64,000 nucleotides of DNA from NCBI GenBank assembly GCA_020637985.1, contig JACKJK010000007.1, positions 99,112 to 163,111 on the forward strand, read 5' to 3'. Made by a program: the position numbers and the translations under genes. This stretch comes from Rhodobiaceae bacterium (lineage in GTDB: Bacteria > Pseudomonadota > Alphaproteobacteria > Rhizobiales > Tepidamorphaceae). Below, piece after piece: positions 1 to 64,000 of this stretch. Within the stretch, counting starts at the first letter, position 1; each line of letters starts with the position of its first letter. The notes below the pieces were generated by a model, which searched no databases, had not been told where the DNA came from, and was given only the letters and a program-made list of their open reading frames with translations.

Positions 1-745
<745 letters not shown>

Positions 746-759
746 GGCGGGCTGCATGA

Positions 760-853
760 CGCATATTCCCGAAAAGTTGCATACTTTTCGGACAAGGATA
801 TGCGGCTCAAGAGATAGGCAACAAGCATCTTCGGCTGTTCCCGGCGAGGATGC
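760..853. repeat. Two adjacent palindromes (REP/RIME-like intergenic element) between sufC and sufD
   Basis: 760-804 CGCATATT-C-CCGAAAAGT tgcat ACTTTTCGG-ACAA-GGATATGCG. 825-853 GCATCTTCG...CGAGGATGC. Confidence 0.6.
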
Positions 854-879
854 GAAGGCTGATAGAAGGCAAGGTAGGC

Positions 880-2103
880 ATGAACGTTCAGGTTCAGCGC
901 GTCGAGACGCCGGCGGAACTCAAGCTCGCGTCGCAGTTCGCCGAGCGCAAGGACGCATTGGTCGGCGCGGACACGCTCGGGGCCGGTCGCGCGGCGGCTT
1001 TTGCGCGTTTCGAGGCCGTCGGGCTGCCGCACCGGCGCGTCGAGGAATTCAAGTATACCGACATGCGCGCACGGCTGCGCGAGGTGGCGGACGCAGGCGA
1101 GACGCAGGTGACGCTGCCCGATGCGCAGGGCGGCGTCAGGGTGACGTCGCTTGCCGAAGCGCTGGCCAGCGACGGCGCGGCGATTGCGGAGCGCATTGCC
1201 GAGCGCTTCACCGGCTTTGACAGTCCGCTCCTTGACCTCAACGAGGCGTTCGCCAGCGCCGGCGCGGTGATCGACATCGCGGCGGGTGCGAACGTTGCCG
1301 AGCCGGTGCGCGCCGGATTCGCGCATCCCGCCGGCAAGCGCGGCGACAGCGTTGCGCTCTATTCGGTCGGCTCGGGCGCGTCGGTCACGCTCATCGAGAA
1401 GGCCGGATCGGCGGACGGGGGCGCTCAGGGCGGCCACGTCAGCCATGTCGATGTTGCCGACGGCGCAAAGGTCACCTTCATTCGCCACGTGGATGCTGGC
1501 GCGCAGGGCGTGCATTCGGGCGGCCTTGCGGTGACGGTTGGGGCGAACGCCACCTTCGACCTGCTGCTGGTGGTTTCGACCGGCGAACTGGTGCGCACCG
1601 ACATCGGATTGCGCTTCGTCGGCGGGGATGCGGTTGCCAACCTGCGCGGACTGCATCTTGCCGGCAGCACACGGCATGTCGACACGACGCTGTTCGTCGA
1701 TCATGCCGAGCCCGGCTGCGTCAGCCGCGAGCTGTTCAAGTCGGTACTCGACGACAGGGCGCGCAGCGTCTTCCAGGGCAAGATCCTGGTGCGCCAGAAG
1801 GCGCAGAAGACCGACGGCAAGATGATGGCGCAGGCGCTGATGCTGTCGGACGACGCGGAAGCCGATTCCAAGCCGGAGCTGGAAATCTATGCCGACGACG
1901 TGCAGTGCGGGCACGGCTCGACCACGGGCCGGGTTGACGACACGCTGCTGTTCTACCTGATGGCGCGTGGCATTCCGAAGCGCGAGGCGACGCGCATGCT
2001 CGTTTCGGCCTTTGCCGGCGAGGTCTTCGACGATCTCGACGAGGCGGTTGCCGAGGAATTTTCCGCGGTTGCCGAGGAATGGCTCGAACGCCACCTCGCC
2101 TGA
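880..2103 (+). CDS. sufD: Fe-S cluster assembly protein SufD
   Basis: GLPHRRVEEFKYTD, FQGKILV, KTDGKM, KPELEIYADDVQCGHG motifs. Lies between sufC and sufS. Confidence 0.95.
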   Translation: MNVQVQRVETPAELKLASQFAERKDALVGADTLGAGRAAAFARFEAVGLPHRRVEEFKYTDMRARLREVADAGETQVTLPDAQGGVRVTSLAEALASDGAAIAERIAERFTGFDSPLLDLNEAFASAGAVIDIAAGANVAEPVRAGFAHPAGKRGDSVALYSVGSGASVTLIEKAGSADGGAQGGHVSHVDVADGAKVTFIRHVDAGAQGVHSGGLAVTVGANATFDLLLVVSTGELVRTDIGLRFVGGDAVANLRGLHLAGSTRHVDTTLFVDHAEPGCVSRELFKSVLDDRARSVFQGKILVRQKAQKTDGKMMAQALMLSDDAEADSKPELEIYADDVQCGHGSTTGRVDDTLLFYLMARGIPKREATRMLVSAFAGEVFDDLDEAVAEEFSAVAEEWLERHLA

Positions 2104-2117
2104 AGGAGCGCGATGCA

Positions 2118-3347
2118 ATGGGCGCGAACGGGTACGACGTCGAGGCCGTCCGGCGGGATTTCCCGATCCTGTCGCGCGACGTCTACGGCAAGCCGCTGGT
2201 CTACCTCGACAACGGCGCCTCGGCGCAGAAGCCGCAGGCGATGATCGATGCGGTGACGCAGGCCTACAGCCACGAGTACGCCAACGTCCACCGTGGCCTG
2301 CACTACCTCTCGAATACCGCGACCGATCACTACGAGGCAGCGCGCGAGACCGTTCGCGATTTCCTCAATGCGGGCTCCGTAGACGAGATCATCTTCACGC
2401 GTTCGACGACGGAGGCGATCAACGCGGTCGCCTATTCGCTCGGTGTCGGCGAGATCGGCGAGGGCGACGAGATCGTGCTCTCCATCATGGAGCACCATTC
2501 CAACATCGTGCCCTGGCACTTCCTGCGCGAGCGCAAGGGCGCGGTGCTGAAGTGGGCGCCGGTGGGCGACGACGGATCGTTCGACTTCGAGGCGTTCGAG
2601 GCGCTGCTTTCGCCGCGCACGAAACTCGTCGCGATCACGCAGATGTCGAACGTGCTGGGCACGGTGGTGCCGGTCGGCGATGTGATCGGCGCAGCTCACG
2701 CGCGCGGCATCAAGGTACTGGTCGACGGGTCTCAGGCAGCCGTGCACATGCCGGTGGACGTCGCCGCGCTCGACGCCGACTTCTACTGCTTCACCGGGCA
2801 CAAGGTATACGGGCCATCCGGCATCGGCGTGCTGTACGGCAAGCGCGACCTGCTGGCGAAGATGCCGCCGTTCCTGGGCGGCGGCGAGATGATCCGCGAC
2901 GTGACCCAGGACATCGTCACCTATGCAGGGCCGCCGCACCGCTTCGAGGCCGGCACGCCGCCGATCGTGCAAGCCATTGGGCTTGCCGCCTCGCTCGCCT
3001 ACATGGATCGGTTGGGACGCGACAACATCGCAAGCCACGAGGAAGCCTTGCGCGCCTATGCGCACGAGCGGCTCGGGGCGATGAATTCGATCCGCATCTT
3101 CGGCACAGCGCCGGGGAAGGGCGCCATCGTCTCCTTCGAGATGTTCGGCGCGCACGCCCACGACGTGGCGACGGTTCTCGACCGCGAAGGCGTTGCGGTG
3201 CGGGCCGGCACGCACTGCGCGCAGCCGTTGCTGGAGCGCTTCGGCGTGACCTCGACTTGCCGCGCCTCCTTCGGTCTCTACAATACGCTGGAAGAGATCG
3301 ACGTGCTTGCGGGCGCGCTCGAAAAGGCGAAACGGATGTTCGCGTGA
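2118..3347 (+). CDS. sufS: Cysteine desulfurase SufS
   Basis: LVYLDNGASAQKP, PLP lysine motif TGHK, catalytic RAGTHCA. AAGGAG upstream. Confidence 0.97.
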   Translation: MGANGYDVEAVRRDFPILSRDVYGKPLVYLDNGASAQKPQAMIDAVTQAYSHEYANVHRGLHYLSNTATDHYEAARETVRDFLNAGSVDEIIFTRSTTEAINAVAYSLGVGEIGEGDEIVLSIMEHHSNIVPWHFLRERKGAVLKWAPVGDDGSFDFEAFEALLSPRTKLVAITQMSNVLGTVVPVGDVIGAAHARGIKVLVDGSQAAVHMPVDVAALDADFYCFTGHKVYGPSGIGVLYGKRDLLAKMPPFLGGGEMIRDVTQDIVTYAGPPHRFEAGTPPIVQAIGLAASLAYMDRLGRDNIASHEEALRAYAHERLGAMNSIRIFGTAPGKGAIVSFEMFGAHAHDVATVLDREGVAVRAGTHCAQPLLERFGVTSTCRASFGLYNTLEEIDVLAGALEKAKRMFA

Positions 3348-3748
3348 TGGAAGACAACCCGTATCTGATCGCTACAGGTGATGGCGGGGACGAGACCGCG
3401 GCCCCGGCGTCCTCGGCGTCCTCGTCGTTGCCGCAAGAGGAATTGACGCGGCTGACCGATGACATCATCGGGGCGCTGAAGACCGTCTACGATCCTGAAA
3501 TTCCCGTCGACATCTTCGAACTGGGACTGATCTACAAGATCGATGTCGACGACGACCGCAACATCAACATCGACATGACACTGACCGCGCCGGCGTGTCC
3601 GGTCGCCGGAGAGATGCCGATCTGGGTCGAGGATGCCGTCAACTCGGTGCAGGGCGTGGGGCAGGTTCGCGTCAACATGGTGTTCGACCCGCCCTGGGAC
3701 CCCAGCCGCATGAGCGACGAGGCGCGCGTTGCGCTCGACATGTTCTGA
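3347..3748 (+). CDS. sufT: SUF system Fe-S assembly protein SufT (DUF59/PaaD-like)
   Basis: VYDPEIPVDIFELGLIY, MTLTAPACPVA, FDPPWDP. C-terminal part of track ORF 1967..3748; start overlaps the sufS stop. Confidence 0.92.
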   Translation: MEDNPYLIATGDGGDETAAPASSASSSLPQEELTRLTDDIIGALKTVYDPEIPVDIFELGLIYKIDVDDDRNINIDMTLTAPACPVAGEMPIWVEDAVNSVQGVGQVRVNMVFDPPWDPSRMSDEARVALDMF

Positions 3749-3850
3749 TCGCGCTGGCTGCGGGTTTCATGGTGCCGTCGGGCGCCCAGATTCACACAAG
3801 GTTGGCGCCTGCGGGCGGCAATCGGGAAAACAAGCGTTTCGAGGGACCAC

Positions 3851-4219
3851 ATGACAGTCGCAGCGCGGCCCAGGCCGAAGGTGGTGACGCTCACGGATGC
3901 CGCGGCAAACCGTGTGCGCGAGATCATCGCGAACTCCGGCAAGGAGATCGCGGGCCTGCGCATCGGTGTGGCGAATGGCGGCTGCGCCGGCATGTCCTAC
4001 ACGATGGACTATGCGAACGCAGTGGAGCCGGGCGACGAGGTCGTCGAGGACAAGGGCGTCACCGTGCTGATCGACCCGAAAGCGGTGCTGTTTCTGCTCG
4101 GCACCGAGATGGACTACCAGACGACCAAGCTTTCCTCGGGGTTCGTGTTCAACAATCCGAACCAGACCGGGGCATGCGGCTGCGGGGAATCGGTATCGAT
4201 TTCACCGGCGCAGGGCTGA
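3851..4219 (+). CDS. sufA: A-type Fe-S carrier (SufA/IscA, HesB family)
   Basis: GGCAGMSY and C-terminal CGCGES motifs. Confidence 0.93.
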   Translation: MTVAARPRPKVVTLTDAAANRVREIIANSGKEIAGLRIGVANGGCAGMSYTMDYANAVEPGDEVVEDKGVTVLIDPKAVLFLLGTEMDYQTTKLSSGFVFNNPNQTGACGCGESVSISPAQG

Positions 4220-4315
4220 CGCCGGCATATTCACTGGACATGCGATGCCAGGCGCATCGCGCGGTGTCTTCATGCCGGTGAATGCGGTGTTGTGCGGTGG
4301 TGCCAGGGATCTCGC

Positions 4316-5383
4316 TCAGGCGACCTTGTCGAAATCCGCCTCGGACAGTTCGTCCTCTCCGGTAAGCCGGTTGCGGCCATCGCGCTTCGACTTGTACAGG
4401 GCGGCATCGGCGCGCGCGATTATCGAATCGGGCGTGTCGTTCTTCCGCATGACCGCGATGCCGAAGGACATCGTGATGCGACCCAGTGTTTCGCCGGTCG
4501 AGCGCTTGACGAGTTCCTTCTTCATGATCGCGATGCGAACCTGTTCGGCGACCACGCGCGCGGAATCGAATGATGCCTGCGGCAGGATGATGCCGAATTC
4601 CTCGCCACCGTAACGGGCGGCGATGTCGCGCCCCTTCACGGTCTGCTTTAGCGTCGCGCCGACCAGCTTGAGAACCTGGTCTCCGGTCTGGTGGCCATAG
4701 ACGTCATTGAAACGCTTGAAATGATCGATGTCGCACATGACAAGACAAAGGTCGGAGCCCTCGGCGATTTCCGACGAGATGAGCCGTTCCAGCGACTGGT
4801 CGAAATGCCGGCGGTTGGCGAGGCCGGTGAGCGGGTCGGTGATCGTCTCGGTGCGGACCGCCTCGAGATTTTCCTTCAGGTCGGAGATCTGACTGCGCGA
4901 TTCCTGAAGCTGCTTCTCCAGAGCGTTGTTGCGCTCTTCCATCTCGCGGGTGGCGAGCAGGACGCGCTTGACGACTGCACGGGCCTTGTCGGGCGAATCC
5001 GCGTCAGACAGCGAGTTTGCCGCCGTCGTCAACTGCTTGCCGTAGTCGCCGACGGAGCCGCTGCTTTCCTCGATGCGACCGAGCAGTTGGGAAATCTCCT
5101 CGGCCATCTTGTTGCTGACGTCGCCGAGCCGGTCGCTGAGATTTATTGGCGATACGAACTCGTCGTAGAACCGGTCGAGCATCGCATTGTCGATGGCGCC
5201 GTGCCGATCAAGGGCCGCATTGATGGCCTTGTTCAGCTCCCGGTTGTATCCAGCCGAGTAGGTGTACCAGAGTTCGTAGTTTCGGGGGTATGCGGGATTC
5301 TCGTTCTTTTTCAAGAACTTGATCGCATTCTCACCATAGCCGATCGTTCGGGTGAACTCGGCCTTGTCGGTTTTCGCCGCCAT
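4316..5383 (-). CDS. Soluble diguanylate cyclase (DgcB-like; coiled coil plus GGDEF)
   Basis: N-terminal PRNYELWY, DPLTGLANRR, DIDHFKRFND, RYGGEEF, ADAALY. Confidence 0.93.
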   Translation of the reverse strand: MAAKTDKAEFTRTIGYGENAIKFLKKNENPAYPRNYELWYTYSAGYNRELNKAINAALDRHGAIDNAMLDRFYDEFVSPINLSDRLGDVSNKMAEEISQLLGRIEESSGSVGDYGKQLTTAANSLSDADSPDKARAVVKRVLLATREMEERNNALEKQLQESRSQISDLKENLEAVRTETITDPLTGLANRRHFDQSLERLISSEIAEGSDLCLVMCDIDHFKRFNDVYGHQTGDQVLKLVGATLKQTVKGRDIAARYGGEEFGIILPQASFDSARVVAEQVRIAIMKKELVKRSTGETLGRITMSFGIAVMRKNDTPDSIIARADAALYKSKRDGRNRLTGEDELSEADFDKVA

Positions 5384-5494
5384 CAAATCTGGCCCTTTGC
5401 CAATGCGGTTGTGTCCGCAAATGTCTGCGCAAAAGTGCCATAGACCGTCTAATTTTCAGTTAATTGCCGCAACGGTATTCACAGGGGCTACGCG

Positions 5495-6934
5495 CTAGCC
5501 CTTTGCATGCCGCGTCGGGCGAAGCAGGAACGCCGGGACGTGATCTGCCTGGCCGAAGGTCGTTTCCGCGCGTTCGGCATCCGCATTCTGCTCGGATTTC
5601 CGCTTACCTTGCGGACGTTCGCGCACTGGTTGTGCGCCTTCATCGGGTGCCCGCTTGCGGGTATCCGAAGAACCGGGCGGATTTGCCGCAGGTTCCGAAT
5701 GTGGCTTGGGTCCGCGTGCTGGCTGCTCGCCGGTCTTCGAGCGCCCGGTTCGGCCGCGACGTCTGCGGCCAGCAGACGAATCGGATTTCTCCGATTCCGC
5801 CTGTTCAAAGGCATCGACGTTCCTGCGCTCGATGTTCACCCCGATGAGGTCCTCGATGCGCTGCAGGGACCCCAGGTCCTCGGGTGCGCACAGGGCCACG
5901 GCGACGCCTGCGCGACCAGCGCGCCCGGTGCGGCCGATGCGATGGACGTAGTCGTCGGGATGTACGGGCAGGTCGTAGTTGAAGACGTGGCTGACCTTCG
6001 GGATATCGAGACCACGGGCGGCGACGTCGCTGGCAACCAGGATCGGCACTTCGCCGGAGCGGAAGCTTTCCAGCATTGCCATGCGCTGGTGCTGGTCCAT
6101 GTCGCCGTGCAGGGCGCCGGCGTTGAAGCCATGCCGCTTCAGCGAATTGTGGACGGTGGCGACGTCGCGCTTGCGATTGCAGAAGACGATGGCGTTCGAG
6201 AGGTTCTCCGCGGCGCGGATCTGGTCGCGCAGGCAGGCACGCTTGTCCTTTGGCGAGCCGCCGCAGGCGACAACAGATTGCGCGACCGTCGCGGCGGTCG
6301 AGGCAGGACGCGCAACCTCGACGCGGACCGGATCGCGCAGGAACTGCGTCGTCAGCCGGGTGATCTCCGGCGCCATGGTGGCGGAGAAGAACAAGGTCTG
6401 GCGGCGGGCGGGGACGAGCTTGCAGATGCGTTCAATGTCGGGAATGAAACCCATGTCCAGCATGCGGTCGGCCTCGTCAATGACGAGGATCTCGACACCG
6501 GTCATCAGCAGCTTGCCGCGCTCGAAATGGTCGAGCAGGCGGCCGGGCGTGGCGATCAGCACGTCGGCGCCGCGATCGAGCTTCTTTTCCTGTTCGTCGA
6601 AGGACACGCCGCCGATGAGCAGGGCGACGGTCAGCTTGTGGTTGATGCCGTAGGTGTTGAAGTTCTGCTCGACCTGGGCTGCGAGCTCGCGGGTCGGTTC
6701 AAGGATGAGCGTGCGCGGCATGCGGGCGCGGGCACGGCCGGATTCGAGCCGTGTCAGCATCGGCAGGACGAAGGATGCGGTCTTTCCGGTTCCCGTCTGG
6801 GCGATGCCGATGACGTCGCGCTTGGCCAGGACTTCCGGAATGGCCTGGGCCTGGATCGGTGTCGGCTCGCTGTAGCCGGCCTTTTCGACGGCGGCGAGAA
6901 CGCGCTCGCTCAGCCCAAGATCAGTGAATTTCAT
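5495..6934 (-). CDS. DEAD-box RNA helicase (RhlE-like)
   Basis: Q motif, AQTGTGKT, PTRELA, DEAD, SAT, ARGLD, HRIGRTGR. Start taken at MKFTDLGL; alternative start 6952. Confidence 0.95.
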   Translation of the reverse strand: MKFTDLGLSERVLAAVEKAGYSEPTPIQAQAIPEVLAKRDVIGIAQTGTGKTASFVLPMLTRLESGRARARMPRTLILEPTRELAAQVEQNFNTYGINHKLTVALLIGGVSFDEQEKKLDRGADVLIATPGRLLDHFERGKLLMTGVEILVIDEADRMLDMGFIPDIERICKLVPARRQTLFFSATMAPEITRLTTQFLRDPVRVEVARPASTAATVAQSVVACGGSPKDKRACLRDQIRAAENLSNAIVFCNRKRDVATVHNSLKRHGFNAGALHGDMDQHQRMAMLESFRSGEVPILVASDVAARGLDIPKVSHVFNYDLPVHPDDYVHRIGRTGRAGRAGVAVALCAPEDLGSLQRIEDLIGVNIERRNVDAFEQAESEKSDSSAGRRRRGRTGRSKTGEQPARGPKPHSEPAANPPGSSDTRKRAPDEGAQPVRERPQGKRKSEQNADAERAETTFGQADHVPAFLLRPTRHAKG

Positions 6935-7330
6935 CAAGTTCGATTTCGTCATGTTGTCGACCGGCGTCGATGCCTGGTCGGGCGTCAGGATGTCCGGAAC
7001 GCGGTTCTTCGGAGATACGGCTCGGTTCCGAGCGACTCGAGTTTCGGATGGCGACGCGGCCAATGCGATATGCCGGAACTGCAATCGGGCGAGTACGCGA
7101 TCCGTTTTCCCGTTGCCCCGCAATTCGGGGTACGTGACCGGGATGTTGACACCGGGAATATGTAGAACAGTCAATGATGTCAAACAACTTCGCGCAAATG
7201 TGCCCCAAATCATGCCCGGTTGGTAAAAACAGGAGCTGTTTTGCGAGGCACGGGGCAAAAGCGGTGCGTGGCTCGCCTGGCGGATCGGTGCCGGTTATGA
7301 TGCCGCCACCATGGTGCCGGGGAGGCAGGA

Positions 7331-8026
7331 ATGAAGGATATCGTGTTCGTGCCGGGGCTGCTGTGCACGCAGGCGCTGTTCGCTCCCCAGATCGCGGCCC
7401 TGCCTGAAGGTTGGCGGGCGCAAGTCGCCGACCATCGCCGCGACGACAGCATGGAAATGATCGCGCGGCGGCTGCTCGACGATGCGCCGGAGCGCTTCGT
7501 GCTCGCCGGCCTGTCGATGGGTGGCTACATCGCCTACGAGGTGTTGCGGCAGGCGCCGCAGCGCGTGCGCGGCCTTGTCCTGATCGACACCAGCGCGCGC
7601 GCCGACCGCCCCGACCAGGTGGCAACCCGTGAGAGCCTGATCGAGCTGGCCCACAGCGAGGGCATCTCGGCGGTCGTCAACAGGCTCATCACGGTGTTCA
7701 TCGCCGAAAGCCGGCAGGGCGATGCCGAACTGACCGGGACGATCCGGGCGATGGCGGCGGAAACCGGCGTTGCGGCGTTCGAGCGCCAGCAACGGGCGAT
7801 CATGGGGCGCAGCGACGCCCTGGCGACGCTGGCGCGCGTTCACTGCCCGACGCTGGTGATGGTTGGCGACGAGGATGCGCTGACGCCGCCCAAGCTGGCA
7901 CATGAGATTGCCGATGCGGTGCCGGGCGCGCGGCTGAAGATCATCGAGGGCTGCGGCCACATCGCGACGCTGGAGCGTCCCGGTGCTGTCAACGAAGCGC
8001 TGAACGCCTTCCTGGCGCACATCTAG
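7331..8026 (+). CDS. Alpha/beta fold hydrolase
   Basis: GLSMGG nucleophile elbow, GDEDALTP, CGH. GGAGG RBS. Confidence 0.9.
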   Translation: MKDIVFVPGLLCTQALFAPQIAALPEGWRAQVADHRRDDSMEMIARRLLDDAPERFVLAGLSMGGYIAYEVLRQAPQRVRGLVLIDTSARADRPDQVATRESLIELAHSEGISAVVNRLITVFIAESRQGDAELTGTIRAMAAETGVAAFERQQRAIMGRSDALATLARVHCPTLVMVGDEDALTPPKLAHEIADAVPGARLKIIEGCGHIATLERPGAVNEALNAFLAHI

Positions 8027-8041
8027 GGCGAGGCTGCGAAT

Positions 8042-10114
8042 CTAGACGTCCAGTTCCTCGGCGAACTCGGCGCGCTCCTGGATGAAGCGGAAGCGGGCGT
8101 CCGAATTGGTGCCCATCAGGTCGGCAACGACGGTGCGGGTCTGTTCCAGTTCGTCCTCGGCGACCTCGACGCGCAGCAGCGTGCGCTTTGCCGGGTCCAT
8201 CGTCGTTTCCTTCAACTGGTGCGGCATCATCTCGCCGAGGCCCTTGAAGCGGCCGATCTCGATCTTGCCGCGGCCGTTGAACTCGCTCTTCAGCAGTTCG
8301 TCCTTGTGCAGGTCGTCACGGGCATAGAGCGTCTTGCCGCCCTGGCTGATGCGGTAGAGCGGCGGCACGGCGAGGAACAGGTGGCCGTTGTCGATCAGGC
8401 GCGGCATCTGCTTGTAGAAGAACGTGATCAGCAGAGACGCGATGTGGGCGCCGTCGACGTCGGCGTCGGTCATGACGATGATGCGTTCGTAGCGCAGGTC
8501 GTCGTCGCGGTAGTTGTTGGCGGTGCCGCAGCCGAGCGCCTGGATCAGGTCGGCGAGCTGCTGGTTGGCGGCCAGCTTGTCGCGCCCGGCACTGGCGACG
8601 TTGAGGATCTTGCCGCGTAGCGGCAGCACGGCCTGGGTGGCGCGGTTGCGCGCCTGCTTGGCCGAACCGCCGGCGGAATCGCCCTCGACGATGAACAGCT
8701 CGGTGCCTTCCTTGGAGTTCGCCGAACAGTCCGACAGCTTGCCGGGCAGGCGCAGCTTGCGCGTCGCCGTCTTGCGCTGGGTTTCGCGTTCCTGGCGCCG
8801 GCGCAGGCGCTCCTCGGCGCGCTCGACGACCCAGTCTAGCAGGCGGGTCGCCTGCTGCGGGCGCGCCGCCAGCCAGTGGTCGAAGGCGTCCTTGACTGCG
8901 TTCTCGACAATGCGCGAGGCCTCCGCCGTGGTCAGCCGTTCCTTGGTCTGGCCCTGGAACTCCGGCTCGCGCACGAAGACCGACAGCATGATGCCGGCGG
9001 ACGCCAGCACGTCGTCGCTGGTGACGAGGCCGAGCTTCTTGTTGCCGGTCAGTTCACCAAAGGCCTTCAATCCCTTGAGAAGGGCGAGGCGGAGTCCGGC
9101 GACATGGGTGCCGCCCTCGGGCGTGGGCACCGTGTTGCAGTAGGAATCGACGAAGCCGTCGCGCCCGCCGAACCAGCAGATCGCCCATTCGGCGCTGCCG
9201 CCGCCGGCCTGGCGTTCGCTCTTGCCATGGAAGAAATCGTCCGTGACCAGCGTCGCCTTGCCGACCTCGCTGGCGAGATAGTCCTTCAGCCCGTCGGGGA
9301 ACTTGAAGGTTTCCTGCGCCGGGATGTCGCTGCCGGCGACCAGTTCGGGGTCGCAGGACCAGCGGATCTCGACGCCGCCGAACAGGTACGCCTTGGAGCG
9401 GGCCATGCGGAACAGCCGAGCCGGCTTGAAGCGCGCGCCCTTGCCGAAGATCTCCGCGTCGGGATGGAAGCGAACGCGGGTGCCGCGCCGGTTCATCACG
9501 TCGCCGAGGAACTCGAGCTTGGTCGCGGGGCGGCCGCGCGAATAGAGCTGGCGGTAGAGCTTGCGACCGCGCGCCACCTCGACCTCGAGGTCGTCGGAGA
9601 GCGCATTCACGACCGAGACGCCGACGCCGTGCAGGCCGCCCGACGTTTCGTAGACCTTGGCGTTGAACTTTCCGCCGGCGTGCAGCGTCGTCATGATGAC
9701 TTCCAGCGCCGAACGGTCCTTGTACTTGGGGTGCGGGTCGACGGGGATGCCGCGTCCGTTGTCGGACACGCTCAGATAGCCGTCGGCGTCGAGATTCACC
9801 TCGATGACGCTGGCGTGGCCCGCGACGGCCTCGTCCATGGCGTTGTCGATGACCTCGGCGAAGAGGTGGTGCAGGGCCTTTTCGTCGGTGCCGCCGATGT
9901 ACATGCCGGGGCGACGGCGCACGGGCTCAAGTCCCTCCAGCACCTCGATGTCGGCGGCCGTGTAGGCGTCCTCGGCGCCGCCGGTGCCGGTTGCCGCGAG
10001 TTCGGACGCGTCGGCCTTGGCAACGGACGTCTTGCGCGCTGCGTCCTTGGCGACGGTCTTCAGTTTCGAGACGCTGTCTTCAAGCGCGGCAAAAAGGTCG
10101 TCGGAATCGCTCAT
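8042..10114 (-). CDS. parE: DNA topoisomerase IV subunit B
   Basis: EGLEPVRRRPGMYIG, GHKL ATPase motifs, EGDSAGGSAK, PLRGKILN, MTDADVDG, RFKGLGEM. Lacks the long GyrB insertion. Confidence 0.95.
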   Translation of the reverse strand: MSDSDDLFAALEDSVSKLKTVAKDAARKTSVAKADASELAATGTGGAEDAYTAADIEVLEGLEPVRRRPGMYIGGTDEKALHHLFAEVIDNAMDEAVAGHASVIEVNLDADGYLSVSDNGRGIPVDPHPKYKDRSALEVIMTTLHAGGKFNAKVYETSGGLHGVGVSVVNALSDDLEVEVARGRKLYRQLYSRGRPATKLEFLGDVMNRRGTRVRFHPDAEIFGKGARFKPARLFRMARSKAYLFGGVEIRWSCDPELVAGSDIPAQETFKFPDGLKDYLASEVGKATLVTDDFFHGKSERQAGGGSAEWAICWFGGRDGFVDSYCNTVPTPEGGTHVAGLRLALLKGLKAFGELTGNKKLGLVTSDDVLASAGIMLSVFVREPEFQGQTKERLTTAEASRIVENAVKDAFDHWLAARPQQATRLLDWVVERAEERLRRRQERETQRKTATRKLRLPGKLSDCSANSKEGTELFIVEGDSAGGSAKQARNRATQAVLPLRGKILNVASAGRDKLAANQQLADLIQALGCGTANNYRDDDLRYERIIVMTDADVDGAHIASLLITFFYKQMPRLIDNGHLFLAVPPLYRISQGGKTLYARDDLHKDELLKSEFNGRGKIEIGRFKGLGEMMPHQLKETTMDPAKRTLLRVEVAEDELEQTRTVVADLMGTNSDARFRFIQERAEFAEELDV

Positions 10115-10513
10115 GAACGCGGCGGGCCCCCGGCAAGGTCTGGCTGCAAGTCTGGTATCGAATCAAGGCGATTTTGGCATGCCCGACCTCTGGAGGCGAC
10201 TGCTTCGCGGCTGGATGGGAACAAGGGCCGCGGCAACGCAATGGCTGCGGCCCGAGTTTGCAGGAACATGGCGCAGGCTTGCCGGTCGGGGCCGGGAGGG
10301 CGGCAACCGGCAGGCCAACTGCCGCCCGCGGAGCGGCCACGAAGTGGCGGAAAACCGCCGTTTTCGAGGGAGGCTGCATTTTTGCGGAAAGAAATGTCGT
10401 GCGCACGACCGCTCGGTAACGATCATTTTACAGCCTTGGGGCGATAACGGTTGCCAAGGCCGATCGGGGGCGCGGCGTAATCAGTCCGGCGTAAATCGTA
10501 CCGACCCGTGCGT

Positions 10514-10684
10514 ATGGCCTTTGTCTTCCCACCTGCGCCGGAACGCGGGATTGGCTCCGGCATGGCAGACCCGACGGGAAATACCCGGCGCAGCCGCACG
10601 CAAGCGGCGCTCGAGCGCGCGCCGTGGCAGATGCCGTCCGGCCTGGCATTGCTCCTGCTGACAACACTGTTTCTCCTCGCCTGA
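10514..10684 (+). CDS. Candidate small protein (56 aa) with C-terminal hydrophobic tail; not in the ORF track
   Basis: Hand translation MAFVFPPAPERGIGSGMADPTGNTRRSRTQAALERAPWQMPSGLALLLLTTLFLLA*. Lies in an otherwise empty 675-bp gap. Confidence 0.35.
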   Translation: MAFVFPPAPERGIGSGMADPTGNTRRSRTQAALERAPWQMPSGLALLLLTTLFLLA

Positions 10685-10789
10685 GCCAGCAACCGGCTCG
10701 CACATGCATGTCGCGACGGTTATGATCGGGGGGCAGGGTGAGGCTCCCTGCGTTGCCTCCTTGACCATTTTGCAGGTGCGAGAAACCCC

Positions 10790-12037
10790 GTGAACAGTCC
10801 CGAGACGTTGCTGCGCGCATTGTTCGACGCGGCCGTTGGTGCAGCTCTTCCGGCGCGCATCATCGCCGCCAACATGCCCGAACCACCAGCCGGCCGCACG
10901 GTCGTCGTCGGTGCCGGCAAGGCGTCGGCCGCGATGGCGCAGGCCTTCGAGGCGGCATGGACGGGGCCGCTGGAGGGCGTCGTGGTGACACGCTACGGGC
11001 ACGGCGTGCCGTGCGAGCGCATCCGCATCGTCGAGGCGGCCCATCCGGTGCCCGACGCCAATGGCCTGCAGGCGGCAAAGGACATCCTCGCCGCAGTCAG
11101 TGGACTGGGCGCAGACGATCTCGTCGTGGCGCTGATTTCCGGCGGCGGTTCGGCGCTGCTGACGGCGCCGGCGGACGCGCTGACGCTGGCCGACAAGCAG
11201 GCGGTGAATGCAGCATTGCTGCGCTGCGGAGCGCCGATCGGTGAAATGAATTGCGTGCGCCGGCACCTCTCCGCGATCAAGGGCGGGCGGCTTGCGGCAG
11301 CGGCTGCGCCGGCAAAGGTCGTCACCATCGCCATCTCGGACGTGCCGGGCGACGATCCGGCGGTGATCGCGTCCGGGCCGACGGTCGCCGACCCGACGAC
11401 GTCGCGAGACGCGATCGCGCTGCTGGATCACTACAAGCTCGATGTTCCGGCAGCGGTGCGCGGCTGGCTCGACAATCCCGCGTCCGAAACGCCGAAGCCC
11501 GACGACACGACGTTTGCGCGCTGCGCGTTTCGCATGGCGGCGACGCCGGCGATGTCGCTGGAGGCAGCGGCGGAAATCGCGCGCGAGGCGGGGATCGAAC
11601 CGCTGGTCCTGGGAGATGCCATCGAAGGGGAAGCGCGCGAGGTTGGCGCCGAGCATGCACGGCTGGCGCTGCGGCTGAAGGCCGAGGGGCGGCGCTGCGT
11701 GCTGTTGTCGGGCGGCGAAACGACGGTCAGCGTGCGCGGGCACGGGCGTGGCGGGCGCAATGCGGAATACCTGCTGGCGCACGCGCTGGAACTTGCCGGG
11801 GCCCCTGACATCTGGTCGATCGCCTGCGATACGGACGGCATCGACGGATCGGAGGACAACGCCGGGGCCTGGTGCGGACCGCAGACGCTTGCAGCCGCGC
11901 GCGCGGCTGGCGCGGACCCCGAGGCAATGCTCGCCAACAACGACGCCTATTCGTGTTTCGAGGCCGCCGGCAGCCTTGTCGTCACCGGGCCGACACTAAC
12001 CAATGTCAATGATTTCCGGGCAACATTGATACTCTAG
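10790..12037 (+). CDS. Glycerate kinase, MOFRL family (TtuD/GckA-like)
   Basis: GAGKAS, HPVPD, LISGGGSALL, SDVPGDD, SGGETTV, GGRN, TGPTLTNVNDFR. Confidence 0.93.
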   Translation: MNSPETLLRALFDAAVGAALPARIIAANMPEPPAGRTVVVGAGKASAAMAQAFEAAWTGPLEGVVVTRYGHGVPCERIRIVEAAHPVPDANGLQAAKDILAAVSGLGADDLVVALISGGGSALLTAPADALTLADKQAVNAALLRCGAPIGEMNCVRRHLSAIKGGRLAAAAAPAKVVTIAISDVPGDDPAVIASGPTVADPTTSRDAIALLDHYKLDVPAAVRGWLDNPASETPKPDDTTFARCAFRMAATPAMSLEAAAEIAREAGIEPLVLGDAIEGEAREVGAEHARLALRLKAEGRRCVLLSGGETTVSVRGHGRGGRNAEYLLAHALELAGAPDIWSIACDTDGIDGSEDNAGAWCGPQTLAAARAAGADPEAMLANNDAYSCFEAAGSLVVTGPTLTNVNDFRATLIL

Positions 12038-12081
12038 CCACGCACAGCAATCGCGGCGCGACCGCCAAACGGACGGAAGAC

Positions 12082-13503
12082 ATGAGACGCATACGCAAGG
12101 CCAAGATCGTTGCAACGCTGGGGCCGGCGAGTTCGGACGCCGCAACCATCGCGCGTCTGTTCGATGCAGGCGTCGATGTCTTCCGGCTCAATTTCTCGCA
12201 CGGCACGAAGGACGACCATGCGCAGCGCATGAAGATCCTGCGCGACCTCGAAGCCAGCACCGGGAGGCCCATCGCGGTGATGCAGGACCTGCAGGGGCCG
12301 AAGATCCGCGTCGGAGCGCTGAAGGACGACGGCTTCCGCATCCAGGCCGGCGAGACGGTGCGCTTCGTTCTGGAGGGCGGCGACGGGACGGCGCAGGGCA
12401 TTCCGCTGCCGCACCGCGAAGTGTTTGACGCGATCGCGCCGGGTCACGCGATGCTGATCGACGACGGCAAGCTGCGCCTGAAGGTGACGGGGCTGGGCAA
12501 CGACTGGATTGAGGCAGAGGTCATCATCGGCGGGCCGGTCTCCAACCGCAAGGGCGTCAACCTGCCGGATACGCTTCTGGCGCTTTCCCCGCTGACGCAG
12601 AAGGACCGGGCCGACCTTGCCTTCGGCATGGAACTGGGGGCGGATTTCGTTGCGCTGTCCTTCGTGCAGCGCGCAGCCGACGTCATGGAATGCCGGCAGA
12701 TCATCGGCAACGAAATCGGCATCATCTCGAAGATCGAGAAGCCCAAGGCACTGGACGATCTCGCCGGCATCGTGGCGCTGTCGGACGGCGTCATGGTGGC
12801 GCGCGGCGACCTTGGCGTGGAAATTCCGGCCGAAGAGGTGCCGGCGCGCCAGAAGGATATGATCCGGTTGTGCCGGCGGGCTGGCAAGCCGGTCATCATC
12901 GCCACGCAGATGCTCGATTCGATGGTCGCGGTGCCTTCGCCGACGCGGGCGGAAGCCTCCGACGTGGCGACCGCGATCTACGACGGGGCGGACGCGGTGA
13001 TGTTGTCGGCGGAATCGGCGTCGGGGAAGTATCCGGTCGAGGCTGTCGCGATGATGGACCGCATCATTACCTCGACGGAGAACCACGACGCATATCGCGC
13101 GGCGATGGATTCGCTGGAACTCGATATCGAGCAGTCGGTCGAGCACGCGATGGCGGCTGCCGCGGCCCTGGTCGCCGAGACCATCGACGCCTGCGCCATC
13201 ATAGCCTTCACCTCAAGCGGGACGTCGGCGCAACGCGCCGCGCGCGAGCGCCCCGACATGCCCATCATCGCGCTGACGCCGCAGCTGCGCGTGGCGCGCC
13301 AGATGGCGCTGCTGTGGGGCGCGCACTCGGTGCAATCCGACGATGTCGCCGGCTATGACGCCATGGTGGAGGAAGCGGTGCGCCAGGCTCGCCAGGAGGG
13401 CTTTGCGAAGGAAGCCGAGCGGATCGTCATCCTGTCGGGCGTTCCCTTCGGCACGCCGGGTTCGACGAACAACCTGCGCGTCGCGACGATCCCGCGCGAC
13501 TGA
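12082..13503 (+). CDS. pyk: Pyruvate kinase
   Basis: KIVATLGPAS, RLNFSHG, DLQGPKIR, MVARGDLGVE, ATQMLDSM, DAVMLSAESA. Confidence 0.96.
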   Translation: MRRIRKAKIVATLGPASSDAATIARLFDAGVDVFRLNFSHGTKDDHAQRMKILRDLEASTGRPIAVMQDLQGPKIRVGALKDDGFRIQAGETVRFVLEGGDGTAQGIPLPHREVFDAIAPGHAMLIDDGKLRLKVTGLGNDWIEAEVIIGGPVSNRKGVNLPDTLLALSPLTQKDRADLAFGMELGADFVALSFVQRAADVMECRQIIGNEIGIISKIEKPKALDDLAGIVALSDGVMVARGDLGVEIPAEEVPARQKDMIRLCRRAGKPVIIATQMLDSMVAVPSPTRAEASDVATAIYDGADAVMLSAESASGKYPVEAVAMMDRIITSTENHDAYRAAMDSLELDIEQSVEHAMAAAAALVAETIDACAIIAFTSSGTSAQRAARERPDMPIIALTPQLRVARQMALLWGAHSVQSDDVAGYDAMVEEAVRQARQEGFAKEAERIVILSGVPFGTPGSTNNLRVATIPRD

Positions 13504-13513
13504 GAACGCCCAT

Positions 13514-13545
13514 AAAAAAAGCCCGGCTGACAGGGCCAGCCGGGC
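13514..13545 (-). terminator. Rho-independent terminator of glnA
   Basis: On the minus strand: GCCCGGCTG-gccctgt-CAGCCGGGC followed by T7. Confidence 0.85.
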
Positions 13546-13591
13546 AGGGCGGAATGCATGGCCGCGAGCGCGGCCATGCGAAGATTTCGGA

Positions 13592-14998
13592 TCAGACCGA
13601 GTAGTACATGTCGAACTCGACCGGATGCGGGGTGTGCTCGAAGCGGATCACCTCGTCCATCTTCAGGTCGATGTAGGAATCGATCTGGTCGTCGTCGAAG
13701 ACGCCACCGGCCTTCAGGAAGTCGCGGTCGGCGTCGAGGCTGTCGAGGGCCTCGCGCAGGCTGGCGCAGACGGTCGGGATTTCCTTCAGCTCTTCCGGGG
13801 GAAGGTCGTAGAGATCCTTGTCCATGGCGCTGCCGGGATGCAGCTTGTTCTTGATGCCGTCGAGGCCGGCCATCAGGAGCGCGGAGAAGCACAGGTAGGG
13901 GTTCGCGGAGGGATCGGGGAAGCGAACCTCGACGCGCTTGGCCTTCGGCGAAGACGTGTAGGGAATACGGCACGACGCCGAGCGGTTGCGGGCCGAGTAG
14001 GCCAGCAGGACGGGGGCCTCGAAGCCGGGGACCAGACGCTTGTAGGAGTTGGTCGACGGGTTGGTGAAGGCGTTGACGGCCTTGGCATGCTTGATCACGC
14101 CGCCGATGAAATAGAGGCAGTTCTCAGACAGGTCGGCATACTGGTTGCCGGCCATGACGTTGTCGCCCTTGTTCCAGATCGAGAAGTGGCAGTGCATGCC
14201 GGTGCCGTTGTCGCCATAGACCGGCTTGGGCATGAAGGTCGCCGACTTGCCGTAGGAGTGCGCAACCTGGTGCACGACGTACTTGTAGATCTGCATGCTG
14301 TCTGCGATGCGGGTCAGTGTGTCGAACTTCAGGCCAAGCTCATGCTGGGCAGCGGCCACCTCGTGGTGCTGCTTTTCGACGGTGACGCCCATGGACGTCA
14401 TCACGGTCAGCATCTCGGAGCGCATGTCCTGGGCGCTGTCGATCGGCGGAACCGGGAAGTAGCCGCCCTTGGTGCGCGGACGGTGGCCGAGGTTGCCGCT
14501 CTCGTACTCGGAGCCCATGTTGGAGGGCAGTTCGATCGAGTCGAGCTGGAAGCCGGTGTTGTAGGGATCGGAAGAGAAGCGCACGTCGTCGAAGACGAAG
14601 AACTCGGCTTCCGGGCCGACATAGACGGTGTCGCCGATGCCGGTCTGCTTGAGGTAGGCCTCGGCCTTCAGCGCGGTGGTGCGCGGGTCGCGGTTGTAGG
14701 CCTCGCCGGTGCCCGGCTCCAGGATGTCGCAGAACACGGCCAGAGTCGACTGGGCGAAGAAGGGGTCGATGTGCGCCGAAGCGGTGTCGGGCATCAGCGT
14801 CATGTCGGACTCGTTGATCGCCTTCCAGCCGGCGATCGAGGAGCCGTCGAACATCACGCCCTCGGCGAACATCTCCTCGTCGACGATGGTCATGTCCATC
14901 GTCAGGTGCTGGAGCTTGCCGCGCGGGTCGGTGAAGCGCAGGTCAACGAACTTGACGTCGTTTTCCTTGATCATATTCATTACGGATTTGACAGACAT
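13592..14998 (-). CDS. glnA: Glutamine synthetase type I
   Basis: [40 protein letters not shown], adenylylation-site KDLYDLPP. Confidence 0.98.
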
Positions 14999-15132
14999 AT
15001 CTCGACACCTCTTCGTTTGACAGGTTGTCTGTTGGTTGTTTCTGGTATCTTCGGGTTTGATTTTTTTTGGCGTTCAGCGGCGTGTCAGCCCTGCCGGCCC
15101 GGCTCGGCGGGCCAAAGGGCTTGAGGCAACCG

Positions 15133-15588
<456 letters not shown>

Positions 15589-15634
15589 TTAATATATTGC
15601 AGATTGCATCCGGGCCTGACCGGGCGGGAGATGG

Positions 15635-15670
15635 TGCCGAAAAATTATGCAAATGCATCTTTTATCGGCA
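15635..15670. promoter_or_regulatory. Tandem NtrC-type binding sites
   Basis: TGC-N11-GCA boxes with AT-rich centres: TGCCGAAAAATTATGCA (15635-15651) and TGCATCTTTTATCGGCA (15654-15670), about 85-120 bp upstream of the sigma54 site. Confidence 0.75.
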
Positions 15671-15801
15671 GTTCCGATCGGGCCGTCAGATCGACGCAGG
15701 CCATGGTGTTGCACAAGCATGAGGCAGGCGCGATCAATCGTAAGGCGAGGCTGGCACCGTGGGGGGCGGCGGATTGTCGGCGGGGCGGGAGAGAGCCGGG
15801 C

Positions 15802-17310
15802 ATGATGGACGAGGCTAGCTGCAAGGCGGTCCTGCTCACCAACGACGAGATGGCGCGCGCAGATGCCGCAGCGATTGCGGGCGGCACGCCGGGACGCGAC
15901 CTGATGGAGCGGGCAGGGAGCGGCGTCGCACGCGCCGCGCTGGCAAGTTTTCCGCATGCGTCGCGCTGGCTCGTGCTGTGCGGGCCGGGCAACAATGGCG
16001 GCGACGGTTTCGTCATCGCGCGTCACCTCAAGGCTGCCGGGCGCGCTGTCGATGTCGCATGCCTGGTCGATCCGGCTGCACTGAAGGGTGACGCGGCGTG
16101 GGCGCGCAGCACCTGGGATGGGCCTGTCGGCGGGTTCGATGCCGTGGCGGCGGAGGGGCACGAAGCCATCGTCGACGCAGTATTCGGGGCAGGGCTGGCG
16201 CGTTCGCTGGAGGGGATCGCCCGAACGGTTCTCGAACGCGCCGCAGGCACGGGCTGTCCGATCGTTGCGGTCGACGTGCCGTCCGGCGTCGATGGCAGCA
16301 GCGGCGCGGTTCTCGGCTATGCGCCGCGCGCCGAGCTGACGGTGACATTCTTCCGCAAGAAGCCGGCGCATTGCCTGTATCCGGCGCGCGGCATGATGGG
16401 GCATGTCCAGGTGGTCGACATCGGCATCCCGGACTCGGTCCTCGAAGCGATCGGGCCGCGCACTTTCGAGAACTCAACCGAGCTCTGGCGCGCGGATTGG
16501 CCTGCGCTGGAGGCGAGCGGCCACAAGTATCACCGCGGCCATGCCGGCATCGTCAGCGGCGGCATGGCGCGCACCGGCGCGGCGCGGCTGGGCGCGCGCG
16601 CTGCGCTGCGGGCAGGCGCCGGACTCGTCAGCGTGCTGTCGCCGAAGGATGCGCTGGCCGAGAACGCCGCTCACCTGACGGCGGTCATGGTCAAGCCCGT
16701 GGACGATGTCTCGATATCGGCGGTCATCGCCGATGCCCGCATCAACACGGTCCTCGCGGGTCCGGGGCTCGGCACCGGGCACGAGCAGGCGCGGATGCTG
16801 GAGCGGGTTGCCGGTGCGGCGGCACGCGGGCGCTGCCTGCTGGTTCTGGACGCCGACGCGCTGACGATCATGTCGGTTTCGCGTGAGGCGTGGCGCACAC
16901 GGCTGCCGACGGACACGGTAATGACGCCGCACGAGGGGGAGTTCGGGCGGCTGTTCCCGCATCTGGACGCCAGGACAACCGCGGCATCGCGGCTCGAGCG
17001 GGCGCGCGCGGCTGCGGCCTTGAGTGGCGCCATCGTCGTGCTGAAAGGGGCGGACACGGTTATCTCGGCTCCTGATGGGCGTGCCGCGATCAACACCAAT
17101 GCGCCGCCGACGCTTGCGACGGCGGGTTCCGGCGATGTGCTCGCCGGCATCATCGCCGGGCTGCTGGCGCGCGGCATGGACGCATTCGATGCGGCGTGCG
17201 CCGGCGTTTTCCTGCATGGTGCGGCGGCGCAGGCGTTCGGTCCGGGGCTGATCGCGGAAGACCTGCCGGAGATGTTGCCGAAGGTGTTCGCATCGCTGGA
17301 CCTTTGCTGA
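15802..17310 (+). CDS. nnr: Bifunctional NAD(P)H-hydrate epimerase/dehydratase (YjeF/Nnr)
   Basis: LMERAG, CGPGNNGGDG, DAVFGAG, DVPSG, HKYHRG, GPGLG, DADAL, TPHEGEF, LATAGSGDVLAG. Confidence 0.93.
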   Translation: MMDEASCKAVLLTNDEMARADAAAIAGGTPGRDLMERAGSGVARAALASFPHASRWLVLCGPGNNGGDGFVIARHLKAAGRAVDVACLVDPAALKGDAAWARSTWDGPVGGFDAVAAEGHEAIVDAVFGAGLARSLEGIARTVLERAAGTGCPIVAVDVPSGVDGSSGAVLGYAPRAELTVTFFRKKPAHCLYPARGMMGHVQVVDIGIPDSVLEAIGPRTFENSTELWRADWPALEASGHKYHRGHAGIVSGGMARTGAARLGARAALRAGAGLVSVLSPKDALAENAAHLTAVMVKPVDDVSISAVIADARINTVLAGPGLGTGHEQARMLERVAGAAARGRCLLVLDADALTIMSVSREAWRTRLPTDTVMTPHEGEFGRLFPHLDARTTAASRLERARAAAALSGAIVVLKGADTVISAPDGRAAINTNAPPTLATAGSGDVLAGIIAGLLARGMDAFDAACAGVFLHGAAAQAFGPGLIAEDLPEMLPKVFASLDLC

Positions 17311-17339
17311 TTGGCTATATATAAGCCGCCAGCGAACCG

Positions 17340-17424
17340 GCGGGCGTGGTGGAACTGGTAGACACGCGAGATTTAGGTTCTCGTGCCTAACGGCGTGGGG
17401 GTTCAAGTCCCTCCGCCCGCACCA
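17340..17424 (+). tRNA. tRNA-Leu(TAG)
   Basis: 85-nt cloverleaf with long variable arm. Anticodon arm CGAGA-tt TAG gt-TCTCG, GTTCAAGTC T-loop, encoded CCA. Confidence 0.96.
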
Positions 17425-17516
17425 GTCCCGGACACCAGCCGGACAGACATTGCCGCATGGCGCAGCCCAAGGGCGACCGCGCCTTTGCGAAACCGAAAGA
17501 CCGCAAGAGAGAAACA

Positions 17517-18962
17517 ATGCAGATTACCGAGACCCTGGCCGAGGGCCTGAAGCGCGAACTGAAGGTCGTCATCCCCGCCAGCGAACTGGGCGGCAAACTG
17601 TCGGAGCGGCTTCAGACGCTGAGCAAGCAGGCCCGCATCAAGGGTTTCCGCCCCGGCAAGGTGCCTGCCGAACACCTGCGCAAGGTCTACGGCCGTTCGA
17701 TCATGGCCGAGATCATCCAGGAGACGGTGCAGGAATCGGCGCAGAAGGCCGTCGACGAGCGTGGCGAACGTCCCGCCCTGCAGCCGGTCATCAATTTCAG
17801 TGAGGACAAGGACGAGGTCGAGGCGGTGATGTCGGGCAAGGCCGACCTTGCCTATGCGATGGAATTCGAGATCATTCCGTCCTTCGACGTCCCCGATCTT
17901 GCCGCCATCAAGCTCGAGAAGCGCGTCGCGGCCGCAAGCGATGCCGACATCGACGAGGCGCTGGCGCGCATTTCCGAGCAGAACAAGGCGTATACGCCGC
18001 GCCCCGCCGGGGAAGCCGCGCAGGCCGACGACCGCGTCACCATCGATTACGCCGGCAAGCTCGACGGCAAGGAGTTCGGCGGCGGCACCGAGCAGGGCGC
18101 GCAGCTCGTGCTTGGCTCCAACACCTTCATCCCCGGCTTCGAGGACCAGCTGATCGGCAAGAAGGCCGGCGACAAGGTCGAGGTGAAGGTGACGTTCCCC
18201 GAGAACTACCAGGCGAAATTCCTGGCCGGCAAGGACGTCGTCTTCGATGTCACCGTGCACGAGGTGGCATCGCCGAGCGAGGCGCCCATCGACGACAAGT
18301 TCGCCGAACAGCTTGGCATCGAGTCGCTCGACAAGCTTAAGGATGCGTTGCGCGAGCGCATCGAGCACGACATCGGCACCCGCACCCGCGAACTGCTCAA
18401 GCGCGATCTTCTCGACACGCTCGACGACGCCGTGAAGTTCGATCTGCCTGGAGGCCTCGTCGACCGCGAATTCGACTCGATCTGGGGCCAGGTCACGGGC
18501 GACCTGGAACGTTCGGGTGCGAGCTTCGAGGACGAGGGCACGACAGAGGAAGAGGCGCGCGACGATTACCGCAAGCTCGCCGAGCGGCGCGTGCGGCTCG
18601 GCCTGCTGCTGGCCGAGGTCGGCAAGAGCGCCAATGTCGAGGTCAGCGAGGACGAGTTGCAGCGCGCGCTGATCGAGCGCGTGCGCCAGTACAAGGGCCA
18701 GGAACAGCAGGTCTGGGAGTTCTTCCAGAAGACGCCGGGCGCCATCAACGAGATCCGCGCGCCGCTGTTCGAGGAAAAGGTCGTCGACTACATCATCGAG
18801 CGTGCCGAGGTGAGCGAGAAGACGGTGTCGCGCGAGGAACTGTTCCACGATCACGATCACGATCACGATCACGATCATGACCACGATCACGGGCATGAGA
18901 AGCCGAAGAAGAAGGCGCCTGCCAAGAAGAAGGCCGCCGCGAAGGACAAGTCCGCGGAATAG
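17517..18962 (+). CDS. tig: Trigger factor
   Basis: MQITET...GLKRE, ribosome-binding KGFRPGKVP, FKBP domain FIPGFEDQL. Upstream of clpP. Confidence 0.97.
   Translation: MQITETLAEGLKRELKVVIPASELGGKLSERLQTLSKQARIKGFRPGKVPAEHLRKVYGRSIMAEIIQETVQESAQKAVDERGERPALQPVINFSEDKDEVEAVMSGKADLAYAMEFEIIPSFDVPDLAAIKLEKRVAAASDADIDEALARISEQNKAYTPRPAGEAAQADDRVTIDYAGKLDGKEFGGGTEQGAQLVLGSNTFIPGFEDQLIGKKAGDKVEVKVTFPENYQAKFLAGKDVVFDVTVHEVASPSEAPIDDKFAEQLGIESLDKLKDALRERIEHDIGTRTRELLKRDLLDTLDDAVKFDLPGGLVDREFDSIWGQVTGDLERSGASFEDEGTTEEEARDDYRKLAERRVRLGLLLAEVGKSANVEVSEDELQRALIERVRQYKGQEQQVWEFFQKTPGAINEIRAPLFEEKVVDYIIERAEVSEKTVSREELFHDHDHDHDHDHDHDHGHEKPKKKAPAKKKAAAKDKSAE
18846..18896 (+). repeat. (CACGAT)5-based hexanucleotide repeat encoding (HD)7-HGH in the tig C-terminus
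   Basis: cacgat x5, then catgac cacgat cacgggcat. Confidence 0.9.
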
Positions 18963-19045
18963 CGCAAGCGTTGTACGCATATCGCCGGGCCGGCGGCTGT
19001 GCCGCCGGCGGGAGTCAGGCTGCGCACCTGGCGCCGCAGTTACGC

Positions 19046-19073
19046 CTTGTTCACCTTCCATGGCGAACTATAT
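19046..19073 (+). promoter_or_regulatory. Putative RpoH/RpoD-type promoter of clpP
   Basis: CTTG-N18-CTATAT, resembling the rhizobial heat-shock/vegetative consensus, about 150 bp upstream of clpP. Confidence 0.55.
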
Positions 19074-19224
19074 GCGCGCGTATCCGAATCGCATTTGATG
19101 GAGCCCGATTCCGCTGCAGGGCGGGTTGGGCGTTTTCGTTTGCGCGAGGCGGCAGGTTCAGGCCGCGGGACGCAGGGCTGCATCCGCCGGGAATTTCCGG
19201 CAAACCCAGGACAACAGGACACCC

Positions 19225-19863
19225 ATGAAAGATCTGGCCTCATACTATACGAACACGCTCGTGCCGATGGTTGTCGAACAGACATCGCGCGGGGAACGCG
19301 CCTTCGACATCTATTCGCGCCTGCTCAAGGAGCGGATCGTGTTCATCACAGGGCCGGTCGAGGACCACATGTCCTCGCTGTTCGTGGCGCAGCTGCTGTT
19401 CCTGGAGTCGGAGAACCCGAAGAAGGAGATTTCCGTCTACATCAACTCGCCTGGCGGCGTCGTCACCTCGGGGCTTGCGATGTACGACACCATGCAGTTC
19501 ATCCGCCCGCCGGTCGCCACGCTGTGCATCGGCCAGGCGGCGTCGATGGGTTCGCTGCTGCTGACGGCGGGCACCGAAGGGATGCGCGCGGCGCTGCCGA
19601 ACGCGCGCGTCATGCTGCACCAGCCCTCGGGCGGCTTCCAGGGCCAGGCGTCGGACATCGAGCGCCATGCCCAGGACATCATCAAGATCAAGCGCCGGCT
19701 CAACGAGATCTACGTCAAGCACACCGGCAAGGACTACGAAACGATCGAGACGACGCTCGACCGCGACCATTTCATGACGGCGCAGGAGGCGAAGGATTTC
19801 GGCCTCATCGACAGCGTCGTCGAACAGCGCCCGGCCGATGCCGGAGACGAGAAGAAGGGCTGA
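19225..19863 (+). CDS. clpP: ATP-dependent Clp protease proteolytic subunit
   Basis: [24 protein letters not shown] (Ser), MLHQPSGG (His), DRD (Asp). Confidence 0.98.
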
Positions 19864-20055
19864 TCCGGTCTCGTTGAGGCCACAGCCAGCCATGGCGGGA
19901 AGGGGCAAGAGCGTTAATCGTATCTTGATCTTCGCGCCCCTAGCATGATTGCATTCCCGCATGCGGGTCGTGCACTATTTGTTTCATACGCATGACACGG
20001 GCGGAAGCCGGGGCATCAGGCACCTGTCCGGCCCGCGCCGATCGGAGAGACCGAG

Positions 20056-21321
<1,266 letters not shown>

Positions 21322-21787
21322 GCGAACCGCGTGCGTCCAGCCGTGCTGTGCGCAGGCGGTTGATGCGCCGGCCTTGACGAAGCGCCCTCGCGTTTCCACT
21401 TACCCACGTGAGTTCCGGTGCGTGTTCATGGGACGGTCCGAAGGGCCGCTGTCATGACACGTGACCGGGCGCGGCGGTACGCCGGATGATGCGCCATCGT
21501 GTCGCCGCAGTTCACCATCCAAATCGGAACAAGGTCCGTTGCCCGGCCCGTGTCCCGGTTTCAACAGGTTCTGGAAAAGTTCGCCGGGCTTGTTGCGCTC
21601 AGGTAGGCGTGCCGCGGAGCGGAGCCTAGACTTGAGGCAACACAGTCGCGTCGAATCGCGGGATTTGCGGGCGAGGCCACTCGCCGGCCCTTCCCGGAAC
21701 CCGCTTTGATCGAGAACAGGGCGTCTGAAGCAGATCGCGCGTAGAATGCGGCGCTGCGAGACGGCCCAACGAAAGGAACGATGCCCC

Positions 21788-24232
21788 ATGTCGGACGACA
21801 TCCAGACAAGCGGTGCGGCCATGCCTCCCGAGAACGCCTTTCCGGTGCTCCCGCTGCGCGACATCGTCGTCTTCCCGCACATGATCGTGCCGCTCTTCGT
21901 CGGCCGCGAGAAGTCTATCCGGGCGCTGGAAACGGTGATGCGGTCGGAAAAGCCGATCCTGCTCGCGACCCAGAAGAACGCCAGCGACGACGATCCGTCG
22001 CCTGACGCGATCTACGAGGTTGGCACGCTGGCCTCGGTGCTGCAGTTGCTGAAGCTGCCGGACGGCACCGTCAAGGTGCTGGTCGAGGGCAAGTCGCGCG
22101 CGCGTATTTCCCGCTACACCGAACAGGAAGCCTATTTCGAGGCGGAGGCCGAGACGCTGGACGAGCAGCCCGGCAAGCAGGTCGAGGTGGAGGCGCTGGC
22201 GCGCTCGGTGGTCGCCGAGTTCGACAACTACGTCAAGCTCAACAAGAAGGTGTCGCCGGAAGTCCTCGGCGCGGTGTCGCAGATCGAGGATCACGCCAAG
22301 CTCGCAGACACAGTCGCCTCGCATCTTGCCGTCAAGCTGCAGGACAAGCAGGCCATCCTCGAGATGACCAGCGTGCCGGAGCGGCTGGAACACGTGCTTG
22401 CTCTGATGGAGGGCGAGATTTCGGTGCTCAACGTCGAGAAGCGCATCCGTACCCGCGTCAAGCGGCAGATGGAGAAGACGCAGCGCGAGTACTACCTCAA
22501 CGAGCAGATGAAGGCGATCCAGAAGGAACTCGGCGACGACGAGGGCCGCGACGAGTTGTCGGAACTGGAAGAGCGCATCGAAAAGACGAAGCTCTCCAAG
22601 GAAGCGCGCGACAAGGCGCGCGCGGAGATGAAGAAGCTTCGCCAGATGAGCCCGATGTCGGCGGAAGCGACCGTGGTGCGCAACTACCTCGACTGGATGC
22701 TGTCGATCCCGTGGGGCAAGAAGTCGCGCGTCAAGAAGGACCTCGGCCTCGCCCAGGAGGTGCTCGATTCCGATCACTACGGGCTGGAGAAGGTCAAGGA
22801 GCGCATCGTCGAATACCTCGCGGTGCAGCAGCGCATGAACAAGCTGCGCGGGCCGATCCTGTGCCTGGTCGGGCCTCCCGGCGTCGGCAAGACGTCGCTC
22901 GGCAAGTCGATCGCCAAGGCGACGGGGCGCGAGTTCGTGCGCGTGTCTCTCGGCGGGGTGCGTGACGAGGCGGAAATCCGTGGCCACCGGCGCACCTATA
23001 TCGGCTCGATGCCCGGCAAGATCATCCAGTCGATGAAGAAGGCCAAGACGGCCAACCCGCTGTTCCTGCTCGACGAGATCGACAAGCTCGGGCAGGACTT
23101 CCGCGGCGATCCGTCGTCTGCGCTCCTCGAAGTGCTCGATCCAGAGCAGAACTCCACCTTCATGGACCACTACCTGGAGGTCGAGTACGACCTGTCGAAC
23201 GTGATGTTCGTGACGACCGCGAACACGCTGAACATCCCGCCGGCACTGCTCGACCGCATGGAGACGATCCGCATCGCCGGCTACACGGAAGACGAGAAGG
23301 TCGAGATCGCGCGTCGGCACCTGCTGCCACAGTCGATCAAGGAGCACGGGCTGCACTCCAAGGAGTTCGCCATTACCGAGGATGCGCTGCTGACGGTCAT
23401 TCGGCGCTACACTCGCGAGGCCGGCGTGCGCAACCTGAAGCGCGAACTCTCGACGCTGGCGCGCAAGTCGGTGAAGGAGATCCTGACCGACAAGAAGAAG
23501 TCGGTGAAGGTGACCGACAAGAAGCTCGAGGACTTCCTCGGCGTGCCGCGGTTCCGCTATGGCGAGGCGGAGCGCGAGGATCTCGTCGGCGTTGTCACCG
23601 GGCTTGCCTGGACGGAGGTGGGCGGCGAACTGCTGACCATCGAAGGTGTCATGATGCCCGGAAAGGGCAAGATGACGGTGACCGGCAACCTGCGCGACGT
23701 GATGAAGGAGTCGATCTCGGCTGCCGCGTCCTACGTGCGCAGCCGCTCCATCGACTTCGGCATCGAGCCGCCGCTGTTCGACAAGCGTGACATCCACGTC
23801 CACGTGCCCGAGGGCGCGACGCCCAAGGACGGCCCCTCGGCGGGCATCGCGATGGTCACCGCGATCGTCTCGGTGATGACCGGCATCCCGGTGCGCAGGG
23901 ATGTCGCGATGACCGGCGAGATCACGTTGCGTGGCCGCGTGCTGCCGATCGGCGGACTGAAGGAGAAGCTGCTGGCGGCGCTGCGCGGCGGGCTGAAGCG
24001 GGTGCTGATCCCCGAGGACAACGCCAAGGACCTGGCTGAGATCCCGGAGAACGTGAAGAACGGTCTGGAGATCATTCCCGTCGGGCGCATGGAGCAGGTG
24101 CTGGAGGCGGCGCTGGTGCGCATGCCCGAGTCGATTTCCTGGGATGAGAGTGCCCAGGCGAAGTCCGCGGAATCCGCCGAAAAAGGTGCTGCGGCGGGCG
24201 ACGAGGACGGGGCTGCTTCGCTCGCCCACTGA
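21788..24232 (+). CDS. lon: Lon protease
   Basis: [29 protein letters not shown] catalytic Ser, GGLKEK. Confidence 0.98.
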
Positions 24233-24257
24233 GTCGGTACTGACGCTACGTTATGCG

Positions 24258-24290
24258 ACCCGCGGACCTCGGTCCGCGGGTTTTCTCTTT
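24258..24290 (+). terminator. Rho-independent terminator after lon
   Basis: ACCCGCGGAC-ctcg-GTCCGCGGGT followed by TTTCTCTTT. Confidence 0.8.
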
Positions 24291-24321
24291 AAATCAATGA
24301 GTTATTCGGTTTGCGGGAGCC

Positions 24322-24337
24322 TTAACCATTCGTTAAC
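24322..24337 (+). promoter_or_regulatory. CtrA-binding consensus upstream of the HU gene
   Basis: TTAA-ccattcg-TTAAC, a perfect TTAA-N7-TTAAC match in an intergenic region. Confidence 0.7.
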
Positions 24338-24446
24338 CATTTCAGGGACGTAATCGGCGCCGGCACCGAAAACCGTTGGAAACCATGGCTTTTCGCGCCT
24401 TTCGGGCCGGCAGTGGGCCGGTCTGCGCTGAACAAGGAACAACGCT

Positions 24447-24725
24447 ATGAACAAGCAGGAACTGATTTCCAAGGTCGCCGAGACGTCCGGCATGAAGAAG
24501 AACGAAGCCGCGAATGCCGTGGAAGCGATGATCGAGGCCATTGCGGCGTCGCTGAAGTCGGGCGACGATGTGAAGATCGCGGGCTTCGGTTCGTTCCAGG
24601 TCGCCGAGCGCGCCGCATCCGTGGGCCGCAACCCGCGCACCGGACAGCCGGTCAGCATTCCTGCCGCGAAGACGCCGAAGTTCAAGGCCGGCAAGGCGCT
24701 CAAGGACATGGTCAACGCCGCCTGA
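24447..24725 (+). CDS. hupB: DNA-binding protein HU
   Basis: MNKQELI, GFGSF, GRNPRTG, PKFKAGKALKD. Follows lon. Confidence 0.96.
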   Translation: MNKQELISKVAETSGMKKNEAANAVEAMIEAIAASLKSGDDVKIAGFGSFQVAERAASVGRNPRTGQPVSIPAAKTPKFKAGKALKDMVNAA

Positions 24726-24756
24726 CGCAGGCGACAGATTTCGTGGATCACGGGGG

Positions 24757-24792
24757 CCCGCGCGGCAGACGCCGCGCGGGTCTCTTCTTTTT
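24757..24792 (+). terminator. Rho-independent terminator after HU
   Basis: CCCGCGCGGC-agac-GCCGCGCGGG followed by a T-rich tail. Confidence 0.75.
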
Positions 24793-24852
24793 ACGGTGCG
24801 GGCAATCGGGCGCTTGCAGGGCAGGTGCCCAAGAGGCTAGTGAAAGCGCATC

Positions 24853-24928
24853 GGGCGGTTAGCTCAGTTGGTAGAGCGCCACGTTTACACCGTGGATGTC
24901 GGGAGTTCGAGCCTCTCACCGCCCACCA
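24853..24928 (+). tRNA. tRNA-Val(TAC), integration target
   Basis: 76-nt cloverleaf, anticodon arm CCACG-tt TAC ac-CGTGG, encoded CCA. Confidence 0.96.
24906..24928 (+). repeat. attL core (23 bp)
   Basis: TTCGAGCCTCTCACCGCCCACCA, identical to 32220-32242. Confidence 0.93.
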
Positions 24929-25032
24929 CCATTTCCGCTGTAGCATCAGCTACTTACTGAATTCTCTAGCGTTTTTCAAGGCCCATTGCTACAAAATGGG
25001 GCTACAGAATGCGCAGGGGAATTCGTTGGCGG

Positions 25033-26733
25033 ATGCCATATCTGTATCGGCACAAATCTGGAATCTGGTGGTATCGCAGGGGGACTCCCGGCGACATCAA
25101 GGCCAAGAAGCAAGAGTTGGCCGATCTGGGTATCGGCGTCACACGGGAATTTATTAGGTCCCTAGAGACCCGCGATGAACTGCTTGCTAAAGAGAAATCG
25201 TTGATGCTCAACGATGAGATTGAGGCGACTTGGCGAAGTTGGCGGGATGCACTTCGTGATGGGCCTCAGGCTTTGACCCATCGGGAAATCACGGCGCTTG
25301 CCGGTGCAGCCGCTTCCGCAATCCTATCCCGATATGAGGATGAGCCGAATCTCGCACCAAGGCCGCCTCAGGATTGGCTGAACTTCGCTTACTCGATGCT
25401 GCCACTTATAGCTCCACCTACGTTGGTTTATATGGGCGATCCGCTTGAAGGCTTCGCGGAAGAGATCAATGCGGTGCCGACTGGGGAACTGGCGCAGTTC
25501 ATTCGGAACGAAAAGCCAAGAGCCGCGCCGTGGCGAAAGGCTTGGCTAGAGGCTCTTGAGCGAGTGATGCATGCTCACTACCTCAGTCTAGGAACGCGAG
25601 AGGCCGATGCACTTCTTTCCGCCCGTATGCTTGTTGTCTCTACCGATGCCAGAGGACGTCTACAGGATGCAGCAGCGCGTTTCGTGGCGGAGGCTTACAA
25701 TACCCTAGGAGATCGCCTCGAAGGCCGCTATGGCCGCCCTGAGTGGCAGCAAGAGCTGCCTCAGGTGGACACCAAATCGAAACGTGATGCGGGACAGGAT
25801 GCACTTTGGACATTTTCCGGCATCATCGACGATCTAGAGGCTAGGGTTGAGAAGGGAGCGGCAAAGCGTCGCTCGCCCAGTACCTTCAAAAAGTACCGGC
25901 GCATTTGCAGAGAGTTTCGGCAATGGCGCAATAGCGACAATGCTGCGACCGTGACTCCCAATGAGGTCAGCGCGTGGGTCTTATATCTGGCCGAACAGTC
26001 CATTAAGAAGACCACGTTAGTGGACAAGGTCGAGGCCATTAGGTCGGTCATCGAGTGGGGAAGGAAGGCTAGCCATCGGACCCTGTTTCCAGATGGCAAT
26101 CCGGTAGACCATGTTGAGCTGCCAGAGAGGGAAGTGCGGGATAGCGCCAAGCGCACCTATACGCTGGAGCAGGCGCAAAGGGTTCTCCTTGCAGCCCGTC
26201 AGCAGAACCTGTCATACAGGCGCTGGATGCCGTGGGTTATGGCCTACTCTGGAATGCGGGTAGGTGAGGTGGTCCAACTTGAGGCGGAGGACCTAGTGGA
26301 GTTCCGGGGGCACTGGTTCCTGACTGTTCGGGATGACGGAGCAGCAAGGACAACTAAGACCTCAAAGGCACGGATCGTTCCGCTCCACCCCGATCTTGTA
26401 CGTGAGGGCTTTGTGGATTTCGTTCTGAGTGTTGGGGCAGGCCGCATATTCGATGGCACTAGGCACCAGCAGAACCTTGGCGAGTGGATTAGAGGGCAGG
26501 TGCTGACAGGGGAAAAGAGCACTCCGGCACCGAACCACGGCTTTCGGCATCTGCTTGATGATTTGCGTCTCGGCGTTATGGGTGACGATGCCTACGCAAT
26601 CATTTCAGGACGGGCACTGAAGACTAGTTCGGCGCTATACGGCAAGAGCCGTGAGATGTGGGTTAGACTCGCTGAGGAAATGAATAGGCTACCATCTCTG
26701 ATCGACGAGTTGGCACTGACACGGTCGGGGTAA
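25033..26733 (+). CDS. Tyrosine recombinase/integrase with DUF6538-like N-terminus
   Basis: N-terminal YLYRHKSGIWWYRRGTPGD. Catalytic motifs YSGMRVGE, TTKT, NHGFRH, ALYG. Adjacent to attL. Confidence 0.9.
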   Translation: MPYLYRHKSGIWWYRRGTPGDIKAKKQELADLGIGVTREFIRSLETRDELLAKEKSLMLNDEIEATWRSWRDALRDGPQALTHREITALAGAAASAILSRYEDEPNLAPRPPQDWLNFAYSMLPLIAPPTLVYMGDPLEGFAEEINAVPTGELAQFIRNEKPRAAPWRKAWLEALERVMHAHYLSLGTREADALLSARMLVVSTDARGRLQDAAARFVAEAYNTLGDRLEGRYGRPEWQQELPQVDTKSKRDAGQDALWTFSGIIDDLEARVEKGAAKRRSPSTFKKYRRICREFRQWRNSDNAATVTPNEVSAWVLYLAEQSIKKTTLVDKVEAIRSVIEWGRKASHRTLFPDGNPVDHVELPEREVRDSAKRTYTLEQAQRVLLAARQQNLSYRRWMPWVMAYSGMRVGEVVQLEAEDLVEFRGHWFLTVRDDGAARTTKTSKARIVPLHPDLVREGFVDFVLSVGAGRIFDGTRHQQNLGEWIRGQVLTGEKSTPAPNHGFRHLLDDLRLGVMGDDAYAIISGRALKTSSALYGKSREMWVRLAEEMNRLPSLIDELALTRSG

Positions 26734-26872
26734 GGCGTCTTCTGTGCGGAAGGTGGGGGTGCCTTGAAAAGCGCGAAGCAGTTGAAGAGCGACATGATAT
26801 ACGCCGGGGCATTGAGGGCTTAAGGGAAGGCTTGCAGGAGCGGTTGCGCGAGTAGGGCGGCCATAACAATGG

Positions 26873-27697
26873 CTAGCGGCTATTCGCAACCAACTCAGCA
26901 AGCTCCTCAAGGCCAACTATCCGCAGGCCGTATTTCTTTATTAGCCAAGAACGGTTCCCGGGCCCGAAAACGGACTTTGGATTGCTCCTACCTTGGTCCT
27001 CTGTGCATACTAAATCCATCTGGTAGCCAATACTGGCGGCCACAGCATCGCCGTCTGCCCATTCGGCAAAAGCACGGTCAATCTCTCTCTGTTCATCGTC
27101 CTCTGCTAGCGACAGATACTCGTAGTACGGGCGAGCCGGACCGCTAGCGCGGCCTTTGATCCGTTCGGCTATGGCATCGAGCTGTGCTTTACCCGCACCT
27201 CTGTTTTCGATTTCCCGGCATGCTGCCCCCATGGGGTCTAAAAGCGTGCCGTAGATGTCAGCTCTTTGCTCGGGGGTAAGAGGTATCCGCCAATCATCTC
27301 TGTCGATTTCTGGTGGGCGAGCGGTTGCGAGCCGCGATTGAGGGAGGAGAAGGAATCCAAGCGATATTGCCTCCTCAAGTGCATCTCGGAGAACGCCGGG
27401 TAGACCGGGATGGGCGGTGCTCCGACCACCAATAGTGACCCGAAACCCGACGGAGCCATCGTCGTTAACGCGCTCTTCGATCTTGATCGCATCTTCGGCC
27501 CTGGCTTCCAGATAGGAATACCTGCCACCACGGCGGATTGCTTCTAGCGTTGCAACTGTCTCGCTGATGAAACCCTTTATGGTTCCTGCCTTAAGCGCCG
27601 CGTTTAGAGCCAGTAGGGCGGCATGGTGCGGTGCCTTAGGGAACTGCTGAGGCCTAACCACCTGCTGCCAACAGTTGGTGTCGAAGAGAACCTTCAA
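26873..27697 (-). CDS. PIN-like domain protein (putative ribonuclease)
   Basis: Probable TTG start after GAGG gives MKVLFDTN. Also SETVATLE and EWADGDAVAASIGYQMDLVCTED, matching the PIN acidic pattern. Confidence 0.6.
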   Translation of the reverse strand: MKVLFDTNCWQQVVRPQQFPKAPHHAALLALNAALKAGTIKGFISETVATLEAIRRGGRYSYLEARAEDAIKIEERVNDDGSVGFRVTIGGRSTAHPGLPGVLRDALEEAISLGFLLLPQSRLATARPPEIDRDDWRIPLTPEQRADIYGTLLDPMGAACREIENRGAGKAQLDAIAERIKGRASGPARPYYEYLSLAEDDEQREIDRAFAEWADGDAVAASIGYQMDLVCTEDQGRSNPKSVFGPGNRSWLIKKYGLRIVGLEELAELVANSR

Positions 27698-27744
27698 TCT
27701 ATTCAGCCTCGAAATCTCTAGCTTTGCACGCTGAAAATCCCACT

Positions 27745-28095
27745 TTATGGGACATCGGTTGCGGATCGACACACACGGATCGTTTCATGCAGCGAGGGAT
27801 ATTTTTCCAACAACATCCTCGTTCGCTCGAAATCCAATGCGTCAAACATCGGCGGGTCAGGCGTCCATGTTATCGCCAAGCGAAGCCCCATGCATGCTGT
27901 GTGGATAGCGGCCTGTCTTTCCCAGATCAAATAACCGAACAGCGCCAATATTAATGCAAGGATAATTCCGCAGCGGCGACGGACGTCTCGCATCAATAAG
28001 GCTTTACCGGGCGAAGAATATAACGAGCCCATAAGCGAAATTGCGAGCAACCCGCCACCAGCCACTGCGAATGTGAGTACAGTGCTTGGGTTCAT
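27745..28095 (-). CDS. Hypothetical membrane protein (2 TM, ~116 aa)
   Basis: Hydrophobic stretches VLTFAVAGGGLLAISLMGSLY and GIILALILALFGYLIW flanking a basic loop (RDVRRR). Start chosen at MNPST. Confidence 0.55.
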   Translation of the reverse strand: MNPSTVLTFAVAGGGLLAISLMGSLYSSPGKALLMRDVRRRCGIILALILALFGYLIWERQAAIHTACMGLRLAITWTPDPPMFDALDFERTRMLLEKYPSLHETIRVCRSATDVP

Positions 28096-28160
28096 AGATT
28101 TTCTCGCTTGTGAGCAGATTCGTGCATGAGATATCCGACACCCGAGGTACTCAATAACCG

Positions 28161-28766
28161 CTATTGTTTTGCAAGTCTCGCCAGAGTGCTGCGAGATGCT
28201 CCCGTTGCGTCGATTATTTCCCGCCAACTATCCCCTCGTTTCAGCATTTTCACAATTGCCGCATTACGCTTCTTATCGGCAGGACGCCCCCGATACTTCC
28301 CCGCCGCCTTTGCCCGTTTAATGCCCTCAGCCTGTCGCCTAAGTCGATCCTCATAGTCCTTCCGCGCGATAGCCGCGAGCATGTCGAGAAGCATCCCATT
28401 GACGGCCTCCAGCATCCGCGCGGTGAAACCATCTTCACCAGCGCTAGCCATGCCCCAAGAGGTCGGTAAGTCCAGTGCGACTATCCGCACCTTGCGCCCC
28501 TTGATCTTCTCCTTGAGCTTCTCCCAGTCGTCCTCCTTAAGGCGGCTCAGGCGATCTATCTGCTCGGTGAGGAGAATGTCGCCTTCTGCGCAGTCGGATA
28601 GCAGTCGAAATAGCTCGGGGCGCTTCAGTGACGCCCCGCTCTCGTTCTCCGCGTAAAAGGCTGCGATCTTCAGGCCGCGCTCATGGGCGAAGCTCTCAAG
28701 TCGCTCTCGGGCGCGACCAGCATCTTGCTCTTCTGTGGAGGCGCGAAGGTAGGCACGAACGAACAT
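28161..28766 (-). CDS. Serine recombinase (resolvase/invertase family)
   Basis: VRAYLRASTEEQD (catalytic Ser), ESGASLKRPEL, EQIDRLSR, GKYRGRP, C-terminal HTH. GGAG RBS. Confidence 0.93.
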   Translation of the reverse strand: MFVRAYLRASTEEQDAGRARERLESFAHERGLKIAAFYAENESGASLKRPELFRLLSDCAEGDILLTEQIDRLSRLKEDDWEKLKEKIKGRKVRIVALDLPTSWGMASAGEDGFTARMLEAVNGMLLDMLAAIARKDYEDRLRRQAEGIKRAKAAGKYRGRPADKKRNAAIVKMLKRGDSWREIIDATGASRSTLARLAKQ

Positions 28767-28778
28767 AGCGGAACTCCT

Positions 28779-28885
28779 ATAGTTCGTTTTATATGGTTCT
28801 CTATATATCAGTTCAATTAGAGTAGTGTCAATATTTCGGATGAACTCTCTAAGGAGGCCTCACGGATGGTTCGCCAGAACCATAC
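28779..28885. promoter_or_regulatory. Putative res site / resolvase promoter region
   Basis: AT-rich stretch directly upstream of the resolvase with repeated GTTC half-sites in both orientations, and palindrome ATGGTTC-gcca-GAACCAT (28866-28883). Confidence 0.5.
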
Positions 28886-28959
28886 CTTATTGACGGCCAT
28901 AGACCGCGCAGGTTTCCGGCTGCATTCTAGGTTTCACTCAATGGCTGAGGTGGAAGCGG

Positions 28960-29124
28960 ATGAGCGAAGAAGCGGAAATCAGAGAGCACGTTGAGGCGGC
29001 GTTGAAGCTGGTAGAACAGGATGCCGATCGGCTAGGAATGATCGGCTTTCATCTCTCTTGCATCCTCGTGGAACTCGAAGACCTCACTTCCCTAGCGGCA
29101 CCCGGACAGGTAGAAATCTCATGA
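28960..29124 (+). CDS. Small hypothetical protein (54 aa); not in the ORF track
   Basis: MSEEAEIREHVEAALKLVEQDADRLGMIGFHLSCILVELEDLTSLAAPGQVEIS*. GAGGTG RBS; ATGA overlap with the next ORF. Confidence 0.5.
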   Translation: MSEEAEIREHVEAALKLVEQDADRLGMIGFHLSCILVELEDLTSLAAPGQVEIS

Positions 29125-29723
29125 ACTCCGCGTCCAATGTGGACCCGGTAGTTTATATCTCCCCGCCTGCCACGGGGGGAAACGCAACCGCTGACATCTA
29201 CGTTGAGTGTCTCGCGCGACTGGGCCTAATTTTCCAACCGGGAATCCTCGCGGGAGCCTTGGCGGCCCTACTGCTCGTCCCGTGGAGCATAGGTTCCTCG
29301 CTATCCCAGCAGGCGGTCGCCGTTGTGAGTGGCATTGCGGGAGTGCGGGACGGCGATGGTATCCTCTTTTGAGACGCGGAGGTGAGGCTTCAGGGGATCG
29401 CCGCTCCTGAAGACCGCCGCGACAAAAGAGAACCCGGAGGACCAGAATCCTCTGCCAGTCTGCGCCGACTTGTTACTGGCCGGTTTGTTATCTGCCACCG
29501 TGATGGCACCTCAACGAGGGGGCGCCCGGTCGGAGTGTGCTACCAAGACGGGCAAGACTTAGGGCGATTTCAAGTTGAATCGGGGCAGGCCTATAGTGGA
29601 TTGCGGTCAATGAAATATTATGAAGTAAAGCAGCGACGCCTCTTGCTGGAAGCCAAAACGGTATCGCTTTGGGCCGAGCCTCTTAGAGTACCAGCCTACG
29701 CCTCCTGTCGCTTTCCTCGCTAG
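29121..29723 (+). pseudogene. Thermonuclease (SNase-like) gene interrupted by an in-frame TGA at 29370-29372
   Basis: Track ORFs 29058..29372 and 29382..29723 share one frame. TM segment, then GVRDGDGILF*DAEVRLQGIAAPE...RGRPVGVC...GQDLG...VESGQA. Confidence 0.7.
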
Positions 29724-29831
29724 ATCATTGAGCTGCGCGCGATGTGAATCGTCAGGCACATCGAGGTCAATCCTGTGCCACATCAGCCCATCAGATTCTC
29801 GTACCGATGTTGTCTGGTAGCCACTGCTCAT
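29607..29831 (-). CDS. Small hypothetical protein (74 aa), phage-like
   Basis: GGAGG 7 nt before the ATG. MSSGYQ...WHRIDLDV...GWYSKRLGPKRYRFGFQQEASLLYFIIFH. Confidence 0.55.
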   Translation of the reverse strand: MSSGYQTTSVRESDGLMWHRIDLDVPDDSHRAQLNDLARKATGGVGWYSKRLGPKRYRFGFQQEASLLYFIIFH

Positions 29832-30490
29832 AGAAGTTCCTCCGGGAGCGATCTGCGGAATGCTTCGTTGCAACGGCTTTGACTATCCCATCACCATCCC
29901 TTTACCCGCCGGGGAACTCCTCATGACCTCCTAGCGACCGTTCCGGCGGTGCGGACGCCTGCACGCAAAGACCACAGCCATTCCTTGTGTCCATCGCGGC
30001 GGATACCTCACGGACATCTCGACGGTGCGGAGCATGTGCTTGCGGTACGGGTGACCGGCCCCGGAGCGGAAGTCGCGTGGTCTGTACGGTATGTGCCCAA
30101 TCACATTGAACACGGACTGAGGAGCCTCCCCTGAGGGCATCTCTTCAGGATCGCTCATTGATCCGATGTGACGCGTGAGGGGCCTTCCCGAGACGCCCCC
30201 AATGCCCTCCCAATGACTGCCCGGCTTGATGACCCTCCAAGTTCCTCCAGGTCTTCCATCATGACCTCCACACGGGGCACCGAGCGATGGAAGGTGTGGT
30301 CACTAGGCCGGGGCCTTAAGTGGGTCCATGAGGTCTGTCCTTGAGATGGATGGGTTGCTTCGCTCCTCCTCCCCATCCTTCCTCTTGGTGACCGGGGCAC
30401 CGCAGCGCCTCCCTCAAAGCCCCTAGAGGCGGGGAGGATGGTGGTCTCCCCAGCCTCTTTGAGGAGGAAGGCTCAGGTAGACCCTTAGAG

Positions 30491-30652
30491 AGGGAGCCTT
30501 GAGGCCCCCTGTTCATATACGGTGGGACCGCTCCTAGCTGCGCCGCCGAGACCCGCCGCCCCTCGGCGCTTCCCGCGATGCAATCTCGCTTTGTTGCCCC
30601 TTTACGAGGAGCCGTGGCGTAGGGAGCCTTGAGGCCCCCCTTGTTCTTATAC
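30491..30652. repeat. Imperfect ~30-bp direct repeat, two copies 130 bp apart
   Basis: 30491 AGGGAGCCTTGAGGCCCCC-TGTTCATATAC and 30621 AGGGAGCCTTGAGGCCCCC-CTTGTTCTTATAC. First 19 bp identical. Confidence 0.85.
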
Positions 30653-30936
30653 AGCGCCTTTGCCCCGGCACCGATTTTTCTAGGCCCGGCTCACGGAGCT
30701 TTCTGCGCAGCCAGACCGCGTGCAGCCGCTGGAAGCCGGCCCCTCAGATGGCCTCTGGAAGCCCCTAGGAGGCCCGCTGGCGGGCGCATGCTCGAATGGC
30801 GGGAGCGGGCTCACCGAGACGACAAACGCCGCGTATGGCCCGCGCTGAGTCAGCATTCGGCAGCGTGCCTGACGGGCGACTGCGAACGCGGTTCCGGCGA
30901 TGTTATCATGCCCCCAATCGGGCCGGGGATGTGGAG

Positions 30937-31236
30937 ATGAATTGGGTCTGGCTGGTGGTCGCCGTGTTCCTGTTTGCCGTCTCCCCAGCGGCGGGCGATC
31001 AATGCCCAATCCCGATAGAGACCATCAAGGCCCAGATGATCGCGGAGAGCATAGGACGGTATCCGGGGACGTGCGCGTGTCCGTATCAGAGCGACCGTGC
31101 GGGAAGGCGGTGCGGGAAGAGGTCCGCATGGAACAGGCCGGGAGGATATGCCCCCCTGTGCTTCCCTTCGGACATCACGCCGGACATGGTGAGGGAGTTC
31201 TGCGACGGCGTGGTGCGGTTCCGTCAGGGGAGTTAG
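30937..31236 (+). CDS. Small secreted cysteine-rich hypothetical protein (99 aa)
   Basis: Signal peptide MNWVWLVVAVFLFAVSPAAG. Motif YPGTCACPY..DRAGRRCGKRSAW.RPGG..PLCF..DIT; 6 Cys. Confidence 0.75.
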   Translation: MNWVWLVVAVFLFAVSPAAGDQCPIPIETIKAQMIAESIGRYPGTCACPYQSDRAGRRCGKRSAWNRPGGYAPLCFPSDITPDMVREFCDGVVRFRQGS

Positions 31237-31298
31237 CGGTGGGGGTGGAAGAGGTGGAGGAGCGCAGTCGTGCCACGCCCCTCCCGTTTGTCCCTAGG

Positions 31299-31469
31299 CT
31301 AAGTCCTGCCGACGAAGCACACTGCGAAGTGCACCGGGCCTAGCCATGCAAGGCGGGTGTCGTATTCATCGTCCCACCTGTCGGTCCCTACCTGCCAGTT
31401 CTGGAAGTCCATGAACGGACACCATAGGGAAATCCCGAAGTCGTAGCCGAATACGCGGACGGTTCTCAT
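31299..31469 (-). CDS. Small aromatic-rich hypothetical protein (56 aa); not in the ORF track
   Basis: MRTVRVFGYDFGISLWCPFMDFQNWQVGTDRWDDEYDTRLAWLGPVHFAVCFVGRT*. ATGA overlap with the upstream gene's stop. Confidence 0.55.
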   Translation of the reverse strand: MRTVRVFGYDFGISLWCPFMDFQNWQVGTDRWDDEYDTRLAWLGPVHFAVCFVGRT

Positions 31470-32119
31470 GCGTCTTCACCTGAGACTGCGATACCCGCTA
31501 GTTCCGCAAGGTCTTTGCGTGTGGTCCTACCCGTGCGTTCCATCTCTAGGACGGCAAGCAGCCGGTCGAAGTTGTCGAGGTAGGCATCAACACAATCATC
31601 TTCCAGCGGCGTTCCACCTTCCTGACGCTCACGCGCAAGGCGTTCGACGTGGTGGCGTACTTTGTCGATTGCCATCTTCTCCGGTTTGCCGGCCCCCAGA
31701 AGCGCTAGGTTTTCGGGGCGAAGATCATTGGCTAGGTCCAGTGTGGTTGCCGCTTCATGTGGTCCGGCAGCCGCAATGATCCGCGCTACGGGCATAGTGT
31801 CTGTCGCTGCATCTCTGGGGCAGAATTTGACGTAGACCTTGGGGATCGGCTTCGCGAAATTGGAGTTGGTAGCGAATGTGTGCCCGTAGCGGCAAGCCTC
31901 TGCGAACGTGGCAAGCGCCGCAACAGTAAGGGTTATTGCCTTGCGGTGCTTCTTGCCGAATACGGCGACTGCGGATCGGGATTGTGGTGGCAGTGGGCAC
32001 TCATCAGGAGCGACGAGCGCCGCAACGCCAAAGGTCCGGGGGAGTGAATCAATCACTCTCATTGGGTCCCGAAAGACGATTTCAGGGGTCAAGAGCTTCG
32101 TGGTACCGTGCAGTTCCAT
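31466..32119 (-). CDS. Hypothetical protein with a degenerate HNH-like segment
   Basis: 217-aa ORF with AGAGG RBS. YV...VARII.AAGP.E.......DLRPENL resembles HNH_3 but lacks the catalytic His. Confidence 0.6.
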   Translation of the reverse strand: MELHGTTKLLTPEIVFRDPMRVIDSLPRTFGVAALVAPDECPLPPQSRSAVAVFGKKHRKAITLTVAALATFAEACRYGHTFATNSNFAKPIPKVYVKFCPRDAATDTMPVARIIAAAGPHEAATTLDLANDLRPENLALLGAGKPEKMAIDKVRHHVERLARERQEGGTPLEDDCVDAYLDNFDRLLAVLEMERTGRTTRKDLAELAGIAVSGEDA

Positions 32120-32219
32120 GTTGCTAGCTTCCTCTTGCTACAAAGGTCTGCTACAAAACGGAAACCATAGGCCAAGAAAACTATAGTGAATTCAATGGCA
32201 TGTGGGGGTATGGATGGAA

Positions 32220-32242
32220 TTCGAGCCTCTCACCGCCCACCA
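32220..32242 (+). repeat. attR core (duplicate of the tRNA-Val 3' end)
   Basis: Identical to 24906-24928. No tRNA 5' half upstream. Confidence 0.93.
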
Positions 32243-32310
32243 TTTCCCGACGCCTTTCGGGTTGACGGGAAGGCGCAATCGCGAAAGTCCCCGTAGCGGG
32301 CGCGTGCTGC

Positions 32311-32339
32311 TTGACTAAGCCTGTGCGCTGCCGTAAACC
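32311..32339 (+). promoter_or_regulatory. Putative sigma70 promoter of tRNA-Asp
   Basis: TTGACT-N17-TAAACC, about 40 bp upstream of the tRNA. Confidence 0.55.
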
Positions 32340-32381
32340 GCAGGCCTTCGCGTCGGCCGGATCTGAAGGTCGATCGATCGC

Positions 32382-32458
<77 letters not shown>

Positions 32459-32661
32459 CCTTCCTCCCCGAAATCGGTGATTGGCTTGAAACGCATTTCG
32501 CGCTTGCGCCCTGATGCGCGCGCGGAAGGCTTCGGCGGCAATTGGTGCATGGAGCGCATTCGGCTCACGTCGAACGGACCTGGGCGACAGGGGATGCTCG
32601 GAAGACCGGATGTGGAGCGAGGTCCCGGCGCTAAGGCGGGTCGGCCCGAACGCAATGGGCG

Positions 32662-33423
32662 CTAGGCTGCCGCGATCGACAAGGTCGTGCCCGCGGCGTT
32701 CAGCGCCTGGGTGATGTCGGGCGGGGGCGGGCGGTCCGTCACCAGTTCGGCGAATCCGTCGAAACCGCACACCTGCACCAGCCCCTGGCGGCCGAATTTG
32801 CTGTGGTCCGTCACGACGAGGCTGTGCTGGCCGCGCGACAGGACCATGCGGGCGAATTCCGCTTCTTCCAGGTCGTAGTCCATGACGCCGGTGGAGGCGT
32901 CGACGGCGCCTGTCGAGATGATGGCATGGGTGACCGCGAAGCGGCTGATGAAATCGATTGCCGAGACGCCGAAGGCGGCGCCTGAATCGCTGCGCAACTC
33001 GCCGCCGGCCATGTAGACCTTGTTGCCGTTGACGGTCGCCAGCGTGCGGGCGATGTCGGAGGAATTGGTCACCACGGTCAGGCGGCGGTGCGACAGCAGC
33101 TCGCGCGCCAGGAAGCTCGTGGTGGTGCCGGTGTCGAGCATCACCGAATCGCCATCGCGGATGCGCGCGGCGACCGCCCTGGCGATGAGGCGCTTGGCGG
33201 GGGCGTTCTCGCGCATGCGCCGCTCGAAGGGTGCCTCTCCGCCCTGGCCTGCGAGAGAGACCGCGCCGTGCATCTTCACCACGGTGCCGAGATCCGTCAG
33301 CGGGCGTACGTCGCGGCGCACGGTTTCGGCGGACACACCCAGCCTTCCGGCAAGATCGGCGATCGTGATCGTGCCTTGCTCGTTGAGGAGCTGGAGGATT
33401 TCGCCGTGGCGTTTGGACAGCAT
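32662..33423 (-). CDS. DeoR/GlpR family transcriptional regulator
   Basis: HTH LAGRLGVSAETVRRD, HGA, LDTGTT, VVTNS, DHSKFG. Divergent from the ABC operon. Confidence 0.93.
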   Translation of the reverse strand: MLSKRHGEILQLLNEQGTITIADLAGRLGVSAETVRRDVRPLTDLGTVVKMHGAVSLAGQGGEAPFERRMRENAPAKRLIARAVAARIRDGDSVMLDTGTTTSFLARELLSHRRLTVVTNSSDIARTLATVNGNKVYMAGGELRSDSGAAFGVSAIDFISRFAVTHAIISTGAVDASTGVMDYDLEEAEFARMVLSRGQHSLVVTDHSKFGRQGLVQVCGFDGFAELVTDRPPPPDITQALNAAGTTLSIAAA

Positions 33424-33683
33424 GGGGCGCTCCGGGTGGACGCCATGTTTGTATGCACTTGATGCCTATTTGACAATCAATACGGGCACAAACGGTCAAC
33501 AAAGCCAAAAAAAACCACAAGCCGCGATTGACAGGGTGCGGAGATGCGCATGACACTGACACCTGCACGATGAGAAGAACGGACGCAGGCCTTGCTCGGC
33601 CGCAGGGCCGTATCGTTGCAGGGGAACCAACGGCAGATCATTTCGGCGGGCGGGACTTCGCGCGCCAGGGCAGGAGGACGGAC

Positions 33684-34649
33684 ATGCAGACAGGGACATT
33701 CATCAGGCGTACGGCCACGGCGCTGGCGCTGACGGCGGCGATGGCGCTGCCGAGCGGCGCTTTTGCCGCGGCCGAATCCAGCGATCCGATCAAGCTGACG
33801 CTGCACGACTGGACCGGGCAGCTGATCACCACGCAGCTGATGGGCGAAGTGCTCAAGAAGGCCGGCTACAACGTGGAATACGTGCAGGCCGACTATCTCG
33901 CCCAGTTCGCGGGCCTTGAGTCCGGCGACCTGCATGTCGCGATGGAGATCTGGGAGACCACGGGTCGCGACGCGATGGACGCCGCAACCGCCACCGGCAA
34001 GGTCGAGAACCTCGGCCCGACGGGCATGAAGGCCAAGGAAGAGTGGTGGTATCCCGAGTACATGAAGGAGAAGTGCCCGGGGCTGCCGAACTGGGAAGCG
34101 CTGAAGGACGAGGCCTGCGCGGAAGCCTTCGCGACGGCGGAAACCGCGCCGAAGGGCCGCTATCTCGGCGGCCCGGTGACCTGGGGCGGCTATGACGACG
34201 AACGCGTCGAGGCCCTGGAGCTTCCTTTCGAGGTGATTCACGCGGGCACCGACGCGGCACTCTTCGCCGAGCTGGAGAGCGCCTACCAGCGCAAGGCGCC
34301 GATCATGCTGTGGATCTATGCGCCGCACTGGGCGCCTGCCAAGTACAAGGGCGAATGGGTCGAGTTCCCCGAATACACCAAGGAATGCTATTCGGACCCG
34401 AAGTGGGGCTCCAACCCGGACGCGCAGTATGACTGCGGCAAGCCGTTCGGCGAGATCTGGAAGGTGTCCTGGGCCGGCCTGAAGGACAAGTGGCCGGGCG
34501 CGCACAAGGCCATCACCGCCTTCACCGTCAACAACGACGAAATGGGCGCGATGATCTCCGCCGTCGACCTCGACGGCAAGACGGTTGACGCCGTGGTTGC
34601 CGACTGGATGGGCGCCAACGAGGCCCGCTGGTCCGCCTGGATCAAGTAG
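33684..34649 (+). CDS. ABC substrate-binding protein, OpuAC/ProX family (TmoX-like)
   Basis: Signal peptide. DPIKL..HDWTGQ, EIWE, EEWWYP..KEKCPGLPNWEAL, GRYLGGP.TW, YDCG. AGGAGG RBS. Confidence 0.9.
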   Translation: MQTGTFIRRTATALALTAAMALPSGAFAAAESSDPIKLTLHDWTGQLITTQLMGEVLKKAGYNVEYVQADYLAQFAGLESGDLHVAMEIWETTGRDAMDAATATGKVENLGPTGMKAKEEWWYPEYMKEKCPGLPNWEALKDEACAEAFATAETAPKGRYLGGPVTWGGYDDERVEALELPFEVIHAGTDAALFAELESAYQRKAPIMLWIYAPHWAPAKYKGEWVEFPEYTKECYSDPKWGSNPDAQYDCGKPFGEIWKVSWAGLKDKWPGAHKAITAFTVNNDEMGAMISAVDLDGKTVDAVVADWMGANEARWSAWIK

Positions 34650-34791
34650 GCCGCCACGCCGACTTCAGACCGGGGCCGCCTTGTACGGGCGGCCCCGGCA
34701 CAAGCCACCTTACTGCGCGCCTTCCCGGTCTGCGATCTGCGGATGACGGGAGAGCTGTCCGCAAAACCGCGCGCCGCGGCGGAACCAGACC

Positions 34792-35811
34792 ATGAGCGAA
34801 TCCGAAGCCAAGCTTGTATGCCGCGACGTGTGGAAGGTGTTCGGCGACGGCGCCGCGCAGTTTCTCCGCAGCCATGCCGGCAAGGCGACGCATGACGCGC
34901 TTGTCGAAGCCGGTCTCGTCGGCGCGGTGCGTGCGGCCAACATGGAAGTGCGGACCGGCGAGATCTTCGTCATCATGGGACTTTCCGGCTCGGGCAAGTC
35001 GACGCTGGTGCGCTGCCTGTCGCGGCTGATCGAGCCGACGGCGGGGGAAATCCTGTTCAAGGGCGAGAACCTGCTGGCGGCCAGCGACAAGCGGATGATC
35101 GAGATCCGCCGCCACCAGATGGGCATGGTGTTCCAGCACTTCGCGCTGCTGCCTCATCTCGACGTGCTTCACAACGTGGCGTTCCCACTCGATGTGCAGG
35201 GCGTGGCGCGGGACAAGCGCGAGGCGCGCGCGCGCCAGATGATCGAACTCGTCGGCCTCGCCGGCAAGGAGGGCTTCTTCCCGCGCGAACTCTCCGGCGG
35301 CCAGCAGCAGCGCGTCGGCATCGCGCGTTCGCTCGCGGTGGAGCCGGAACTGTGGTTTCTCGACGAGCCGTTTTCCGCGCTCGATCCACTGATCCGGCGC
35401 GAGATGCAGGACGAGTTCTCCCGCCTGCAATCGGTGCTCAAGAAGACCATCGTGTTCATCACGCACGACTTCGACGAGGCGATCCGGCTGGCAGACCGCA
35501 TCGCCATCATGAAGGACGGCGAGATCGTGCAGGTCGGCAAGCCCGAGGAAATCGTTTTGGCGCCGGCGACCGACTATGTCGCGGAGTTCACCCGCAACGT
35601 GCCCAAGGCGAAGGTGGTACGGGTCCGCTCCGTGATGAAGCCGGCGACGGGCCGGATGCCCAGGGACAGCGTCTCGCCGCTGGCGACGATCGCCGATGCG
35701 GCGCCGCTGTTTACAGGCCGCGTGACGCGGCTCAAGGTCGTCGATGATTCCGGGCGCGAACTCGGCGTGCTGGAGCGCGCCGACGTCGTCGACGTCATGA
35801 TGCGGGGCTGA
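34792..35811 (+). CDS. Betaine/proline-family ABC ATPase (ProV/OpuAA-like)
   Basis: [40 protein letters not shown]. Confidence 0.93.
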   Translation: MSESEAKLVCRDVWKVFGDGAAQFLRSHAGKATHDALVEAGLVGAVRAANMEVRTGEIFVIMGLSGSGKSTLVRCLSRLIEPTAGEILFKGENLLAASDKRMIEIRRHQMGMVFQHFALLPHLDVLHNVAFPLDVQGVARDKREARARQMIELVGLAGKEGFFPRELSGGQQQRVGIARSLAVEPELWFLDEPFSALDPLIRREMQDEFSRLQSVLKKTIVFITHDFDEAIRLADRIAIMKDGEIVQVGKPEEIVLAPATDYVAEFTRNVPKAKVVRVRSVMKPATGRMPRDSVSPLATIADAAPLFTGRVTRLKVVDDSGRELGVLERADVVDVMMRG

Positions 35812-35815
35812 GGCC

Positions 35816-37852
35816 ATGGGCGCGCCGGCTCAAGCGCAGAACAATACCCAGCCCGGCGAGGCGGAAGCGTCCGCTCGCCGCCGGCGTGGCGCCGTGCTGG
35901 CCTGGGGCGTGGCAATCGCCGCGTTCGTCGTATTCTGGCAGTTCGGCAAGCCGCTGGCGGCGTGGGCCTTCAAGTATCCCAAGGCCTACGCGATTCCCGC
36001 GCAGGCGTGGATCAGCTCCGGCATGAAGTGGCTGCTGAACGAGGCGACGTTCGGCCTGTTCACGTTTCTCGATCTCACCCGCTTCACCGCAGCCATGATC
36101 GACATTCCCTACAAGCTCGCGCTCAGCCTGCTGTCGACCGGCTTCCTGCAGGGGCAGGGATCGGGCGCGGTGCAGTTGCTGCCGCCGGTTTCGTGGATCG
36201 CGGTGATCGCGATCGTTGCGCTGCTCGGCTGGCATGCCGGCGGGCGCAGGCTGGCGCTGCTGGTCGCGGGCTGCTTCGCCTTCCTCGCCATGTTCGGGCA
36301 GTGGGATAGCGCCATGGTGACGCTTGCCTCGATCCTGGTGGCGGTGCCGATCGGCGTCGTGCTGGGGCTGCTGCTCGGTATCGTCGCCTACCGCTGGCCG
36401 GCGCTGGAGCGCGCCATCATCCCGCTGCTCGACCTGATGCAGACGATCCCCGTCTTCGCGTATCTGGTGCCGATCCTGTTCCTGTTCGGGTTCGGGCCGA
36501 CGGCGGCGGTGGTGGCGACGCTGATCTACGCTCTGCCGCCCATGACGCGGGTGACGATCCTGGCACTGAGGCAGGTGCCGTCCGAAGTCATCGACCTTGG
36601 CAACATGGTCGGCTGCACGCCGCGGCAGATGACCTGGCGGGTGATGGTACCGTCTGCCAAGGACAGCCTGATGGTGGGTGTCAACCAGGTCATCATGCTG
36701 TCCCTCAACATGGTCATCATCGCCTCGATGATCGGTGCCGGCGGGCTCGGCTTCGATGTGCTCGCCGCCCTGCGACGGCTCGATATCGGGGCGGGGCTTG
36801 AGGCCGGCATGGCGATCGTGGCGCTGGCGATCGCGCTCGACCGGCTGAGCCAGGCCTACGCCTACCGGATCGCCAAGCCGCATCACGAGACGGCCGCGAA
36901 CAAGGGGTTCGTCGCACGCCATCCCTATACGGTGGGCGCGCTCGCCTTTGTCGCCGTGACCATGGCGATTGGTCTCGCCGTTCCCGCCGTCCAGGACTAT
37001 CCGGATGGCCTGAAGGTTTCCACGGGACCGTTCTTTTCCGACGTCGTCGGCTGGATCAACGTCAACTTTTTCGACGTGCTGGAAGGCATGAAGAACGCGC
37101 TGCTTCTCAACGTGATGGTGCCGGCCAAGCGCCTGCTGCTCGATCTGCCGTGGTTCGGCGTCGTGGTGCTTCTGGCGTTCGCGGGCTACCGGCTCGGCGG
37201 GTGGCGGCTGGCGGCAACGATCGGCGCGCTGTCCTTCCTCATCGCCGCGACGCGGCAGTGGGAAAAGGCGATGATCACCGTCTACCTGTGTGGCTCCTCG
37301 GTGGTGCTGGCAGCGCTGATCGGCATCCCGATCGGCGTCCTCGTTGCCGAGCGCGACCGCGCGTGGCGGGTGGTGCAGGTCATCATCGACACGCTGCAGA
37401 CCCTGCCGTCCTTCGTCTATCTGATGCCGGCGGTGATGCTGTTCCGGGTCGGCGATTTCACGGCGATGATCGCGGTGGTCGCCTACGCGGTTGCGCCGGC
37501 GATCCGTTACACGGTCCTCGGGCTGAAGGGCGTCGATCCGCGCCTCATCGAGGCCGGCAAAGCGATGGGGTGCACGCCGTGGCAGCTGCTGAGCCGGATC
37601 CGGCTGAAACTGGCCTTTCCGGAGATCATGCTCGGTCTCAACCAGACGATCATGTTCGCGTTGTCGATGCTGGTCATCACGGCGCTGGTGGGCACGCGCG
37701 ACCTCGGCCAGGAGGTCTATATCGCGCTGACAAAGGCAGACACCGGGCGCGGCCTCGTCGCGGGCCTTGCGGTCGCCTTCATCGGCATCATTGCGGACAG
37801 GCTGATATCGGCGGGGGCGCGGCGGGTGCGCCAGAGCCTGGGACTGGCTTGA
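35816..37852 (+). CDS. ABC permease with two fused ProW-like domains
   Basis: Duplicated D.MQT.P.F.YL.P and G.NQ.IM..L.M.VI motifs; multiple TM segments. Confidence 0.92.
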   Translation: MGAPAQAQNNTQPGEAEASARRRRGAVLAWGVAIAAFVVFWQFGKPLAAWAFKYPKAYAIPAQAWISSGMKWLLNEATFGLFTFLDLTRFTAAMIDIPYKLALSLLSTGFLQGQGSGAVQLLPPVSWIAVIAIVALLGWHAGGRRLALLVAGCFAFLAMFGQWDSAMVTLASILVAVPIGVVLGLLLGIVAYRWPALERAIIPLLDLMQTIPVFAYLVPILFLFGFGPTAAVVATLIYALPPMTRVTILALRQVPSEVIDLGNMVGCTPRQMTWRVMVPSAKDSLMVGVNQVIMLSLNMVIIASMIGAGGLGFDVLAALRRLDIGAGLEAGMAIVALAIALDRLSQAYAYRIAKPHHETAANKGFVARHPYTVGALAFVAVTMAIGLAVPAVQDYPDGLKVSTGPFFSDVVGWINVNFFDVLEGMKNALLLNVMVPAKRLLLDLPWFGVVVLLAFAGYRLGGWRLAATIGALSFLIAATRQWEKAMITVYLCGSSVVLAALIGIPIGVLVAERDRAWRVVQVIIDTLQTLPSFVYLMPAVMLFRVGDFTAMIAVVAYAVAPAIRYTVLGLKGVDPRLIEAGKAMGCTPWQLLSRIRLKLAFPEIMLGLNQTIMFALSMLVITALVGTRDLGQEVYIALTKADTGRGLVAGLAVAFIGIIADRLISAGARRVRQSLGLA

Positions 37853-37864
37853 GGGGGAGGGCGC

Positions 37865-38755
37865 ATGACCGCGGCGGAAGAACGCATCGCACGGCTTGGC
37901 TGCTGGAACGGCAGGCTTGAGATTTCACCGCTGAAGGGCGGGCTGTCGAACGAAAGCTACATGGTCGCCGATGCGGGCGGTCGCCATGTCGTGCGCTTCG
38001 GGCGCGACTTTCCGTTCCATCATGTCTCGCGCGAGCGCGAGGCAATGGCGGCGCGCGCAGCGCATGCCGCCGGGTTCGCGCCGGCGGTGGAACACACCGA
38101 GCCGGGCGTCATGGTCTGCGCCTTCATCGAGGCGAAGACGCTGGACGCCGCCGATGTGCGCGCCAATCCGGAGCGCATCGGAACCTTCGTGCGGCGTTTC
38201 CACGAGGACATGCCGCGGCACGTATCGGGGCCCGGTTTCATGTTCTGGGTCTTCCACGTCATCCGCGACTACGCGCGGACACTGAAGGCCAACGACAGCC
38301 GGATGATCCCGCGCCTGCCGGAATTCCTGTCGCTCGCAGCCGAACTGGAGGAAGCGCAGGTTGCGATGCCGATCGTCTACGGCCATCACGACCTGCTGCC
38401 GGGCAATTTCCTGGACGACGGCGAACGGCTGTGGCTCATCGACTTCGAGTACGCAGGTTTCGGGACAGCGACCTTCGATCTCGCCGGCGCGGCTTCCAAC
38501 GCGGAGATGGACGAGGCGCAGACGAGCCGACTGCTGACCGCCTATTTCGGCCATGAACCGGGCGCCGATTTCCTGCGTGCCAACGCCGCCATGCAATGCG
38601 CCTCGCTGCTGCGCGAGGCGATGTGGAGCATGGTGTCGGAAATCTTCCTCGACGCGCCGGGCGCCGACTACGTCGCCTACACCACCGAGAACCTGGAGCG
38701 CCTCGATGCGGCGCTGGCCAGCTACCGCGCCAGATACGGGGCCATTTCCAAATGA
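37865..38755 (+). CDS. Choline/ethanolamine-kinase-like phosphotransferase (APH superfamily)
   Basis: LKGGLSN, Brenner motif GHHDLLPGNFL, LIDFEYAG. Confidence 0.88.
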   Translation: MTAAEERIARLGCWNGRLEISPLKGGLSNESYMVADAGGRHVVRFGRDFPFHHVSREREAMAARAAHAAGFAPAVEHTEPGVMVCAFIEAKTLDAADVRANPERIGTFVRRFHEDMPRHVSGPGFMFWVFHVIRDYARTLKANDSRMIPRLPEFLSLAAELEEAQVAMPIVYGHHDLLPGNFLDDGERLWLIDFEYAGFGTATFDLAGAASNAEMDEAQTSRLLTAYFGHEPGADFLRANAAMQCASLLREAMWSMVSEIFLDAPGADYVAYTTENLERLDAALASYRARYGAISK

Positions 38756-41193
38756 CATTGCCATCCCACGCCCAGATCGTCGTCATCGGCGGCGGAATCA
38801 TCGGCTGCTCGACGGCCTATCATCTCGCCCGTGACCACAAGTGCGACGTGGTGCTGCTCGAGCAGGGCAAGCTGACGTCCGGCTCGACATGGCACGCGGC
38901 AGGCCTTGTCGGGCAATTGCGTTCATCCGCATCGATCACGCGGGTGCTGAAATACTCCGTTGACCTGTACAAGACTCTCGACAAGGAAACGGGGCTGGAG
39001 ACTGGCTGGAAGATGACCGGCTGCCTGCGACTTGCCACCAACCAGGACCGCTGGACCGAGTATCGCAGGCTGGCCACCACCGCGAAGAGCTTCGGCATGG
39101 AGATGCACCTGCTGTCTCCCGGCGAGGTCAAGGCGATGTGGCCGCTGATGGACACCTCCGATCTCGTCGGCGCCAGCTGGCTGCCGACGGACGGGCAGGC
39201 GAGCCCGTCGGACATCACCCAGTCGCTCGCCAAGGGCGCGCGCATGCACGGGGTGAAGATCTTCGAGGATACCCGCGTCACCGGCTTCGACATGAAGGAC
39301 GGTCGCATCACCGCGGTGAAGACGGCGCAGGGGGCGATTGCCTGCGAGAGCGTCGTCAACTGCGCCGGCCAGTGGGCGCGCCAGGTCGGCGACATGGCCG
39401 GCATCAACGTGCCGCTGCAGCCGGTCAAGCACCAGTATGTCATCACCGAGAAGATCGACGGACTTGCAAACGATGCGGCGACCATCCGCGATCCCGACCG
39501 GCGGACCTACTTCAAGGAGGAGGTCGGCGGCCTGGTGTTCGGCGGCTACGAGCCGAACCCGATTGCCTGGACCACCGGCGACGTGCCGAACGACTGGGAG
39601 TTCCGGCTCTTCGACGACGACTACGAGCACTTCGAGCAGCACATCGAGCAGGCGATTGCGCGCGTGCCCGCGCTGGAGAAGACCGGCGTCAAGCAGATGA
39701 TCAACGGGCCGGAGAGCTTCACGCCGGATGGCAACTTCATCCTCGGCTCGGCGCGCGAATGCGCCAACATGTATGTCGGCGCGGGCTTCAACGCCTTCGG
39801 CATCGCGTCGGGCGGCGGGGCCGGCTGGGTGCTGGCCGAATGGGTGGTTCGCGGCGAGGCGCCGCTCGACCTGTGGGTCGTCGACATCCGCCGCTTCTCC
39901 GAGCTGCACAAGGACCGCAAGTGGGTCTGCGACCGCACGCTGGAGGCCTATGGCAAGCACTACACCATCGGCTTCCCGCACGAGGAGTACGAATCCGGAC
40001 GTCCCTATATCGTCTCGCCGCTCTACGAGCGGCTGAAGAAGCACAATGTCGTGTTCGGCTCCAAGCTCGGCTGGGAGCGGCCGAACTGGTTTGCGCCCGA
40101 AGGCATGGAGGCGAAGGACGTCTATTCCATGGGTCGGCAGAACTGGTTCGCGCCCGTCGGCGAGGAACACGCCCATGTGCGCGAGGCGGTCGGCATCTTC
40201 GACCAGTCGTCGTTCGCCAAGTACGAGATGACGGGGCCGGGCGCGCTTGCCGCGCTCGACTGGATCTGCGCCAACAACGTCAGCAAGCCGACGGGCCGGC
40301 TGACCTACACCCAGCTTCTCAACTCGCGCGGCGGCATCGAGTGCGACCTCACAGTGGCGCGGCTTTCGGAGGAACACTTCTACATCGTCACCGGCACGGG
40401 CTTCCGCACGCACGACCTTGCCTGGATCGCGGACCATGTGCCGGAGGGATGCGACGTCGCGCTGAAGGACGTGACGGAGGATTTCGGCACATTGTCGCTG
40501 ATGGGGCCGCGTGCGCGCGACGTGCTGGCCGCGGTCGCGGACGCGGACGTCTCCAATGAAGCGTTCCCGTTCGGCCACGTGCGCGAGATCGGAATCGCCG
40601 GCCACACGGTGCGCGCGCTGCGCGTCACCTATGTCGGTGAGCTTGGCTGGGAACTGCACATCCCGATCGGCGCGACGGGGGAGGTGTTCGATGCGCTGAT
40701 GGCGGCGGGCAAGCCGCATGACCTGAAGCCCGTTGGCTACCGCGCGCTGGAATCGCTGCGGCTGGAAAAGGGTTACCGGGCGTGGGGCTCGGACATCACG
40801 CCGAACGATACGCCCTTCGAGGCCGGGCTCGGCTGGGCGGTGAAACTGAAGAAGAACACGCCCTTCATGGGGCGCGACGCCGTAGAATCGAAGACCGGCA
40901 AGCCTCTGACGAAACGCCTCGCCGGGTTCACGGTCGACGATCCCGACGCGGTGCTTGTCGGGCGCGAGACGATCCTGCGCAACGGCGAGCCGGTCGGATA
41001 CCTGACCAGCGGCGGCTACGGCTACACGATTGGCAGAAGCGTCGGCTATGGCTACGTGCGCAACGCCGACGGCGTCGACGACGATTTCCTGCTGAGCGGC
41101 GACTACGAACTGGTCGTCGCCAACGAGCCGGTACCGGCGAAGATCGGGCTGGAACCTTTCTTCGATCCCGACAACTCACGCGTGAAGGGCTGA
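38752..41193 (+). CDS. GcvT-family FAD-dependent oxidoreductase (sarcosine/dimethylglycine dehydrogenase-like)
   Basis: VVIGGGIIG, SGSTWHAAG, NGPESFTPDG, GWERPNWF, YVGELGWELH, SLRLEKGY. Start MTLPSHAQ overlaps the kinase stop. Confidence 0.93.
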   Translation: MTLPSHAQIVVIGGGIIGCSTAYHLARDHKCDVVLLEQGKLTSGSTWHAAGLVGQLRSSASITRVLKYSVDLYKTLDKETGLETGWKMTGCLRLATNQDRWTEYRRLATTAKSFGMEMHLLSPGEVKAMWPLMDTSDLVGASWLPTDGQASPSDITQSLAKGARMHGVKIFEDTRVTGFDMKDGRITAVKTAQGAIACESVVNCAGQWARQVGDMAGINVPLQPVKHQYVITEKIDGLANDAATIRDPDRRTYFKEEVGGLVFGGYEPNPIAWTTGDVPNDWEFRLFDDDYEHFEQHIEQAIARVPALEKTGVKQMINGPESFTPDGNFILGSARECANMYVGAGFNAFGIASGGGAGWVLAEWVVRGEAPLDLWVVDIRRFSELHKDRKWVCDRTLEAYGKHYTIGFPHEEYESGRPYIVSPLYERLKKHNVVFGSKLGWERPNWFAPEGMEAKDVYSMGRQNWFAPVGEEHAHVREAVGIFDQSSFAKYEMTGPGALAALDWICANNVSKPTGRLTYTQLLNSRGGIECDLTVARLSEEHFYIVTGTGFRTHDLAWIADHVPEGCDVALKDVTEDFGTLSLMGPRARDVLAAVADADVSNEAFPFGHVREIGIAGHTVRALRVTYVGELGWELHIPIGATGEVFDALMAAGKPHDLKPVGYRALESLRLEKGYRAWGSDITPNDTPFEAGLGWAVKLKKNTPFMGRDAVESKTGKPLTKRLAGFTVDDPDAVLVGRETILRNGEPVGYLTSGGYGYTIGRSVGYGYVRNADGVDDDFLLSGDYELVVANEPVPAKIGLEPFFDPDNSRVKG

Positions 41194-41196
41194 CAC

Positions 41197-43614
41197 ATGG
41201 GCTTTGCGGCGGACAGGCATGCGCGCATCATAGTCATCGGGGGAGGCGCGGTTGGCTGCTCGGTCGCCTATCACCTGGCGCGGGCGGGCGAAAAGGACGT
41301 GCTGCTGCTGGAGAAGGCACAACTGACGCAAGGGTCCACGTGGCACGCGGCGGGGCTGGTCGGACAGCTGCGGACAAAGCGCGCGCTGACGCGGCTGATG
41401 CAGAACTCGGTCGCGGTTTACGACCGGCTCGAAGGCGAAACCGGGCTCGTCATCGACTGGAAGAAGGTTGGCTCGCTGCGCCTTGCGGCAAGCGAAACGC
41501 GCTGGAGCGAAATCCGCCGCTCGATGCAGCTTGCCCGGAGCTTCGGCTTCGAGTGCCACAGCCTGAGCGCGGCGGAGGCCAAGGCGAAGTTCGACTACAT
41601 CGACCCGAAGGGTGTCGTCGGCGCGGCGTTCATCGAGACCGATGGGTACATCGACCCGTATGCGCTAACGCAGGCCTACGCCAAGGCGGCGCGCGACAAC
41701 GGCGCGAAGATCCAGGAAGGCGTGCTGGTCGAGGACATCGTGCGCGAGGGCCGGCGCGTCGTCGGCGTCGTCACCAATGCCGGCAACATCGGCTGCGACA
41801 TCCTCGTCAATTGTGCCGGGATATGGGCCAAGCGCATCGGCGAGATGCTCGGCGTGCCGCTGGCGGCGGGCGCCGTCGAGCACCAGTATTTCGTCACCGA
41901 GAAGACGCTGGATTTCCCGAAGAACCTGACGACGCTGCGCGATCCCGACCACAACTTCTATCTCAAGCCGGATGTCGCGAGCTTCGCCATCGGCGGCTGG
42001 GAGGAAGGTACGAACGGGTGCTGGCGCGGACGCCCGCCGTTCGATTTCGGGCGCGAGCTGTTCCCGCCCAACATGGACCGGCTGGAGCTGTTCGCGCTGC
42101 CGGCGGCAGAGCGCCTGCCGATCCTCAACGAGACCGGCATACAGACAATCATCAACGGGCCAATCCCCGTTTCCGCCGACGGCGAGCCGATCATGGGGCT
42201 GGCGCCGGAACTCGACAACTTCTTCGTCGCCTGCGGCTTCACCGCCGGCATCGCGGCATCGGGCGGGGCGGGCGAGGCGATGGCGAACTGGATCATCCAT
42301 GGCGATCCGGGCCTCGACCTGTGGCCGTTCGACGTGCGCCGCTTCGGTGCGCCGCATGCGCAGGCGCGCTACCTGGAGGAGCGCGCCATCGAGGCCTATG
42401 CCGCATACTACAAGGTGCACTGGCCGGCCGAGGAAGGGCATGCGGGCAGGGGCCTGCGCCGTTCGCCGCTGTACGACATCCTGAAACGGCGCGGCGCGGT
42501 ATACGGCTCGCGCTTCGGCTGGGAGCGGGCGAACTGGTTTGCCGTCGGCGGCACGACCAGCAGCGAGACGCCGAGCTTCGAGGGCAAGCCGGGCTGGTTC
42601 GACGCGGTGGGGGCGGAGGCGCGCGCCATCCGCGAGCGCGTGGCGCTGATCGACCAGACGTCGTTCTCCAAGTACGAAATTTCCGGACCTGGCGCGCGCG
42701 ACGCCATGCAGAAGATTGCCGCGGGCGACCTGTCCGGCCCTGCCGGCAAGGCCGTCTACACGCAGCTGTGCAACGCGCGCGGCGGCATCGAGGCGGACGT
42801 GACGCTGGTGCATCTTTCCGACGACCTCGTCTGGCTCGTCACCGGCTCCGGTTTCGGCGTGCGCGACAGCGCCTGGGTGCACGCCCACCTGCCCGACGGC
42901 GTCAGCATCCGCGAGATCACCAACAGCATTGCCACGCTCAATATCTGCGGGCCGCGCTCGCGCGACGTGCTGCAATCGGTCAGCGACGACGACCTGTCGA
43001 GCGACGCATTTTCATTCCTCGCAGCGCGATGGATCGAGATCGGAAACGCGCGGGCGCTCGCCGTGCGCATCGGCTATGTCGGCGAACTGGGGTGGGAGCT
43101 CTACATCCCGCAGGAATATGCCGCACAGGTCTACGAGACGCTGCTCGACGCGGGAGAAGCGCATGGCATCGTCGATGCCGGATACAGGGCGATCGAAAGC
43201 TGCCGGTTGGAGAAGGGCTATCTCTACTGGTCTGCCGACATCACGCCGTACACCAGCCCCTACGAGGCCGGCCTCGGATTTGCTGTTGCGCTCGACAAGG
43301 GCGACTTCATCGGCCGCGACGCGCTCGTGAGAGCGAAGTCGGAGGGCGCGAAGCGCAAGCTGGTGGCGCTGGCAGTCGAGGGATTTGCGCCATTTCACAG
43401 CGGCGAGACCGTCGTCGTCGAGGGCAGGCCCGTGGGGCAGCTGACCAGTGCGGGCTACGGCCATCACCTCGGCAAGACGATCGGGTTTGCCTACCTGCCG
43501 GCGGAGATCGCCGGGCTGAACGGCTGCCAGATCGAGGCGTTCGGCAAGGCCTGGGACGCGGTGCGGGGCCCGCGTTGCCACTACGACGCGAAGCAGGAGA
43601 GGTTGAAGTCATGA
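41197..43614 (+). CDS. Second GcvT-family FAD-dependent oxidoreductase
   Basis: VIGGGAVG, GSTWHAAG, NGPIPVSADG, GWERANWF, YVGELGWELY, RLEKGY. Confidence 0.93.
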   Translation: MGFAADRHARIIVIGGGAVGCSVAYHLARAGEKDVLLLEKAQLTQGSTWHAAGLVGQLRTKRALTRLMQNSVAVYDRLEGETGLVIDWKKVGSLRLAASETRWSEIRRSMQLARSFGFECHSLSAAEAKAKFDYIDPKGVVGAAFIETDGYIDPYALTQAYAKAARDNGAKIQEGVLVEDIVREGRRVVGVVTNAGNIGCDILVNCAGIWAKRIGEMLGVPLAAGAVEHQYFVTEKTLDFPKNLTTLRDPDHNFYLKPDVASFAIGGWEEGTNGCWRGRPPFDFGRELFPPNMDRLELFALPAAERLPILNETGIQTIINGPIPVSADGEPIMGLAPELDNFFVACGFTAGIAASGGAGEAMANWIIHGDPGLDLWPFDVRRFGAPHAQARYLEERAIEAYAAYYKVHWPAEEGHAGRGLRRSPLYDILKRRGAVYGSRFGWERANWFAVGGTTSSETPSFEGKPGWFDAVGAEARAIRERVALIDQTSFSKYEISGPGARDAMQKIAAGDLSGPAGKAVYTQLCNARGGIEADVTLVHLSDDLVWLVTGSGFGVRDSAWVHAHLPDGVSIREITNSIATLNICGPRSRDVLQSVSDDDLSSDAFSFLAARWIEIGNARALAVRIGYVGELGWELYIPQEYAAQVYETLLDAGEAHGIVDAGYRAIESCRLEKGYLYWSADITPYTSPYEAGLGFAVALDKGDFIGRDALVRAKSEGAKRKLVALAVEGFAPFHSGETVVVEGRPVGQLTSAGYGHHLGKTIGFAYLPAEIAGLNGCQIEAFGKAWDAVRGPRCHYDAKQERLKS

Positions 43615-44525
43615 GCGACGATATCGACGCGCAGGTGAAGGCGGCGGTCGCCGCGGTTCCGGAGCTTGCGGCGAGCGGCGCGCAGCCGCAGCGCCTTGGC
43701 GGTCTGACCAACCTGGTGTTCCGCGTCGGCGACTACTGTCTGCGCATCCCCGGCAAGGGGACGGAGGAATACATCAACCGCGCACATGAGGGCATCACGG
43801 CGCGCGCCGCAGCGGCGGCTGGCGTCAGCCCCAAGGTCGTGCATTTCGACGAGACAAGCGGGCTGATGGTGACCCGTTTCATCGACGGTGCCGCGACCAT
43901 GTCACCGGAGACCTTCAAGTCGCGAAATGGCAGTCCGGCGCGGGCCGGGAAGGCGTTCCGCAAGCTGCACGACTCGGGCGCCAAGTTCCCGTTCCGCTTC
44001 GAGTTGTCCGCGATGATCGACGACTACCTGAAGATCCTGTCGACCAAGGACGTGGCGCTACCCGACGGCTATCACGACGTGGTCAAGGAGGCGGAGAGCG
44101 TGCGCGCCGCGCTGAACGCCCGTCCGCTGCCCAATGTCGCCTGCCACTGCGACCCGCTGTGCGAGAACTTCCTCGACACCGGCGACACCATGTGGATCGT
44201 CGACTGGGAATATTCCGGCATGAACGACCCGATGTGGGACCTTGGCGACCTGTCCGTGGAAGGCGGGTTCGACGCGGCGCAGGACGAGGAGATGATCCTG
44301 GCCTATTTCGGCGGCGAGCCGCGCCCCGCCGACCGCGGCCGCATCGTCATCTACAAGGCGATGTGCGACCTGCTGTGGACCCTGTGGGGGCTGATCCAGC
44401 TCGCCAACGACAACCCGGCGGATGATTTCCGCGCCTATGCCGACGGGCGCTTCGCGCGCTGCAAGGCGCTGATGGCAACACCCGATTTCGCACGGCACGT
44501 ACAAGCCGTCGCGCGGGGAGCGTAA
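43611..44525 (+). CDS. Second choline/ethanolamine-kinase-like phosphotransferase (LicA-like)
   Basis: RLGGLTN, RIPGKGTEEYINR, CHCDPLCENFL, IVDWEYSGMND. C-terminal part of track ORF 40782..44525; ATGA overlap. Confidence 0.9.
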   Translation: MSDDIDAQVKAAVAAVPELAASGAQPQRLGGLTNLVFRVGDYCLRIPGKGTEEYINRAHEGITARAAAAAGVSPKVVHFDETSGLMVTRFIDGAATMSPETFKSRNGSPARAGKAFRKLHDSGAKFPFRFELSAMIDDYLKILSTKDVALPDGYHDVVKEAESVRAALNARPLPNVACHCDPLCENFLDTGDTMWIVDWEYSGMNDPMWDLGDLSVEGGFDAAQDEEMILAYFGGEPRPADRGRIVIYKAMCDLLWTLWGLIQLANDNPADDFRAYADGRFARCKALMATPDFARHVQAVARGA

Positions 44526-44528
44526 GCT

Positions 44529-45344
44529 TCAGAACTTGCGGGCGAGGAACAGGTGGCCTGGCACCGGCGCGCCGTCTTCCATGCGCACGTCGATGTCGGC
44601 GACGAATATGGTGTCGATGCCGGCGGCGGCGAGCGTGTCGTTGATGTAGAACGGGTCGTGCGCGAAGCGGTGGTTGGCGTTCACGACGTATGGTGCGTCA
44701 GCGAATGCTTCCTGCTCCAGCGTTTCGGTTGAAAACGCGAAGGTGCCGCCGGCGTTCAGGCGGGCGGACACCGCAGCGAAGAACTCCGCGATGTCGCCAA
44801 GATAGGGAAGGACGTCGGCGGCGACGACGAGGTCCCAGTTGGCTTCCTCGGTCTCTTCCTTCAGGAAGGACACGATCTCGGCGATGTAGAGGTCGTCGTA
44901 GAGGTCGCGTTCGGCGGCCTTCTCGATCATCTCCTCGGAAATGTCGACGCAAGTGCGATTCCGCGTCATGTCCTGCAGCGCGACGGCGCAGAGCCCGGTG
45001 CCGCAGCCAAGGTCCAGCATGCGACCGTAGGGTCCCGGCGCGTGTTCGCGCATCGCCTGGGCGATCAGGTTGGGAGCGTCGTAGCCCAACTGATCGACAA
45101 GGATACTGTCAAAGGCCTCCGCATGCTGGTCGAACAGCGTCGCCACGTAGGCGGGCGAAGCGCGCAGCGGCGTTGCGCCACGGCCCATGGCGGCAAGGCG
45201 AACGGCGGCGCCGCCGCAATCGGCGGGATCGATTTCCAGAACCTTGCGCCACGCGATGGCCGCCTCGTCCAGCCGTCCGGCCTTCTCGAGCTTCAGTGCT
45301 CGATTGTAGGTGCGCTCCAGTGCATCGAAATCCGTGTCCTGCAT
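44529..45344 (-). CDS. TPR-containing class I SAM-dependent methyltransferase
   Basis: YNRALKLEKAG, YVATLFDQHAEAFD, MLDLGCGTGL, AADVLPYLG, RFAH. Confidence 0.88.
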   Translation of the reverse strand: MQDTDFDALERTYNRALKLEKAGRLDEAAIAWRKVLEIDPADCGGAAVRLAAMGRGATPLRASPAYVATLFDQHAEAFDSILVDQLGYDAPNLIAQAMREHAPGPYGRMLDLGCGTGLCAVALQDMTRNRTCVDISEEMIEKAAERDLYDDLYIAEIVSFLKEETEEANWDLVVAADVLPYLGDIAEFFAAVSARLNAGGTFAFSTETLEQEAFADAPYVVNANHRFAHDPFYINDTLAAAGIDTIFVADIDVRMEDGAPVPGHLFLARKF

Positions 45345-45365
45345 GACAATCGCGCCGGGCGCCTC

Positions 45366-47087
45366 TCAGCTTGCTTCGCTGTCGCGCTTGAACGCCGCCT
45401 CGACGTCGCGTTCCAGCTCTTCATGCAGGTCGGGATACAACAGGAGGCGGGCAATTGCCACGTCGGTTGCGCTCGCGCTGCCGAGGCCTTCCTGCTTCAA
45501 CTTCGCCAGTGCATCCGCCGTCTCGGCGCGGTCCCCCAACCGGTAGGCCACGGCGGCGCGCAACAGCAGGAAGTTCACCTGGCGGTTGGAGCCTGCCCGG
45601 TTGATCAGGTCGAGGGCGGCGCGGAACCGCCCTTCAACATAGGCATGATAGGCCGGCCCGATATAGCTCCAGGCGGGCGGGTTCGGATTGAGCGTCCAAG
45701 CGCGCTGGATCAACGCGATTCCGGTTGCCCAATCGCCGTATGTCAGGGCCAGCTTCTGGCCGTAGTCCGCCAGCAGGTCGGAATCGTTGGGGTTGTTCTC
45801 CAGCGCTGCCCTACCGATGTGTTCGAAGGATTCCCGGTCGCCCTGGTAGACGGCGATGGTGAACGACGCCTGGGCGGCAAGTGCCGAAAGCGGGTCAACG
45901 TCCATGGCTTGCCGTGCATAGTCGGCTGCCCGCTCGACCGGGTCATAGCCTTCGCGCTGGTTGTACTGGTAGCGGTATTCATCGAGCGTCACGAAGGCGA
46001 GCGCAGCCAGGCCTTCTGCGTAGTCCGGATCTGCTTCGAACGCCCGCTCCAGGCAGTCGCGCAGTTTGGCGTGTTCGGCGGCGCTGAAGCTGCGCCAGTA
46101 GACGTACGTCCGCATGACGCACTGGTAGGCGGCAAGCGACGCGGTCGTGTCGCGGCGTGAGCGTTCCTGTTCCAGACGCCCGATGATGCCACCGGGAGGC
46201 GCGACGGCCAGGGCGATCGCGCGGGCGATTTCCCGCTGGATGTGAATCAGGTCGGTGGCACTCAGCGTCGCGTTGAAGGTGTCTGCCCAGATGACGGTAC
46301 GGCTTCTCACGTCTTCCAGTTGCGCCGAGACAGCGAGCTTGTCGCTGCTGCGCCGCAGTTGGCCGACAATGCGGTAGTCGCCGGGCGGCGAGGTCTTGCC
46401 AATCGCCCCGGCACCCGAGTTGCCCGCGGACGGCAATGCACTGCCGGCCACGACGACCAGCCAGCGGAAACGGGCGACTTCGGCAATCGTGTCCACCGTC
46501 AATCCCGCCGCCAGGACATCGTCTTCCGGAGCCCCCGTGATGTTCGCGAAGGGCATGGCGATGATCCTGGGGCCATGCATCTCGAGCGCCAGTTCGACCT
46601 CGGCAAGCCTTTCCCTCGCGGGGTACAGGGCCCAGTGGGCTGCAAATCCCGCAATGGCGCTGGCTGTGAGCAGCACGAGGAGAAGATATGGCGACGCAAG
46701 ATCTGCCGATATCAAACGATCGCGGGGGCTTGCCCGATCCGCGGGCTTTTCCGCAACGACGAACGCTGGCCTGTAGCTGCCGCGTTCCAGGACGATGCGG
46801 ACGGGGTCGTCGGTACCTTCGGTTGCGTAGTAGAGGTCGAGCGCCTGGCGTAGCCGTGCAACCTCGACACGCACGATGCTGTCGGAAGCGGGATCGAAGT
46901 CGTCGGACCGGCCCAGCACGTCGGTTGCGATGGCATAGGCCTTGATGCGTGCGCCGTCGCCGGAGACTTCGCGATTGACCACATATTCCAGGATGGAGCG
47001 CGCACGTTCGGCGTTGGCAAACGCCGCTCCGGAGAGAACGCGCGCCAGTTCTTCCTCGATGTCTGCGCGCTGAACCGGCATGCGCAC
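45366..47087 (-). CDS. Membrane-spanning regulator-like protein (N-terminal wHTH-like, TM, TolB-like and TPR domains)
   Basis: IKAYAIATDVLGR.DDFDP.SD.IVRVEVARLR..L..YY, one TM segment, MPFANI, TPR-like repeats (ADPDYAE, ENNPNDSD). Confidence 0.8.
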   Translation of the reverse strand: MRMPVQRADIEEELARVLSGAAFANAERARSILEYVVNREVSGDGARIKAYAIATDVLGRSDDFDPASDSIVRVEVARLRQALDLYYATEGTDDPVRIVLERGSYRPAFVVAEKPADRASPRDRLISADLASPYLLLVLLTASAIAGFAAHWALYPARERLAEVELALEMHGPRIIAMPFANITGAPEDDVLAAGLTVDTIAEVARFRWLVVVAGSALPSAGNSGAGAIGKTSPPGDYRIVGQLRRSSDKLAVSAQLEDVRSRTVIWADTFNATLSATDLIHIQREIARAIALAVAPPGGIIGRLEQERSRRDTTASLAAYQCVMRTYVYWRSFSAAEHAKLRDCLERAFEADPDYAEGLAALAFVTLDEYRYQYNQREGYDPVERAADYARQAMDVDPLSALAAQASFTIAVYQGDRESFEHIGRAALENNPNDSDLLADYGQKLALTYGDWATGIALIQRAWTLNPNPPAWSYIGPAYHAYVEGRFRAALDLINRAGSNRQVNFLLLRAAVAYRLGDRAETADALAKLKQEGLGSASATDVAIARLLLYPDLHEELERDVEAAFKRDSEAS

Positions 47088-47449
47088 CTTCCCATCGGCA
47101 ACAGGTATCGGATGCGTCCGTCAGTGTCTTACTATCGGTGTATACGCCTCAGATCGATTGCCGTTTCATACAGCATAACACCTTCCGTTGCGTCATAACA
47201 TGTTAATTCGCTGTACGTGCTGGCGCGCCTGCGCGAGTGGCGCTACGAGGCCGCCAATCGACCCGGCCTGAAGCCGGGACGGATGAGTCGGATTGCGGCA
47301 ATCCGGCCATTCGCGTTTGCGGCAAGAAAACCAACGCGTTCGCATCTGCTTGCGCGCCTGCATTCGGTGGAATTGCAGGCCTGACGCATTATTTGGCGTT
47401 GCGCGAGATTGCGTGTTGCGTTGGTTCGGAAAACCGACGAGGAAACAAA

Positions 47450-47884
47450 TTGACTAGGACCATGTACAAGCCAGAACCGCCCTTGGACGGGTGTGAAGGC
47501 AACGCCAACCTCGACCATACGATCAGCGAACTCGCCGAGCGTTTCGGGGTGACGATGCGCACGTTGCGCTTCTACGAGGAAAAGGGGCTGCTGAAGCCGA
47601 ACAGGCGCGGCAATCGCCGCCTCTATTCCATGCAGGACGTTCATGTCCTGTCCGACATCGTGCGGATGAAGGAGATGGGCCTGAGCATCACGTGCATCCA
47701 GTCCATCATGAAAACCGTGCGTTCGGGGAATGTCGAGACGGCTCGTTCGCGCCTGCTCAGCGAGGCTCAGATGCGGCTCGTTGATATCGACAAGGAAATG
47801 GAGTTTCTGCGTATCGCACAAGATGCGGCGCAGCGCGCGGCACAGGACATTTCCGCCGGCGAGAGGTGGTTCAAATCCGCATGA
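47450..47884 (+). CDS. MerR family transcriptional regulator
   Basis: TISELAERFGVTMRTLRFYEEKGLL.P.RRGNRRLYS. Start TTG 47450 (GAGG RBS) or ATG 47462. Confidence 0.88.
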   Translation: MTRTMYKPEPPLDGCEGNANLDHTISELAERFGVTMRTLRFYEEKGLLKPNRRGNRRLYSMQDVHVLSDIVRMKEMGLSITCIQSIMKTVRSGNVETARSRLLSEAQMRLVDIDKEMEFLRIAQDAAQRAAQDISAGERWFKSA

Positions 47885-47928
47885 CGCCTTTCGTGCGGCG
47901 CGCGTTGCGAAGAGTATGCTTCTCATGG

Positions 47929-47963
47929 AAACCCGGTTGCCGACGAGGCTGCCGGGTTTTTTT
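47929..47963 (+). terminator. Rho-independent terminator after the MerR gene
   Basis: AAACCCGGTTGCC-gacga-GGCTGCCGGGTTT followed by T-tract. Confidence 0.7.
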
Positions 47964-48169
47964 ATTGCTTACACGCAAATGCGTGTTTGTTCGGATGGTT
48001 TGGAGTGCCGGCGACCTTGCTCTGGTGCAAGGGACGGGGTAAGGCTTGCCCCGTATTCGAGTCCTCTTTCGGCCAAGCTGAGGAGGGGCGTTGGAAATCG
48101 ACCATGGCAATCCGGCAGCGATGCACATAGCGGGCCTTGCGGATTGCGAGATGACCATTCGGACCTGTC

Positions 48170-48535
48170 ATGCCTGAGCTGTTGCACGACTACCTTCCGA
48201 TCGCCGTTTTTCTCGGCATTTCCGCAGTGATCGCCCTGGCGCTGATGGTGTCGCCGTTCCTGCTCGCGGTGAACAACCCCGACAGTGAGAAGGTGGCCGC
48301 CTACGAGTGCGGTTTCCAGCCGTTCGACGATGCGCGCATGAAGTTCGACGTGCGGTTCTACCTCGTTGCGATCCTGTTCATCATCTTCGATCTCGAGGTC
48401 GCCTTCCTGTTTCCGTGGGCGGTTGCCTTCGGCAAGCTGGGCTGGGCCGGATTCTGGTCGATGATGGTGTTCCTCGGGGTGCTGACGATCGGGTTCGCCT
48501 ACGAATGGCGGAAGGGGGCGCTGGAATGGGATTGA
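48170..48535 (+). CDS. nuoA: NADH-quinone oxidoreductase subunit A
   Basis: [30 protein letters not shown]. Confidence 0.97.
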
Positions 48536-49110
48536 TCGATCCGGCGGGAAAGCCGCTGGTCGCGCCTGCCGCGACCGGGGCAATCGATCCGCGCACCGGC
48601 CGGCCGGTCGGGGCGGATGATGCGTTTTTCGGCGAGATCAGCGCCGAGCTCGCCGACAAGGGCTTCATCGTCACGGCGACCGACGAGCTCATCAACTGGG
48701 CGCGCACCGGCTCGCTGATGTGGATGACGTTCGGGCTTGCGTGCTGCGCGGTCGAGATGATGCAGATGTCGATGCCGCGCTACGACTGCGAACGCTTCGG
48801 CTTCGCGCCGCGCGGCTCGCCGCGCCAGTCGGACGTGATGATCGTCGCGGGAACGTTGACCAACAAGATGGCGCCGGCGCTGCGCAAGGTCTACGACCAG
48901 ATGCCGGAACCGCGCTACGTGATCTCGATGGGCAGCTGTGCCAACGGCGGCGGCTACTACCACTATTCGTACTCGGTGGTGCGCGGCTGCGACCGGGTGG
49001 TGCCGGTCGACATCTACGTGCCGGGGTGCCCGCCGACCGCCGAGGCGCTGCTCTACGGCGTGATGCTGCTGCAGAAGAAGATCCGCCGCACCGGCACGAT
49101 CGAACGTTGA
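48526..49110 (+). CDS. nuoB: NADH-quinone oxidoreductase subunit B
   Basis: [30 protein letters not shown]. Confidence 0.97.
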
Positions 49111-49167
49111 TCGTGCGTCGGTACGCGGACTGACCGGGACTTGAGGGACTGCGGGAACGATTGAGCG

Positions 49168-49779
49168 ATGGATGAGGCACTGAAAGACCTTGCCGGCTAC
49201 CTCGAAGGCGTCCTGCCGGGCGGCGTTTCGGCGGAACTTGCCTATGGCGAGCTGACCCTGTTGGTCACGTCCGGTGGCCTGATGAAGGTGATGCGGCTGC
49301 TGCACGACGATCCGCAGTGCCAGTTCGTGTGCATGATCGATGTCTGCGGCGTAGACTATCCCGGCCGCGAGAAACGTTTCGATGTGGTCTACCACCTGCT
49401 CAGCCCGAAGCAGAACCAGCGCATCCGGGTCAAGGTGATGACCGACGAACAGACCCCGGTGCCCAGCGTCACCGAGATATGGCCGGGGGCGGACTGGTTC
49501 GAGCGCGAGGCCTACGACATGTACGGCATCCTGTTCACCGGCCATCCCGACCTGCGGCGGCTGCTCACGGACTACGGTTTCGAGGGCTATCCGCTGCGCA
49601 AGGACTTTCCGCTCACCGGCTATGTCGAGGTGCGCTACGACGACGAGGCCAAGCGCGTCGTCTACGAACCGGTGAAGCTCAACCAGGAATTCCGGAACTT
49701 CGACTTCCTGTCGCCATGGGAAGGCACCGACTACGTGCTGCCGGGCGACGAGAAGGCTTCCGGCGGACCGGCGAAATAG
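49168..49779 (+). CDS. nuoC: NADH-quinone oxidoreductase subunit C
   Basis: [33 protein letters not shown]. Confidence 0.97.
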
Positions 49780-49797
49780 GGCTGCGAAAGGCGACAG

Positions 49798-50988
49798 ATG
49801 TCCGAGCACGACGTCCGCAATTTCACGATCAACTTCGGCCCGCAGCACCCGGCCGCGCACGGTGTGCTGCGCCTGGTGCTGGAACTCGACGGCGAGGTGG
49901 TCGAGCGCGTCGACCCGCACGTCGGGCTGCTGCATCGCGGCACCGAGAAGCTGATCGAGTACAAGACCTACTTGCAGGCGGTGCCGTATTTCGACCGGCT
50001 CGACTATGTCGCGCCGATGAACCAGGAGCACGCCTTCGCGCTGGCGGTGGAAAAGCTGCTCGGCGTCGAGGTGCCCATCCGCGGCCAGCTCATTCGCGTT
50101 CTCTACTCGGAGATCGGGCGCATCCTGTCGCACCTGCTCAACGTCACCACGCAGGCGATGGACGTCGGCGCGCTGACGCCGCCGCTGTGGGGCTTCGAGG
50201 AACGCGAGAAGCTGATGATCTTCTACGAGCGCGCCTGCGGGGCGCGCATGCATGCGGCCTACGTGCGCCCCGGCGGCGTGCACCAGGACCTGCCGCAGCA
50301 GCTGATCGAGGACATCGCGGCGTTCTGTGATCCGTTCCTGAAGGTCTGCGACGATCTCGAAGGTCTCTTGACCGACAACCGCATCTTCAAGCAGCGCAAT
50401 GTCGATATCGCCACGGTGAAGCTTGAGGACGCCTGGGCGTGGGGCTTTTCCGGCGTCATGGTGCGCGGCTCGGGCGCGCCGTGGGATCTGCGCAAGAGCC
50501 AGCCCTACGAATGCTACGCCGACATGGAGTTCGACATCCCGATCGGCAAGAACGGCGACTGCTACGACCGTTACCTGATCCGCATGGAGGAGATGCGACA
50601 GTCGGTCCGCATCATGCGCCAGTGCATCGAGCGGCTGCTGTCGACAAGCGGGGCAGGGCCGGTTTCCTCCATCGACGGCAAGATCGTGCCGCCCAAGCGC
50701 GGCGAGATGAAGCGGTCGATGGAAGCGCTGATCCATCATTTCAAGCTCTATACCGAGGGCTACCACGTGCCGGAGGGCGAGGCTTATGCCGCCGTCGAGG
50801 CGCCGAAGGGCGAATTCGGCGTCTATCTCGTCTCCGACGGCACCAACAAGCCCTACCGCTGCAAGATTCGCGCGCCCGGTTTCGCACATATCCAGGCAAT
50901 GGACTTCCTGTGCCGCGGCCACATGCTGGCGGACGTGTCCGCCGTCATCGGTTCGCTTGACATCGTGTTCGGGGAGATCGACCGGTGA
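49798..50988 (+). CDS. nuoD: NADH-quinone oxidoreductase subunit D
   Basis: [38 protein letters not shown]. Confidence 0.98.
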
Positions 50989-51554
50989 GGATGCTGCAGC
51001 TTTCCTGCCTTGCCCTGCTGATCGGCATGCTGGCTCTGACCTGGACGTTCGGCGCGCCGGTGTGGCTGTCTGGGCTGCTGGCATTCGCCGTGGTAGCGCT
51101 GCTGGCCGGTCTCGAAATCCGCCACTACCGCAGGACCGGCGAGGCCTGCGGCGCATGCGTGCGCGGCTCGGGCGTTGCTGCATCGATGCTCGTCGCCGGC
51201 GCCTTGGTGTTTTCCGCGGCGCCGGGCCATGCCCTGCCGGCCACCGACCTTTCGCCTAAGGGGTGCGCGCTGATGCCGGTGGACTGCGAGCTGCTGATCG
51301 AGAATTCGGTCATGTACAACGCGGTCTATGACGGTACGAGCACGATGTATTCGCTGCCGAAACGGTCGATACGCTACCGCCTGGCGCGCTGGCTGCACGC
51401 CTATGTCTACGACCTGAAAAGCTGCGAAAAGCCGAAGGAAAAAGTGCGTCAGATCATCGGCGGCATCGAGTCCTTCGACCAAACCTACGACATCCTGGCG
51501 CCGATTCACGCGGTGCCGGGGTCGGTGTGTTACATCCGCAAAAGCGCGAGCTGA
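50985..51554 (+). CDS. Hypothetical membrane protein inserted between nuoD and nuoE
   Basis: 189 aa. GTGA overlap with nuoD; ends 5 bp before nuoE. Three hydrophobic segments, a CGAC motif and a Cys-containing C-terminal domain. Confidence 0.75.
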
Positions 51555-51559
51555 TATCC

Positions 51560-52594
51560 ATGTCCGTCCGCCGTCTGCACCACGAGCAACCTGCTAGCTT
51601 CGCCTTCACGCGCGAGAACCTCGCCTGGGCGAAGCAGCAGATTGGCAAGTATCCGAAGGGCCGCGAGGCGAGCGCGGTCATCCCGCTCTTGTGGCGCGCG
51701 CAGGAGCAGCACGAGAACTGGCTGCCGGAGCCGGCCATCCGCTACATCGCCGACATGCTGGGCATGCCCTACATCCGCGTGCTGGAAGTGGCGACCTTCT
51801 ACACGATGTTCCAGCTCGCTCCGGTGGGAAAGAAGGCGCATGTGCAGGTGTGCGGGACGACGCCGTGCATGCTGCGCGGGGCCGAGGACATCAAGGCCGT
51901 TTGCAAGCGCCGCATCGCCGAACACGCGCACGAACTTTCCGCCGACGGCGAATTCTCGTGGGAAGAGGTCGAGTGCCTCGGGGCCTGCGTCAACGCGCCG
52001 ATGGTGCAGGTGTTCTCCGACACCTACGAGGACCTGACAGCCGAGAGCTTCGAGCGGCTTCTCGATGCCTTCGCGCGCGGTGACAAGCCGCAACCGGGGC
52101 CGCAGATCGACCGGCAGTTCGCGGCCCCCTTCGGCGGCGACACGACGCTGACGACGCTTGCCGGCAAGGCAGCGGCCAAGGCGCCGGCGAAACCGGCGGC
52201 CAAACCCACAGCGAAGGCGCCGGCAAAGGCAGCCCCCGTCGCGGCCTTGGCGGCACCGGCGCTGAGTGCCGACGATGCGGCGCGTGCAGACGCCGCGGGC
52301 AAGAAGCCGCGCATGATGAAAGCCCCGCGCAAGGCGGGCGCCGACGACCTGAAGATGATCAAGGGCGTAGGCCCGAAGCTGGAAGGCGTGCTCAACGGGC
52401 TCGGCATCTTCCATTTCGACCAGATTTCGGCATGGAAGCCGGAAGAGGTTTCCTGGGTCGACGAATACCTGAAGTTCAAGGGCCGCATCGTGCGCGACGA
52501 CTGGATTGCGCAGGCGAGCACGCTCGCCGGGGGCGGCGAGACGGAATTCTCCAAGCGGGTCGCCAAGGGCGAAGTCCCGTCGAGCAAGCGGTGA
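51560..52594 (+). CDS. nuoE: NADH-quinone oxidoreductase subunit E with C-terminal extension
   Basis: [29 protein letters not shown], then an Ala/Lys/Pro linker and a [13 protein letters not shown] helix-hairpin-helix-like domain. Confidence 0.95.
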
Positions 52595-52608
52595 GGTAGG
52601 GACAGGTC

Positions 52609-53910
<1,302 letters not shown>

Positions 53911-53929
53911 GGGAAACGAAGGGGCATAC

Positions 53930-54505
53930 ATGATGTTCGCTTTTTCCCAGGACTGGACGAACCGCAGCCGCGACGCCGAGTGCGGGCTGTTCGGCGTCGA
54001 CGCGATGAATTCCGTGGCAGCGCTTGCCTGCCTGCCGCTGACGGCGGCCGTGACGACGACCGCGGCGATGGCGACGGGCGGATTTGCCGTGATGCTTGGC
54101 TGGCAGGCGGTCATGCTGCGCTCGCTCGAGGGCTCGCCTTTCATGTCCGCCTATGCGCATGGCGGCGGCCGGGGCAAGGCGGCGGACGTGGCGCGCCAGC
54201 CAGTCGCGGAAAAGCGCGCCGTGGAGGCGCCACAAGCGGCATTGCCAGCCAGCGACACGGTCGCGCGCCCGTCCGGGCTGGAGGCGCCGCGCGGCCAGGC
54301 CGACGACCTGAAGCGCATTTCCGGCGTCGGGCCGAAGCTGGAAATCGTGCTCAACGACCTCGGCATCTACCATTTCGACCAAATCGCCGCGTGGAGCGCG
54401 GGCGAGGTGGAGTGGATCGACGACTACCTGAAGTTCAAGGGCCGCATCGAGCGCGACAAGTGGATCGCGCAGGCGAGGCGGCTGATGGAAAGCGTGACGG
54501 AATAG
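53930..54505 (+). CDS. Hypothetical protein with a copy of the NuoE C-terminal HhH-like domain
   Basis: ADDLKRISGVGPKLE.VLN.LGI.HFDQI.AW...[15 protein letters not shown]. Between nuoF and nuoG. Confidence 0.8.
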   Translation: MMFAFSQDWTNRSRDAECGLFGVDAMNSVAALACLPLTAAVTTTAAMATGGFAVMLGWQAVMLRSLEGSPFMSAYAHGGGRGKAADVARQPVAEKRAVEAPQAALPASDTVARPSGLEAPRGQADDLKRISGVGPKLEIVLNDLGIYHFDQIAAWSAGEVEWIDDYLKFKGRIERDKWIAQARRLMESVTE

Positions 54506-54564
54506 GATTGACGCGGGCAGTGCGGCTGCCGGCGCACAAGTAGACCTGAACGGGAAAGGCATCG

Positions 54565-56655
54565 ATGGCCAAGCTGATCGTTGACGGGACGGAGATCGAA
54601 GTCCCCGCGGAGCTGACGCTGCTGCAGGCGTGCGAGGAAGCCGGCGCGGAAATCCCGCGTTTCTGCTACCACGACCGGCTGTCGATCGCCGGCAACTGCC
54701 GCATGTGCCTGGTCGAGGTGAAGGGCGCGCCGAAGCCCGTCGCTTCGTGCGCGCAAGCCGTGCGTGACCTGCGTCCCGGCCCCAACGGCGAGCCGCCGGA
54801 AGTGCTGACGAAGAGCCCGCTTGCGAAGAAGGCGCGCGAAGGCGTGATGGAGTTCCTGCTCATCAACCACCCGCTCGACTGCCCGATCTGCGACCAGGGC
54901 GGGGAATGCGACCTGCAGGACCAGGCGATGGCCTATGGCGTCGATACCTCGCGCTACTCGGAAAACAAGCGCGCAGTGGAAGACAAGTACATCGGCCCGC
55001 TGGTGAAGACGATCATGACGCGATGCATCCATTGCACGCGCTGCATCCGCTTCATCACGGAGGTGGCCGGGTGTTCCGACCTCGGCGCCATCGGGCGTGG
55101 CGAGGACATGGAGATCACCACGTATCTTGAAAGCGCGATGCGCTCGGAGATGCAGGGCAACGTGATCGACCTGTGCCCGGTCGGCGCGCTGACCTCGCGA
55201 CCCTATGCGTTCACCGCGCGGCCGTGGGAACTGACGAAGACGGAATCCATCGACGTGATGGACGCGCTGGGCAGCAACATCCGGGTCGACGCGCGCGGGC
55301 GCGAAGTGATGCGCATCATGCCGCGCGTCAACGACGACGTGAACGAGGAATGGATTTCCGACAAGAGCCGCTTCATCTGGGACGGCCTGAAGACGCAGCG
55401 CCTCGACCGCCCCTACGTGCGCGAGGACGGCAAGCTGCGGCCTGCAAGCTGGCAGGAAGCTTTCGGTGCGATCGCGGACAAGGTGAAGGCTGCGGCGCCC
55501 GGGCGCATCGGCGCGATCGCCGGCGATCTTGCCGCGTGCGAGGACATGTTCGCGCTCAAGGACCTGATGGGCAAGCTCGGCAGCGCCAACATCGACTGCC
55601 GTCAGGACGGTTCGCCGTTCGATCCCGCGCAGGGGCGCGGTTCCTACCTGTTCAACGCGACGCTGGCCGGCGTCGAGGAGGCGGATGCGATCCTGCTGGT
55701 CGGCGCGTGGCCGCGCTGGGACGCGACGGTTCTGAACGCGCGCATCCGCAAGCATTGGCTGGCGAGCGGCGTGCCGATCGGGCTGATCGGGGCGGACAAT
55801 CCCGACTTGGCATACGACTACGACTACCTTGGCGCAGGCGCGGACACGCTCGGCGAGCTGGCCGAGGGCAAGGGCGCGTTCGCCAAGGTGCTGAAGAAGG
55901 CGAAGACGCCGCTGATCATCGTCGGCCCCGGCGCCTATGCGCGCGACGACGGCGCGGCGGTGCTGGCGCTGGCGGCGAAGGTCGCGGAAGGCTGCGGCGC
56001 GGTGAGCGGAGACTGGAACGGCTTTTGCGTGCTGCACACGGCGGCAGCGCGCGCCGGCGGGCTCGATCTCGGCCTCGTGCCGGGCAGCGGCGGCCTCGAT
56101 GTCGCCGGCATGCTGAAGCCGGCTGCGCTCGACGTGCTGTTCCTGCTGGGCGCCGACGAAGTTGCCATCCCGCAAGGGCACGGTGCGTTCGTCGTCTACA
56201 TCGGCACGCATGGCGACCGTGGCGCGCATGGCGCCGACGTGATCCTGCCGGGCGCTGCGTACACGGAGAAGTCCGGCACCTACGTCAACACGGAAGGCCG
56301 CGTGCAGGTCGCCAACCGGGCGACGTTCCCGCCCGGCGACGCACGCGAGGACTGGGCGATCCTGCGGGCGCTGAGCGATCCGCTTGGACAGCGCCTGCCT
56401 TACGATTCGCTTGCCGCCCTGCGTGCTGCCATGCGTGATGCTCATCCGCATCTTACCGAGACGGACGCCGCGCCGGCGGCGGAGGCAGGCGGCGTCGCCG
56501 CGCTCGCCAAGGGCAAGGGCAAGGCGAAGGCCGCAGCGTTCGCGCGCGGCACGGACTACTACCTCACGAACCCGATCTGCCGGGCAAGCCGGGTCATGGG
56601 TGAACTGGCGGCACTGGCCGCAAGCGGGCAGGGGGCGACGGGCACCGATGGCTGA
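54565..56655 (+). CDS. nuoG: NADH-quinone oxidoreductase subunit G
   Basis: [42 protein letters not shown]. Confidence 0.98.
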
Positions 56656-57697
56656 ATTCTGGACCGACTATGGCTGGCCGGCGACGGTGATGGTGGCGCA
56701 GAGCGTCGCGCTTCTCGTGGGGCTTCTCGTGCTGATCGCCTACCTGCTGCTGGCTGACCGCAAGGTGTGGGCGGCGGTGCAGCTGCGCCGCGGGCCCAAC
56801 GTGGTCGGCGCCTTCGGGCTGCTGCAGTCGTTCGCCGACCTGCTGAAGTTCGTGCTCAAGGAGCCGGTCGTGCCGGCGAGCTCGAACAAGGGTGTGTTCC
56901 TGCTGGCACCGCTGGTGAGCTGCATCCTGGCGCTGGCGGCATGGGCCGTGGTGCCGATCGCCGATGGCTGGGTGATCGCCGACATCAACGTCGGCATCCT
57001 GTACATCTTCGCGATATCGTCGCTCGGGGTCTACGGCATCATCATGGGCGGCTGGGCGTCGAACTCGAAGTATCCGTTCCTGGGGGCGCTGCGCTCGGCG
57101 GCGCAGATGGTGTCCTACGAGGTCTCCATCGGTTTCGTCATCATCACGGTGCTGCTGTGCGTCGGCTCGCTCAACTTGAGCGAGATCGTCAATGCGCAAC
57201 AGACCGGGCTTGCCGACAAGATCGGCCTGCCGTGGCTGACCTTCCTGAACTGGTTCTGGCTGCCGCTGCTGCCAATGTTCGGGATCTTCTTCATCTCGGC
57301 GCTTGCCGAGACCAACCGGCCGCCGTTCGATTTGCCTGAGGCAGAATCCGAGCTCGTCGCCGGCTTCATGGTCGAATATGCCTCGACGCCCTATCTGCTG
57401 TTCATGCTGGGCGAGTACGTGGCGATCACGACCATGTGCGCGATGATGACCATCCTGTTCATGGGCGGGTGGCTGCCGCCGCTCGACATCGCGCCGTTCA
57501 ACTGGGTGCCGGGCATCTTCTGGTTCGTGTTCAAGGTGTGCCTGGCGTTCTTCATGTTCGCCATGGTCAAGGCGATGGTGCCGCGCTACCGCTACGACCA
57601 GCTGATGCGGCTGGGCTGGAAGGTGTTCCTGCCGCTGTCGCTGGCGATGGTCGTGATCGTGGCCGCCGTGCTGCAGCTGACCGGGTGGGCGGCATGA
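56648..57697 (+). CDS. nuoH: NADH-quinone oxidoreductase subunit H
   Basis: [43 protein letters not shown]. Confidence 0.97.
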
Positions 57698-57891
57698 GTG
57701 CAGGTCTTGTCGGGGGCCTTTTCGGGCTCATGATCGGGCTTGTGGATTACGTCGTTTTCGGACTGTTGATCCGGAAACTCGAAACGAGCAGGGCCCAGGC
57801 CGTGGCGGCCAAGGCGCTGAACATCGCGCGGATTGCGCAGCTGATCGCGTTTCCCGCGGTCGGGTACTGGATCGGAGCGACGCTGTTCTAG
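57694..57891 (+). CDS. Small 2-TM hypothetical protein (65 aa) between nuoH and nuoI
   Basis: ATGA overlap with nuo[29 protein letters not shown]...[16 protein letters not shown]. Confidence 0.7.
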
Positions 57892-57926
57892 GCCGTTTGG
57901 CCGTCGGCGTCAGGTGGAGTTGAGGC

Positions 57927-58418
57927 ATGGCAAGACTGGACCAGGCAGCCAGGTCGATTTTCCTGAAGGAATTCGTGTCGGCGTTTTTCCTTGCGATGCG
58001 CTATTTCTTCAAGCCGAAGGCGACCATCAACTATCCCTTCGAGAAGGGGCCGATATCCCCGCGCTTTCGCGGCGAGCATGCGCTGCGCCGCTATCCAAAC
58101 GGCGAGGAGCGCTGCATCGCGTGCAAGCTGTGCGAGGCGATCTGCCCGGCGCAGGCGATCACCATCGAGGCCGGTCCGCGGCGCAACGACGGCACCCGGC
58201 GCACGACACGCTACGACATCGACATGGTGAAGTGCATCTATTGCGGCTTCTGCCAGGAAGCCTGCCCGGTCGATGCCATCGTCGAGGGGCCGAACTTCGA
58301 GTTCGCGACGGAGACGCGCGAGGAACTGTTCTACGACAAGGACCGGCTGCTCGCGAACGGGGACCGCTGGGAGCGGGAAATCGCGGCGCGGATCGAACTG
58401 GATTCGCCCTACCGCTAG
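57927..58418 (+). CDS. nuoI: NADH-quinone oxidoreductase subunit I
   Basis: Two 4Fe-4S motifs: [12 protein letters not shown] and [12 protein letters not shown]. Confidence 0.98.
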
Positions 58419-58601
58419 GCGGGGCATGCGCGGCATCTGCCGCGGCGGCGCAAGCCGCGAAGGACTATCGGGTTCCGCCGCACGCGAGTGGCAGGCGGGG
58501 CAGGGGATAACACCACGCGCACACCCGGCATGGGGGGCGCATCAGTGACCGGAAAGAGGCCGTGGCGGGAACCGCCGGCGGCCGATCGGGGGCAAGGCGA
58601 A

Positions 58602-59210
58602 ATGGGTCTGGCAGCGGCATTCTTCTATCTCTTCGCCGGCGTGCTGATCGCGTCGGCGTTCATGGTGATTGCCGCGCGCAATCCGGTTCATTCGGTGCTG
58701 TGGCTGATCCTGGCCTTCTTCAACGCTGCTGGGCTGTTCCTGCTGCTGGGGGCGGAATTCCTGGCGATGATCCTCGTCGTCGTCTACGTCGGCGCGGTGG
58801 CGGTGCTGTTCCTGTTCGTCGTCATGATGCTCGACATCGATTTCGCCGAACTGCGGCAGGGCTTCCTGGAATACGTGCCGATCGGCGCGGTGATTGGGGC
58901 GATCTTCCTGGTCGAACTGCTGCTGGTGGTGACCACCTGGATCTTCTCGCCGGAAGCGGCGGCGCAGGCGCAGGTTCCCATCCCCGGCGACATGTCGAAC
59001 GTGGCGGCGATCGGGCAGGTGCTCTACACGAAATACATCCTGTTCTTCCAGCTTTCGGGGATGGTGCTGCTGGTCGCCATGATCGGCGCCATCGTGCTGA
59101 CGCTTCGCCACAAGGCGGGCGTCAAGCGGCAGGACATCTCGGTGCAGGTTGCGCGCAATCCGGCGACCGCGATCGAGGTGCGCAAGGTCGAAAGCGGCAA
59201 GGGCATCTGA
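58602..59210 (+). CDS. nuoJ: NADH-quinone oxidoreductase subunit J
   Basis: [33 protein letters not shown]. Confidence 0.96.
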
Positions 59211-59226
59211 GGCAACGGGTGGAAAA

Positions 59227-59535
59227 ATGACAATCGGGCTTGGCCACTATCTGTCGGTTGCCGCGGCGCTGTTCACGCTGGGCGTTCTCGGCATCTTCAT
59301 CAACCGCAAGAACATCATCGTCATCCTGATGTCGGTGGAACTGATCCTGCTGTCGGTGAACATCAACTTCGTGGCGTTTTCCTCGTTCCTGAACGACCTC
59401 GTCGGCCAGGTGTTCGCCATGCTGATCCTGACGGTGGCCGCCGCAGAGGCTGCCATCGGGCTGGCCATTCTCGTCGCCTTCTTCCGCAACCGCGGGTCGA
59501 TCGCGGTCGAAGACGTCAACATGATGAAGGGGTGA
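59227..59535 (+). CDS. nuoK: NADH-quinone oxidoreductase subunit K
   Basis: [21 protein letters not shown]. Confidence 0.96.
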
Positions 59536-59545
59536 GGGCGCCGGC

Positions 59546-61486
59546 ATGCTGACTGCAATCGTATTCCTGCCGCTGCTCGGCTGCCTCGTCGCGGGCCTGC
59601 TGGGACGGGTTGTCGGGCACCGCGGCGCGGAGGTCATCACCTCGACGTTTCTGGTGATCGCGGCGGCGCTGTCGTGGATCGTCTTCATGCAGGTCGGCCT
59701 GGGCGAGAAGGTGCACCATCCCGCGATCGTACTGTTTCCGTGGATCGAATCCGGCACGCTCGACGTGCAGTGGTCGCTCAGGCTCGACACGCTGACGGCG
59801 GTCATGCTCGTCGTGGTGACGACTGTGTCCTCGCTCGTGCACGTCTACTCGATCGGCTACATGCACCACGATCCGCACCGCGCGCGGTTCTTCGCCTACC
59901 TGTCGCTGTTCACCTTCGCGATGCTGATGCTGGTGACGGCGGACAATCTGGTGCAGCTGTTCTTCGGCTGGGAGGGCGTGGGTCTCGCCTCCTACCTGCT
60001 GATCGGCTTCTGGTACAAGAAGCCGTCGGCGAACGCGGCGGCCATCAAGGCCTTCATTGTCAACCGCGTCGGAGATTTCGGCTTCGCGCTCGGCATCTTC
60101 GCGGTGTTCGTGATGTTCGGCACTGTGGAGTTCGACACGATCTTCGCCAATGCCGCCTCTGCGGAGCACACGACGATCCACTTCCTGTGGCGCGAATGGG
60201 ACGCGATGACGGTGATCTGCCTGCTGCTGTTCATGGGGGCGATGGGCAAGTCGGCGCAGTTCCTGCTGCATACCTGGCTGCCGGACGCCATGGAAGGTCC
60301 CACGCCGGTCTCGGCGCTGATCCATGCGGCGACCATGGTCACCGCCGGCGTCTTCATGGTGGCGCGGCTGTCGCCGCTGTTCGAGCTGTCGCACACCGCG
60401 TTGACCGTGGTCACGCTGGTGGGTGCAATTACAGCGTTCTTTGCGGCGAGCGTCGGGCTGGTGCAGAACGACATCAAGCGCGTGATCGCCTATTCGACCT
60501 GCTCGCAGCTCGGCTACATGTTCGTCGCGCTGGGCGTCGGTGCCTACGGCGTCGGCATCTTCCACCTGTTCACGCACGCCTTCTTCAAGGCCCTGCTGTT
60601 CCTGGGCGCCGGCTCGGTGATCCATGCGGTTTCCGACGAACAGGACATGCGCCGGATGGGCGGGCTGTGGCGGCTGATCCCCAAGACCTACGCGATGATG
60701 CTGATCGGCACCCTGGCGCTGACCGGGTTCCCGCTGACGGCGGGCTATTTCTCCAAGGACGCGATCGTGGAAGCCGCCTTCGCGGGCGAGAACGCGGCGG
60801 CCGGCTTTGCCTTCGCGATGACGGTGATCGCGGCGGTGTTCACGTCCTTCTATTCGTGGCGGCTGGTGTTCATGACCTTCCACGGGCGCCCGCGCGCCAG
60901 CCAGGAGACCATGAGCCACGTGCACGAATCGCCGCTTGTGATGCTGGTGCCGCTGTTCGTGCTGGCGGCCGGCGCGCTGCTGGCGGGCTTCGTATTCAAG
61001 GACTACTTCATCGGCCACGACCACGAGCACTTCTGGCATGGCGCGGTCTTCATGGCCGAGGGCAACGAGATCATGGAAGCCTTGCACCACGTGCCGGCAT
61101 GGGTCATCTACTCGCCGATGGTGGCGATGATCCTCGGCTTCGTGATGTCCTACATCTTCTACATCGCCAAGCCGTCGCTGCCGGGTTCGCTGGCGGCGCG
61201 CCACGAGCTGCTGTACCGCTTCCTGCTCAACAAGTGGTACTTCGACGAGATCTACGACGTGCTCTTCGTGCGGCCGGCGAAATGGCTCGGGCGCTTCCTG
61301 TGGAAGCGCGGCGACGGCATGGTCATCGACGGCTTCGGGCCCGATGGCATCGCGGCGCGTGTCGCCGATGTCACCGCCCGCGTCGTGCGGCTGCAGAGCG
61401 GTTACCTCTATCACTATGCGTTCGCGATGCTCATCGGCGTCGCTGCGCTCATCACCTGGTACATGTTCGCGGGGAGCGCGCACTGA
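59546..61486 (+). CDS. nuoL: NADH-quinone oxidoreductase subunit L
   Basis: [45 protein letters not shown]. Confidence 0.98.
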
Positions 61487-63009
61487 TGTCCGGCTGGCCG
61501 ATCCTCTCCGTTATCACCTTCCTGCCGCTGGTTGGCGCGGTCTTCGTCGCGCTGATCCGCGGCGACGACGAGGTCGCGCGGCGCAACGCTCGGTTCGTCG
61601 CACTTTGGGCGACGCTGATCACGTTTGCGCTGTCGCTGCTGATCTGGGTCTATTTCGACCCCGCCAGCAAAGACTTCCAGTTCGTCGAGGAAATGCCCTG
61701 GCTCGGCGGCGCAATCGCCTACCGCATGGGCGTCGACGGCATCTCGATGCTGTTCGTGATCCTGACCACCTTCCTGATGCCATTCTGCATCCTGGCGAGC
61801 TGGGTCTCGGTGACGAGCCGCGTGAAGGAATACATCATCGCCTTCCTGGTGCTGGAAACGCTGATGATCGGCGTCTTCTGCGCGCTCGACCTGGTGCTGT
61901 TCTACCTGTTCTTCGAGGGGGGCCTGATCCCGATGTTCCTGATCATCGGCGTGTGGGGCGGCAAGCGGCGGGTCTACGCCAGCTACAAGTTCTTCCTCTA
62001 CACGCTGCTGGGATCGGTGCTGATGCTGGTCGCCATGATGGCGATGTACTGGGAAGCCGGCACGACGAACATCGTCGAACTGCTCGACCACGGGTTCCCA
62101 GCCGGCATGCAGACCTGGCTGTGGCTTGCGTTCTTCGCCTCGTTTGCGGTGAAGATGCCGATGTGGCCGGTGCACACCTGGCTGCCTGACGCGCACGTGG
62201 AAGCGCCGACGGCGGGATCGGTGATCCTGGCCGCCATCCTGCTGAAGATGGGCGGCTACGGCTTCCTGCGCTTCTCGCTGCCGATGTTCCCGCTTGCCTC
62301 CGACATGTTCGCGCCGCTGGTCTTTTCGCTCAGCGTGATCGCCATCATCTACACCTCGCTGGTGGCCATGATGCAGGAAGACATCAAGAAGCTGATCGCC
62401 TATTCCTCGGTCGCGCATATGGGCTTCGTGACGATGGGCATCTTCACCGGTACGATGCAGGGAATCCACGGCGGTCTGTTCCAGATGCTGTCGCACGGCA
62501 TCGTTTCGGGCGCGCTGTTCCTGTGCGTGGGCGTCGTCTACGACCGCATGCACACGCGCGAGATCGCGGCCTATGGCGGTCTGGTCAACCGGATGCCGCT
62601 CTATGCGGCGGCCTTCATGGTGTTCACCATGGCCAACGTCGGGCTGCCCGGCACGAGCGGCTTCGTCGGCGAGTTCCTGACGTTGCTTGCCGCCTTCGAG
62701 GCCAACACCTGGGTCGCCTTCTTCGCGACATTCGGCGTGATCCTGTCGGCTGGCTATGCGCTGTGGCTGTACCGGCGCGTGATCTTCGGCGAACTCGACA
62801 AGGATAGCCTGAAGGCGATCCTCGACGTCGACAGGCGAGAGATCGCGATCCTGGCGCCGCTGGTGCTGCTGACCATCCTGTTCGGCGTATATCCCGGCCC
62901 GATCCTGGATGTGACGGCGGTTTCGGTCGAGCATCTGGCGCAGGGCTATCAGGATGCACTGGCGGCGGCGCAAGCGGCCGTGCAGACGGCGGCCGTCGCG
63001 GCGCAGTGA
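61486..63009 (+). CDS. nuoM: NADH-quinone oxidoreductase subunit M
   Basis: [35 protein letters not shown]. Start MSGWP overlaps the nuoL stop. Confidence 0.97.
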
Positions 63010-63033
63010 TTTACACGAGAACGGATCGACACG

Positions 63034-64000
63034 ATGTCTAGCACCGTCATTACCCAGGACATGCTCATCATCATGAGCCCGGAGCTGCTGCTCGCGATCG
63101 GCGCGATGGTGCTGCTGATGATCGGCGCCTTCCGGTCCGACGGCGGGCTCGGTATCGTCACCGGCGGGGCCATCGCGATGATCATCACCGCTGCCGCGCT
63201 CGTGAACCTGATGCATGTGGGGGACACGGAGCTGTTTGGCGGCAGCATCATCATCGACGGGTTTTCCCGCTTCATGAAGACGCTGATCCTGATCGGCTCG
63301 GGCGTGGCGCTGATCATGTCGATCGACTGGATGCGGTCGGCGAACATGGACCGGTTCGAGTACCCGGTGCTGATCGTGCTGGCGACGCTCGGCATGCTCA
63401 TCATGGCGTCGGCGGGCGATCTGATCGCGCTCTACCTGGGTCTCGAACTGCAGAGCCTGTCGCTGTACGTGCTGGCCTCGATCCAGCGCGATTCGACGCG
63501 CTCGACGGAAGCCGGCCTGAAGTATTTCGCGCTTGGTGCGCTGTCGTCGGGCATGCTGCTCTATGGCAGCTCGCTGATCTACGGCTTCACCGGAACCATC
63601 AATCTGGCGCAGATCGCCACCATGGCCGGGCACGAGGGCGCCTCCGTGGGGCTCGTCTTCGGGCTGGTGTTCCTGATCGCGGGGCTCGCGTTCAAGGTGT
63701 CGGCGGTGCCGTTCCACATGTGGACGCCGGACGTCTACGAGGGCGCGCCGACGCCGGTCGCCGCCTTCTTCGCGGCTGCACCAAAGGTCGCAGCGATGGC
63801 GCTGTTCGTTCGCGTGCTGATTTCCGGTTTCCCGACGATGACGCCGGAGTGGCAGCAGATCATCGTGTTCGTGGCGATCGCGTCGATGGTGCTGGGCGCG
63901 TTCGCGGCGATCGGCCAGCGCAACATCAAGCGGCTGATGGCCTATTCGTCGATCGGCCACATGGGCTACGCGCTGGTCGGGCTTGCCGCCGGCAGCGAGG
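63034..64000 (+). CDS. nuoN: NADH-quinone oxidoreductase subunit N (runs off the window end)
   Basis: Hand translation: [52 protein letters not shown]. Confidence 0.96.

Follow-up and report, generated by a model that had tools for sequence, protein, structure and literature searches.

A widespread, unnamed family of predicted standalone split-PIN nucleases with a likely anti-phage role

A 274-aa protein encoded in a genomic island of a Rhodobiaceae bacterium is, on balance, best explained as a one-gene anti-phage effector, a predicted metal-dependent PIN ribonuclease that would act alone and is probably self-inhibited. It belongs to an unnamed and widespread family of predicted standalone split-PIN nucleases that is likely to be anti-phage. 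A complete active site under purifying selection, the lack of an antidote gene, transfer as a single gene and repeated arrival in defence loci together make a one-protein, self-restraining defence RNase the best explanation. Because the family moves alone and is often found among anti-virus genes, phage defence carried out by this protein by itself is the likely function. The gene was analysed within a stretch of 64,000 nucleotides (the window) of contig JACKJK010000007.1, and its features are listed in Table 1.

Table 1. Coordinates of the split-PIN gene, its parts and the surrounding island (window positions).
Feature	Position	Strand	Remark
tRNA-Val(TAC), integration target	24853..24928	+	3' end, 24902-24928, is the left att repeat
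Tyrosine integrase (DUF6538 + Phage_integrase)	25009..26733	+	
Standalone split-PIN nuclease gene (predicted), 274 aa, TTG start	26873..27697	-	
C-terminal PIN half, residues 212-274 (E212, W213, D215, D217, C231, T232, D234, S242)	26873..27064	-	
Middle region, residues 54-211 (R59, H96-P97, R122, G167/G169)	27065..27538	-	
N-terminal PIN half, residues 1-53 (D6, N8, E46, E52)	27539..27697	-	
GAGG ribosome-binding-like site, 9 nt ahead of the TTG start	27707..27710	-	From sequence
Orphan 116-aa ORF with two predicted TM segments	27745..28095	-	
Serine resolvase/invertase	28161..28766	-	
Right att repeat, island end	32216..32242	+	26/27 identical to the tRNA-Val 3' end

The island is 7.3 kb long and is inserted at tRNA-Val. 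GC content is 0.55-0.58 across positions 25001-30000 as compared to ~0.65 outside the island. In three relatives (G211, G269 and G047) tRNA-Val adjoins tRNA-Asp directly, and the island interior was matched in none of 20 relatives. The PIN gene and an ORF with two transmembrane (TM) segments are located between the tyrosine integrase and the serine resolvase. A sequence-only reading had described them as two co-oriented genes ~47 bp apart, and both ORFs are indeed on the minus strand with a gap of 47 bp. They were reproduced piecewise, with 0 differences, by contigs X3 and X4 from two other studies, which indicates that neither ORF is an assembly error. The 825-bp PIN gene encodes a protein beginning with MKVLFDTN; a longer, 299-aa reading from a GTG start is unlikely because homologs begin at this same motif. 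No sigma-70-like promoter was found within the island, nor were other defence genes recognised in it by Pfam, PADLOC, NCBIfam or PHROGs.

The acidic pattern and large insertion that the earlier reading saw in the downstream protein are borne out by a structural model and by an alignment of 249 sequences. The AlphaFold2 model of the full protein has a pLDDT of 93.6 and a pTM of 0.89. When it was used in a wide structural search, VapBC, FitAB, toxin-antitoxin (TA) or PIN titles made up 13 of the top 15 rows. The best row (137/147 residues aligned, rmsd 3.7) spanned residues 1-274 of the model with a Z of 8.8, only slightly above the level that the search tool calls common. Chains in the top 15 rows are 119-147 aa long. 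Since near-whole PIN chains align across residues 1-274, the PIN core appears to be split by inserts, and the protein is predicted to be a VapC-like PIN fold interrupted by ~150 residues of insertion. Atlas PIN clusters, with a TM of ~0.7 by target, agree weakly with a PIN fold.

The middle region is modelled as a helix and beta-hairpin, followed by one core helix and strand and then a helical bundle; it is predicted to be a lid or sensor. The hairpin lies at about residues 70-90 and the helical insert at about residues 142-200. Folded alone, it reached a pLDDT of 90. The insert alone retrieved no Foldseek row at E 0.001, and its best row in the wide structural search (Z 3.8) matched helices only and barely covered the hairpin part, which does not imply a new fold. 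For the whole protein, a viral fold library gave no row at E 0.001 and a single PIN-like row at E 0.13. PDB sequence searches of the ORFs gave nothing useful.

Acidic residues were placed by the secondary structure of the model. Across the 249 sequences, conservation is 97% at D6, 98% at E52, ~100% at E212, D215 and D234, and 99% (D/E) at D217; taken as sites, D6, E46/E52, E212/D215/D217 and D234 are 88-100% D/E. Other positions conserved at 95-99% are N8, R59 (99%), G169, W213, C231 and S242. According to the accessible part of PMC5499597, the acidic residues of PIN domains follow strands 1, 2 and 4 and also sit at the start of helix 4, and the layout in this family fits that pattern for active PIN nucleases. 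The dN/dS values of close homolog pairs range from 0.05 to 0.20 (28 usable estimates, 33 pairs listed). A check by structure search had been proposed for a PIN fold with acidic active-site residues; the VapC-like neighbours and full acidic site of the model point to both.

The family is large. A word-based search retrieved 45 proteins, the query included, among 7997 candidates. A profile search of 1.84 billion sequences retrieved 912 representatives of 50% identity clusters at E up to 0.001, 333 of them at 1e-30. The median length is 265 aa (249 sequences), and the loci carry titles from Proteobacteria, Bacteroidota, Acidobacteriota, Cyanobacteria, Nitrospirota and others. Occurrence is patchy, with 4 of 400 other genomes of the order carrying the family, two of these in pieces. 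Members were found on 9 plasmids and on no phage record. Neither ORF of the window matched Pfam, PADLOC, NCBIfam (E 0.1) or PHROGs (E 0.001), and 0/43 family members matched PADLOC-DB 2.0 (2023) at E 0.01. Pfam PIN_3 matched weakly in 2/43 members; no Pfam PIN model matched the window protein. In 12 loci the gene caller gave a short or broken ORF, which may reflect contig ends, assembly errors or real decay. Fusions may be rare, one longer form of 905 aa having appeared among the 7997 candidates scored. This protein, P0192, ends in a full copy of the family sequence, which is preceded by a second split-PIN-like set of motifs (by eye), and has no Pfam match. Several members, among them P0018, P0092 and L038, carry a short N-terminal DUF2934 or similar extension.

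Family members are transferred as single genes. Among 17 close pairs, 15 match at the DNA level over the PIN gene and a few flanking bases only; for example, a Nitrospira and a Chromatiaceae MAG are 93% identical over 869 nt and share no neighbours. The two exceptions are two Sphingomonas loci with a common block and a pair in which AbiE genes are shared as well. In an all-against-all comparison of neighbours at the homolog loci, only common mobile and TA genes recurred, and the only recurring adjacent family in 78 loci is a tyrosine recombinase. With the window gene in a tRNA-Val island and the family moving as a single gene, the description of the gene as mobile cargo stands. The earlier reading had also noted the lack of an adjacent VapB-like antitoxin; none lies beside the PIN gene, and none recurs at homolog loci.

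At three loci (L005, L007 and L053) an inverse core overlaps the stop codon, and a core with 7/7 complementarity lies directly upstream. Matches of 6 or more at the upstream core were seen in 4/76 family genes as compared to 1/685 other genes, and the DNA downstream of the three genes folds into bulged hairpins (z -2.75 to -3.37). From the core match and hairpin folding, on which the cassette call rests, these three loci are candidate single-gene integron-type cassettes with attC-like ends. The reading of these ends as attC sites follows the integron consensus. The window's own PIN gene has no attC-like end. In four further genomes (L004, L008, L022 and L066) a ~319-aa tyrosine recombinase, of one family throughout, overlaps the PIN gene or lies directly against it, possibly as part of a small mobile element that carries the PIN gene. 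L013 and L081, in an acidobacterial MAG and a viral contig, share another stretch with each other, a single element in which the PIN gene directly follows an integrase.

Genomic context was scanned in 78 loci through 235 neighbours of at least 75 aa within two genes of the PIN gene; neighbours under 75 aa and 118 rank-3 neighbours lay outside this set. Excluded were L046 (a near-duplicate of L045), L081 (a near-duplicate of L013) and L067, in which no ORF was called. With a list of defence categories drawn up after the hits had been seen, strict defence Pfams were found in 14/78 loci. These include restriction-modification (RM), McrB-type AAA, GmrSD, AbiE, RloB and SLATT families, and the same 14 loci also hold NACHT-linked, Schlafen, KAP and Cas3-like families. 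Putative defence genes occur in a further 6/78 loci and TA genes only in 11/78, while 47/78 have no recognisable defence or TA gene within two genes. Against controls that were not taxon-matched, strict defence loci numbered 0/40 in a random set (146 proteins; p=0.0023) and 0/40 in a serine-recombinase set (127 proteins), the latter with up to 5 putative and 3 TA loci and with 18/40 loci from one DUF2924-linked family. Set against this mobile control, p ranges from 0.002 to 0.15 with the categories included: scoring two borderline control loci as hits gives p=0.085, pooling defence with TA gives p=0.039 (31/78 vs 8/40), and admitting every putative hit gives p=0.15. The proposed association with defence genes is supported, 14/78 loci comparing to 0/40 in each control, and the signal is modest relative to mobile DNA.

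In two loci the PIN gene is located inside a type I restriction operon, between hsdS and hsdR. The gene order is hsdM-like, gmrSD, hsdS, PIN, hsdR in L034 and hsdM, bro, hsdS, PIN, rhuM, hsdR in L058. Antitoxin-less PIN genes in type I RM operons, with neighbourhoods that are not conserved, have been described by Matelska et al. 2017 (PMC5499597, section 17). Their arrangement is the same as in L034 and L058, and the accessible part of that paper shows no function for them; the present family may be one of its non-Pfam clusters, e.g. PIN_19 or PIN_23. On an Acetobacter plasmid the PIN gene is beside type I RM, MazEF and HNH genes. A patatin gene lies directly downstream of the PIN gene in L011, and a divergent member (L086:151-3039, in G082) is flanked by a nucleotidyltransferase-like ORF (by eye) on one side and a patatin gene on the other, all three co-oriented.

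The same context bears on the strongest alternative, namely that the protein is an accessory nuclease or orphan toxin, standalone and without a phage trigger, such as an RNase that responds to stress or plasmids or a toxin that maintains an element. Defence genes would then be neighbours only because accessory DNA gathers in the same hotspots. The modest enrichment over mobile DNA is consistent with this, as are the loci with TA neighbours only, the many loci with integrases or IS genes, the four in which the PIN gene is within 4 bp of a related tyrosine recombinase, and the presence on plasmids with no phage record. However, no antitoxin recurs, so that an addiction role has no evident neutraliser; strict defence neighbours were absent from the mobile control, and the PIN gene is inserted inside type I RM operons twice. 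We consider this alternative rather unlikely, though it deserves to be kept in mind.

A one-gene anti-phage effector is the preferred reading, and for it we infer self-inhibition, a trigger and a substrate. Because no antitoxin travels with the PIN gene, the protein would be produced constitutively and kept inactive by its inserts. A phage-derived trigger might bind or shift the beta-hairpin/helical insert and open the active site. The opened PIN site could then cut structured RNA, most likely tRNA or rRNA, in the manner of VapC toxins; these substrates are favoured solely because the nearest folds are VapC toxins and HARP. Cutting of RNA would stop translation and abort the infection. A bolder proposal is doubtful as a whole: that the family is a widespread unnamed one-gene immune system, with more than 900 clusters in many phyla, in integron cassettes and inside restriction operons, in which the modelled insert would serve as both lock and phage sensor on a PIN RNase. 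Its helical part might be a HARP-type tRNA-reading spike, an RNase P-like scaffold turned into an infection-triggered tRNA destroyer.

The closest published design is DS-3 (working name PIN8, WP_022645725.1, from DefensePredictor), a one-protein split-PIN system with no antitoxin; it blocks T4 and RB69, catalytic mutation abolishes this defence, and auto-inhibition has been proposed for it (PMC13092281, accessible part). The resemblance lies in a single protein with PIN halves at the N- and C-termini, a long insert between them and no cognate antitoxin. The first Asp and Glu are equivalent (DS-3 D7/E42, family D6/E46 or E52), and both occur in mobile DNA, the DS-3 gene being in a prophage-like region. 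DS-3 differs in its length (340 aa vs ~265 aa in the family) and in its validated phage defence, which for the family is predicted only. Homology was sought with the one DS-3 sequence, WP_022645725.1; hhalign gave a probability of 0.1 (E 0.54) and the family HMM scored -2.0 bits. As no sequence or profile similarity was detected, membership in DS-3 is not established, and by analogy the family is likely to be built and regulated like DS-3 rather than to be a demonstrated member.

The word 'undescribed' in the earlier reading thus applies to the family, within reach of the literature, but not to the design, since one protein with a split PIN domain, no antitoxin and anti-phage activity has been published as DS-3 (PMC13092281, accessible part). 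Literature searches, which as text searches cannot reveal a family by its sequence, found no description of the family. The whole word 'PIN' has 0 occurrences in the accessible text of the integron preprints 10.1101/2024.07.02.601686, 10.1101/2024.07.02.601719 and 10.64898/2026.03.17.712381. The first two of these preprints, as far as their accessible text goes, report anti-phage systems carried as integron cassettes, which in one of the two are mostly single genes, and their supplements could list a family member. The present analysis assigns to a large unannotated family a predicted fold, an active site that can be tested and a likely function. An anti-phage role, if real, would place the family next to DS-3, whose self-inhibition is a proposal only, as another and apparently independent lineage of one-protein split-PIN defence, and would show how a toxic RNase stays safe without an antitoxin. 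A length of 825 bp and natural mobility across phyla make the family easy to test.

The family shares its core fold and acidic active-site layout with VapC and FitB. In contrast to these, it is twice as long (median 265 vs ~130 aa), has two inserts and no recurring antitoxin gene, and its window member lacks a Pfam PIN match. Membership in type II VapBC was rejected on the lack of a cognate antitoxin (78 loci), the doubled size and the single-gene cassettes.

HARP, the minimal protein-only RNase P (PIN_5), was also compared. The position of the helical insert in the PIN core, immediately ahead of the second group of catalytic Asp residues, resembles that in HARP (PMC8266387, accessible part). 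The family differs by an extra beta-hairpin insert, by having no PIN_5 match (PF08745 matched neither the window protein, nor family members, nor G000) and by a mobile, defence-linked context where that of HARP is housekeeping. Under a HARP-like reading, the helical insert would be the equivalent of the spike helix, would oligomerise and read the tRNA elbow, and the protein would carry out RNase P-type maturation rather than act as a toxin. HARP/PRORP chains fill the first 11 Foldseek PDB rows, but even the best (7e8j, probability 1.00, TM by query 0.34) has an E of 1.4e-3 and none reached 0.001. HARP 7f3e gave the longest alignment among the top 30 rows of the wide search (150/188) but ranked 16th by Z (6.8, rmsd 5.1), below VapC chains. 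Residues 147-272 align weakly by profile to the HARP spike helices and C-terminus, a match short of significance (E 0.065, three HARP sequences). HARP was not retrieved when the insert was searched on its own, and a patchy, mobile occurrence is ill-suited to a housekeeping role. HARP membership is thus not established by either the profile match or PIN_5, and a tRNA-processing function is improbable.

Similarly small is the chance that the protein is a one-gene defence nuclease that cuts phage nucleic acid directly, DNA structures included, rather than host RNA. Its hairpin and helices would then resemble the wedge and arch of FEN-type nucleases. Six conserved acidic residues and the 99% conserved R59 exceed the minimal VapC set, and the inserts have no known match. 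The structural neighbours, however, are VapC-type RNases, and the only FEN-type row shown, T5 D15, has an E of 1.4.

The upstream ORF had been read as a 2-TM protein, and it does contain two hydrophobic segments, with 19-residue hydropathy peaks of ~1.8 at residues 4-25 and 40-58. The ORF shows a weak codon pattern (GC by position 0.50/0.49/0.56), and its Atlas score of 0.82 is in the range of shuffled proteins. A word search found only the ORF itself among 18 candidates. No relative was found in metagenome or viral contigs by a search that reaches close relatives only, in any of 400 other genomes of the class, or on a plasmid. The co-occurrence of both genes that had been proposed as a check was not seen, as a relative of the TM ORF was found in 0/81 PIN-homolog loci (best E 0.16). 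In 38 of 74 homolog loci with an upstream gene, that gene is co-oriented and within 150 bp, and in 1/74 it is a close, co-oriented small 2-TM gene that is unrelated to the TM ORF; among the 449 small ORFs of these loci, 24 are 2-TM. A two-component system, in which the 2-TM protein senses infection or restrains the PIN RNase, is the least probable reading of all: the genes share an orientation across a 47-bp gap that holds no terminator-like site, and a recent strain-specific pairing would escape comparison, but the TM ORF has no relatives and looks weakly coding, 2-TM neighbours occur upstream at the background rate, and the PIN gene has its own ribosome-binding site and moves alone. The membrane partner proposed in the sequence-only reading is on these grounds set aside. 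The TM ORF is likely incidental cargo, an unrelated passenger, and with this false lead removed the membrane gene need not count as part of a system.

Several other elements were observed in the island. A frame at 29121-29723 (+), with a hydrophobic N-terminal part, a staphylococcal-nuclease-like C-terminal part and an in-frame TGA at ~29370, is likely a decayed nuclease gene. A small Cys-rich protein with a signal-peptide-like start is encoded at 30937-31236 (+) and matches PHROG 27544 (function not known). Beside the right att site, a 217-aa ORF at 31466-32119 (-) has no Pfam, NCBIfam or PHROG match; its sole PADLOC match is weak (E 0.006, 24 residues). An exact 19-nt direct repeat (30491-30509 and 30621-30639, 130 bp apart) in a part of the island with few genes is a possible binding or replication site. 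Two related 24-nt sequences (24986-25009 and 32135-32158; 75% identical) lie directly inside the two att sites and may be integrase arm sites.
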